Part shown: positions 1 through 64,000 of the stretch, piece by piece
Layout of the letters: each line of letters opens with the position of its first letter
How positions within the stretch are numbered: the first letter of the stretch is position 1
Assembly: GCA_951406725.2 (NCBI GenBank)
Contig: OX597839.1
Coordinates: 28,272,001-28,336,000 of the forward strand
Direction: 5' to 3'
DNA length: 64,000 nucleotides
Source: Octopus vulgaris
Lineage: Eukaryota
Made by a program: the position numbers and the translations under genes
Notes under the pieces: generated by a model
Databases searched by the model: none
Told to the model about the DNA's origin: nothing
Seen by the model: the letters and a program-made list of their open reading frames with translations, nothing else

Positions 1-780
1 CGACTATCGATGAGGTGGCCAGTTCTCTGCAAATTAGCCATGGTTCTGCATACGAAATAATCCACGACAAGCTTCGATTCTGTAAAATCTGTGCAAGATG
101 GGTGCCAAGAGAGCTTACTGAAGCGCATAAGAGAATATATTGTGTTGAGATGTCAACGCTTATTCGACCACTGGGAAGCACTCCGTCGGTTACGACGATG
201 AGGGTTCCGGTTGATCCGAATCAACGGAACAGCCTGCTCGTGAAATTAACGTGTAAGTGGCTGAGCACTCCACAGACACGTGTACCCTTAACGTAGTTCT
301 CGGGGATATTCAGCGTGACACAGAAAGTGACAAGGCCGGCCCTTTGAAATACAGGTACAACAGAAACAGGAAGTAAGAGTGAGAGAAAGTTGTGGTGAAA
401 GAGTACAGCAGGGATCACCATCATCCCTGCCGGAGCCTCGTGGAGCTTTAGGTGTTTTCGCTCAATAAACATTCACAACGCCCGGTCTGGGAATCGAAAC
501 CGCGATCCTATGACCGCGAATCCGCTGCCCTAACCACTGGGCCATTGCACCTCCATTCGACCACTACAACGATGAAGGCGAAGGTTTGTTCTCATTTTGG
601 AGAGAAGAGTCTCAGGAGATGAGACTTGGGTCCATCACTTCGAGCCAGAATCCAAAAGGCAGAGTATGGAGTAGAATCGCTCAGAACGGCCAACTAGAAA
701 GATATTCAAGACTCAACCTTGCGCAGAACCAGTCATGCTAACTGGTTTTGGGGACACAAAACGGCCCATGCTGGAACATT
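1..780 (+). mobile_element. Decayed mariner transposase fragment, interrupted by a SINE at 173-554
   Basis: Translates as ...SLQISHGSAYEIIHDKLRFCKICARWVPRELT (mariner WVPHEL motif). After the SINE it reads GDETWVHHFEPESKRQSME and then KTQPCAEPVMLTGF. Stops and frameshifts are present. Confidence 0.9.
173..554 (-). mobile_element. tRNA-derived SINE, family A, full length with 11-bp TSD
   Basis: Minus-strand tRNA-like head GGAGGTGCAATGGCCCAGTGGTTAGG...GGTTTCGATTCCC. TSD ATTCGACCACT at 162-172 and 555-565. Near-identical copies at 14079 and 39417. Confidence 0.95.
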
Positions 781-953
781 AATTATGATTTTGTTATCTA
801 ATATATTCCCCTCCTCTCAGATTCACATACTTATTGCAGCGGTCCTTCAGTTTTTCTATGCCCAGTAAAAAAAAAAACCTTGGAAGGCTGAACCTCCAGC
901 CAGGCCCATCGCGATACCCTTAAAGCCAGGAAACTTTCCAGTGCTCCTTCGTG
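781..953 (-). mobile_element. Internally deleted mariner (MITE-like) fragment
   Basis: Minus strand has a TIR-like CACGAAGGAGCACTGGAAAGTTTCC joined to a mariner C-terminus-like GIEKLKDRCNKYVNLRG. A related copy is at 36433-36594. Confidence 0.7.
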
Positions 954-1473
954 TGTGTGTGTGTGTGTGTGTCTGTGTGTGTGTCTTTGTGTGTGTGTCT
1001 GTGTGTCTGTGTGTGTGTGTGTGTACGTGTGTGTGTGTGTGTGTGTATACGTGCGTGTGTGTGTGTACTGTATGCATCTATAATTCCGCATTTTTTTTCT
1101 CAATATCATTTTCTCTTAATTGATTCTCACTGCTCTACTCAGAACAACTACTATTCTCTCTCTCTCTCTCTCTCTCTTCTTCTTCTTCTCTCTCTTCTTC
1201 CCCCCCCTCTCTCGTTTGACTCTTCCCTCTCTCTGAATTCTTTCTCATTGAACTCTATTACTTGTAAAAACCTTCCTTCGTTTACATATTCCAACACACA
1301 CAGACACATACACACACCGCTTTAAACACGAGCGCATCTCCAAAATTAGCCACCCTACTTTCGCGCTCTCTCTTTCTCAAATTGACTGGCGGAAGCTGAA
1401 TGTACAATACCACATTGTTAGAATTCTTCACATGCCAAGAACCTTCCTGCCATTATACAACGGACAACTGTAG

Positions 1474-1540
<67 letters not shown>

Positions 1541-2020
1541 GCACACAAATTCCTTGATACACTGACATATATATCTCACATTTAACCTTATAGATACACA
1601 CACATACAAACACACATATACATATATATAGAGACACACACATAAACATACAATGCTCATATTTATAAATGTGTGTGAGCGTACATCACCGTTTCTACAT
1701 ACCGACACATAAACACATATATAGGTATCTCCATGTACCACAAAAATCAGCTCAGGGGAAACAGCTCAAACACGTCAGCAGCATGAAGAACAATAGACAA
1801 ATACAGGTGCATCAAATACCATACAACACAAAATCTTGATTTGTTAAAATTATCTCGGCCTCTAAAGGATGCAGCATAATTGCCAAATTGCAATTGAGAA
1901 ATTGCCATTTCGAATGAAACAGTACTGACGGTTAACCAATGCTTAGAACTATGTCAATCTGTGTATATCCAAATTCCAATTCACTATTAAACATAATTTG
2001 TGCTTCGATTTCCTATTGGC

Positions 2021-2118
<98 letters not shown>

Positions 2119-2200
2119 GTAATGTACGTATGTATGTGTATATGTATATATATATGTATATATATATATATATATATATAATAATGTACGTATGTATGTG

Positions 2201-2232
<32 letters not shown>

Positions 2233-2249
2233 ATGTACGTATGTATGTG

Positions 2250-2287
<38 letters not shown>

Positions 2288-2302
2288 GTACGTATGTATG
2301 TG

Positions 2303-2341
<39 letters not shown>

Positions 2342-2516
2342 GTATGTATGTGTATATGTATATATATGTGTGTATGTATATGTATATATATTATATGTAT
2401 GTATATGTATGTGCATATGTCTGTATATATATATATATTATATGTATGTATGTAGATGTATGTGTATATGTCTGTGTATATATATATATACATACATATA
2501 TATATATATATATATA
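2021..2516. repeat. (TA)n microsatellite with an embedded minisatellite unit AATGTACGTATGTATGTGTATATG(TA)n
   Basis: The unit is repeated about 5 times between 2120 and 2360. Confidence 0.95.
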
Positions 2517-2819
2517 TGCGCCCCTTTTCAAGCCTAGCCAGGCTCATGGGCCCGGTTTCCTGGTTTCTGTGGCGTATGTGTTCCCCCCTAGCTGGACGGG
2601 ACACCAGTCCATCGCAGCGTTACTCAAGAAACAGGAAGCGAGAGTGAGAGAAAGTTGGGGCGAAAGAGTACAACAGGGGTCTCCACCACCCCCTACCGGA
2701 GCCTCGTGGAGCTTTTAGGTGCTTCCGCTCAATAAGCACACACAACGCCCGGTCTGGGAATAGAAACGGCGATCCTCCGACCGCGAGTCCGCTGCTCTAA
2801 CCACTGGGCCATTGTGCCT

Positions 2820-2821
<2 letters not shown>
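2517..2821 (-). mobile_element. Family-A-headed SINE with an alternative 3' tail
   Basis: Same tRNA head and body as 173-554 over about 2627-2821, with an unrelated 3' part at 2517-2626. Confidence 0.85.
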
Positions 2822-2888
<67 letters not shown>

Positions 2889-3002
2889 ATTTACGGAGTA
2901 TATATCCGAGCGCAGAATAAAACAGATGTATTGCAATCTCGTAGCTTACATACTCTTTCGTGCTTCATTAGCGTATATGCTAGTTTCGTGTGTGTGTGTG
3001 TC

Positions 3003-3364
3003 CATCCATCTTCTCCACCTGCTATTTTTGAGAGGATCGTGGGTTTCAAGTCTTCAGGCACCTCTTCCATAGGGTCCTATCAAAAGCAACTGTCATCACA
3101 CTTTCTGGCTGGATTCCCAAGGGGGGTGAGCAGCTGACATCATGGATATCACCCAACCAACTCCTTCTTGGTCTACCTTTGGTCTTCTACCTGTTGGCTT
3201 GGCTCGAAGAATCCATCTTTTGATTCTTTCCTGCAAACATTCCAATCACATGTTTGTAGTACTGGAGCTGCGACACCTCTCTACCGAGAAGTAACGGTTG
3301 TACCTAGAAAGACTCCCTGATCTCCGAGCTATGTACCCTGTCGAGTAGCGTTACTCCAGGATCC
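3003..3364 (-). mobile_element. RTE-type LINE 3' fragment
   Basis: Minus-strand translation GVTLLDRVHSSEIRESF*VQPLLL...QLQYYKHV...GRPRRSWLGDI resembles the RTE ORF C-terminus (LRWxGHV...GRPxxxW). Confidence 0.8.
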
Positions 3365-3489
3365 TTTCCTTCCTTCCTACATTCCTTCCTTCTCTCTCTC
3401 TCTCTTTCATATACACACGCGCGCGTGGTTACTTACCAAATTGGAAAACTAGCAATTTTATGATAGAAGATGTAAAGTCCATTCGGTGA

Positions 3490-3785
3490 TCCCAAGTATC
3501 AAACGGGTACTGTATTTTATCGGCCCTCGAGGAACAAAGGGTCAAGTTGCCCCTCTCGATGAAATTTGAACTCAGAGCGAATGCCGGAAGAAATGACGCT
3601 AAGCGTTTTATCCAACACGCTAACGATTCTGCCAGCTCTTAATGATAATTTTATTAGTAATAAAAATCCTTTCTACTAAAAGCACAAGGCCTGGAATTTG
3701 GCGGGGTGGGGTCAAGTAGATTACATTGACCGCAGGCAAATATTTTATCGACCCCAAAAGATGAAAGGCAAAGTCAACCTCAACC
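3490..3785 (-). mobile_element. Family C SINE fragments (Meta-domain-like)
   Basis: Reverse complement of GAGCTGGCAGAATCGTTAGC...GAGTTCAAAT and TTGCCTTTCATC...GGGGTCGATAAA. Confidence 0.75.
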
Positions 3786-4033
3786 TTTTGGGGTCGATAG
3801 TAGGGACCTTTTCAGCGGGATGGGATACTCGACCTGAAGAAAATTCTAACTGGGCCCCACCTACAAGATCATGCGTTGTTTGTCTTGATATGGGATCACC
3901 GTGTTGCGCACATATGGTTGTGATGCATGTGCCTGGTGTACCCTTATCAAACGGGTGGTCATGATGGGTCTATTGGGCTTCGTATATTTGTACCCTAGTA
4001 TCACTTTGATGGCATGCATTGCTCTCTTACCCG

Positions 4034-4076
<43 letters not shown>

Positions 4077-4105
4077 TAATAATGATAATAATAATAATAA
4101 TAATG

Positions 4106-4141
<36 letters not shown>

Positions 4142-4353
4142 TTTATACTTTTTTGTTTGTTTTATATTGAAATTAGATAACCATAACATGGTTGACTATA
4201 AGTTTATATCGGACTAAAAGGAAGTAGCTGCAACTCGGTGTCGAACAAATATTGCTAGGGGATTTTGCTCGTACATCATCAGTTTTTCGGTCTTCTTGCT
4301 CGTGTTTACCAATTTCATCGACCAACCTACACACACACGTTCGTTCGTTAATG

Positions 4354-4390
<37 letters not shown>

Positions 4391-4717
4391 ACACGAACAT
4401 ATGGCAGTCATTGAAAAAAGTCACCATCCCCCTCATTTCACTCTTTCACCCAACACAAGACTTTTGTTGATCTGAGGCTCGGATAGAAGCCATATACCCG
4501 GGGTGCCTGCCGAACACGGCTGTACGTTTCCTGATCGAACTTCTGACCAGGCAGCCATGCCTAACCTATTATTGAGCTTAATGAGAGAGATCCCAGCTGG
4601 AAATGGAGAAATCCCAAAGGAGATAATAACAGCCAACTGCGCTTAATTCCATTCCATTATTTATATATTGTTCTGCTTAACATAGTTATATACCTGCCGC
4701 CATACATTGTACTAAAG

Positions 4718-4753
<36 letters not shown>

Positions 4754-4863
4754 CTTGGATATATATCAAGCATAGATCGATATACACATCTGTGCTGAGT
4801 GTGAGCATTAACAATGACAATCCTATGTACACACACACACAACACACACATTTTATATTTATA

Positions 4864-5260
4864 CTAGCAGTATCGCCCGGCGTTGCTCGGGTTTGTAAGG
4901 GAAATAACAATATAAGCATTTTTAGAGAGTTATAGCCAAAAAAATAGCAAAAACATGCATTAAAATGGAAAAAAGATTATGGTAATTTTTTTTAAAAACC
5001 GTTGACTCATCGTAGACATTTTTAGAGAGTTACTTCCCTTATATAATAGCGAAAAAATGCATTAAAATGGAAAAAAATGATGGTAAATTATTTAAAAAAT
5101 CGTAGACTCATCGTAGACGCGCGCTAATACCCAGAAGGGCTCGATATGAATCACGACTATAAGATACCCGGTTTTGGTTAAACTGCACCGCAAAATGTGG
5201 GAGTAGTTAGGAATCTAAATCGTAGGAGACAGACACTCACACAACTTCACTTTTATATAT
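4864..5260 (-). mobile_element. Non-autonomous Helitron-like element
   Basis: Minus-strand 3' end has the hairpin CCCGAGCAACGCCGGG (4876-4891) followed by CTAG|T (4864-4867). It carries an internal ~100-bp tandem duplication, and its 5' end runs into (TA)n. Confidence 0.75.
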
Positions 5261-5524
5261 ATATATATATATATATTATATATGAGAGCGCTAATTTATA
5301 TTTTATAAGCATTACAAAATAATCTTTTAATGCTAAAATGTTAAAATACCATAGTAAAAAAAAATGTGAAAACCGTGCCAGGTTTTAAGATCATTCAACT
5401 GATATATTATTCTATACACATTCACACCAATTCGAAACTATTTATTTATATATATATTAATAAATAAAATAAAACATATGCATATATATAAACATATATG
5501 TACGTACCTACCTCTACATGTACA

Positions 5525-5720
5525 TATACACGCATATATGAGTACAGGACACCAAAGGGACGTCGAACACAAAGAGAAACGAAAACATAGACACAAACCA
5601 AAGGAACTGGACATTTTTTTAAAAACAACAAAAATGGAGTACAGGACAATTAACACAAAGAAAAAAACCCTTCTTCAGTCGCTAAGGTTTCATCTACTCT
5701 ACGTTTCGAAGGATAAAAGC

Positions 5721-5722
<2 letters not shown>
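5525..5722 (-). mobile_element. Penelope-like 3' end remnant with partial hammerhead motifs
   Basis: Minus strand reads CGAAACGTAGAGTAG...CTGAAGAAGGG followed by a T-rich tail. Related to 14490-14680 and 35065-35236. Flanked by (TA)n. Confidence 0.5.
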
Positions 5723-5773
<51 letters not shown>

Positions 5774-6101
5774 AAAGAAAGCGGGGAAGAGAGATAAATA
5801 GTTCTGCTAGTGATTACAGATAATTTGAAGTTTCATCTCTAAAAAACAGAAATTTAAAAATCAATGGATATATTTTTTTAATGAAACTTAGAATCAGTCA
5901 TTTCAATCAATTACATGATTAAGATAATTTATGTAATTCATAGAACGGTTTGAGAATGTTGAGATCATTACAGACATGAAAGGAAGGTAAAAAGATAAAA
6001 TAGATTATCATTATTATTATTATTAGTTAGACCATGAAATGTGTCGTTTTTATTAATATACAGTTAGTAGTCTGATATCGTTCATGATAATAGCTGTGTG
6101 A

Positions 6102-6773
<672 letters not shown>

Positions 6774-6905
6774 GTTTATCAGTTCGTTTTGCAAGATTCC
6801 TCATGTGAAATCGTGCGTTGAAACAGATATTGTTGTATTTCGTGATGGTCATTTAGAAGAACAGAATGGGGTAAGTGGAGCGAGAGAACACACGAAAACG
6901 AAAAG

Positions 6906-6950
6906 TGTCGCTGAAGAGGTCACAGATGTGTGACGAAAGATTTCCGGACA
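6906..6950 (+). ncRNA. Type I hammerhead ribozyme motif
   Basis: UGUCG-CUGAAGA-G-GUCACA/gaug/UGUGAC-GAAA-GAU-UUC-CGGACA. The core is intact, stem II has 6 bp, stem III is minimal, and predicted cleavage is after C6944. Confidence 0.75.
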
Positions 6951-7572
6951 ATGGACATAAGTTAAAATAATAAAATAAGAACAGTAATAAACGAGTGAAG
7001 AAATACATAGTGCGTGTGTTTATTTGGCAAAAATAAATAAACAAGTAAATAAATGAAAAAAATGACCATCCAGCTTGAACGGTGGTTCCTTTTATTGCTC
7101 AACCAATAAAAAGAAAACTCTACCTTCCAAGCGGAACGCGCCCAAATATTTCACCCATTGCAGGCATCTGATTGATTAGGCTCCTGCGTACGCACCCAGG
7201 GAAACGCTGAGTAATATCCCTGTCTTTAACTATATGTAAAGACACCGGGCTTCAGGCAGCTGGCGAAGAAACTTCAAGTCTTGTATGCGAGTCTCCGCAA
7301 CTGTTTCATTCAATAAATATTGTCTTCTATTTCCAACAGTATTGATCTGTGCCTCTTTTGGCGTCACACGCGTCATATATATATAACGGGAGCAGAATTA
7401 ACACCAAAATGCAAACTTTGCGTCCAGCTTAACGTGGATGTTTTGTTAGAATACTGAAAACTGCGTTATCTATCTTGAGAGAACCTCTAATATGGACTCA
7501 TGGTGCTTGTCTGTGGATGGAGAGGGTGTAAGCTGTCTAAGAATCCATAAGTAAAGAAAAATGCATTCGTAT

Positions 7573-7800
7573 CATTGGGGTTCAACGAGTGTGAGGTAAC
7601 AGTCCGATTATGTAACCCTGCGCTCTTCAGAGGTAGTGGTTATGGAATGAAATATGGCGACAGATCTCTCGCCGTATTTCATTCCATAACGGCTACCTCT
7701 GAAGAGCACTGGGTTACATAATCGGACTGTTACCTAACTCTCCGTTGAACCCCAATGCGAAACCGATTGGTAAGCTCGGCTGTAATGGATATATAATAAT
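7573..7800 (+). mobile_element. Fold-back (inverted repeat) Penelope-like remnant carrying a hammerhead
   Basis: About 90-bp imperfect inverted arms at 7573-7660 and 7669-7757, centred on AGATCT. The right arm extends further. Confidence 0.75.
7690..7782 (+). ncRNA. Type I hammerhead ribozyme motif
   Basis: CUGAAGA at 7699-7705, stem II GCAcUGGG.../...CCCaaUGC, GAAAC at 7759-7763, stem III ACC-gauu-GGU, GUA at 7770-7772. Stem I is CU/AG plus CGGCU/GGCUG. Confidence 0.8.
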
Positions 7801-8082
7801 GTATACTTCGATTGTGTGTTGTGTTCTTGAGCAAGACACTTTATATATACATACACATATACACACACATATATTAACATACACACACACGTATACACAC
7901 ACACATATACATACACATATACACACACATATATTAACATACACACACACACATACACACACACACACATACATACATACATACAGAGTGGAGAGATGGT
8001 GACGCACAAAGTTCAGTATGCTTTGGAATTGTCAAAGACATGAATCGATTTTTCTAAAATTGAATAAAATAGATAAAATAAT

Positions 8083-8382
8083 GACGATGAGGGTTCCAGT
8101 TGATCCGATCAACGGAACAGCCTGCTCGTGAAATTTGACGTGGCTGAGCACTCCACAGACACGCGTGCCCTTAACGTAGTTCTCGGGTGAGATTCAGCGT
8201 GACCACAGACTGTGACAAGGTTGACCCTTTGAAGTCACAGGTACAACAGAAACAGGAAGAAAAAGTGAGAGAAAGTTGTGGTGAAAGAGTAGAGCAGGGT
8301 TCGCCACCACCCGCGGCCGGAGCTTCGTGTTTTCGCTCAATAAACACTCATAATGCCCTAACCACAGGGCCATTGCGCCTCC
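8083..8382 (-). mobile_element. Family A SINE with internal deletions
   Basis: Aligns to 173-554. Confidence 0.9.
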
Positions 8383-8477
8383 ACATACACACACACTTGT
8401 ACATGAACAAAATGAATATTAATAATAATAATAACAATAATAATAATAATAATAATAATGATAATAATAATAATAAT

Positions 8478-8875
8478 AGGCGCAGGAGTGGCTGTGTGGT
8501 AAGTAGCTTGCTAACCAACCACATGGTTCCGGGTTCAATCCCACTGCGTGGCATCTTGGGCAAATGTCTTCTGCTATAGCCCCGGGCCGACCAAAGCCTT
8601 GTGAGTGGATTTCGTAGACGGAAACTGAAAGAAGCCTGTCGTATATATGTATGTATATATATATGTATGTGTGTGTGTTTGTTCCCCTAGCATTGCTTGA
8701 CAACCGATGCTGGTGTGTTTACGTCCCCGTTACTTAGCGGTTCGGCAAAAAGAGACCGATAGAATAAGTACTGGGCTTACAAAAAGAATAAGTCCCGGGG
8801 TCGAGTTGCTCGACTAAAGGCGGTGCTCCAGCATGGCCGCAGTCAAATGACTGAAACAAGTAAAAGAGTAAAAGT
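8478..8875 (+). mobile_element. Family B SINE, full length
   Basis: Complete head, body and tail, inserted in (AAT)n. Confidence 0.95.
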
Positions 8876-8889
8876 ATAATAATAATAAT

Positions 8890-9292
8890 AATTTATTCTT
8901 TTATTGGCCACAAGGGCTCACATACAAAACATTAAAAGACCTGGAACATAAAAGACAAAAACAGGACGCTACAATGGGTTTTCGCGTGTATACAATGTAT
9001 TAACAAAAAAGTGGAACAAACCGAACTCCCAATTGGGGAGGCGCTTTAAGGTCCTCGTGGAAAACCACACAAAAGCCACGGGTGCCTGTTCACAACAGGA
9101 CAAGAGCCCTTCTTTTGTTTACAGGTGTATGCTCAGAATTGGTCCTTTCACACTAGCCATTCTTAAACTTGCTACAAGACAGCACTTCCCTCTCCACCCT
9201 CAGCTTCCTTTCCAAGTGAAACTTGAAAAGTTGACGAGGGCTTGGCCAAAGAAGAAAGTGCCAGTCTTTAGCCCTTTCAAACGGGTTCGATC
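8890..9292 (-). mobile_element. L1/Tx1-like LINE 3' fragment
   Basis: Minus-strand translation RTRLKGLKTGTFFFGQALVNF/FKFHLERKLRVEREVLS with a frameshift, followed by a 3' UTR and a simple-repeat tail. The clade assignment is from recognition. Confidence 0.55.
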
Positions 9293-9359
9293 ATAATATC
9301 TCTTTAATAATAATGCAATATAAATAAAATGTTGAATGTTTTGGTGCGTAACTTTTGGC

Positions 9360-9634
9360 CCACCACACATGGAGGAAGCAGGTTAAGAAGGGGTCGACAG
9401 TTTTGAGAGAGCACCACTTCTTCATGAAGAATTTAAGCAGTGCTGCTCAGAAAAGCACACTGCTGGGGTAGTGAATGGGGAAAGCTGGGTTTGTAATGTT
9501 TGCAGTCATGTAGGCTTATCAAGAGCATGGCTAATTAGCCACCAACCGAGCTGCAAGTGCAAAATATAAGTTAGTCCTAGAGCACACAAGGTTCCTAAAG
9601 GTCAGCAATGGTCTTCCTTGGTCAAGTGTAGACG

Positions 9635-9641
<7 letters not shown>
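9360..9641 (+). mobile_element. RTE-type LINE 3' fragment
   Basis: GVDSFERAPLLHEEFK...WVCNVCSHVGLSRAWLISHQPSC resembles the terminal C2H2-like finger of RTE ORFs. A short 3' UTR ends at (TA)n. Confidence 0.7.
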
Positions 9642-9695
<54 letters not shown>

Positions 9696-9726
9696 TCTGT
9701 GAGTGTGTGTATGTGTATATATATAT

Positions 9727-9924
9727 ACTTTTGTTTCAGTTATTTGACTGCGGCCATGATGGAACACCGCCTTCAGTCGAACAAATTGACCCCCAAGATT
9801 TATTCTTTGTAAGCTTAGTACTAATTCAATCGGTCTCCTTTGCCGAACCGCTAAGTTATGGGGATGTAAACACACCAGCATCGGTTATCAAGCGATGGTG
9901 GGTGAGACAAACACAGAAACAAAT

Positions 9925-9968
<44 letters not shown>

Positions 9969-10126
9969 CGAAGGGCTTCCTTCAGTCTCTGTCTACCAAA
10001 TCAACACACAATATTTTGGTCGGCTTGAGGCTATAATAGAAGACACTTGGACAAGGTAGCATGCAGTGAGACTGAACCCGAAACCAGGTGGTTGGGAAGC
10101 AAGCTACTTACCACACAGCCACGCCT
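9727..10126 (-). mobile_element. Family B SINE
   Basis: Reverse complement of the family B consensus. Confidence 0.95.
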
Positions 10127-10857
10127 GTGTGTTATTTCACACAAACACACAAACACAAACACACAGGTCTTACAAAAAGGTGGCATGTTTGATTATCACC
10201 GATTATGACTAAAAGCTTAGAAAGCAACAGATTATTTGCAGATAAGCCAAGGGCCAGCATAGTAACCCTGTATTACATACATATACACAAGTACCATAAA
10301 CATACATTTCGTATGCACACACACATATATATATACATAGACAGATACACACATTCATGTATATAGACATACATATATGTATATACATAGATACGTACGC
10401 ACATACATACACATTGCTCTATTCCGTTCATCTCCCTTCAAATTCCTTATGTATCCCTATGATCCTCTCTCTCTCTCTTTACCCCTCTTTATACTCCCCC
10501 TTCACACAGCCTCTATACCTTCCTCCACAACTACCACCACCTTCCACATTACTATTATTATTATGATTATTATTATTATCATTATTATTATTATAAAATA
10601 ACAAAACCAGAAAACGGAAGTTATTCAATGAATTTAAACAGGAAGAAGAAAACCAAACAAAAAAACCTCCCCAAAAAACCCGGTAATCTTCAGGTTAGCA
10701 GCGAACATCCTCGCAGAGTTGCAGAGTGGAATGGCTGACTGGCAACAGAGAAAATAGTAGTTCTTGGGAAATGACATGCCAGGGAAGAAATACGTCAGTC
10801 ACGGATCGATCAGCGCTTTTAAACTAGGCGGAATAAAAATAGTGGTTGTAGTAGAAC

Positions 10858-10888
<31 letters not shown>

Positions 10889-11224
10889 CATACATGTATT
10901 ATGTACATGTGTGTATGTATGTATGCATGTATGTAGTCGTATATGCATGTAGGTTTGATTGTAGGTCTGATGGTGTGTCGGCGTGTGTCACGTGAAAGAC
11001 GGTAGACTATAGAACAGCCATTTATAGAGCCCTGCTGTTTTCGTGATGCAGACATTTTGCTTATCTCTTATTCATCGAATTTATCTTGGGTAATATGGTG
11101 GAAAGGATGTGTGTGTGTGTGTGTGTGTGTGTACTCATATAAAGAGAAAGTTAGATACATGCTTACATGAATCCACATACATACATACATACATACAGAC
11201 AAGCATGTATACATGTATATGCGT

Positions 11225-11259
<35 letters not shown>

Positions 11260-11370
11260 GTTTGCACATATGTAAATATGTGTGTATACACACACACATA
11301 CACGTAGACAGACTACATACATATAAGTAAACAAACACACACATAAGCATACATACTGTATGTGCATGTA

Positions 11371-11410
<40 letters not shown>

Positions 11411-11802
11411 AGCGCACGCGTACATTAATACATACACACATAAACACACGCATATACAAATATATGCATACATACATACACTCGTACGTACATAAACACA
11501 CGCATGAACAGACACACATGCGTACACACAACACATTAAACATGTACGACAATCCAAGTGTACTAAAAATGTTACAACTGCCAACACCGGCGCCATCACC
11601 GCCACCGCCACACCACTACAGATAACCCCCACCCCCTACGCACACACACACACCTACTCCACACACACCCCAAATCCCCACCACCCCTACGTACACCGAC
11701 CAACACACGCAGATCACAATCGAACCGCCGCACACTCCACTCAGCCATACATCAACATTCTCCATTACACACTTGCAGAGGCAGAAAGAGAGACCCGGCG
11801 TC

Positions 11803-11814
11803 TGCGCATGCGCA
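11803..11814. promoter_or_regulatory. NRF1-type palindrome TGCGCATGCGCA
   Basis: Perfect 12-bp match in locally GC-rich non-repeat DNA. An E2F-like TTTGGCGC lies at about 11945. Confidence 0.35.
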
Positions 11815-12066
11815 CCAGGCCGTCATTATATTTATTTATTTATTTATTTATTAACTGTTAATATGAAGTAATGTACTTATTAATTATTATTATTATTATT
11901 ATTATTTATTATTTTATTTATTTATTTGTTTTTGGAGGGGCTTTTTTGGCGCGGCCTTCCCTAATGGAATTATCAGACCACAACAGAATTATCTGAAAGA
12001 TAATAGAATTTAGATATGGCTGTCATGCTTGCCCAACAATTCAACAGCAATATTTTTGCAGTATTG

Positions 12067-12099
<33 letters not shown>

Positions 12100-12259
12100 A
12101 GAGACAGACAGGCAGACACACAGACAGAGAGTGACAGAGACAGACGGACAGAAAACGTTTGCTGAACATGATTGTCACTCAGTTCATCTAATTCACAATC
12201 ATTACATAAATAATTTCTTATCTGTCTTCTACAACATATCTACCTCTCCACCATATGTG

Positions 12260-12290
<31 letters not shown>

Positions 12291-12547
12291 GACACACACA
12301 GGCACAGACGCAAGCACACACACGCACACAAACACACACTCACACAAGTACACACACACACACGCACACATACAGAGGCAAACACACACACACACAGAGG
12401 CAAGCACACACATGCACACACAAATACACAGAAGCAAGCACACACACACAGAGGCAAGAATACACGCGTGCACACACACAAACACACAGAAGCAAGCACA
12501 CACGTGCACTCACTTACACACACACACACAAGCACACACATACATGC

Positions 12548-12696
12548 AGGCGTGGTTCCTGGTTCAGTCCTTCTGCGTGGTACCTTAGGCAAGTGTCTTC
12601 TAGCACAGACCCTGGCCAACCAAACCCCTGAGAGTAAATTTGGTAGACGGAAACTAAAAGAAGCCTGTTGTATGTATGCATATATACATACATATA

Positions 12697-12753
<57 letters not shown>

Positions 12754-12910
12754 AGTGTTGATTGGGTACCTGTTCGTAACTTAGCGGTTCGATTAGAGAA
12801 TCGAATAGAATTAGTACCAGGCCTTAAGAAACAAAGTACTGGAGTCGCTTCGTTCGATTAAAACCCGTCAGGCCGGTGCCCCAGCTCGGCCGCAGTTCAA
12901 TAACTGAAAC
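12548..12910 (+). mobile_element. Family B SINE (diverged)
   Basis: Head, (GA)n centre and tail are recognisable. Confidence 0.85.
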
Positions 12911-13254
12911 TGTGTGCGTGCATATATAAGGTGCTAGGCCTGGTGATTAAGTCGGTGCACACACGATCGAAAGATCGTGGTTTCGATTCCCAGACCGGCG
13001 GTGCGTTGTGTTCTCGAGCACAGCATGGCATTTTGGACAAGTGTCTTCTACCACCATAGCCCTGGGAAGAGAGCCTTGTGAGGGGATTCGGTAGATGGAA
13101 GCTATACGGAAGCTTGTCGGGTGTGTGCGTGTGTGGTTAGGTCCCCATCACTGCCTGACAACCGGCCTTAGTTACGTTCCCGCAACTTAGCACTACAGCA
13201 AAAGAGAACGACAGAATAATATACCAAACTTTAGAAAGTGAGAACTGAGACATT

Positions 13255-13505
13255 GCTCCGGCTTTTCACGTTCTGAGTTCAAATGCGGCAAAGGTCAACC
13301 TTGCCGCTCATCCCTTCGCGGTCGATGAAATAAAGCATGAAATACTGAGATCGATGTAATCAACTGACCTCCAGCTTTTTATGTTCAGAGTTCAGATCAT
13401 AACATGAACTTCGACTTTCATCCCTCCGGGGTCACTAAAATAAAGTGTCAGTCAAGTACTGGGGTCGATGTAAAATTGCTGGCCTTGTGTCAAATTTGAA
13501 ACCAT
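13255..13505 (+). mobile_element. Family C SINE fragments (two partial copies)
   Basis: The TTCTGAGTTCAAAT...TCATCCCT...GGTC...AAATAAAG pattern occurs twice. Confidence 0.7.
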
Positions 13506-14078
13506 TATTATAGATGATGTTGTTGCTGCTACTAATGATGATGCTGTTAGCTCCAGATGAAACCCTAATCGAGTACAAAGGCACTCGTACCTTAACAGAG
13601 TCAGCGAGTTATGTTGAGTAACAGAGTCGAACCTTTCAATCCATCCGAGGGGACTTCCTTACAGTTTCCGCTGTCTCAGTTTCAATCATCAAGGATTTGA
13701 GTCGACCCAACGACACGGTGACAAAACAGATACCTGGCAGCGGGATCGAACTAGGAATCTCGTCTTTGGAAAACGAACCCTCTTTAACCAATCAAATCAT
13801 TCCCACATAATTCAAAGAGGAAAGAAGTCAGATTATTCCATTAATAACTTGTAGAAACTCCGTATTTCGTTAAGCAACCGTAATATGCTACAGAGTATAT
13901 TAAAGTCTGTACTGTATTCTACTGTGTTAGCAGTGCTATAACGTTATAAATGCGTTGAATAGAGACAGTAAAGCGAGTAGCCACATCAAAGTGACAGATG
14001 AATGTTACTACTAGTTTAATCCCTGGCGGGGATAGTAGGGGTGGGTTCGCTCCCCCTGCTAGTGATATATTATATGGT

Positions 14079-14478
14079 GGAAGCACTCCGTCGGTTACGA
14101 CGACGAGGGTTCCGGTTGATCCGAATCAACGGAACAGCCTGCTCGTGAAATTAACGTGTAAGTGGCTGAGCACTCCACAGACACGTGTACCCTTAACGTA
14201 GTTCTCGGGGATATTCAGCGTGACACAGAGAGTGACAAGGCCGGCCCTTTGAAATACAGGTACAACAGAAACAGGAAGTAAGAGTGAGAGAAAGTTGTGG
14301 TGAAAGAATACAGCAGGGATCACCACCATCCTTTCGCCGGAGGCTCGTGGAGCTTTTAGGTGTTTTCGCTCAATAAACACTCACAACGCCCGGTCTGGGA
14401 ATCGAAACCGCGATCCTACGACTAAAAGGCGGTGCTCCAGCATGGCCGCAATCAAATGACTGAAACAAGTAAAAGAGT
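14079..14478 (-). mobile_element. Family A SINE (-) fused to a family B 3' tail (+)
   Basis: 14079-14422 matches family A. The junction is at a CGAC microhomology, and 14419-14478 is the family B tail. Confidence 0.9.
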
Positions 14479-14489
14479 ATATATATAAT

Positions 14490-14680
14490 GTCCGAACGTT
14501 CGAAACGCGGAGAAGAGAAAACAGGGGACAACTGACGAAGGGATTGTCCTTTATGTTGCCTGTCTCGTTTCTCTGTTTCTTTCGTGGTTCGAAAAAATTT
14601 CGTTTACATGTTTTTGTTTTTTTATGTTCTCGTTTTTCATTTTGTTCACGTTTTCTTGACGTATCCATATATGAATGTAT
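14490..14680 (+). mobile_element. Penelope-like 3' end remnant with partial hammerhead motifs
   Basis: GAAAC at 14502, CTGACGA at 14532 and a T-rich tail. Homologous to 35065-35236 (-). Confidence 0.55.
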
Positions 14681-15859
14681 ATATACATATATAAATATAT
14701 ATACATATATATGTATGTACATCTATGTATGTATATATGCATATATATATACATATATATGTATGTACATCTATGTATGTATATATGCATATATATATAC
14801 ATATATATGTATATATATCTATGTATGTATATATATATATATATATTATTTATATTATATTTATATATATTATTTATATTATATTTATATACACATACAC
14901 ACAATACATTTAACAAGAGAAATATATTCCCTGGTTCAATGAAGGGATTTGAACGAAGAATGGACTCAGTGTTCATTGATAACTCGAAGATTCCAAAATA
15001 CAACCGACATTCTACCCAACACACACCTACACACACACAAACACACAAGTCTTATACACCCTAGCGTGAATCAACCTTGCTAGTTAACATGTGAAAAACG
15101 GTATCTTAGTCACAGATAAGCAGAATTCTAGAGATATTTGGCATCGAAAGACACCCAAACAGACCGACCCTTATCTTTTAGAGTTTGTTTTAAAAAAGCT
15201 ATTTTCGTCATCTAACCTATATATATATATATATACACATACAAACATACATACATACATATTAATATGGACGTGTTGTTACCTTCTATGTATGTGTCTT
15301 GTGTGTGTGTATAAAAGTATTTGTATATATTTCTATACAGAGCTGATTGCATATGAATGTATATATATATATAGATGTGTGTATGACGTATATGCACATA
15401 GGCTTAACAAATGCACAATATATGTTTGTGCGTGATTTTTAAGATGTGTGTGGAATTTATATGCGTTTTTTGTGCATGTGTGTATGTGTGTGTGATTAGG
15501 TCATTTTGTCACGTGACTTTATCAAATTAAATTTCGGTCTACATGCCATCAGAAGTAAGAATTATGTCTTCTTTCATCGCTGGTTTGATATGGACGAAGG
15601 AACTGTCTCCAAGCCCTTCACAGACTTTCCAAGACCAACACGTGTGCCTGTAGCTTTAACCGGCCTTCCGTAACCTAGAACTGTACCAAGTCTTCGCATA
15701 ACCTCCCAGACCAAAAACTGTGGTTATGCCCTTTGCAAGCCATGCCCCACCGGCATGGAGACCAGGATTTGTAACCATAGCTTCCATAAGGCCTTTCAAA
15801 CTGTTCTTATAGCCTTCGGAGGCCTTTCGAAACCAGGGGTTGCCTACACACATAAATAT

Positions 15860-16183
15860 TCTTTCCTTTGTGTCAGTTATTTGACTGCGGCCATGCTCGA
15901 GCACCGCCTTTAGTGGAACAAATCGACCCAGGACTTATTCTTTCTAACTCTAGTACTTATTCAATCGGGTTCTTTTGCCGAACTGCTAATGTCACGGGGA
16001 CCTAAACACACCGACATCGGTTGTCAAGCGATGGTGGGAGGACAAAGACACACACACACACATATATATATATATACAAAATGAGACAAGAACGCAAGAC
16101 ATCCAGAAGACGATACAAAAAACACGGATGGGTCATTCGAAGCCTTTAATCTTCAGTCAAGAACCGGATCATCCTCGCAATTT

Positions 16184-16234
<51 letters not shown>

Positions 16235-16379
16235 GACGAGCTTCTTTCAGTTTCCGTCCACCAAATACACTCACAAGGCTTTGGTAATAGAAGACACTTG
16301 CCCAAGATGCCACGCAGTGGAACTGAACCTGGAACCATGTGGTTGGAAAGCAAGCTTCTTTCCTCCTCAGACACTCCTA
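15860..16379 (-). mobile_element. Family B SINE with a nested insertion (16076-16187) in its internal microsatellite
   Basis: The tail and head are separated by a segment that also occurs at 31900-32015. Confidence 0.9.
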
Positions 16380-16713
16380 TCTCATAACTATGTACTAGAA
16401 GCATCATTGTTTGCTACATTCAAGATTTTTTTCCACAGAATAACATATGGAGTTGTGTAAAATATATATTTAACCCAGTGTCTGTCCAAAACATTTTCCT
16501 GAGTTTGTCCTAGGCGTCCATACTTGTTTTCAGGTTTTTAGTCAACCTTTGTTTCATATGCTCCGAGTAATATAAAGTCTTCCTGTCGTAACTTCAAAGT
16601 TAGTTTACTAGGTCTATTATATGATGCATGAACGCCAGGGAATATATATCCTGTGCATCATATGTGGTACACAGAATAGGCAAGGGGTTAATTATTTAAT
16701 ATTATTTACCATG

Positions 16714-16955
16714 AGGTGGCGAGCTGGCAGAATCGTTAACACACCGGGCAAAATGCTTAGCGGTATTTCGTCCTTCTTTACGTTCTGAGTTCAAATTCTG
16801 CCGAGGTTGAATTTGCCTTTCATCCTGTCGAGGTGTGCGTGTGTGTGGTGGGGGGGGGTCAATAAAATAAGCACCAATTGAACACTAGGAATCGATGTAA
16901 TCGACTCAGCCCTCCACACCGAAATTTCAGGGTTTGGGCCTATAATGGAAAGGAT
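16714..16955 (+). mobile_element. Family C SINE (Meta-domain-like)
   Basis: GGTGGCGAGCTGGCAGAATCGTTA...GAGTTCAAATTC...TTGCCTTTCATCC... Confidence 0.9.
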
Positions 16956-16990
16956 TCATTATTTACTACGACAATATTTAATAGCATATA

Positions 16991-17200
16991 TACGAGGGGC
17001 GTTCAATAAGTAATGCCACTGACCCACTTGCAGTTGTTTGATCTAGCTGAAATTTTGCATGTGCACTTATTTATACCTCTATAGATTAAGTGGCGAATTA
17101 CAGCCCTGAACTAATTGTGGTTTCTGATTTACAGGTGTTTGAACTGAGTCAAGTGTGAAATGGAGCCTGTTGAGTGTCGAGCAGTGATCTGGTTTTTGTA
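16991..17200 (+). mobile_element. Mariner 5' end (TIR plus transposase start)
   Basis: A TA-CGAGGGGCGTTCAATAAGTAAT TIR. The ATG at 17160 gives MEPVECRAVIWFL, which resembles mariner N-termini. Confidence 0.8.
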
Positions 17201-17464
17201 GAAGCACTTTTTTTCCCAGAAAAATTTCTCAAACTAAAAACAGAACATTCACCCTGGGCCCTATATGTAAAATTGGGTCTCCTATGAGCTACATTTTGTC
17301 ACTGACGCTCACTTTTTCCTAAATATGCGCTACTAAAACTCTGTTGGGGGCGTCTAATGTACTCGTGTGTCTTTTATGCCATGAAATGTGGTAATTATTG
17401 CATGAAATATCTGAGTAATAACCGAAGAATTAATGACATTCTATCTTTTTGTTTTGTTTTGCAG

Positions 17465-17502
17465 CCACTTTGGAGAATAAAAGAGACAATTCCAAGAGTG
17501 AC
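17465..17502 (+). other. Candidate 38-nt internal exon of an unidentified host gene
   Basis: Acceptor TCTTTTTGTTTTGTTTTGCAG and donor AC|GTAAGT, in unique sequence. Two frames are open (PLWRIKETIPRV; xTLENKRDNSKSD). Confidence 0.6.
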
Positions 17503-17545
17503 GTAAGTAGAATGACAATCTTCTGAGGAATTTAGAAACAAAGCA

Positions 17546-17593
<48 letters not shown>

Positions 17594-18054
17594 TTAACAA
17601 ATGAAACAATCGTTTTTCTTGTTAAGAATATTTTGTTTTTTTCAATATCGTTTTTTAAATTTTTGTCTTTGTTTCTGCCTGACTGTGTGTTCTTAACATT
17701 TCGTTATTTTCCAAGTGTCAATTTCAAAATGTATTTTATTCCACTTCTTTTAACGATTACGAAGGAAGAGAGTAGAAAAAAAAATAACGATAAAAATAAA
17801 CAATAAAAAATTATTTGTGATTGAAATTACTGACGATAATTCATTAAATTGAAACCCTTAACCCTTTTTTGTTACGAACCGTCATTTTCCTTATCTCTTT
17901 ACTCCGTTTCTTTTTTGGGGATAAAATATCTCAATGGAAGAAAGCGCTTTCTTTCTCTATATCTATCTGTCTATATATCTTTTCTTCTGTTTAGATATAT
18001 ATATATATGTGTGTGTGTGTGTGTATGAATATATGTATGTATGTATGTATGTGA

Positions 18055-18124
<70 letters not shown>

Positions 18125-18354
18125 GGGACTCTGCCGTCGTTAGACGACGTATGAGGGTTCGGCAACTTCTTGCCGAAAGTCCACACAGACGGTTTGTTTA
18201 TAGTGAACAGATGTTTGTGTCCACATAAGCTCACTTCCTCCATCAAATCTACATTACCTGTACAGGTGCAATGGGTGCCGCATGTCAGATGACGAAATGC
18301 TCACAGAGTAACACCCTAACCACTAAGCCATGCACCTTCAACATATACATATAT

Positions 18355-18518
18355 AGGCGCAGGAGTGGCTGTGTGGTAAGTAGCTTGCTTACCAACCACA
18401 TGGTTCCGGGTTCAGTCCCACTGCGTGGCACCTTGGGCAAGTGTTTTCTACTATAGCCTCGGGCCGACCAAAGCCTTGTGAGTGGATTTGGTAGACAGAA
18501 ACTGAAAGAAGCCCGTCG

Positions 18519-18579
<61 letters not shown>

Positions 18580-18767
18580 TTGTCCCCCCAACATCGCTTG
18601 ACAACCGATGCTGGTGGGTTTATATCCCCGTAACTTAGCGGCTCGGCAAAAGAGACCGATAGCATAAGTACTAGGCTTACAAAGAATAAGTCCTGGGTTC
18701 AATTTCCTCGACTAAAGACAGTGCTCCAGCATGGCCGCAGTCAAATGACTGAAACAAGTAAAAGAGT
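18355..18767 (+). mobile_element. Family B SINE, full length
   Basis: Matches the family B consensus. Confidence 0.95.
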
Positions 18768-18956
18768 ATATATATCAGCAGCCCTGGTTGCCTACCGTGA
18801 AATATAAAAAGGGCTCTTTTGAATTTATCGTACTTCGATAAGGAAAAAACCCACAAACTTCCGTCCCAGCAAACTGCAATTGTTGCTGAAAGTTGTGTTT
18901 TATATTTACTACGGATTGCTTGAACCTAACCTTCTTCCTACACCTCGATCCTTGGA

Positions 18957-19255
18957 ACCTGTGGGTGTGCGTGTTAGGATGTTACACTCACGATCACTTG
19001 ATAGTGATTTCGATTCCGAAAGTAGAAGGTGTGTTGTGCTGTTGGGCGGAACACTTCGTTTCGGGTTGCTCTGCGATCATTTCGACACCTGGCGCGTGGC
19101 ACATTTGTGCACCTGTACAGGTAACGTCGATCTGATGGAAGGAAAGAGCTAATGTGGAGACACAGGCGTTTGATCACTATTTACAAATCGCTTGTGAGGT
19201 TGTTCGGCAAGAGATTGCGAAACTGTCGTTTGTTGTCCGTCGACGAGAGAATGCA
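18957..19255 (+). mobile_element. Older tRNA-derived SINE, family E
   Basis: Decayed tRNA head and the shared block CACCTG(G/A)CGCGTGGCACA..TGTGCACCTGTACAGGTAAC. Also at 21896-22180 (+) and 18121-18340 (-). Confidence 0.7.
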
Positions 19256-19699
19256 TAATGTATTGGGTTGTTATTGAACGAAACTTCAATTTACACAATG
19301 GAAATATGGAGGAAGGTCGAAATGGCGATAATCAACATTATATTATAAGAAATATTGAATTTCTAAATCTCTCGTAGAGACATGTACGGTGGTGGGGCGA
19401 TAGAATGGTTGTATACTGTCAATCTAACACGAACGTGACAGTAGGGGGTACACCACCGCTGTATAGCCCTAGGAAGCATCGAACGCCTCCTGATAGCTTT
19501 GACACATTTTTTTTCCCTGTGTCCTTATATACATATTATTTGCTTTGTCGAGTCATCAACGTCACCATCAACACCATCACCATTATCACCATCATCATCA
19601 CCATTAACATCACTAATATCAACATCAACAGCATCGCCACGAATTGCCATTATCATCAGCAGCACCATCAGTACCATCAGCATCATCATAAATACATAT

Positions 19700-20110
19700 T
19701 TCTTTACTACCCTATAAGGGGCTAAACCCAGAGAGGACAAACAAGGACAGACAAAGGGATTAAGTCGACTACATCGACCCCAGTGCGTAACTGGTACTTA
19801 TTTAATCGAACCCAAAAGGATGAAAGGCAAAGTCGACCTCGGCGGAATTTGAACTCAGAACGTAGCGGCAGACGAAATACCTATTTCTTTATTACCCACA
19901 AGGGGCTAAACAGGGGGGGGGGGACAAACAAGGACAGACAAAGGGATTAAGTCGATTACATCGACCCCAGTGCGTAACTGGTGCTTAATTTATCGACCCC
20001 GAAAGGATGAAAGGCAAAGTCGACCTCGGCGGAATTTGAACTCGGAACGTAGCGGCAGACGAAATACCGCTAAACATTTCGCCCAGCGTGCTAACCACTC
20101 TGCCAGCTCG
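19700..20110 (-). mobile_element. Family C SINE, tandem dimer
   Basis: Two ~185-bp copies of AAGGGGCTAAA...GCAGACGAAATACC. Confidence 0.9.
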
Positions 20111-20344
20111 CATCATCATAAATACCATCATCATTGCCGCACCACCACCACCACCATCCTCCTCCTCCTCACTATCACAAACGCACCAATAGGTTGGCGG
20201 AAGGTAGGGCGGGGCGAGGGTGAAATAAACTACCCCAGTGCATAACTGGTAATAGTTTTATTGATAACCATCCACCTGAGATCAAACGAGAGCCAGGTGG
20301 AATTTGAACTTGGCTGGTAGGAGAACACAATGGTAGGATCTAAA

Positions 20345-20875
20345 ACAGGGGACCTCAACCATTTTTCATCTACGGACCCCTTTGATTACCATTTCATTCT
20401 GGTAGACCTCCATAGCCATTTGAAGGTTAAAAACTAGTTTTATAGAAACTTCTTTCAAAAACCCCTATTTTGTTCATCACACATAAAATTGTGTAGGTTG
20501 AACAATGTAAAATGTTAGGGAAAGGAACCCAGCTGTTTCTTGCAATACATACCAATAGATACATCTAAAGCAAAATTTCTTCAGGCTCTCAACTATTTTT
20601 CATCTACAGACCCCTTTGATAACCATGTAATCCTGGTGGTCCCCATACCCTTTAGATGTTTAAAAACTAGTTTTATAGATACGTCTTTCAAGCATTCTTG
20701 CTACGCTTTTCTTCTTACATTAAACTTGCGTTAAGTTGAATCAGGTAAAATGTTAGAGAAAGGGTCCTGGCTGTTTTTTGTAAATACATACCAATACATA
20801 CAATATAAAGCATCATTTTTTTAGGGGCCCTTAAAATACTGTTGTGGATCCCCAATTTTGTTGCGTGGACCCTGC
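20345..20875. mobile_element. Putative non-autonomous DNA transposon with an internal ~235-bp tandem duplication
   Basis: Starts CAGGGGACCTCAACC (hAT-like). 20345-20580 is similar to 20581-20820. Confidence 0.5.
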
Positions 20876-21895
20876 CAAAATCTAACTGATCTAAAATAAG
20901 GCGTTACTATCAACCATTGGGCTGGTGATTCAATCTAAGGAAAGTTTGAGAAAACAAAACTCTAGGTGGGCAGAGTAGTAGTAGCATTTTGTCTGTCTTA
21001 ACATTCTGAGTTCAAATTCCGCTGAGGTCAACTTTGCCTTTCATCCTTTCAGGGTCGATGAAATAAGTACCAGTAACGCACCAGGGTCGATGTAATCGAC
21101 TAGCCCCTCTCCCCAAATTTCAGGCCTTTTGCCTATAGCAAAAAGGATTATTATTATTATTATTATTCCATTAATATCACGAGACGTCTCTTGGTTGCCG
21201 TTCCGATCATAAAATCAATTAACCGTGTCCCAATGACTTAAAATATGAGAAAAACCCTTCCATCATGACAAACTATTTTTCCATTTCTCTCTCTCTCTTT
21301 CTCTCTCTATCTCTCTCTCTCTCTCCATTAAATAACTTCACTACGGCCCTGCTTTACTCATCCCTTATAAGACAAAATATAAAATAAAAATACGAAAATA
21401 CACAACCACAGACACACATATCATATCTTTAATAAGCTGTCGTTATTCCCACCGGAAGAAGACGCCATCTTAGGTTACATAACTTCCACGCTTCACGGTT
21501 TTTTTCTTCTTTCCCATCAAATCAACTTCTCCGTGTTAAGTGGTTAGTCAGAGGAAGTGGGAAGAGGTAAGGGAGGAAGTGGGAGAGAAGGTGGGAAGAG
21601 GAAGAGATGGAGGTGGCAGAAGTGGAGGTGATGTAGTACTTTACTTTTTACATTTTGATTTCCCCCTTCACCTCCAGCTCCCAAGAAGATTCTTAGAATG
21701 GGATTCGGTGTAGGGGTGGGGTGGAAGTGGGGGTGACGGATAATAATTGAATGAGTTCAACGCGGCCCATGATTGATTTCGACTGCCACAGGTTTACGGT
21801 TACCAGAAAGTGTGAGGGGAAGTGAGCGAAGATGGTAAAAGTGGTCGGTAGGAATTCAAACACGTTCTACACTATTTTAACGACTGCAATGTGTG

Positions 21896-22180
21896 TGTGA
21901 AGCCGCATGGCCCAGTGGTTAGGCTGTTGCACTTACAATCGCTAGATCGTGGGTTCAATTTCTAGACGTTGTGTTCTTGAGCAAAATACTTTATCTCACG
22001 TTGCTCACCTCGACACCTGACGCGTGGCACACTTGTGCACCTGTACAGGTAACATCGATTTAATGGAGGGAGCGAGCTAATAATGTACATCACATACATT
22101 TGATCACAGTAGAGCGAATTATCTGTGCGAGTTTCTACCGTAAGAAATTGCGAAACCATCTTTCTCGGACTACGAAGAGA
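21896..22180 (+). mobile_element. Family E SINE
   Basis: TGGCCCAGTGGTTAGG A box, GGTTCAATT B box and a CORE-like TCTTGAGCAAAATACTT. Confidence 0.8.
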
Positions 22181-22368
22181 CTGAACACGAAACCACAAGG
22201 ACTTTCCGGAATCCAGCTGAGGAGGGACTCGGCTGCGAATGACCTGTGTATCTTATTTTTGTCCTGTTTGCCGTGTTATGCTATCGTCTATTTTCCCGCA
22301 TGTTGTGTTCTTTCTGTCCTACCTTTGATTTTTCTATGCGGTGCTCCGTACAACCTATTGTTTACTTT

Positions 22369-22429
<61 letters not shown>

Positions 22430-22512
22430 GCAATACGAGAGTATTGCTTTCCAGTAAAGGATAGTCCGTGAGGGTAAAATTATGCATAAAAGTAAATAAA
22501 TGGTACAACGAA

Positions 22513-22560
<48 letters not shown>

Positions 22561-23176
22561 GATGGGCTTCTTTCAGTTTCCGTATACCAAATCAACTCAC
22601 AAGGCTTTGGTCGGCAGAGGGACTGAACCCGGGACCATGTGGCTGGGAACCAAGCTTCTTACCACACAGCCACTCATATATATATTTATTTATTTATTTA
22701 GAGGATATGTTAACCTCGTGAAGGGATGGTTACATCAAAGGGAACACCGGTTCGATACCGAGTATTATTGGGGTATGAAATTCCCGTAAAACAATTGGTA
22801 TATATTAAGAATATACTTCATATCCAGTTCAATGAAGAAAAGAAAATAGAGAGCTGAAAGTTAATAAATATTCATTACTAACAAATTGGTAATCTTTACT
22901 ACTTACAGCCGTTTCCATTCATACTCTATAATTAAATTACAAATTTGTGCATTTAATTTGCATTAATATGCTACGAGTATAATGTGTGTGTGTGTGTGTG
23001 TGTGTGTTGTACACACATACACACAGCGAGCTTCCACACAGTTTCTGTCAACCAAATTCACTCGAGGCTTTGGTCAGCCCAGAAGAGCTTAGTCCAAGGT
23101 AATGCGCCGCGGGGTTGAAACCGAAACCACGTGCTTATGAAGCGAACATCGTAACCACACAACTATACCTGTACAT

Positions 23177-23304
<128 letters not shown>

Positions 23305-23713
23305 GCTTGTACCTTCTTAAGACCAGAGTAGGCAGGGCAACAGCCCGGAGACGCCACAGGTGAATGAACCCAGCTCTAATTTTATACACGCTGTGGCTTA
23401 TTTTCAATAAATAAATGCTTATCCCTCGATGTACGGCTTTCTTTCTCCGCCTACCGGAAGCCTAAAATTATGTTAAGACGGCGGCGTATATAAGAAAGCG
23501 TTTGACAATAAAGCTGCAATGCGGCGTGGCAACATCAGTAGCAATGTGTTACATGTTGTCATTGTGTAATGAATAGTTTATTGTAAATGTGGAGCTTTTT
23601 CTCTTATTGTAGTCTTGTGGTCATTGAGAGTTGAGTATGTGTCGGCGAGCAAACACGGCGAGCAAACACGGCGCTCTGAACGTGTGTGCGTAAGTATGTG
23701 TATGAAAAACAGC

Positions 23714-23748
<35 letters not shown>

Positions 23749-24554
23749 ACAGCTCTTTTCATTTGTATGTGTGTTTGTAAATGGAAGCAACACCTTGCAT
23801 TTGTAAGTGAAACGTAACTGTGTGTGTGTGTGTGTGTGTCGTCAACTTTTTACTGTTACGTCTCTTTACGATTCAGCTTTTTTCAATGTTACACACACAC
23901 ACACACACACATTTGTGTGAGTGTGTGTGTGTCTGCTCTATTACCCCAACACGAAGGTCATGTTTTGTCTAGTGATGAAGGTGTAGGTGGTGGCAGTTGT
24001 GGTGGTGAGATATCTAGTGATAGTAGTACTGGTTGTGATATGGGTGTTGGTGGTGGCAGTGATAGTATGGGTGCTAGTGGTTGTAGTAGTAGTGGTGGTG
24101 AGAGTATGGTGCGACTGGTGGTAGTGGTGGTTATAGTGGAGGTGGTCGTGATAGTATGGGTGCTAGTTGTAGTAGTGACGGTTATAGTGGTGGCGTGAGA
24201 GTAAGGGAGCTAGTGGTAGTGGTGGTTATGGTGGTGGTGGTGGTGATAGCATAGGTGCTAGTGGTAGTGGTGTTTATGGTGGTGGTAGTGGAGATATCGT
24301 AGGTAACAGAGGTGCGGTAAGGGTAGACATTGGTGCTGCTGTTGCTGCAAGCTCTGACTGCATAAACCAAATTCCAAAGCATTCCATCCGTGACCCTCTC
24401 GTCATTTTTCTATACTTGCATGGAACTCAACACCACGTTACCTAACGGGGTTTTTTTTGTTAAAATGGTAGCAGCGTGATTTGAGGGAGATTTAGCTGCT
24501 GTTTCTAGCAGGTCGCGTAACCACCATGAGTTTACCTCGTTCACTCGCGCTGAT

Positions 24555-25760
24555 GATGGTGGGAGTAGTGATGGAGGTAGTGATGGTCGTGGGGATGGTG
24601 GTAGTGGTGTTGGTAATGGTGGTGGTGGTAGTGGTAGTGGTGATGGTGGTAGTGGTGGTGGTGGTGTTGGTAGTGGTGGTGGTGGTGATGGTAGTGGTGA
24701 TGGTGGTAGTGGTGGTGGTGTTGGTAGTGGTAGTGGTGGTGGTAGTGGTAGTGGTGATGGTGGTAGTGGTAGTGGTGGTGTTGGTAGTGGTGGTGGTGGT
24801 AGTGTTGGTAGTGGTGATGGTGGTAGTGGTGGTGGTGGTGGTTGGTAGTGGTGGTGGTGATGGTGGTAGTGGTGGTGGTGGTGGTGGTGGTGGTGGTGGT
24901 GGTGGTGGTGGTGGTGGTGGTGGTGGTGGTTGTGGTGATGTTGGTAGTGGTGGTGGTGATGATGGTAGTGGTAGTGGTGGTGGTAGTGGTAGTGGTGATG
25001 GTGGTAGTGGTAGTGGTGGTGTTGGTAGTGGTGGTGGTGGTAGTGTTGGTAGTGGTGATGGTGGTGGTGGTGTTGGTAGTGGTGGTGGTGATGGTGGTAG
25101 TGGTGATGGTGGTAGTGGTGGTGGTGGTGGTGGTGGTGGTGGTGGTGGTGGTGGTGGTGGTGGTGGTGGTGGTGGTGGTGGTGGTGGTGGTGGTGGTGGT
25201 GGTAGTGGTGATGGTGGTGGTGGTGGTAGTGGTGGTGGTGGTAGTAGTGGTGGTGGTGGTGGTGGTGGTGGTGGTGGTGGTGGTAGTGGTGGTGGTGGTG
25301 GTAGTAGTGGTGGTGGTGGTGGTGGTGGTAGTGGTGGTAGTAGTGGTGGTGGTGGTGGTGGTGGTGGTGGTAGTGGTGGTGGTGGTAGTAGTGGTGGTGG
25401 TGGTAGTAGTGGTGGTGGTGGTGGTGGTGGTAGTGGTGGTGGTGGTAGTAGTGTAGTGGTGGTGGTAGTAGTGGTGGTGGTGGTAGTAGTGGTGGTGGTG
25501 GTGGTGGTAGTGGTGGTGGTGGTAGTGGTGGTGGTGGTGGTGGTGGTGGTGGTAGTGGTGGTGGTGGTAGTGGTGATGGTGGTAGTGGTGGTGGTGGTGG
25601 TAGTGTTGGTAGTGGTGATGGTGGTGGTGGTGGTAGTGGTGGTGGTGGTAGTAGTGGTGGTGGTGGTAGTAGTGGTGGTGGTGGTGGTGGTGGTAGTGGT
25701 GGTGGTGGTAGTAGTGGTGGTGGTGGTGGTGGTGGTAGTGGTGGTGGTGGTGGTGGTGAT
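24555..25760. repeat. ~1.2-kb (GGT/AGT/GAT)n trinucleotide tract
   Basis: Directly visible. A more decayed version lies at 23970-24300. Confidence 0.98.
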
Positions 25761-26360
25761 ACTGAGAATTTTCCAAGGAGATTTCGGTATAATATCTTTA
25801 GTCATTGTGTGTGTGTGTGTTTGTGTGTGAGAGAGTATTTGAGTGTGTGACAATGTGTGCATGCGTGTGCGTGCGTGCGTGTATGTGTGTGTGTGTGTGT
25901 GGATACGTGTGCGACTGTGTTTGTATATGTCAATGTGTATGTGTGTGGATGTCAGATCTCTCTGATATTTCTGGGTGAATAATTTATGGAATTGAGATAG
26001 AGTGTGTGTGTGTGCGAACGTGAGTTAGTGTGTCAGTGTGTGTGTGTGTGTGGGTAGAGAATATGAGAAAAGTGTGTTAATGTTACAATACAATCCGGAG
26101 TTATAAATGAATGAACGACGATGACGACGGGTGCATAGTTTTCCAGGGAGTGAAACAGGAATAGAACACGTGTGTGTGTGTGTGTGTGTGTGTTCATGTA
26201 GATGACATAAAGATAGACTTCAAAATATCTCTTTAATATGAACTCACACAGACACACACACATAGGCATACAAACATGTTGTACGTGTGTATGGTTATAG
26301 AGATGACAAACAGATAGAGCGGATTTCAAAATAACTTCCCTTCATTTATATACTCAGCCA

Positions 26361-26401
<41 letters not shown>

Positions 26402-26403
<2 letters not shown>

Positions 26404-26602
26404 TTTATTTAAAGCAGCAGAAAATTCAACAAAATCTGTTAATCTGAGTTTCTCGTTGCCGTTCATCAGATGAACGGCAACGAGAAACTCAGATTAACAG
26501 GTTTTGTTGAATTTCTGCTGCTTTTAAATAAAGTATATTACTCTACCTCTGGTATTTGAGTACTCTTTTTTCCACCTTGTTTCACATCTATGTGTTTACT
26601 CC

Positions 26603-26604
<2 letters not shown>
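26402..26604. mobile_element. Near-perfect palindromic Penelope-like remnant with a hammerhead-like core
   Basis: Arms at 26402-26467 and 26469-26534 with a 1-nt spacer. The right arm has a tail to 26604. The minus strand reads CUGAUGA-ACGgcaaCGA-GAAAC-UCAGA-UUA. (TA)n lies on both sides. Confidence 0.8.
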
Positions 26605-26643
<39 letters not shown>

Positions 26644-26743
26644 AGAACAATCTATGTATCACACACATACAGGCCGTGAGTACGGGCGTGTGTATGTATG
26701 TATATATACATTTATTTATATACTCAGCCAGGCGTATATATAT

Positions 26744-27103
26744 CTCTTTACTCTTTTACTTGTTTCAGTCATTTGACTGCGGCCATGCTGGAGCACCGCC
26801 TTTAGTCGAGCACTTATTCTTTGTAAGCCCAGAACTTATCCTATCGGTCTCTTTTGCCGAACCGCTAAGTGACGTGGATGTAAACACACCAGCATCGGTT
26901 GTCAAGCAATGCTAAGGGGACAAACACACACACATACACATATACGACAGGCTTCTTTCAGTTTCCGTCTACCAAATCCAAGGCATTGGTCGGCCCGGGG
27001 CTTATAGCAGAAGACACCAGCCCAAGATGCCACGCAGTGGGACTGAACCCGGAACCATGTGGTTGGTTAGCAAGCTACTTACCACACAGCCACTCCTGCG
27101 CCT
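26744..27103 (-). mobile_element. Family B SINE
   Basis: Matches the family B consensus. Confidence 0.95.
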
Positions 27104-27108
27104 ATGTG

Positions 27109-27142
<34 letters not shown>

Positions 27143-27270
27143 CTTTATTTTAAGCAGCAGAAAATTCAACAGAATTTTCTGCTGCTTAAAATAAAGCATA
27201 TTACTCTACCACTGGTATTTGAGTACTCATTTTTCCACCTTGTTTCACATTTATGTGTTTACTCCGGTCT
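27143..27270. mobile_element. Shorter copy of the 26402 palindromic element
   Basis: 25-bp perfect arms around AACA (27143-27196) and the same tail, within (TA)n. Confidence 0.85.
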
Positions 27271-27288
27271 ATATATATATATATATAT

Positions 27289-27486
27289 ACTCTTTTACTT
27301 GTTTCAGTCATTTGACTGCGGCCATGCTGGAGCACCGCCTTTAGTCGAACAAATCGACCCCATAGCTTATTCTTTGTAAGCCTAGTACTTATTCTATCGT
27401 CCACTTTTGCCGGGGGACATAAACACACCAGCATTGGTTGTCAAGCGATGTTGGTGGGGGTGGGACAAACAGACACAAACATATAT

Positions 27487-27527
<41 letters not shown>

Positions 27528-27674
27528 CGACGAGCTTCTTCCAGTTTCCGTCTACGAAATCCACTCACAAGGCTTTGGTCGGCCCGAGGCTATAGTAGAA
27601 GACACTTGCCCAAGGAACCACGCAGTCGGACTGTACCCGGGACCATGTAGTTGGTAAGCAAGCTACTTACCACA
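27289..27674 (-). mobile_element. Family B SINE
   Basis: Matches the family B consensus. Confidence 0.95.
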
Positions 27675-27964
27675 CATACATACATACATACATACATACA
27701 TACATACATACATACATACATACATACATACGCACGTACATACGTACACAAATGCATAATGCCTAACTGACAGTGTAGATCAGATAGGTTTTCAAGAAAA
27801 CGAACTCAGTCAACTCACACATTACAAATGCAATTTGTAAGTGGAACAGTAAAAATGTGAAAAATGTTCTCAAGTTTAAAACGTGACATTGCCTTTGTTA
27901 TCTACATTGTATTTCTGTTAGAAAGCAGCTCCTTCCTCAGAGAAAGAATCGACATAATAAATAA

Positions 27965-28012
<48 letters not shown>

Positions 28013-28849
28013 GCACGCACGCACGCACGCATGCATGCATGCATGCATGCATGCATACATACATACACACACGCACGCACGCACGCACGCACGCATGCAT
28101 GCATGCATGCATGCATGCATACATACATACATACATACATACATACATACATACATACATACATACATACATACATGCATGCATGCATGCATGCATGCAT
28201 GCATGGATACATGCATACATACATACATACATATATACAAGCTAATGTGGGTGTCTGTATTTGTATATATGTATGCATATAGATGACACGCAAATCGAAG
28301 CCTCACCCTCTGATATACACTCACCTACGCACGTACACACACACACCTTACGCGCGTGCACGTGCGTCTGTAGGTGTGGGTGCATACTCAAAGTGAAAAA
28401 GAGAGTCCGACGGACGTCCAAGCGGACAGTCATTAGCTTTCCCGGTATATTATCGTGTTGATTGTGATGATGATGATGGTGGTCGTGGTGGTGGTGGTCG
28501 TTATGGTGATGATAATGATGATATTGGTGATGAAGATATTATGACGGTGATGGTGGTGAAGACCAATGGTGTGTCGATCGTTGTAACAACAGACACCACC
28601 CTCACCACCACCACCACCACCACCAAGATCAATATCTACCTCCATCTTTTTTGCAATTGACCCTCTCCACCCGTCCATCCACCCTTGTATCAAACAGAAA
28701 TAGAACAAAACATTGGGGATTTAATCTCCAGACATGTGTGTGTGTGTGTGTGTGTGTGCGTGCGTACACACGTATATGCATATATATGTATGCATATATG
28801 TTGTATTAAGGTTACCCTGAATTAATGTGTATATATACATGTTTGTATA

Positions 28850-28885
<36 letters not shown>

Positions 28886-29057
28886 CACAAACACACACAT
28901 ATATATATATACACACACATATGCAAACATATATATATATACACACATATATATATACGCACACACATATACACACACACACAGACACATATATATATAT
29001 GCGCGCGTGTGTGTTTGTGTATATAGAAGTGTGTTCGTGTGTGTATGTTAGAGTATG

Positions 29058-29123
<66 letters not shown>

Positions 29124-29591
29124 CATATATATACAAACAAGTGTATGTATTACGTTCCGAGTTCAAATCCTTCCGTGGACATCTTTGCCTTTTGTCCTTC
29201 CAGAGTCGATAAAAAAAATTGAAATGCCACTCACGTAGTAAGATCGATGGTATCGACTCTCCGCCGCCGCCGCCACCCCACACCCCACCCCATCACACCC
29301 CCACCCAGCCACCCAGCACCTCCGTCCCCACCCAACCCCGAAATCGCTGGTCTTGCGCCTGAACAAGAATCAATCAATTGTATTATTGTTGCTGCTGTTA
29401 CAACAACAACAACAACATCACCAACACCACCACCACCACCACCACCACCACTGGCGGTTACAGCAAGAACAATCACAACATTAGCAGCAGTTACATCATC
29501 ATTATCATCGTCATCAGCTGCTAATATCGATTTTTCTTTGGTTGCATCTTCTTCAGACTTACACATATACGCGTCAGAGAGAGAGAGAGAG

Positions 29592-29711
<120 letters not shown>

Positions 29712-29905
29712 TGTGTTTGTGTGTGTGTCCGTGTACGTACAGACACAAACATTCGCACATACAATTCAGGGTAACCGTAACATATATGACATATACACAC
29801 ACTAACATATATACATACGCATGTATATATATGCATACACACAAACATATATATCCATATATACAAACATAATCTATACATACATATAATTACAGAGTAA
29901 TCTTA

Positions 29906-29943
<38 letters not shown>

Positions 29944-29945
29944 CA

Positions 29946-30330
29946 GTGGCTTTGTGGTAAGAAGCTTGCTTCCCAACCACATGGTTCCAGGTTCAGTCCC
30001 ACTAGATGGCATCTTGGGCAAGTGTCTTCTACCAAAGCCTTGTAATTGAATTTGGTAGACGGAAACTGAAAGAAGCCCTTCGTATATATTTTTATGTACC
30101 TATGTATGTATGTGTGTGTGTGTGTATTTTGTCCACGCCACGCCCGCCGTCGCTTGACAACCGATCTTGGTGTGTTTACGTCCTCGTAACTTAGCGGTTC
30201 GGCATAAGCGACCGACGGAATAACTACTAGGTTTACAAAAGAATAAATCCTGGGGGGTGGGGTGACTTGTCCGACGTAAAGCGGTGCTCCAGCTTGGGCG
30301 CAGTCAAAATGCCGGAAACCGGTAAAAGAA
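29946..30330 (+). mobile_element. Family B SINE (diverged)
   Basis: Head, body and tail are recognisable. An opposite-strand diverged copy is at 30547-30890. Confidence 0.9.
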
Positions 30331-30357
30331 AAGCATGCATATATATATATATATATC

Positions 30358-30400
<43 letters not shown>

Positions 30401-31057
30401 GTATAAACATACATATAATTAAAGGCTAACCGCATAGTCTGGACACACAGACGAAATTACATAAATTCCGTAATTCTATTCCGTTCCCATTCACGAATGA
30501 CATTTTCAACATGGCTTCCAACATTTGCCCGTCTGTTTATCAGACAGTTGCTTCGGTCGTTAGACTGCGGCCACGCTGGGGCATCGCATTGAACAAATTC
30601 TTAGTCGAATCAATCAATCCCACGACTTGGTTAAACTTTTAAGTCTGGTAATCTCATTCTGTCGATCACTTTTGTCGAACCGCTACGTGACGAGGACGTA
30701 AACACATGAACACCGGTCGTCGAACGGTGGTGGGGGACAGACAGACACTCACACATATACACACACATACACACGCAATCACGATAGCTTCATTCAGCTT
30801 CGGTCAGCAAAATCTACTTTAAATGCTACCAACGGAAGACAACCGAAGTGCCACGCTGCGGGACTGAACCCGGGACCATGTGGTTGAGAAGTAAATGCAC
30901 AAACCTACAACTATACATGTGTGTATAGCTACATATATTGCAAGCACGCACACAGACACGCACACACAATCACACACGCACACATATATAGCACACATGC
31001 ATATATACACATACACACACATATATATAGCACACATGCATATATACACATACACAT

Positions 31058-31327
31058 CACCGTGACCACTGTGATCGACCAGGCTATCAGATGTTGCTAC
31101 ACATCGCTGGTCACAATGCGCTTCGCATTGTTTTAGCCTTCAAATGATGCCACTCCGCTGGCTAAGCGAGCAGGCCAACAGAAGAAAGAGTGAGAGAAAG
31201 TTGTGATGAAAGAGTACAGCAGGGATCGCCACCACCGCTTTTAGGTGTTTTCACTCAATAAACACTCACAACGCCCGGTCTGGGAATCGAAACCGCGATC
31301 CTACAACCACGAGTCCGCTACCCTAAC
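31058..31327 (-). mobile_element. Family-A-headed SINE with a third type of 3' tail
   Basis: 31180-31327 matches family A. 31058-31180 is unrelated to the tails at 173 and 2517. Confidence 0.8.
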
Positions 31328-31710
31328 ACATACACATGTATTTATATATAGCACACATGCGTGCACACACCCACCAACACACACACATATGGCACACACG
31401 CACACTTATATACACACAGTCCCGTCAACCATTTCCTTGTAAAAATATGACAGTAATATAAGTATCGGGCTATCCTCCGATTCACGTTTAATTGTTGTCA
31501 TAACACCAGACACACATTATATATACATATACGTACACGTACACACCTATATACACATGCACACACACACACACACACTTATAGATATAAATGAAGGTGT
31601 GTGTGTGCGTGAGTGCTCGCTGTTATCAACTTCCTATTCTATCCATATGTTTAACAAACCACATCGTTTAAGATTCGCCCAGAGGCTAAAATAACATTAA
31701 ACACACGCAG

Positions 31711-31762
<52 letters not shown>

Positions 31763-31859
31763 TGTGTGTGTGTGTATGTGTGTGTATACACATATATACA
31801 TACTATAAGCTTTTATGAGTTATTACGTTAAAATGTTCTTCAATGCACGCCTGTTAGAC

Positions 31860-31893
<34 letters not shown>

Positions 31894-31894
31894 A

Positions 31895-32126
31895 ATGTAA
31901 AAAAATACAAACTGGGACAAGAACGTAAAACATTTAGGAGACGATACTAAAAACACGGACGGGACATTCGAAGCCTTCAATCTTCAGTCAAGAACCGGAT
32001 CATCCTCGCAATTTCGGCTGATTAATCTTGAGATTGCTCCGATCTGGCCAGCCCCAAAGGAAAATCTAAGCCAAGCGCATTAGATTCCTTGGAAGAAAGC
32101 CTCGAATGTATACAAAACAAGGACGA
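31895..32126 (-). mobile_element. (TA)n-flanked repeat, possibly a Penelope-like end with a decayed hammerhead
   Basis: A shorter copy is at 16076-16187. The minus strand has GGCUG...CAGCC-GAAA followed by CUGAAGA. Confidence 0.45.
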
Positions 32127-32166
<40 letters not shown>

Positions 32167-32233
32167 GAGAGAGAGCAGTGCACGCACACACATACACACG
32201 TATGTATGTATGTATGTATGTATGTATGTATGT

Positions 32234-33404
32234 AGGCGCAGGCATAGCAGTGTGGTAAGAACCTCGGACCGACTAAAGCCTTGTCAGTGGATTTGATAGA
32301 CGGAAACTGAAAGAAGCCCATCATAAATGTGTGTGTGTGTGTGTGTGTGTGCGATCACCGCTTGATAACCGGTGTTGGTGTGTTTGCGTCCCCGTAACTT
32401 AGCGGTTCGGCAAAAGACACTGATAGAATAAGTATTAAGCTTTAAAACAAAACAAGTTCTGGAGTCGATTTGTTCGACAAAAACCCCTCAGGGCGGTGCT
32501 CCAGCATGGCCGCAGCCAAACGACTGAAACAAAACAATAAAAGAATATAAAGAATGCATATTTTTTTTTTTTTACGTTCAGTAATAATAAAAACAATTTT
32601 ACATTAATCTGGTTGGTCACTATACTTTTGACTTCGAAGTCACTGTCAACAACATTCTTGTTTAAGAATGTGTGTGTGTAGGCGTGGTTGTGTGTAGGCG
32701 TGGTTGTGTTGTAAGAAGCTTGCTTACCAGCCACACGGTTTTGGGTTCAGTCCCACTGTATGGCACCTTGAGCAAGTGTCCTCTACTATAGCCTCGAGCC
32801 AACCAAAGCCTTGTGAGTGGATTTGGTAGGTGGAAACTGAGAGAATCTCGTCGTATAAATATATATATATATATATATATGAATGTATGTATGTGTGTGT
32901 ATATGTTTGTGTATCTGTGTTTCCCCCCCCAAAAAAAACATCGCTTGACAACCGACGCTGGTGTGTTTACGTCCCCGTCACTTAGCGGTTCGGCAAAAAT
33001 AGTAATATATATATATTCTCTTTTACTCTTTTACTTGTTTCAGTCATTTTGACTGCGGCCATGCTGGAGCACCGCCTTTAGTCGAGCAACTCGACCCCGG
33101 GACTTATTCTTTTTGTAGCCCAGTACTTATTCTATCGATCTCTTTTTGCCGAACCGCTAAGTGACGGGGACGTAAACACACCAGCATCGGTTGTCAAGCG
33201 ATGCTAGGGGACAAACACACTCACACAAACACACACACATACATATATATATATACATATATACGACAGGCTTCTTTCAAATCCACTCACAAGGCATTGG
33301 TCGGCCCGGGGCTATAGCAGAAGACACTTGCCCAAGATGCCACGCAGTGGGACTGAACCCGGAACCATGTGGTTGGTTAGCAAGCTACTTACCACACAGC
33401 CACA
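32234..33404. mobile_element. Cluster of three family B SINEs: 32234-32543 (+), 32696-32998 (+), 33017-33404 (-)
   Basis: Each matches the family B consensus. Confidence 0.95.
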
Positions 33405-34390
33405 CGCACGCTCACATAGGGAGAATGCGTGTATGTATTACGTACACACACACACACATTCATGCAGCTACGCACACACACACACTCCCACAAACAATAG
33501 AAGCGAGTTTGCTTGTCCAAGTGTTGCGATCACCACCACCACCACCATCATCATCACCATCATCATCATCATTGCAATATTTAACACTCGACGACAATTA
33601 CGTTCTCCAACAACAACAACAGAAACAGGGGCGGCAGCGGCAGCAGGCGCGGGCGCAACAAATAACAACAACCACCACCACCACCACTACTACAACCACA
33701 ACAACTGCAGTCGTCCAAGCACCTTACACTCGCGACCCAAACCAAAAACCACCCTTCCTTCCTAACGCCACCACCACTAACACCACCACCACCACCACCA
33801 CCACCACCACTAACATTACCACCAGCACCACCACTACAACCACCACTACCACCACCACTACTACTACTACTGGGAGTAGCAGCAGCAGCAGTAGTTGTTG
33901 TTACAGCAACAACAGCAGTTTTCACGAGCGACAACAAAGCTATCGCAACACATCGCTCGTCGGTCGGTGACTGCGAACGGAGTGTTTTTACGACCAAGCA
34001 CCTGGCTGAACGCCCTCCAGGCTTACGAACACTATATACTGACACACAAATACAGGTATATATCTATACACACATATATAGACACACATATGTAAGTACA
34101 AGCGTTACGTGCGCACTAAGTGAACTGGACACGCCATTTGGATTCGGACCCGTTAAGGAGTGACTTACGCACCCTTCAATCCCTATGAACGGCATGTACG
34201 TACAGGTAGGTGTGTGTTTTTTTCAACGTGTGTGCCTGCGTGTGTACGTACACATACATTGGAGTTGTTACCTGTTTATTAGATGTGGTTACGTAGAAAT
34301 GTATTCTAATGAATCTACCTCGGTTTCTGTAAAACACGCATATAATACGATGTAGGATCCAAAGCGATATATTACACTAATAGAGGAGGA

Positions 34391-34403
34391 CACCAGGTGG
34401 CGC
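34391..34403 (+). promoter_or_regulatory. CTCF-like motif CACCAGGTGGCGC
   Basis: 13-bp match to the CTCF core consensus (CCASYAGRKGGCRS) in unique DNA. Confidence 0.45.
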
Positions 34404-34476
34404 AAACTGTGCCAGTGCTTTATTCGACACACCACGCTAATTAAGGCATAGTCATTAATCCTAAACATTACATACA

Positions 34477-34479
<3 letters not shown>

Positions 34480-34528
<49 letters not shown>

Positions 34529-34637
34529 ATATGTATGTATATATGTATGTATATATGTATGTATATATGTATGTATATATGTATGTATGTATATATGTAT
34601 GTATATATATATGTATGTATATATATATGTATGTATG

Positions 34638-34669
<32 letters not shown>

Positions 34670-34815
34670 TGTATGTATATATATATGTATGTATATATAT
34701 ATGTATATATATATATGTATATATATATGTATGTATATATATATATATGTATATATATATATGTATGTATATATATATATGTATGTATATATATATAAAT
34801 ATATATATATATATA

Positions 34816-34865
<50 letters not shown>

Positions 34866-35065
34866 GTGTGTATGCTTATATATTTATATATATATGTATA
34901 TATATGTGTGTATGTATGTATATATATATGTGTATATATATGGGTATATATATATGTGTATATATATATGTATATATATGTATATATATATATGTGTGTG
35001 TGTATATATATATGTGTGTGTATATATATATGTATATATACATACATATATATATGCATATATAC
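34480..35065. repeat. (TA)/(TATG) compound microsatellite
   Basis: Directly visible. Confidence 0.98.
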
Positions 35066-35236
35066 ATAAAAAAAACGTGAACGAAATGAGAAACGGGAAC
35101 ATAAAAAAAAAAAAAAACACAGACAACGAACTTTTTTTCGAACAACGAAAGAAACAAAAAGAGAAACGAGTCAGGCAACATAAGGAACAATCCCTTCATC
35201 AGCTGTCCCCTTTTTTATCTACTCCCCGTTTCGATA
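35065..35236 (-). mobile_element. Penelope-like 3' end remnant with partial hammerhead motifs
   Basis: Minus strand reads CGAAACGGGGAGTAG...GGGGACAG-CTGATGA-AGGGATTGTTCC. Homologous to 14490-14680. Confidence 0.55.
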
Positions 35237-35533
35237 TATAGATCGTCAGTTAATCATAAATCCGAAAGAGAAGCACACTCGAAGATATAGACCAGAGTGT
35301 TTAGAGAAAGGTAGTTAGGCCCAGGATTTCGCGTCCACATAGCGCTTGGCTTTCTCAGCGTCTACTCAGACCCTAATGGTCCGGTGGCCTATAAGCTCTC
35401 TGACGAGACACTGAAAACCCTGGGCGACCCCTCCGACCGGTCATAACTTTCCTTATATATATTATGTTTGTTTTCGTGTAGTCGTAATGAAATAAACTTA
35501 ATATTTATCTGATGGGTTACTCCATAATTAAGG

Positions 35534-35574
35534 AGTCCGACAATGGCTTAACTGGCCGAAACTTCGAAGTCACT
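35534..35574 (+). ncRNA. Degenerate type I hammerhead motif
   Basis: AGU-CCGACAA-U-GGCU/uaacu/GGCC-GAAAC-UUCGAA-GUC-ACU. All three stems pair, but the core has two substitutions relative to CUGANGA. Confidence 0.55.
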
Positions 35575-35611
35575 ATCAATAATATTGATATTAAAAATAA
35601 TATAGATAGGT

Positions 35612-35664
<53 letters not shown>

Positions 35665-35975
35665 CATACATACATACATATATATATATATATACATACT
35701 TTGAGGAGAGTCATATACATATATATATATATATATATATACATACATACTTTGAGGAGAGTCATATTTTCTGTGTGTGGATATATATTCTTATATACGT
35801 TTTCAGTCCAATGGTTGTGGCCATGCTGGAGCACCGCCATTAAAATATTGGTTTCAAATTTTGGCACAAGGTGCCACGCAGTGGGACTGAACCCGGAACT
35901 ATGTGGTGGGGAAAACAAGCTACTCACCCCATAGTCACTGTTGATATATGTATATATATATATATATATAAATAT

Positions 35976-36015
<40 letters not shown>

Positions 36016-36432
36016 CTACGTGAATAAACACGCACACACATTTGTGGAGATAGATAAACACACACATACTGATTTATTTAAGACGTCGCAAATTCTTAAG
36101 ACAGGGGGTATGGGATTCTGAGATGTTCATGCTTTTCTCACACACAAGCAGTGGGAAAAAAAAGGGTTAAACGAAGTCTGTAGAGTACTTGTTACCTTTA
36201 GCGCCCACATTTTTGCTTTTTTATTATTTTGACAGCTTTGTTAACACGTGTTTGTTTATATTGCAACACTTCCTCGCTCTATCATGACACATTCAACAAC
36301 AACAAAAATACTTCAAGCCAATTATGGAAAGAACCTGTAGTCGGTCTTTCAGATTGCTAGAAATAGCAGCTGAATCCCCTTCAATTCATACCCTACCCTA
36401 AGAGGGTGGGTAAAAGAAAATACAAGAGGATC

Positions 36433-36594
36433 AGTTAATTATGATTCTATGCAACACATTTCCCTCTCAGATTCACACACTTCTTGCAGCGATCCTTCAG
36501 TTTTTCTAAGCCCCGTTAAAAAACTTGCAAGATTGGATCTCCAGCCAGGCCTTTCGTGGCATCTTTAAAGGCAGAAACTTTTCATCACCCGTTT
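36433..36594 (-). mobile_element. Mariner-derived MITE fragment
   Basis: Homologous to 781-953. Confidence 0.7.
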
Positions 36595-37081
36595 GTGTGT
36601 GTGTGTTCTTCACTGTATCCTCTTTACCAAATCCCACCACTTCGATGTCGGCGGCTCAACCCGAGGCTTTTGTAGAAGCCGCCTGCGGAAGGTACCTAAG
36701 CAACATAGAACTTGAAACCCCTGTGAAAACGAAGCTGACTCGTTCACCGCACGACTATACCTAACACCTGTTAATCAATAATCTAGAGGTTTTATAGATC
36801 GGGTAGCTGTGATCATTCAGGTGTGGCTGTGGTGACGGTGGTGGGGGTGTATTCGTTTGTTGATGCAGTAGTTCGCCGTTGACTGGTTTTCACAATACTC
36901 ACAGTTAAAATTATAAAACGGTATATATATATATATATATACTAGGTATCACACACACACACACACATAAATATATATACATACACACAAATATAGACAC
37001 GTATATATACATGTAAAAATACATGTACATACAAACACATATACAGACGCAGATATGTAATATACATACACAAAGATATGT

Positions 37082-37119
<38 letters not shown>

Positions 37120-37140
37120 ATGTGTGTGTGTGTGAATGAT

Positions 37141-37510
37141 AGGCGTGGCTACGTAGCAAGAAGCTTGCTTCCTAACCACATGATTTCGGGTTCAGTTCTA
37201 CTGCGTGGCACCATGGGCAAGTGTCTTCTACTATAGCCTCGGGCCAACTAACACCTTGAAAAAAGCCCGTCGAATATATATATATGTATGTATATATCTG
37301 TGTTCGTGTCTGTGTTTGTCCCCCATCGCCGCTTGACAACTGGTATTGGTGTGTTTACGTCCCCGGAAACTAGCGATTCGACTAAAGAATACCGATAGAA
37401 TTAGTGCTAGACTTAAAAAAATAAAGTCCTGCGGTCGATGTGTTCGACTAAAACCGTTCAAGGCGGTGCTCCAGCATGGCCGCAGTCAAATGACTGAAAC
37501 AGATAAAAGG
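37141..37510 (+). mobile_element. Family B SINE
   Basis: Matches the consensus with an internal deletion. Confidence 0.9.
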
Positions 37511-37698
37511 AAAATAATATATGAGTGTGTGTATACGTGTACAAATATGTGTCAGTCTGTATATTTATGTGCGTGTGTGTATGCGTTTGTATGTTGATGT
37601 TTGTAGATATACATCCTTTTATGTACGTACATACTCGAAACATATACAAACGTATGTATATTTGCAAACACGGATACACACACTGGCTCACAAATATT

Positions 37699-37753
<55 letters not shown>

Positions 37754-38126
37754 GCACATATATAGATATACACACACATAAATACGCACTCATCATGGAT
37801 ATATTTATACATACTTTCAACATCCTCTTGTTTATGTTTAAAAAGCCTTTCTTGTTTTGTTTTGAAGTTCTTAGATATCGAAAACGAATAACCATTCTTA
37901 TGAGCTGTTGTAGTAAAAGCGTAGGTCAGCCCTGATTGAGCAAGGCCACAAAGCCAACGATTCGGACGTGACTTTATCGGGTGCTGTTGTATCTGGGACC
38001 GCACTGCACTGCCCAATGCACCCTTCTTTTATTTAAGAGAGCGAGAATGGGGTGGGGATGGACTGAAGGAAATTGACCTGCTGTATCATATTTCAGTATC
38101 GAAATCGTTGTGATTCTAGGTAATAG

Positions 38127-39107
38127 GAAGGAGCACTCCGTCGGTTACGACGACGAGGGTCCCAGCTGATACGATCAACGGAACAGCTTGCTCGTGGAAT
38201 TAACGTGCAAGTGACAGAGCACTCCACAGACACGAATACCCTTAACGTAGTTCTCAGGGAGATTCAGCGTGACACAGAGTGTGACAAGGCCGGCCCTTTG
38301 AAATACAGGTACAACTCATTTTTGCCAGCTGAGTGGACTGGAGCAACGTGAAATAAAGTGTCTTGCTCAAGGACACAACGCATCTAGACAACAACACGGC
38401 TGACGAAATGAATTCACCAACGTCAGTATTTTGTCCTTCCCATGACTTTTCACTTGCAAACTTTGCATAATTCAAGCTGATCCCAAAGTGGCAAAGCTTT
38501 TTGTTTCTTTCTTTTTTTGTAAGTCAAAACTCCTCTTCAGCTTCGTGAATATCTCAATTGGTTGGCGTGTGTGCGCGATCGTGCTCGGATCAACATGTCT
38601 GTGTACTTGAATGTGTGTGTGTTCATGTATGCGTTTGTGTGTGTGAGTGCACGCGCGGGCAAACATGTGTGTGTCCGTGAACGTGTGTGTGTGTCGACAA
38701 TCGTGCTCTCGTGTAGTGGGTGTATATATTACTTCAGCTCACGACTGTGTGTGTGTGCTTTATTACTGTTTATGGCTGTGTATTGTGAAGGCGTGTGGCT
38801 TAGTGGATAGGCAATTCGGCTCACGATCGCAAGGTCGTGGGTTCGATTCCTGGCTTCACGTTGTGTCCTTGAGCAAGACAATTTATTTCTCGTTGTTCCA
38901 GTTCACTCACCTGGCAAAAATGAATTTTTACCTGTAATTCAAAGGGCTAGCCGTGTCACATTCTGTATCACGCCGAATCTCCTTGAGAACTACGTTAAAG
39001 GTACACATGTCTATGGAGTCCTCAGCCACTTACACGTTAATTTAACTAGCAGGCTGTTCCGTTGACCGGATCAACTGGAACGCTCACCGTCGTCACCGAC
39101 GGAATGC
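38127..39107. mobile_element. Two SINEs with the family-A tail and a CORE-like body: 38127-38382 (-), 38787-39107 (+)
   Basis: They share the 3' ~190 bp with family A but have GTCCTTGAGCAAGACA...TTGCTCCAGTCCACTCAGCTG upstream. Confidence 0.85.
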
Positions 39108-39416
39108 CAGTATTGCTATGCATTCTATGTGTTATGACGTACATGTGTTCAGCCCAGGAACCTCAAAGCGAGAATCCCTGGAATGTTATACAAATTTTCA
39201 CTGTATCCCCTATATCTCCACCAGGGCCGGATTAAGACTCACAGAGGCCCTACGCGCTTAAAAGACTTTCCGGACCCCTTATTAATGTAATTCAAAATGT
39301 AAACAATAATAAACCATAAAATAAATCTTATTTTGCAAAATGAAACAAAACTAACGGTAAAGATGGAAAATCTTTAGTTTTGCTTGCTTCCTCTTTATTC
39401 ATATTTAAGAAATTGT

Positions 39417-39787
39417 GGAGGCGCAATGGCCCAGTGGTTAGAGAAGCGGACTCGCGGTTTCGATTCCCAGACCGGGCGTTGTGAGTGTTTATTGAGCGAA
39501 AACACCTAAAGCTCCACGAGGCTCCGGCAGGGGATGGTGGTGATCCCTGCTGTACTCTTTCACCACAACTTTCTCTCACTCTTACTTCCTGTTTCTGTTG
39601 TACTTGTATTTCAAAGGGCCAGCCTTGTCACTCTCTGTGTCACGCTGAATATCCCCGAGAACTACGTTAAGGGTACACGTGTCTGTGGAGTGCTCAGCCA
39701 CTTGCACGTTAATTTCACGAGCAGGCTGTTCCGTTGATCAGACCAACCGGAACCCTCGTCGTCGTAACCGACGGAGTGCTTCCATCC
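39417..39787 (+). mobile_element. Family A SINE with a 14-bp TSD
   Basis: TSD ATTTAAGAAATTGT at 39403-39416 and 39788-39801. Confidence 0.95.
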
Positions 39788-40140
39788 ATTTAAGAAATTG
39801 TCCCCTATTCTTCTTTTTAATGGCAAAGTCTTTGATCAGATGCTCCCCATGACACCATGAACACATCGAAATTACATTTCCGATCATTTAACCCACTTTG
39901 AATATTATTTTAGCAAGTTTAAAGTGATTTCTTTTGTACTGTAAACCATTTACCATTCCTGTGGTGCCCCTTCCTTCCCTTGATGCCCTAATAAGCACGA
40001 GCGTTGATCTCCACTATATCTGGAGTATGTGGATCAGTTTCACTTGAATGTATTGTATGCACGTATTGATCCATGTATGTATTCTTCTATTCCGTGTACT
40101 ACTTCTGTGGTGGACTTAACTTATTGTCCAGTTTAATACT

Positions 40141-40509
40141 TTTTTTGTGACCCCCTTCGGTCAGACACTGACCATGGGTTTGCACCTAGAGAGTTACCCT
40201 CTGAGGCACAAGTCTGGGCAAGGTTTTTTAAATTTTTTTTTTTATTTTATGGAATACCAGCAGTCGCCCATGCATACCGGCCTCCCCTCTCCACGTCACC
40301 GGTGTTATCCAAGGGAAAGGCAAAGAGGCCGATACAGCTTGGCACCTGTGACGTCGCAACTCATTTCTACAGCTGAGTGAACTGGAGCAACAGGAAATAA
40401 AGTGCCTTGCTCAAGAACACAACACGCAGCCCGGTCCAGGATTCGAGCTCACAACCTCACGATCGTAAGCTCGACGCTCTAACCACTGAGCCACGCGCTT
40501 TCACCTTTT
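40141..40509 (-). mobile_element. tRNA/CORE-like SINE, family D
   Basis: Minus-strand head TGGCTCAGTGGTTAGAGCG...CTCGAATCC. Direct repeat AGTTTAATACT at 40130-40140 and 40510-40520. A second copy is at 45503-45838. Confidence 0.9.
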
Positions 40510-41091
40510 AGTTTAATACTACTGCCTGGTCATTCATCCAGTTTGCTGTAGCCATCAAACGTCATTGCTGTTTTTTTTTTGTTTTTTTGTGTGGAGGTGG
40601 TCAGTAGTCGGCGAGGTGCCACTCCGCAGCAAAATCACCTCATCATACCCTCTTGGTCGCGCACTTTCACGCCAAACTACAGTGTTCTTTGTACTAAGAA
40701 TTCCGGCCAAACCTCTGATTTAATTAATGCGGCAGATTCGTATTCCCCGTGGCCGAAAGTGGGGGTTAAGGGTGGTTTTGGGGGAAGACGGGCGGAAGTC
40801 TTGGCTCTTTAGTAGAATCCACGGCAGTCTTTCGGTATTGGTAGACGACGTCATTCACCCACACGATGTCATTCACCCACCCAACGTTGGATAAAGAAGC
40901 TGGGCTGAAAAGGAAGGTACATTACGTCGTCGACTAATACCGAAAGATTTCCGAGTCCACACTATTACGAACAGTGGGAGGAGGGACCCTTGTCTCTGTC
41001 TCTAGTTTGAGGGCATCGTCCTCCTTCCGTACTTTTTCTCCCTCACACTAATCTCAGAGTCCCTGAAAAAAAAGGGGGGGAAAGCGGATCA

Positions 41092-41508
41092 GGCGTGGCT
41101 GTGTGGTAAGTAGCTTGTTTACCAACCACATGGTTCCGGGTTCAGTCCCACTGCGTGGCACCTTGGGCAAGTGTCTTCTACTATAGCCTCGGGCCGACCA
41201 AAGCCTTGTGAGTGGATTTGGTAGACGGAAACTGAAAGAAGCCCGTCGTATATATGTATATATATGTTTATATATGTTTATATGTATGTGTGTATGTGTT
41301 TGTGTGTCTGTGTTTGTCCCCCTAGCATTGCTTGACAACCGATGCTGGTGTGTTTATGTCCCCGTTACTTAGCGGTTCGGCAAAAGAGACCGATAGAATA
41401 AGTACTGGGCTTACAAAAGAATAAGTCCTGGGGTCGAGTTGCTCGACTAAAGGCGGTGCTCCAGCATGGCCGCAGTCAAATGACTGAAACAAGTAAAAGA
41501 GTAAAGAG
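41092..41508 (+). mobile_element. Family B SINE with a 9-bp TSD
   Basis: TSD AGCGGATCA at 41083-41091 and 41509-41517. Confidence 0.97.
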
Positions 41509-42132
41509 AGCGGATCATACCACTCGGCCTTTGTTTATCTGACCAAATTATTTCTATGTCCCCAGCAAGTTATTTCACTTCACATTGTCTCATATAAAAA
41601 CGCTCATCACGGTATGACCGCCATTAACAATAATGGATTCATCCCCCCCCCCCTTTCTCTCTCTAGTGTTCACTTATCCTCTCCAAGAGTGGATACCACT
41701 TCATTTATTACATAAGTGGCCGCCTCAATGAGTGTATTTAGCTTGACTCACTTAAAACTGTGTTGTTTTCTTTTTTATATATGTTAGGAGGCCTCTCTGC
41801 TCTGTTCTTGTTTCTGTTCTTTTTTCACTAAAGGTCTCATTGTTTGGTTGATTGTTGTACATGAATGACTGTGGAAACCGTGTCAGCCTCTGTCTATCTG
41901 CGTGTGTGTGTTTGTGTGTTTGTGTGAGATCATCAAAATAGGTCGACTGTTTTGTTTTTGTAATTTTTTTTAAGCGCTTACATTGTTACGTGGGTAAAAA
42001 AAACAATTTAGGCCTATACGAAATGCACTCACTCATACGAGAAATTATTATTATTATTATTATTAGTAAAGTTCCCCCAAACATTATCTCTTGTATCTCT
42101 AGAGAAGGTAGATAGATAGATAGACAGACAGG

Positions 42133-42264
<132 letters not shown>

Positions 42265-42464
42265 CAAACAGATAGGTTGACAGATATAGATAGGTAGATA
42301 GATAGATAGACAAACAGACAGACAGACAGACAGATAGATAGATAGATCTAGGTGATGGATGGATGGATCTATAGATGGATGGACGGACGGATGGATAGAT
42401 AGATATTGAGAGACAGGGAAATAAACTGAGACAGGCTGACAGACACAGAGACGGAAACATATCC

Positions 42465-42505
<41 letters not shown>

Positions 42506-43023
42506 GGAGACACGCATACATACGCTCATCCACACACGCATATAGGCTTAATACAAATATACGTGTTGAATGTCGGTGTCTGTTTGTATGCCTATGCAAT
42601 ATCTGCATGTGTATATATATATGTCTACACTTGCTTTTCTTTACACAAACACAGCTATACAATCACCATCTCACCACCCACACGCTTTCTCTTTCTCCAT
42701 GTTCTTCATACACACAATCACACAAACAATTTCACGCCTTCTTTCCTCTGTATACACACACACACACAATGTCACATACCCACCGTTTAAACACAAACGC
42801 TCTATTTAGTTCTTTTATCTTCTTAAATATCAGCAAATATTCTCTAGTTAACATCGATAAGGGTAATGGATACCTCGACCCATCGCGCCATCCAGTTTTA
42901 GTTCCGCTTCTACGTCTAATCAATCAATCTCCGTCTCCCTATCTATACATCTAAAGTTTTCTTGGCAATTGAGCGATTTTGTGAGAGATTTGGCAGGCGG
43001 AAACAGTACGAAGATCATCCGTG

Positions 43024-43088
<65 letters not shown>

Positions 43089-43091
<3 letters not shown>

Positions 43092-43391
43092 TGGCGCACT
43101 GGGTCTAAAAATATTGGTTGCCAGGAGACTAAGGGGGCCCACCCGCAACTACAATGCTATCATTTGATTTCTGTTTTTTTTTTTTTGTTTTTTTGTTAAA
43201 GGGATTCTTTAACTGTCTATAAACAGCCAGGCTGAATTTATTAATGCATTCTTTCAGAAGTGAATAAAAAATTCTCAAACTTAAAAGGCTAGGCCCCTTA
43301 GATACTAACATAGGGCCCCATATATGGATTTTAATGGCGCAGGGGCCTACTTGCCATCGGGCAAGCTGGCAACCTGGCCAGTCCGCCACTA
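43089..43391. mobile_element. MITE with 14-bp terminal inverted repeats
   Basis: CAGTGGCGCACTGG...CCAGTCCGCCACTA (12/14 match), inserted in (TA)n. Confidence 0.75.
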
Positions 43392-43534
43392 TATATATAT
43401 ATAACGGCCTCGAACACACAAGTGCAAACAAGGGAGACAGAGAAAGGCAGAATGCCACTTATATTTGAACACTATACAAATATTCCTTTAAAAAAACTTT
43501 TCTTTTAATTTTTCTAAATTTAATTATTTAATCG

Positions 43535-43578
43535 TTACAGTTGAAAAGGTCTCAAAATGACCGAAACCGGTACTGAAA
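43535..43578 (+). ncRNA. Type I hammerhead ribozyme motif, U3-A8 variant
   Basis: UUACAG-UUGAAAA-GGUC/ucaaaau/GACC-GAAAC-CG-GUA-CUGAAA, with a palindromic stem III ACCGGU. Confidence 0.75.
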
Positions 43579-43624
43579 TGTTTTTTTATAAAATTATTTT
43601 AGCATTTTCTATTTTGACTTGTTT

Positions 43625-43681
<57 letters not shown>

Positions 43682-43963
43682 CACGCCACAAAACACAACG
43701 CCCATATATCTCAGTATCATAGGTTTAACGTCCATTTTTCTATGCCGACATGGGCCAGACGGAAATCGGTTGGTTGGTGCAGGTTTTCTACGGCCTGGTA
43801 CCCATTCTGTCACCAACCCTCACCTCGCTTCCAAACAATGTTTAAATTTTCCCCGTGACCACGGAAGTTGGAGACGAACGACACCGCTTGTAGGACGGCG
43901 ATGCTCGTTAACATCTATCTCGCGCTGCCGAGACAAACACACACAGCTATACGTTATACGTGT

Positions 43964-44009
<46 letters not shown>

Positions 44010-44542
44010 AATTTATTACTCATACGTAATAAATCTGACTGTGTCCAATAAAATGTACTAATATTTAGCAGTCATATATATATATATGTATGTATGTATG
44101 TTATCTCCATAATTCCCACAGTTAAAATACAACACAGCCTACAGTTCGTACAAAGGGTCCTTATGGGAGTTTTATGAGCAACCGACTGGCGCCAATTCCG
44201 GAGATTGGGAATCGACTTCATGCTACATTGGCTGCTGAGTTTCTGCCTGTGTGGTGATGAGGGGAGGGTCTATGGAGATACCTGCATCGGCATCACCATC
44301 ACCATCTGTTATGTAATTCTGTGTGTGTGACAGAGAGAGAGAGCTGACTCCTTTTCCAGTTAATATTCAGTATTACTGCTTATAAAAACATCAATTGTGT
44401 GTTGGTGGAGGTGCATTTGTAATAATGTGTGTTGAAACAGATTTTGCTGTGTCTTGGGAGGGTCATTACGCCAAGTAAAACACACGCACTGATTGTATGT
44501 CACTTCTTTTACTATTATTATTATTATTATTATTATTATTAT

Positions 44543-45374
44543 GGCGGCGAGCTGGCAGAATTGTTAGCACACCGGACAAAATGCTAAGCAGCATTTCGTC
44601 CGCTTTTACGTTCTGAGCTCAAATTCCGCCGAGCTTGACATTGTCTTTCATCGTTTCGGGGTCGGTAAAATAAGTACCAGTTGAACACTGGATGTAATCA
44701 ACTCCCTCCCTCCACCGAAATTGCTGGCTTTGTGTCAAAATCAGAAATCAAATATAAAGCAAGAGATAACCAGCTGCCTCATTCACTAAACCCCAGGCAC
44801 GAGAGTAACATTTATGGCGGTGCTCCAGCGTCGCCATCGCCTACAGCAGCGTTTCTCAACTGGGGCTCCGCAAAAGGTTCCTAGGGGTTCTGTATCGTAA
44901 TATTACGATACATGCACAACATATTGGTTATTGTAATATACTTTTCTACTCTAGGCACAAGGCCCGAAATTTGGGGGGAGGTGGGCGCCAGTCGATTAGA
45001 TCGACCCCAGAACCCAACTGGTACTTAATTTATCAATCCCGAAAGGATGAATGGCAAAGTCGACCTCGGCGAAATTTGAACTCGGAACGTAAAGACAGAC
45101 GAAATACTGCTAAGCATTTCGCCCGGCATGCTAACGTTTCTTATTTCTTTATTGCCCACAAGGGGCTAAACATAGAGGGGACAAACAAGGACCGTCAAAC
45201 AGATTAAGTCGATTACATCGATCCCAGTGCGTAACTGGTACTTCATTTATCGACCCCGAAAGGATGAAAGGCAAAGTCGACCTCGGCGGAATTTGAACTC
45301 AGAACGTAAAGACAAACAAAATACTGCTAAGCATTTAGCCCGGCGTGCTAACGTTTCTGCCAGCTCGCTGCCTT
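44543..45374. mobile_element. Family C SINEs: 44543-44745 (+) and a tandem dimer at 44943-45374 (-)
   Basis: Match the family C consensus. Confidence 0.9.
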
Positions 45375-45502
45375 AAATTTGTTTTGTGCAGGGGTTCCTT
45401 GAGACATGTAACATTGTAATATAGACACCAACCTATCTAACCTATTATGTTAAGAATATAACAACCATATATATACAGCACAAAATTTTGTCAGTGTAAA
45501 AG

Positions 45503-45838
45503 GGTAAAGACCCCCCTTCAACCATGAAGGACCGTGGGACAGCACCGAGAAAGTTCTCCTCCGAGGCACAAGTCCAGGCAAAGTTGTTTATAAGAACGTC
45601 GCCCATTCATACCAGCCCCCACTCTCGACAACACTGATGTTATCCAAGGGAAAGGCAAAGGGGCCGAGACAGCTTGGTACGAGTGATGTCGCAACTTATT
45701 TCTACAGCTGAGTGAACTGGAGTAACGTGAAAGAAAGTGTCTTGCTCAAGAACACAACACACAGCCCGGTCCGAGAATCGAACTCACGGCGTTACGATCG
45801 CGCGCCAAATACCCTTACCACTAAGCCACGCATCTACA
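45503..45838 (-). mobile_element. Family D SINE
   Basis: Homologous to 40141-40509. Confidence 0.85.
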
Positions 45839-46452
45839 CGTGCTACGTATGTACACACGCACACAATACAGACACAAATTAACATAATTACACACGTTAG
45901 GGGCCACTTTGCGATCGCTTGACGCATTGGAAATAACAGCTAAATAAACCTCAATTTAAGGATCATCGCTTCCTTTATTTATCTTCCCCTAACCCCTTAT
46001 CTGTTCGTCTATTCATTAAAGCAGTGACTGGCAGTGTGGGGTTATTACAGAGACCCTAAATGAGAAGAGGTGGAGGAGGAGTTTGGAAGGGTTACGTAGA
46101 TAACACCTTTTTTTGATCACCGAGTAGATAAGGGCCTGCTGAGTAGAGTGCTAACCTGGAAACTGGGTGGATATTATTTTTACGCAAAGCTGTTTAGCCC
46201 TAACCATACATATACACCCTATTAAATATACACACCTCATAGATACGTACACAACCATAATGACATGCTTTCTCACGTGCGCAGACAGTATGCTATATAT
46301 ATACACTTTCCGTTTCCACGGTGTGTTTACCATCAAAGATTACATAAACAAGATGGTGACAGACTCCTGCGTCTTATTTATATTTCAACGTGATTTATAT
46401 TTAGGGAAATTATGTGACCACCTGGAGCACTCTTACACTTTATATATATGTT

Positions 46453-46490
<38 letters not shown>

Positions 46491-46609
46491 CGCGTACTAA
46501 TAGCCATTTATTTTCCGTCGAGGGCTTATATGTCCCAAAACTAGACTATTGTCTGTGCCCAATAATCGGTGAAGGCTTACAAGGTTATTATTTACAGTAC
46601 ACACACACA

Positions 46610-46990
46610 CGTGGCTGTGTTGTAAGACGCTTGCTTTCCAACCACATGGTTCCGGGTTCAGTCCCACTGCGTGGCACCTTGGCCAAGTGTCTTCTACTAT
46701 AGCGCTGGGCCGACCAAAGCCTTGTGAGTGGATCTGGTAGACGGAAAATGAAAGAAGCCCGCCGTGTGTATATATGTGTGTGTGTGTGTATTTATGTATC
46801 TGTGTTTGTCCCCCCACCCACCATTGCTTGACTACTGATGTTGGTGTGTTTACGTCCCCGTAACTTAGCTGTTCGGCAAAATATACCGATGGAATAAGTA
46901 CTAGGCTTTCAAAGAATAGGTCCTGGGGTTGATTTGTTCCACTAAAGGCGGTGCTCCAGCATTGGCGCTGTCAAATGACTGAAACCAAGA
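46610..46990 (+). mobile_element. Family B SINE
   Basis: Matches the family B consensus. Confidence 0.95.
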
Positions 46991-46994
46991 GTGT

Positions 46995-47045
<51 letters not shown>

Positions 47046-47309
47046 CGTGCGTGCGTGTTTGTGTGTGTGTGCGTAACACTACCGCTTGACAACAAGTGTT
47101 GGTGTGTTTACGTCTCGGTAACTTGGCGGTTCGGCAAAAGATTTCAACAGAACAAGCACCAGGTTTTAAAAAAGAAAATAAGTTCTGGGGGTTGATTCGT
47201 TCCAGTAAAAATTCTTTGAGGCGGTACCCCGGCAAAGCCAGTCTAACGACTAACAAATTTATCAGTATATATATATGCACATGTGTATACATATGGATGT
47301 ATATATGTG

Positions 47310-47359
<50 letters not shown>

Positions 47360-47662
47360 TAGGTGTGTGTCTGAGTACGATACACAAACTAATCCGTCAG
47401 AATTATGGTATATTCATTCTGTCTGAATTCAGAGATTCCCTCCTAAACTCACTACAAACACCCCCCTCTCTAAACCCCAGGCCATTCCTCTTGTATTTGG
47501 TAACCATTACAGCCTCATGATTCTACCCACAGGAATTGTCACCGCTTTTCTTCATCTTCTGGAAGTCGTCATGTTGCAAAGATGACGTTCACAGATTCTA
47601 CATGGATACACGTGCGGGAGTGGTGTGTGTATATATACACGTGCACACTACGCAGAAATGCA

Positions 47663-47742
<80 letters not shown>

Positions 47743-48143
47743 TTCATCACGTTTGCACATATATATATATATATATATAAATCACATAATCGTACATATA
47801 TTTATATCTAAGCGTTTGTGTGTGGGATGAGGAAGAATAGACGGGCACGGATGGAGCGGTGAGTGGCGTCATTGATGGCTTATTTGTACAAAAACCGATA
47901 GGAATTATGACAACTGTCTAAATATTAAGGCCTTTAATGTTGTTGTTTGTGAAAGTCCCGCCAGCTCCGTAAATAATCCCGGTTGAAGGTTTTCACTGAG
48001 GCAGCCGACAACCGTCTGTTGAACAGAACGACATTCGAAATAGCTGACACCGAGACCAGGCTTGTTGGCAGACATACAGACAGATTGATGAACAGAGAGA
48101 CAGACAGACAATCAGATGGACAGGCAGACAAATAGACAGGCAA

Positions 48144-48184
<41 letters not shown>

Positions 48185-48366
48185 TAAACAGAAACAAAGA
48201 GAGGTAGGCAGGCAGTTACTTGGACAAAATCCCTCACCCACGGACAAATCCCCCGCCCCCGGACAAAATCCCCTGGCAGTTAATATCCCTCGGGATATTT
48301 GTTCTTTTACAATAAAAATATTTTAGGAAAGGGAAATTGTATTTTAAAAAACTTTTTAATATTCAT

Positions 48367-48570
48367 TACTCTTTTACTTGTTTCAGTCATTTGACTGCGG
48401 CCATGCTGGAGCACCGCCTTTAGTCGAACAAATCGACCCCCAGGACTTATTCTTTGTAAGCCCAGTACTTATTCTATCGGTCTCTTTTGCCGAACCGCTA
48501 AGTGACGGGGACGTAAACACACCAGCATCGGTTGTCAAGCAATGCTAGGGTGACCGACACAGACACACAA

Positions 48571-48611
<41 letters not shown>

Positions 48612-49485
48612 TACGACGGGCTTCTTTCAGTTTCCGTCTACCAAATCCACTCACAAGGCATTGGTCGGCCCAGGGCTATAGTAGACGACACTTGCCCAAG
48701 ATGCCACGCAGTGGGACTGAACCCGGAACCATGTGGTTGGTTAGCAAGCTACTTACCACACAGCCACTCCTGCGCCTTAGTTGGTATTTTTGTATAAAAT
48801 TTGTCCGGAAAGCTTTTATCCTGGGGCGGATTTTGCCCTGATACCAGGCAGGCAGAGACAAATAGACGGGCAGGCAAAGAGGTAGACGCACAGACAGACA
48901 GATAGGCAGACAGTGGCGGACAAACGGCGACCGACAGAGAGGCAGAGTCTCACGGATTGACATACAAGAATGCGGGCAATAGCTATGGGGAAAATACTTA
49001 GCGATACCGACATAAAGTATCATTACTTGTATCAGGATGGATTGAGAAGAGTGGTGTGAAGATCTGAGATGTCTTTTGTTTTAATTGGATTTAGTTAAGG
49101 AGACAAAGCAAGAGATTATAGGTGCATAGAAAATAATAAAACCATGAGTGCTGGTTATCCACAAACACACACTTATATTTCAACTGGTTCACAGATCCTC
49201 AAAAGCCTTAAGAGCAGTTTTGGTTTAAACAAAAGAAATTTTTGTCCCTTTGTGAGTGATCGACTTGAGTTCTGCGAAGAGGAAAGGTTTTTAAATTCCA
49301 AATAAATAATAGGCGCAGGAGTTGCTGTGTGGTAAGTAGCTTGCTTACCAACCACATGGTTCCGGGTTCAGTCTCACTGCATGGCACTTTGGGCAAGTGT
49401 CTTCTGCTATAGCCTAGGGCCGACCAAAGCCTGATGAGTTGATTCGATAGACGGAAACTGAAAGAAGCTCGTCATATATATATGC

Positions 49486-49516
<31 letters not shown>

Positions 49517-50259
49517 TATGTATATATATATATATAATGTGTTCCCCCCATACCCCCGCTTGACAACCGATGTTGGTTTGTTTACATCCGCGTAGTTCGA
49601 CAAAAGAACCCGATATAAAATGTACCAAGCTTTAAAACTAATAATAATAATAATAATAATAATAACAGTCATAATAAGCACTGGGGTTGATTCATTCAAC
49701 TAAAAATTCTTCAAGACGGTGCCCCAGCATGGCCGCAGTCTAATGATTGGAACAACTAAAAGAAAGTAAAAAGAATAGTATAAAAAAGAAAAAGAAAGAT
49801 ATCGCTCGTAAAAGTCGACCCTAATTCTTCCCAGATAACCCCGACCATCTGTTGAATGAAATGCTGTGCAAATAAAGAAGGTCTGCAGTAAATATTTATG
49901 TTTGTTGTTACGTGGCCTTATTATGGGCGTCGTCGTTATTTAGGAGAACGTGAGGGTGGCGAGCTGGAAGAATCGTTAGCGCACGGGGCGAAATGCTGAG
50001 CAGGATTTTTTTGCCGGGGACGTAAACACACCAACATCAGTTAAGCGATGGTTGGGGGGAAGGGACAAACACAGACACACAAATACATATACATGTACAT
50101 ATTCGACGAGCTTCTTTCAGTTTCCGTCTACCAAATCCACTCACAAGGATTTGGTTGGCTTCAAGCTACAGTAGAAGACACTTGCCCAAGGTGCCACCCA
50201 GTGGGACTGAACCTCGAACCATGCTGTTAGGAAGCAAGCTTCTTACCACACAACCACGC
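48367..50259. mobile_element. Three family B SINEs in alternating orientation: 48367-48777 (-), 49311-49776 (+), 50010-50259 (-)
   Basis: Each matches the family B consensus. Confidence 0.93.
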
Positions 50260-50839
50260 TATTATTATTATTTTTGATCGGCAGATTAACTTGGAACAAT
50301 TTTTTTCTTTACAGTTTGGTCCCTTTTTTAATATTCCCTAAATGAATATCTCTACCCTATTGTCTTTCTTTTTCTCTTTCACACGCATACATGTCTCTTT
50401 CTTCCCACCCACCCACCCTCTCTCTCTCTTGTCTCTTACCCTCTCATCTCTCTTTCCATTCTTCCTAATTCAATATTGTTCCGTTAAACCCTTTTCACAA
50501 CTACCCCTTACACACCCAAACTATTCTACACATCAACCATAAAACGTCCCTAATTAAGGAACTACAATCATTAATCGATCCTCCCAGACAATATATCTTC
50601 ATGAAAACTGACTTTAAAGAGGAAATAACAACAACAACAACAACAAAATCATAACACTAAAAAGAACGACAAATTCACATTTACAAAACATAAAACCAAA
50701 GACGGTGGATTGTGTGATTGTGTGGGGGGAATTTTTTCTATCAATATCGATCCGCAAACTTTGTGTGTTTCTGAGTGATGTTTCCATATCTTACACTCAC
50801 CCCGTCACCATTTTCTGTGCCATTTTCGAACGGAAGTCT

Positions 50840-51192
50840 TTCTTAATACAGTTCTGTATTTAAGAGATGAGGAATTAAGTACATTGTTTACATTTGACGG
50901 ATATTTCTCCTCATCTTGTTTGTAGTTAACACAACGTTTCGGCTGATATACCCACCACGGGCATATGGCGTGGTGGTTAAGAGCGCGGGCTACTAACCCC
51001 AAGATTCCGAGTTCGATTCCAAGCAGTGACATGAATAATAACAACATCGAAAAATACCTTAGGGATAAGAACCCAGATTCGAAATTTCCCCCAAGACACC
51101 TGATAAAGGCTGGAGGGTATATCAGCTGAAACGTTGTGTTAACAACAAACAAGATGAGGACCAATATCCATCAAATGTAAATAATGTACATA
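50840..51192 (+). mobile_element. tRNA-headed, hammerhead-containing element with a 5' inverted duplication (Penelope-type structure)
   Basis: Inverted arms at 50879-50953 and 51115-51189. A box TGGCGTGGTGG at 50966-50976, B box GAGTTCGATTCC at 51009-51020, HHR at 51095-51140. Confidence 0.8.
51095..51140 (+). ncRNA. Type I hammerhead motif (G8 mutated in this copy)
   Basis: GACAC-CUGAUAA-A-GGCUG/gaggguauau/CAGCU-GAAAC-GUU-GUGUU. The inverted copy retains CAGCC-GAAAC. Confidence 0.7.
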
Positions 51193-51463
51193 AAGTAGTC
51201 TTTTTTGTTTAACGTGCATTTCTTATGTCGGCACCAAGTCAGCCCGTTTTACAGACGGTTCCAGAGACTTCTAAATTATGTTCAGACAAGAGAAGGGATC
51301 GATATCACGACATTCCCGCCCCCAGGCCCTGGACGGAACGCCAGTTCGTCGCAAAGCTGTTCACTTAATGGCTGAATGGATTGCAGTAGCGTGAAGTGAA
51401 GTGGGTGTTGCTTAAAAACACAATACACTGCCTGGACTGGGAATCGAAACCCGATCTTGCGAT

Positions 51464-51576
51464 AGGCGTGGGGTAAGACGCTTGCTTCCAAACCACATGG
51501 CTCCGAGTTCAGTCTCTCTGCATGACACCTTGAGCAAGTGTCTCCTTCTATAGACTCGAGCCAACCAAACAAAACC

Positions 51577-51622
<46 letters not shown>

Positions 51623-51802
51623 AGTGTATTACTCTTTTACACATTTCAATCATTTGACTGCGGCCATGCTGGAGTACTGCATTTAGTCTAGCAAATCGAC
51701 CCCAGGACTTATTCTATCGGTCTCTTTCGCCGAACTGCTAAGTTTCGGGGACATAAACACACCAACATCGGTTGTCAAGCGATGGTAGGGAGACAAACAC
51801 AA

Positions 51803-51854
<52 letters not shown>

Positions 51855-52385
51855 CATACGACAGGCTTCTTTCAGTTTCCGTTTACCAAATCCAATCACA
51901 AGGCTTTGGTCAGCCTGAGGCTATAGAAGACACTTGCCCAAGGTGCCATGCAGTGAGACTGAACCTGGAACCATGTGGTTGAAAGCAAGCTTCTTGTGTG
52001 TATGTTCCCCACCACCGCTTGACAACCGGTGTTGGTGTGTTCATGTCCCCGTAACTTAGCAGTTCGGAAACAGAAATGTCTTCTGCTATAGCCTCGGGCC
52101 CCACAAAGCTTTATTTATGGATTTGGTTGAAACGAACCCGTCGTGTACACGAGTGTGTGTGTGTGTGTGTCTGTCTGTCTGTCTGTCTGTCCCACACACC
52201 GCTTGACAACCGGTATAGGTTTGTTTACGTCACCGTAAACTAGCAGTTCGTCAAAAGACACCGGTAGAATAAGTACCAGATTTTTAAAAATAAAATACTG
52301 GGTTTGAATCATTCGATTGAAAATTGTTCGAAGCGGTGCTCCAGCAAGGCCGCAGTCCAATGATTGAAACAAGTAAAAGACAAAA
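51464..52385. mobile_element. Cluster of family B SINE copies and fragments (including 51630-51995, -)
   Basis: Match the consensus in both orientations. Confidence 0.85.
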
Positions 52386-53449
52386 GATACAAGCGAGTGC
52401 AACACCCGAACCACGAGGCCACGCGCCTTCACACAAACTTCAAATGAAGACCGACATTTTCTTTTCCTCTAATGAAACTAATTATTACCAATATAATTAA
52501 TCCTCGATCCCCCCCACCCTTAATAAAATAGAAAATGAGACAGAAGGAAAAAAAAAAAACAATAATTCTTGAGAAAATTAATTGGCAAGCGGCATTAAAC
52601 TCGCAGGTTTTCAGACAAGAGAACTGAAGATTGGGTTTCGTTCTTTTGTGTGGCGAGCTGAAAATAAATGTGGAAGATACCCAAGTCAATCAAGTCTGTG
52701 AAATTAATTAAAGTCGGTCGGAGAGAGTGGATTGAGTTTCTGACAATATCCTTTCCGGAATCATTCAATAAAAGGTGGACGCTGAGCTACATTACATCAA
52801 AATCGATAAAAAACTATTTGGCGAAAGAAATATCTCGCCATTTCTCGGTGATGGAGCGACGTCATTTTTTAATTATTACCAAAAACATCTAAAATGTAAC
52901 AGTGGTGGGAGAATAGTGATATTGGTGTGTGTATGGGGTGTGAGAGTCTCAGTGGGACACTGTCACCGCCTAAAATATATCCTTTCTACTATAGGTGCAA
53001 GGCCTGAAATTTTGGTGGGAGAGGACTAGTCGATTTCATCGACCCCAGTACTCAACTACTACTTATTTTATTGACCCCAGAAAGGGTAAACTGGTTGAGT
53101 AGCCCATCCTGCTCAAATGGTTCTTGAATAAGGTTTGTTTAAAGATGTTGAACGAAACACCCATGTTTGCAAAGGTGAATTATCTAAACCCCAAAGAATC
53201 CCTCTCAACACATGGCTATGATGCTCCCCCACTACTTCTGCTCGTGATCAGAGATGCACATATCGTCAGCCACTAAGGGACATGCTCAACTGGTTAAGGT
53301 CAAACGACTGACAAGCAAATCTATGGTATTGAGCAGAATATTTACTGTAGCCCATCTTTTATACCAAGACAAAACAATGTACATGATAACACTTCCAATC
53401 AGTTAAGATCAGAAGCCACGAGAGCCACTGCCTCGAACTGCATCAGGGC

Positions 53450-53486
<37 letters not shown>

Positions 53487-54162
53487 TGGCAAGATCTTTA
53501 GAGCACCGGACAAAACTCCCTTACAATATTTCCTCTGACTCCTCTGCCTTTCATTCGTTTGGGGTCGATAAAGTAATTACTGAGGAGGAGTGTCAATGGT
53601 GTCAACTAAAACTGCCCCCTTCAAAATTGCTGACCTTGTGTCAAAATAAGAAAGCATTATCCAAGCGACGAGTCGGCAGAGTCTTTGGTGCATTGGCTCT
53701 TTGCATTCTGAGTTGAATTAGCCCCTCCCCTCAAAACTACTCGCCTTTCGAAAGTAGAAAATATTATTATGCAATTATCATCTGCTATAATAATACTCTT
53801 GTGTTTTTCTCCGTCACAACATCCGAATGAGAAAGGAAGTGGGATGATGGAAATTCTACGGTGACAAAAAAAAATCAAACAGCGTTTCAACTCTGTGTGA
53901 GTATATGTGTGCGTATGTAAAAATGTAAAAGGGAATCGTGTGTGTTTGTGTGTGTGTATGCAATGGAAGTGGGATGGTGAACATTGAACGCTGGAAAGAA
54001 AACTCAGCATTTCAATTTTGTGTACAAGGGAAGTGTATGAATGTTTATATGGATCGATATCACATCTGAAAATACAACGACTAGATAATATTGAGGAGTG
54101 TATTAATTTGAATTACCATCCATATTCTATCTTTTGTCCTCATATATAAAATACTACAATTA

Positions 54163-54194
54163 GCCGTCATTTTTGACGGCGTGGAGCCAGCTAG
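54163..54194 (+). mobile_element. Possible Helitron 3' terminus
   Basis: Hairpin GCCGTCA-tttt-TGACGGC followed 10 nt later by CTAG. Confidence 0.4.
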
Positions 54195-54690
54195 GTATAA
54201 TATAGAATACGAGAAATCTTTTTCCTGTCGTTTCCAGTCTAAGACCTCTTAGAGATCTTCATCACTATGACACTAATTTCAATATTTGTCACCGATCCTC
54301 CTTTATAAATGGTTTTTTTCTGCTTAGCTTCGTCTGTTTATATATCGAAATAGCCTGTGGTTTTGTGATAAAATGAAATGAAATTGAATAAAACTCATAA
54401 AACACACATCCAGCTGTCTATCTCAGTGATTTTTTTATTCATTCTTTCTCAACCTTGTTTTATGCTGAGACCGCAGACAGACATCATACGGCGTTTGCTA
54501 AATAATACATTTTAGATAACGGAGTCGGAAAGGATAAAAACAAAAGCCTTTTTCGTGCAGAACAAACGAACAATAATTGATCGCGATCTTTATCTTAATA
54601 GTAGTGTTGTCCTTGATCCGAGTATGAACACATACACATACTATACACACCTAACATTACGTTTAGGCTGTTTATTATACTCTGTGATCT

Positions 54691-54726
<36 letters not shown>

Positions 54727-55557
54727 TGTGTGTGTGTATGTGTGTAGCTGTGTGTAATTGAATAGTTTGTCTATGTGAAAGCGTTGTTGTTTGAATATAA
54801 GTGTGTGTGTGTGTGTGTGTGTGTATGTTTTTTCTCATGTCTGACATAGTTTCTTGCTTATGACGTCACTTAAAAGACCTGTGTGTAAGTGTGTGTGTGT
54901 GTGTGATCTTTTGCTTACTAACCTTTTTTTTGCTATGACATCACTTAAGTGTGTGAATGTGTGTGCGCATGTGTGCCTGAGTGTGTTTGAAAGAATCAGT
55001 ACAAGCGACTGTGCTTGTGTTCGTGTGTGTGTGTGTGTGTGTGTGTATAAACCTGTATTTGAATGCATGTGGTATGAGGTCATCTATGTACATGTATGAG
55101 CAAAGGTGTGGCTCTCTGTGTGTGCGTGTGTGTGTGTGTGTATGAGCAAAGGTGTGGCTATGTGCGTGTGTGTGTGTGTGTGTGTGGCTGTGTGTGTGTG
55201 TGTGTGTGTGTGCGTGATAAGCATGTCTACGTGTGAATTTTTCATGCAGAATGGATGTTACTTTGAAAACTGTGTGTGTATGTTTTGAATATATGCATGC
55301 GTGTGTGTGTGCGCGTGTGTTCGTATGTGTGTGTGTGTGTTCGTGTGTGTGTGTGTAAGTGTGCGCCTGTTTCGAAACATGTCTGCACGTGTCTACCTGC
55401 TTGTGTTACAGGCAATCACTGACAAAGGTGTGCGCATGTATGAGTGTGTGTGTGTGTAATAACATGCGTGCACGCGTGTGTGAGCGTGTACGTCTGTGTA
55501 GGAGCATGCGCGTGCGTGTGTGAGAGAGCGTGTACGTTTGGGTGTTAAGAGAGTGCG

Positions 55558-55598
<41 letters not shown>

Positions 55599-56039
55599 CT
55601 CGTGCCATACGATAGGTAAATGTAACAACTACAACACTCTCTCCCTCCTACCCTTGCACTAAAGATCCATGTTCTCTCTCTTCCTTCTCCTCTCTCTGTT
55701 GGGAAGAGGAAGAATAAATATTTCACTTGAAGATTTCAAGAAAGAAGAACAAGAAGAGGAGGAGGAGGAAGGAGAAGAAGGAGAAGAAGAAAAGGAAGAG
55801 GGAGAAGAAGGAGAAGAAGAAAAGGAAGAAGGAGAAGAAGGAGAACTTGTTGTCGATAAAGGTCTCCTTGTCATGTGACACACCGATGAGGATCACCATG
55901 GCAATGCAAATTCAGAAATAAAGATAAACAAATAAATAAATTCAAAGATAGCGAGAAGCCATATTGATTTTAGTCTTCGAGGTCAACTGATTCAGAATAG
56001 TTTCTATGGTGATGGGTTTACTGAGTCTCCTACACCTGC

Positions 56040-57160
56040 CCCTCGTCTCTCACCCCCCTCACCCTCTCTCTCTCTCTCTCTCTCCTCTTTGTTACAATTC
56101 CTCTTGCTTCTGCATTCAATCTTACTTTGCTTTCGCTTTCACTTCGCGCTTATTTTCTTTTTCACGTGTTCATTCTTTTGTTCTTTCCTTCATTCGCTCG
56201 TTCTTAAATTTATTCTTTATCATTCGCTTCTTAAATTTATTCACTCTTTATCATTTGCTCGCTCATCTCATTCGCTCGTTTTAAATTTATTCTTTCGTTC
56301 TTAAATTTATTCGCTGATATCATTCGCTTCTTAGATTTATTCGCTCATAGATTTATTCGCTCGTTCTTAAATTTACATGCGCATCCTTTTTATTCGCCGG
56401 TTCTTACATTTATTCACTCATTCTTTTTTTCACTCTTTCTATCTTGCTCACTCTTTCTAACATTCCTTTCACTCGTTTTCTTACTCGTCCTTTTTCACTC
56501 ATTCTTTCTTTCATTCATTTGTTTTCATTATCGTTCTCTCGTTCTCTCCTTTAATCGTTCTCAATTACATTCGCTCGTTCTTACGATTCTTCAACGCACT
56601 TTCTTAAATTCATTCTTTCGCTCTTTCTTTCATTTCCCAATTTCCTCAATTAACTCGTTCTTCCGTCTCCCATTTTATCTTTTCTTCTTCCTTTCCTTAA
56701 TTCCTTCCGTCTTCCATTTTATCTTTCCTTCTTTCTTTCTTCCCTTAATTCCTTCCCTCTTCCATTCCATCGTTCATTCTTTCATTCAACCGTAATTCCC
56801 ACTCATTCTTATCAGCGATTCTTCCATTTTCCTTTCATTTTTTTCTTGAATTTTCCTCACTTTTCCTTCAATTTTAACCGCTTCTCTTTTTACCATTTTC
56901 TCCATTGTCTCTTTTCCTGTTTTTTTTTCTTATGAGGAAGTTCATTTACCATTATTTCAGTTGGTTCCAACATACTTCCTTCATCACTTCCTCCTCATTT
57001 TTTCTTCAATTTCCCCCCCTTTTTTAATCTCTTTCCGTTCCTATCTTCCTTTACTTATCCTGACGTCTTCCGGGATTTTTTTTGCAAAATCTTTCGTCTT
57101 TTTTACCTATTGTTTACGTGTCACAGTAATCTCTCTCTCTCTCTCTCTCTCTCCCTCTCA
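56040..57160. repeat. Pyrimidine-rich low-complexity region with decayed ATTCGCTC/TTCTTAAATTTATTC units
   Basis: Strong C/T strand bias is directly visible. Confidence 0.85.
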
Positions 57161-57453
57161 CACACACACACATATACAAACACATAGTCATATGCAAACA
57201 TGCTGATACACACAAACACAAACAACATATGCCAATTCGCTCTGCCACATATAACAAGGGTTGATTTATAAATAATATATGAATACACACACAATCAGAA
57301 AAAATATACAATCTGTTACACACACACACGTTTACGCAAACAGACTGAACGCCACCGACACACACAAACGAGCTGACACACAGACACACACATAGCCTGA
57401 TAGACACTGGCACACACATACACAAGCTGACGTTCAAACACAAACAAGCTGAT

Positions 57454-57490
<37 letters not shown>

Positions 57491-57616
57491 TGCACAATTT
57501 AATATACATACATAAACTGACACTCACACACATACACACGCTACACACGCGCACACATACATACACACCCATGCTTATATACACGCTCACACACAAACAT
57601 ACACAGTCAAACATGC

Positions 57617-57654
<38 letters not shown>

Positions 57655-58954
57655 CTTAATGACTAAATTTTGATGGTAGTGAAACAGTAAGAGTGTTACA
57701 CATCAAAACCTTCCATTTTACAACTGCCTCACGTGACGACCAAAACAAAATGGCGAAGTTGTGGATAATTGAAATTGCGCCATACTTCTCGTTGCTGTTG
57801 TTTAACACCAGGTCAGACTTGGTCGAATAGTCTTAAGATGAAATGTATTCCATCCGCGACCATACTGTCTTTTCATGTGTCTCCCACATTACATTATCCT
57901 CAATACATGCGTCTCTACTTTACGAAGTTATGTTGTGATTTGAGGGGTATTTGACTACTATTTCAAGTTGGTCAAGCGACAGCTTAGAACAGGAGTGATG
58001 ACCCCTTCGCTTGGAGACGGAATCACACCTACATTCAAATACTGAACAAACCGCTGAGGAGAACGACGTAAAATCGATCAGGGTCCATAATAAAATACCT
58101 GAATAAAAGCTGGGATGGTTGGTCGTGTCTGGAACGTCGTTGATCATAGAGCTCCCCAATCATAACTGACAGCAGCATTAACAACACAGATGTGATAAAA
58201 AGGTCATAAAGTTGACCCCTTCAACAATATCAGAATATTAAAGATCAAAGGCGAATTAAACATCGGAGATGTTTTGCTCAAAGCAGAAATTGCAGGATCA
58301 ATTTAAAGATTATTGCAAGCTCTCCTCTTGGTGGTGACTAAAACTGTCGCAATGTTGCGATGGTTTTCCGTATCTTCAGCAGGGACCGCAGGGTCACAAG
58401 CGTTTCGCCCGAATAGGACAGCGAGGACAGAATTAGCTTTATCCTACAGAAGAGTTCTTCAGTCCTTTGTCACCGTTAACAATCACCAACTACAACAGTT
58501 CACGCTTCAATGGTTACAATCTCCTTCGTGATTTTCTTCAGTTGCTTCCTTTTTCCGAACCTGTCTTCTACAAGAAACAGCACAACCAACTGGAAAACAG
58601 CAGCAGTCGACATCAATGGTGGAATGAGGTTTTGTGCCGTCTTATGACAAAAGCGCCATCAACGACAGCAGCAGTCGACATCAGAGGTGGATGAGGTCGT
58701 GTGCCATCCTTCGACATGAACGCCATCAACTAAATCCTGATATCTGGTTTACTTCAGTTGGTGAGAAATGCCAAGCCTGCCCTCTCAGATTACAGTGAGT
58801 TCGGGCGAGTTAGAAGTCCATGGCCTTTGCTGGTGTTACAGGTTCGCTGACGCTCGAAAGATTCGCCTTTCAATTACTGCCCAAATGAAATCGAGCCGTA
58901 ATTTGAGAAACTCCTGGTATTTCCTGTGGAATTCATGGCATCTTGGTTATTAAG

Positions 58955-60600
58955 ACGGCGAGCTGGCAAAATCGTTAGTGCGTCGGACAAAATGCTCGGC
59001 AGCGCTTCGTCTGTCTTTACATTATGAGTTCAAATTCCGCCGAGGTCGACTTTGCCTTTCATTCTTTCGGGGTCGATAAAAATAAGCATCCGTCGAGCAC
59101 CGGGGTTGATGTAATCGACTAGTCTCCTCCCGCAAAATTTCAAGCCTTGTACCTATAGTAAAAGGGATTATAATAACGTCCCTGCATGAAGGTGGATGAT
59201 AAAAACACGACACAAAGCTATCAATTTTGATGGGAAGGACAAGTAGAGTACATAGAGCCCTGTACTTAACTGGTACTTTATCAACCCCGAAAAGATGAAA
59301 GGCAAAATTAATTTCGTTAGGATTCAAAGTTAGATCGAAAGAAACGTACGAAATGCCGCTAAGCATTTTATCCGGGTCAAGGAGAAAGGCGGGGTTGGTG
59401 ATAGTAATGGAACTCGATCGATTGCTGGACTCGTCCTACACAATTACAAACACACACACACACACACGGCAGTTGTTCGACAAAAATTCCACACTCATCA
59501 ACGTTCAGGCACTGAAAAAACTACGCGCAGAACGGTTTTCGCTGTTCTTGCGTCCATCTTGAACAGACCCAGCTGATGGCAATTAATTCTGTAACTTGCC
59601 TTCCCAGAATCTTTGAAATGAAAGAACTAGTCAAGTGTTAGAGGAAATACTGCCGCAAACAATTTTGCTGTAAGAAAAAAATTCACCGTAAGAAATTTTG
59701 CTTTAAATGACCTCATCGCGTTTTCTTTTAATGTTTGACGTCGAATAAAGACTTGCCTATTATTTAATGCTTTTACAAAACCGTTTACCAAATGTTTTAT
59801 ATATTTTAATTATTTAAAAAATACTGATGCAATACACGCCATTTGGCGATTTTTCCTATACGGCGAAATCTCTTTTGGCGAATTCTTCAGAACGACGGTC
59901 GAGTACCGGAAATCGATTTAATCGACTAACCCCTTGTCCTCTCCACCTCGCCCAAGATTTCATGCCCCCCCCCTGTATCCCCTATTTTAAAAACAATTAT
60001 CCACATCATTTCTGCGCCGAACAAAATGCTTAGCACCTATTAATTCTGGTTTTACGTTCCTTCTTTACCTTTCATCCTTTCGGGGGTCGATAAATTAAGT
60101 ACCAGTTGCGTACTGGTGTCGATCTAATCGACTGGCCCTCTCCCCAAAAATTTCGGGCCTAGAATAGAAAATATTATTATTACTACTACTACTACTACTA
60201 TAGCAGCATTTCGTCCGAACATTACATTCTGAGTTCAAATTCCACCGAGGTTGACTTTGCCTTTCATCCTTTCGGGATCGATAAAATAAATACCAGTAAA
60301 ACACTGGGTCGATGTAAACCCCTCTCCCGGAATTGCTGACCTTGGGCCTATAGTAGAAAGGATTATCATTATTATGATGATGAAGATGGCCTCGAGCTGG
60401 CAGAGTCGTTAGCACTCCGAGCAAAACGCTTAGCAACATTTCTTCCAGCTTTACGTTCCGAGTTCAAATGCCGCCGGGATCAACTTTGCTTTTCATCCTT
60501 TCATGGTGGATAAATTAAGTAGCAGTTGCGTACTGGGGTCGATGTAATTGACTCACCTCTTCCCTTGAATTTGCTGGCCTTGTGCCAAAATGTGAAACTA
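58955..60600. mobile_element. Family C SINE cluster (58955-59170 +, 59260-59370 -, three tandem copies at 60020-60600 +)
   Basis: Match the family C consensus. Confidence 0.85.
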
Positions 60601-61348
60601 ACATTAATTGCGATTAAGCACTTCACAGAATCTATTTGCAACAAGACAAACATAACCTTTTCAGATTTTGCAATTTTGTTTTTAATCTTTTATTTTTTAT
60701 GGGGTGAGCTTGGATATGGGTACTTTATTTCCAACCCCTTCACCAACCCCACCCTTCATATGCACCCGTATGTTCAAATAAGGCAGGCAGTTGGCTCTAA
60801 GACCCAGATCATCCACCGTATCAACTTGCTTTATTCATGGCTGTACCAGTTGACATTAACAAATATAACGGCCCTTTCTCTATCACACCACCACCACCAT
60901 ATTAGCTCATCGCTCTGTCCTACCTGGGTTTATCACCTGCTGTCGACGCTGTAATTCTTAATATAACAGTTTATAAATACACACACACACATACACGTAC
61001 GTCCACCACCCACAAGGGAACCACAGTATCTTTACACAACAAACCCTTCCACCTCATCTATCTCTGCTTGTGTGTGTGTGTGTGTGTGTGTGTGGTACAC
61101 TAAACACTCATACGCATCCGTGTCTCTAAAAAACACTATAGGATTGCGTAAGTATAACTGTATTCGCGCATGCACACGCACACATATATCTCATTGCTTA
61201 AGTATAAATCTAACCGCGCGCGCTGTGTGTGTATATATAAATTTATATACATATATATATATATATGTAGGTATATAACATATATATATGTATAAATGTA
61301 AGTATATAGCATTATATATATATATCATTGCTTAAGTATAAATCTATC

Positions 61349-61397
<49 letters not shown>

Positions 61398-61428
61398 CAT
61401 TGCTTGAGTATAAATCTGTGTGTATATT

Positions 61429-61477
<49 letters not shown>

Positions 61478-62190
61478 TATTGCTTAAGTATAAATTTATC
61501 TGCGCGCGGTATGTATGTTTATGTACATATATGTTTGTATGTGTGTGTGTGTATGATTACAATAAGTATAAATGTATGCATTTATACATGTATGTATATG
61601 TGTGTGGATGTGGGGTGGCTATCTATATACGTATCTGCACCAACAGAAGCGTGAACCTTTTTTGCGAAAATAAAACACAGGCATATGAAAAGATAAGGGA
61701 TCCTTTGAACATATTTCTGTTCTCCATTGCCCTTAGAAGTAGAGAAAGGAAGAAGAGAGAAAAAACATGCATTCGTGTGTAAGTGTGTGTGTGCGCTTCT
61801 ATGGTTCAAAATAACAGTGTAACACTATATATATATATATATATATTGTACTCCAGCAGTTCCTCATCCGACCATCATCTCTATATAGCACACTGCTCAC
61901 GCTTGGTTACAAACCACTTTATGGAATAACCTGTTTTGGTGGGATCCCTACAGTTTGTTTTCTTTTACGGGGAGAAGGCAGGGGGTGGTTTGGTTGAATC
62001 GTCAGAGCATCGAAGAAAATGATTTGCGTTATTTGAGTTGGGGAAACGTTCAGATTCTGGTTTCAAATCCCTGCGAAGTCAACTTGTCGGCCTGATAACT
62101 ATTTTAAAAAGATTCTCCAGAGTCTGATATTTTCCTAGGCCAGTTGGACGGTTGGTGGCTTTTAAAGCGATTCGTTTGTGTCCGTCTTTT

Positions 62191-62518
62191 ATCTTTTACT
62201 TGTTTCAGGCCATTAGACTGCGGCCATGCTGGAGCATCACCTTGAAGAATTTTTAGTCAAATGTATTGAACCCCAGTACTTTTTTTTTTCAAAAGCTTGG
62301 TACTTACTCTATTGGTCTCTTTTGCCGATTCGCTAAGTCACGGGGATGTAAACACACCAGCACCGGTTGTCAAGCGGTGGTGGGACAAACACAAAGACAC
62401 ATACACGATAATACATACACACACACATATATATATATATGTATTCCACCTGCCTTCGTCTTTTGTTTATTTCCGTAAACCTGCCTTCGTCTTTTGTCTA
62501 TTTTCATAAAGCTTCCCG

Positions 62519-62561
<43 letters not shown>

Positions 62562-62837
62562 TCATAAAGAAAATGGAGAGTTTGAACACAGCATAATTTA
62601 TTTACATTTTGACAATTCCATAAGCCTACGATCGTTTCCATATCAATCTTCCTTCAAATGACAATCAAAACTGCATTATGAAATAACGAAGGAAGATATT
62701 TCATCAGGGCCAAAATTGACACTTTTGTTTTTATATCCGAATAAGATTGAGCGTTAATCAACGGACTAAAATAGTAGCACGCGTTCATTTATGAGTGAAT
62801 GTGAATGTTTAAAAAGGAATCTACCTCCACAAGAGCT

Positions 62838-62932
<95 letters not shown>

Positions 62933-63100
62933 GCGCGCTTGCGACGGGATTCTTTCAGTCTTCGTCTACCAAATTCATTCAGAAGGCTTCTGCTGGTCCG
63001 AGGCTTATAGTACAGGACACTTGTCTAAGGTAGCACGCAGTGGGACTGAACCCCGAACCATGTGGTTGGGAAGCAAGCTTCTTACCACACAGTCACGCCT
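62191..63100 (-). mobile_element. Family B SINE split by insertions into its internal microsatellite
   Basis: Tail at 62191-62400, head at 62940-63100, and a nested HHR-bearing segment at about 62560-62840. Confidence 0.85.
62623..62711 (-). ncRNA. Type I hammerhead ribozyme motif with a long stem II
   Basis: Minus strand reads GGCC-CUGAUGA-aAUAUCUUCCUUCG...UGAAGGAAGAUugAUAUg-GAAAC-GAUC-GUA-GGCU, with a palindromic stem III ACGAUCGU. Confidence 0.8.
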
Positions 63101-63187
63101 TGTTTAATTTTGCTTACAAAATCATTAATAGTGATGGAAATGGTGAGAGGTGATGTGCGGGAAACGTATTTTGTCGTAATATATGTA

Positions 63188-63231
<44 letters not shown>

Positions 63232-63238
<7 letters not shown>

Positions 63239-63785
63239 TAAGGGCTCCTAAATAAAGATGCCGAGTGCTGGGAACACAAAAAGGGGATGAATTTATCGAG
63301 AGTGAAAATCAAAAACGTTTACCGATAACGTTAACAACTCGTACCGCGGTTTCTGCTTCTTTCTAGCAAAACACAGAATGTGTTTGCTAAGGCCAGCTTC
63401 ATCAGCGAGTCGCCTAAATTTAATCGAGGTCTGCAGCGATGTGGGACTATGTGTTGAACCCGACTACTAGCAGATCTTAACTTTTCAAATCTCTGCGCAG
63501 ACGCAAAATTTACACGGGCCTTATAGCAAACACATTCTGTGTTTTGCTAGAAAGAAGCAGAAACCGCGGTACGAGTTGTTAAAGTTATCGGTAAACGTTT
63601 TTGATTTTCACTCTCGATAAATTCATCCCCTTTTTGTGTTCCCAGCACTCGGCATCTTTATTTAGAGCCCTTAATTGTATAACTACATGAATAATATTTT
63701 TCTATATGAATAATATTTTTGTCTTATGACTAATTCGTCTTTTGTGCTGGGCACCTGGTAGTAAATAATATTACTACCCTTCTTG

Positions 63786-63790
<5 letters not shown>
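63232..63790. mobile_element. Fold-back Penelope-like insertion with ~163-bp inverted arms
   Basis: Arms at 63232-63394 and 63517-63681 are nearly identical, with a ~120-bp spacer. The right arm has an extra tail to about 63790. (TA)n lies on both sides. Confidence 0.85.
63333..63414 (-). ncRNA. Type I hammerhead ribozyme motif
   Basis: Minus strand reads GGCGACUCG-CUGAUGA-aGCU...AGCa-GAAAC-CGCG-GUA-CGAGUUGUU, with a 9-bp stem I and a palindromic stem III ACCGCGGU. Confidence 0.82.
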
Positions 63791-63860
<70 letters not shown>

Positions 63861-64000
63861 GACATAACATACATGTAGTGGGAAGGGGGAAAGGGTTAAT
63901 ATTAAAATAAAAATGCAGATTTTGTCCGAAATGACCAACTACATGTAGGATATATGAATACGTTATGTGTCTGTGCGTGTATGTTGTATGGATAGCTGTA

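Follow-up and report, generated by a model that had tools for sequence, protein, structure and literature searches.

A tRNA-derived head and a hammerhead motif in the terminal repeat of an autonomous Penelope-like element of Octopus vulgaris

The 64,000-nt window of Octopus vulgaris DNA analyzed here (the whole stretch, contig OX597839.1, positions 28,272,001 to 28,336,000) carries an insertion of the terminal repeat (pseudo-LTR) of an abundant autonomous Penelope-like element (PLE), whose identity as a PLE is nearly certain. The repeated unit is about 265 nt long and consists of a tRNA-Arg-like head, an (AAT)n linker, a minimal hammerhead, and a tail; together these form the 3′ UTR/pseudo-LTR of the PLE. 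A role of Pol III at the head is likely, as judged from sequence comparisons. We propose, with a probability of roughly 60%, that short copies of the unit come from Pol III transcripts that would start at the tRNA segment of the pseudo-LTR and be integrated by the PLE enzyme. A sequence-only reading of the locus had described a separate, non-autonomous Pol III element mobilized by a Penelope-type reverse transcriptase (RT). The second half of that description holds up, in that an autonomous RT-encoding PLE of this genome carries the unit. The first half has to be given up, because the whole unit, including its tRNA head, is the terminal repeat of the autonomous element.

The insertion and its hammerhead motif

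The insertion is bounded by a 10-nt target site duplication (TSD), found by comparing the flanks and overlooked in the sequence-only reading. Its left copy, AGTCTTTCTT, occupies positions 50835-50844 (+) and its right copy, AGTCTTTTTT, positions 51197-51206 (+); the two match at 9 of 10 nucleotides, with one mismatch. Next to the left copy lies an inverted, 5′-truncated pseudo-LTR arm (50845-50954, −) that runs from hammerhead stem II to the end of the ~35-nt PLE tail and corresponds to unit positions 159-272 (91% identity to family copy L004; BLAST span 50844-50957). This inverted 3′ copy and its break within stem II had been recognized before, but its start had been placed at 50879. It carries the last ~35 nt of the family, which are absent from the forward arm. 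The forward arm (50955-51196, +) covers unit positions 1 to ~241, without the optional tail, and its 5′ end is the preferred 5′ end of the family. The window copy is thus a typical PLE insertion, with head-to-head arms, the tail on one arm only, and a short TSD.

Within the forward arm, the tRNA-derived head (50959-51032, +; best match tRNA-Arg in alignments to genomic tRNAs) contains a Pol III A box, TGGCGTGGTGG (50966-50976, +), and a B box, GAGTTCGATTCC (51009-51020, +), both where the sequence-only reading had put them. The family form of the A box is TGGCGTAGTGG, and family column frequencies reveal an A-to-G change at the seventh base of the window copy. The head is followed by an (AAT/AAC)n linker (51034-51045, +), which in many copies is expanded or carries other insertions, and by the site of the family's first in-frame ATG (51065-51067, +), which reads ATA in the window copy. 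The minimal type I hammerhead motif occupies positions 51095-51140 (+), with predicted cleavage after U51135. The remaining 3′ part of the unit (51141-51196, +) is the sequence found 5′ of the conserved PLE N terminus in tandem copies. As had been noted, there is no poly-A and no T4 run before position 51201. However, the TTTTTT at 51201-51206 lies inside the right TSD and is target DNA rather than a terminator encoded by the element, so the ~250-nt transcript predicted to end there would be specific to this locus.

The window hammerhead has a stem I of GACAC/GUGUU, a stem II of GGCUG/CAGCU, and a loop-less ACGU stem III, which bears out the type I motif described earlier. Its core differs from that of the family by G8A at 51105 and C11.1U at 51127. 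G8 is present in 72 and C11.1 in 63 of 81 aligned copies, the 81 being those whose hammerhead region aligned among 90 position-sampled copies (the first 90 of 6,097 head matches, from the first 48 Mb of one contig). The family majority has a CUGAUGA/GAAAC core, an extra base before stem II, a palindromic stem III, and U at position 17; a strictly intact core occurs in 16 of the 81 copies. By motif comparison, this is the minimal type I hammerhead found in PLE pseudo-LTRs. According to the available part of PMC4209133, in which the class is described, minimal hammerheads did not cleave as monomers and a dimer was needed. The 3′ ends used by the unit lie downstream of the predicted cleavage site. 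The earlier call of G8A, and with it of a probably inactive copy, agrees with these data: the core is damaged, and with the A-box change and the lost ATG also considered, the window copy is probably dead.

A head inserted at this locus alone would have refuted the sequence-only reading. Instead, the unit is a high-copy family with a CUGAUGA majority, and the hammerhead lies no more than 600 nt from the head in 70 of the 90 position-sampled copies.

Microsatellites and short repeats abound in the window. Around the insertion, at window positions 49320-50260 and 51460-52380, lie several copies of other short interspersed repeats, some in each orientation. Elsewhere in the window, a 19-nt B-box-like match to the head (13742-13760, −) falls within a different, more decayed tRNA-like repeat, and a tandem array of (GGT)n type, 1.2 kb long, spans positions 24557-25758 and shows extreme GC skew.

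The autonomous parent element

We searched the genome (2.8 Gb, 227 contigs) with the 241-nt unit and obtained 2,508 candidates; all 40 that were scored match it near full length, which chance by far does not explain. The partner was found in the flanks of such copies: in L008, L014, and L020 the head follows the end of an open reading frame (ORF), and in L020 an ORF start follows the tail. A DNA query from the C-terminal region of this ORF places the unit 3′ of the ORF in 30 of 30 loci, with the head in 27 (one locus being the query itself), and an N-terminal DNA query places part of the unit 5′ of the ORF N terminus, on the same strand, in 23 of 30 loci. When an unrelated homolog served as the query, all 30 loci examined, of 150 listed, belonged to the PLE family; the stop codon is followed immediately by the head in 24 of these and by a unit lacking the head in 2, and the remaining 4 have no unit within 120 nt. 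The ~2.3-kb ORF region is flanked by the unit at either end in 7 of 20 extended loci. The autonomous partner sought by the sequence-only reading therefore exists as a PLE with an RT, and it shares the entire unit and not, as had been expected, only its 3′ end; a GIY-YIG domain is suggested by motif.

All 20 extended loci are broken, with no frame longer than 305 aa. Eleven long copies match their own column majority at 91.5-94.7% identity. The column majority of 18 copies forms one 835-codon frame, which in tandem copies opens at the ATG within the unit and passes through the hammerhead into the PLE ORF. This majority frame contains DKG, YGLPKIHK, YVDD, and a C-terminal VYSIPC..Y.GET..R..EH motif. 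Copy L165 matches RVT_1 (E = 5.8e−8), and the N terminus aligns to homologs of 826-834 aa (E = 2e−14 and 1e−25). The family thus shares with endonuclease-bearing (EN+) PLEs a PLE-type RT in a single long ORF, and pseudo-LTRs that result from partial tandems flanking this ORF.

The C-terminal region is suggested to be a GIY-YIG endonuclease by its motif and by a sub-threshold PF01541 match (E = 0.017) in one of six homologs. Pfam gave no GIY-YIG match in L165, BLASTP against the L061 protein gave no match, and an AlphaFold model (pLDDT 48) was of too low quality to be compared with known folds. A CxxxxCxxC Zn-finger motif is absent from the linker, unlike that of the L061 family of the same genome; judged against the Neptune/Nematis Zn-finger described in the available part of PMC8557442, this points to the Penelope/Poseidon type. 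Homologs of 55-69% identity are known; two metagenome scans for relatives with flanking DNA found none.

Neptune-type PLEs were also considered as the partner. A Pfam GIY-YIG search of the genome returned mostly such elements, mostly with the Zn-finger linker. We rejected them because none shares the unit: among 30 loci from this search, none matched it better than E = 0.89.

The tail of the family (window positions 51177-51196 and 50845-50895, −) contains a GT...AG stretch of 38-47 nt that is a candidate intron. Its removal would bring an ATG further downstream into frame with the ORF, near the start of homolog P0124, and a common 9-nt duplication in the stretch keeps the frame. The intron-less tail junction has no match in the genome. 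PLEs keep introns, so the missing junctions neither support nor refute the candidate.

The short copies bear the marks of PLE-type integration. They make up 78 of the 90 position-sampled head copies and outnumber ORF-linked copies ~6- to 7-fold among head-bearing copies. An inverted arm adjoins 57 of the 78. The two-armed loci were defined as those with both arm ends within 600 nt; there are 66 among 120 loci examined (the 90 position-sampled loci and 30 best matches, a few of which represent the same insertion twice). A long arm is paired with a short one in 57 of the 66, the two differing by ~35 nt, and a flanking duplication of at least 9 matching nt in 40 of the 66, versus 5 of 300 shuffled pairings. 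An inverted 5′-truncated copy, a 30-40-nt tail on one end, and a short TSD are the signature of EN+ PLEs.

The 5′ edge at the tRNA-derived head and the origin of the short copies

In comparisons with 25 distinct genomic tRNAs (a set from which many isotypes are missing), two tRNA-Arg are the best matches to the head. The window head matches tRNA-Arg(TCT) in 51 of 78 aligned columns (z = 7.6), and that of copy L187 matches tRNA-Arg(TCG) in 48 of 75. An Rfam scan of the window yielded nothing that reached the gathering score, and none of its tRNA or hammerhead models matched at E ≤ 10; ARAGORN predicted no tRNA, either in the window or in any of 40 family loci. The head is thus tRNA-derived, yet not a tRNA. 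Its acceptor stem is lost, and it folds no better than shuffled sequences (z = 0.09). Conservation of the B box (0.73-0.98 per column) is not above that of its surroundings, as expected for dead copies, and lends no support to a promoter.

The head coincides with a sharp step in copy number. Exact k-mer counts over the whole genome are 859 at ~190 nt and 850 at 25 nt upstream of the head, whereas the head (18-mer) gives 6,097, the body 9,103, and the tail 11,919, with 0 for reversed-pattern controls. Solo terminal repeats hence exceed ORF ends ~14-fold (11,919 versus 850). A headless Neptune-type PLE used as a control has no such excess (357 at the ORF end, 160 in the 3′ UTR, 215 in the tail), but the comparison is imperfect because this PLE belongs to a different, younger clade whose 3′ UTR varies between subfamilies.

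Distances of 5′ ends were measured from an anchor in the head, CTACTAACC, with the tRNA-equivalent +1 located 31 nt upstream of it. Among the 90 position-sampled copies, 15 end 0-21 nt upstream of the anchor, 63 end at 23-38 nt, none at 39-50 nt, and 12 further away. After exclusion of 9 segmental-duplicate or second-arm rows, 54 of 81 copies end in a 16-nt zone at the tRNA 5′ edge, which spans from the A box to 7 nt upstream of +1, versus 5.4 expected from the upstream truncation rate. The edge reappears in a tail-anchored set of 24 insertions (30 arms): 19 have an arm starting at unit positions 1-23, one starts at 37, and four at 79 or beyond, and none of the 24 extends into the ORF. Less in line with a start at the head, the upstream repeat is long enough to include the head in 6 of 30 N-terminal loci, and of these six repeats 4 run on into ORF sequence and only 2 stop at the head.

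We hypothesize that these short copies arise as follows. A single capture event would have placed a tRNA-derived, SINE-like piece 3′ of the ORF stop and 5′ of the hammerhead. Wherever the boxes are intact, Pol III would start ~6 nt upstream of the tRNA-equivalent +1, and its transcript would include the hammerhead and the tail and end at the first T4 of the flanking DNA. The single loop-less hammerhead would leave the monomeric RNA uncleaved, so that the RNA would retain the 3′ end used by the PLE RT/endonuclease. The PLE protein would reverse-transcribe this short RNA at a staggered cut, and two arms would be joined head-to-head by microhomology or fold-back, leaving a TSD of roughly 10-15 nt. 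The PLE would in this way make its own "SINE," and the window copy would be one such product.

Part of the stretch is contained in 20 listed sequencing runs, under 6 organism codes. In two RNA-seq runs, both of one code, reads over the unit are strand-symmetric, 75-81% of them run on into unlike sequence, and depth at the head is up only ~2.5-fold; no start, end, or cleavage pile-ups at the unit are listed in either run. The pattern fits passive read-through, and libraries of this type detect short Pol III RNAs poorly.

Such an edge could also be an ordinary 5′ truncation hot spot of the PLE, with the tRNA segment a mere passenger: long Pol II or circular templates would be ended by snap-back at a palindrome or by stalling of the RT at the GC-rich head. 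The edge overlaps the palindrome TGCCC-AC-GGGCA, and perfect palindromic junctions centered on this hairpin do occur (e.g., L146 and L235/L236). In the available part of PMC3846280, pseudo-LTRs of Adineta PLEs, which have no tRNA head, also have defined lengths and 5′ palindromes, and self-priming at these palindromes is proposed; self-priming could therefore set the boundary here, too. That short and long copies are of one sequence, and that RNA-seq reveals no start site, would suit this explanation as well. Although it is the main rival, we consider it unlikely. Even where no inverted arm was found within 45 nt, which applies to 21 short copies, the 5′ end lies 24-38 nt upstream of the anchor in 19. 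The edge coincides with the 5′ edge of the tRNA, in a head that does not fold better than chance. Moreover, an RT stalled on a tRNA-like fold should stop on its 3′ side and not at its 5′ edge.

It is improbable that the short copies instead form an independent SINE lineage, whose short masters, perhaps once derived from the pseudo-LTR, borrow only the PLE enzyme. Their numerical preponderance would fit such a lineage, any short copy with intact boxes could act as a source, and short copies are slightly nearer to the majority than ORF-linked ones (mean divergence 6.9% versus 9.2%), but this gap is confounded because short copies were selected by an exact 18-mer. On the other hand, 41 short and 19 ORF-linked copies have the identical majority base throughout 221 columns. 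Only 7 of these columns differ at P < 0.05 (smallest Fisher P = 0.008), and none is diagnostic. Polymorphic sites are common to both classes (e.g., G/A in 11/6 ORF-linked and 24/13 short copies), and the autonomous PLE itself bears the whole head. Highly improbable, finally, is processing of long PLE transcripts at the head by RNase P or another tRNA-processing enzyme, which would place 5′ ends near +1, where many indeed fall, but in 25 of the 90 copies the end is beyond +1, at 33-38 nt from the anchor (in some of them possibly through fold-back or microhomology bases), and the head has no acceptor stem and is not recognized as a tRNA.

If Pol III does start at the head, it might also make the full-length PLE template, from the tRNA promoter in the upstream pseudo-LTR through a terminator-purged ORF, as a sense RNA of ~2.8 kb. 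T4 runs are absent from the 2,505 nt of the majority ORF, whereas 2.8-2.9 would be expected by synonymous shuffling (P = 0.034 in one run and 0.015 in another; P = 0.032 without the first 50 codons), and the deficit persists under a second null that frees Phe codons (P = 0.002-0.017). Across 88 loci, which cover every part at least 25-fold, no T4 site is common to more than 10% of copies. Of three Neptune-type ORFs, those of 2.3 and 1.7 kb have 9 and 8 T4 runs, respectively, and one of 1.0 kb has a single run; no count is significantly below expectation. Broken T5 terminator motifs in the majority ORF (0 observed, 0.9 expected) are uninformative. In L166, which is full-length, and in L172, the head is the first PLE sequence, whereas in four other long copies ORF sequence is found upstream of the head. 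Because the argument comes down to one a priori T4 test with modest P values and no control from the same clade, we regard a full-length Pol III template as rather unlikely. If it were true, the template would be sense and unspliced, which bears on the sense/antisense and intron-retention questions raised for PLEs in the available part of PMC3846280, and one promoter would yield both the full-length template and the self-made SINE.

An independent SINE composed of the head and (AAT)n was considered and rejected. No hammerhead lies within 600 nt of the head in 20 of the 90 copies; those of the 20 that were inspected have expanded (AAT)n, inserts, or internal deletions, and 14 of the 20 adjoin an inverted unit arm, although a few may stand alone. 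The linker is also often expanded or interrupted in L012, L023, L025, L072, L140, L186, L197, and L202, and some inserts are common to several loci. It looks like the target of a microsatellite-targeting retroelement, possibly a Dong/R4-like one.

Relation to known elements

The octopus family closely resembles canonical EN+ PLEs of the Penelope/Poseidon type, as described in the available parts of PMC8557442 and, for Adineta Pen2a, PMC3846280. It shares with them an ORF of ~830 codons, DKG, a putative C-terminal endonuclease region, and a linker without a Zn-finger, as well as partial tandems of pseudo-LTRs that overlap the ORF start, an inverted 5′ copy, a 30-40-nt tail on one arm, a TSD near 10 nt, and a minimal hammerhead in the pseudo-LTR. 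It differs from them in that its pseudo-LTR begins with a tRNA-derived A/B-box segment. The one Penelope promoter that has been dissected, in D. virilis, is LINE-like, TATA-less, and internal (PMC2377424, available part), and Adineta pseudo-LTRs have TATA/Inr-like motifs (PMC3846280).

A small-RNA-derived Pol III promoter within a terminal repeat is also known from the TRIMp3 elements Cassandra, Helenus, and Ajax (Kojima 2024, PMC10886601), for which, in the available text, an origin by SINE insertion into the repeat is proposed. TRIMp3 are, however, non-autonomous LTR elements with PBS/PPT and 4-5-nt TSDs between direct LTRs, whereas the octopus arms are inverted and their TSD matches are mostly 9-15 nt. 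Their autonomous partners are argued in the same source to depend on Pol II and to be unlikely to have a long stretch of that LTR in common with them; the octopus autonomous PLE, in contrast, itself carries the tRNA repeat. Our observations thus run against the expectation, stated for LTR elements, that a Pol III repeat is not shared by autonomous partners.

Schistosome Sm-alpha/Sj-alpha likewise combine a Pol III promoter with a type I hammerhead downstream in a short repeat. In the available part of PMC6765202, they are head-to-tail tandem units freed by cleavage, and no autonomous parent with the same unit is described there. The octopus copies are instead head-to-head, their hammerhead is minimal and loop-less, and the parent PLE is identified. 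Animal non-LTR retrozymes (PMC7229834; bioRxiv 10.64898/2026.07.22.740005; both in part) are short, non-coding, type I hammerhead relatives of PLE pseudo-LTRs for which movement by PLE enzymes is proposed. They form head-to-tail tandems with at least two hammerheads (PMC7229834), while octopus units are dispersed inverted pairs with a tRNA head. The available main text of the bioRxiv paper contains neither "tRNA" nor "Pol III." All sampled short octopus copies are solo or head-to-head.

The unit also shares with SINE2 elements a tRNA-derived head with A and B boxes. Its 3′ ends, at unit positions ~230-243 and ~261-273, have no poly-A or simple-repeat tail, and it is not a separate non-autonomous family that has only a 3′ tail in common with its partner. 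Ohshima and Okada reportedly described the octopus tRNA-derived SINEs OK, OR1, and OR2 in 1994. The R in the names OR1 and OR2 reportedly refers to tRNA-Arg. OR2 is listed as a CORE-SINE in the available part of PMC4758252, whereas the body of the unit studied here is (AAT)n and PLE sequence; the unit may still be identical to a named family. The word "hammerhead" does not occur in the available text of an octopus repeat paper (PMC13282606) and its one supplement. No PLE with a tRNA-derived pseudo-LTR was found in the literature searched, with Repbase, Dfam, SINEBase, and subscription journals outside the reach of the search, and the family may already be catalogued, perhaps as a SINE.

Both the transcription of PLEs and the origin of their tandem and inverted structures are described as unresolved in the available parts of PMC8557442 and PMC3846280. 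A tRNA-type promoter in a PLE terminal repeat would offer a defined start site and thousands of natural products, so that template strand, priming, and fold-back become testable. It would also suggest a route to a SINE, with a short Pol III unit that is both the terminal repeat of its parent and a separately amplified ~265-nt element. Annotation would label as a SINE what are in fact PLE ends, amounting to at least 11,919 exact tail matches (at ~7% divergence, an estimated ~50,000 arms).

Other PLE families are present in the genome. The Neptune-type family represented by L061:1245-4660 and L062:1164-4500 has a 781-aa RT/GIY-YIG ORF, an upstream open frame of ~330 aa, and a U3-A8 variant of the minimal hammerhead ~0.85-1 kb after the stop codon. 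The 781-aa frame is still open in many copies, and the family looks young. Behind the Neptune-type copy in L062, another head-to-head element is inserted (L062:4600-4930), which has a different hammerhead-like motif, CTGAAGAG...GAAATTGG, and is probably the end of a third PLE family.
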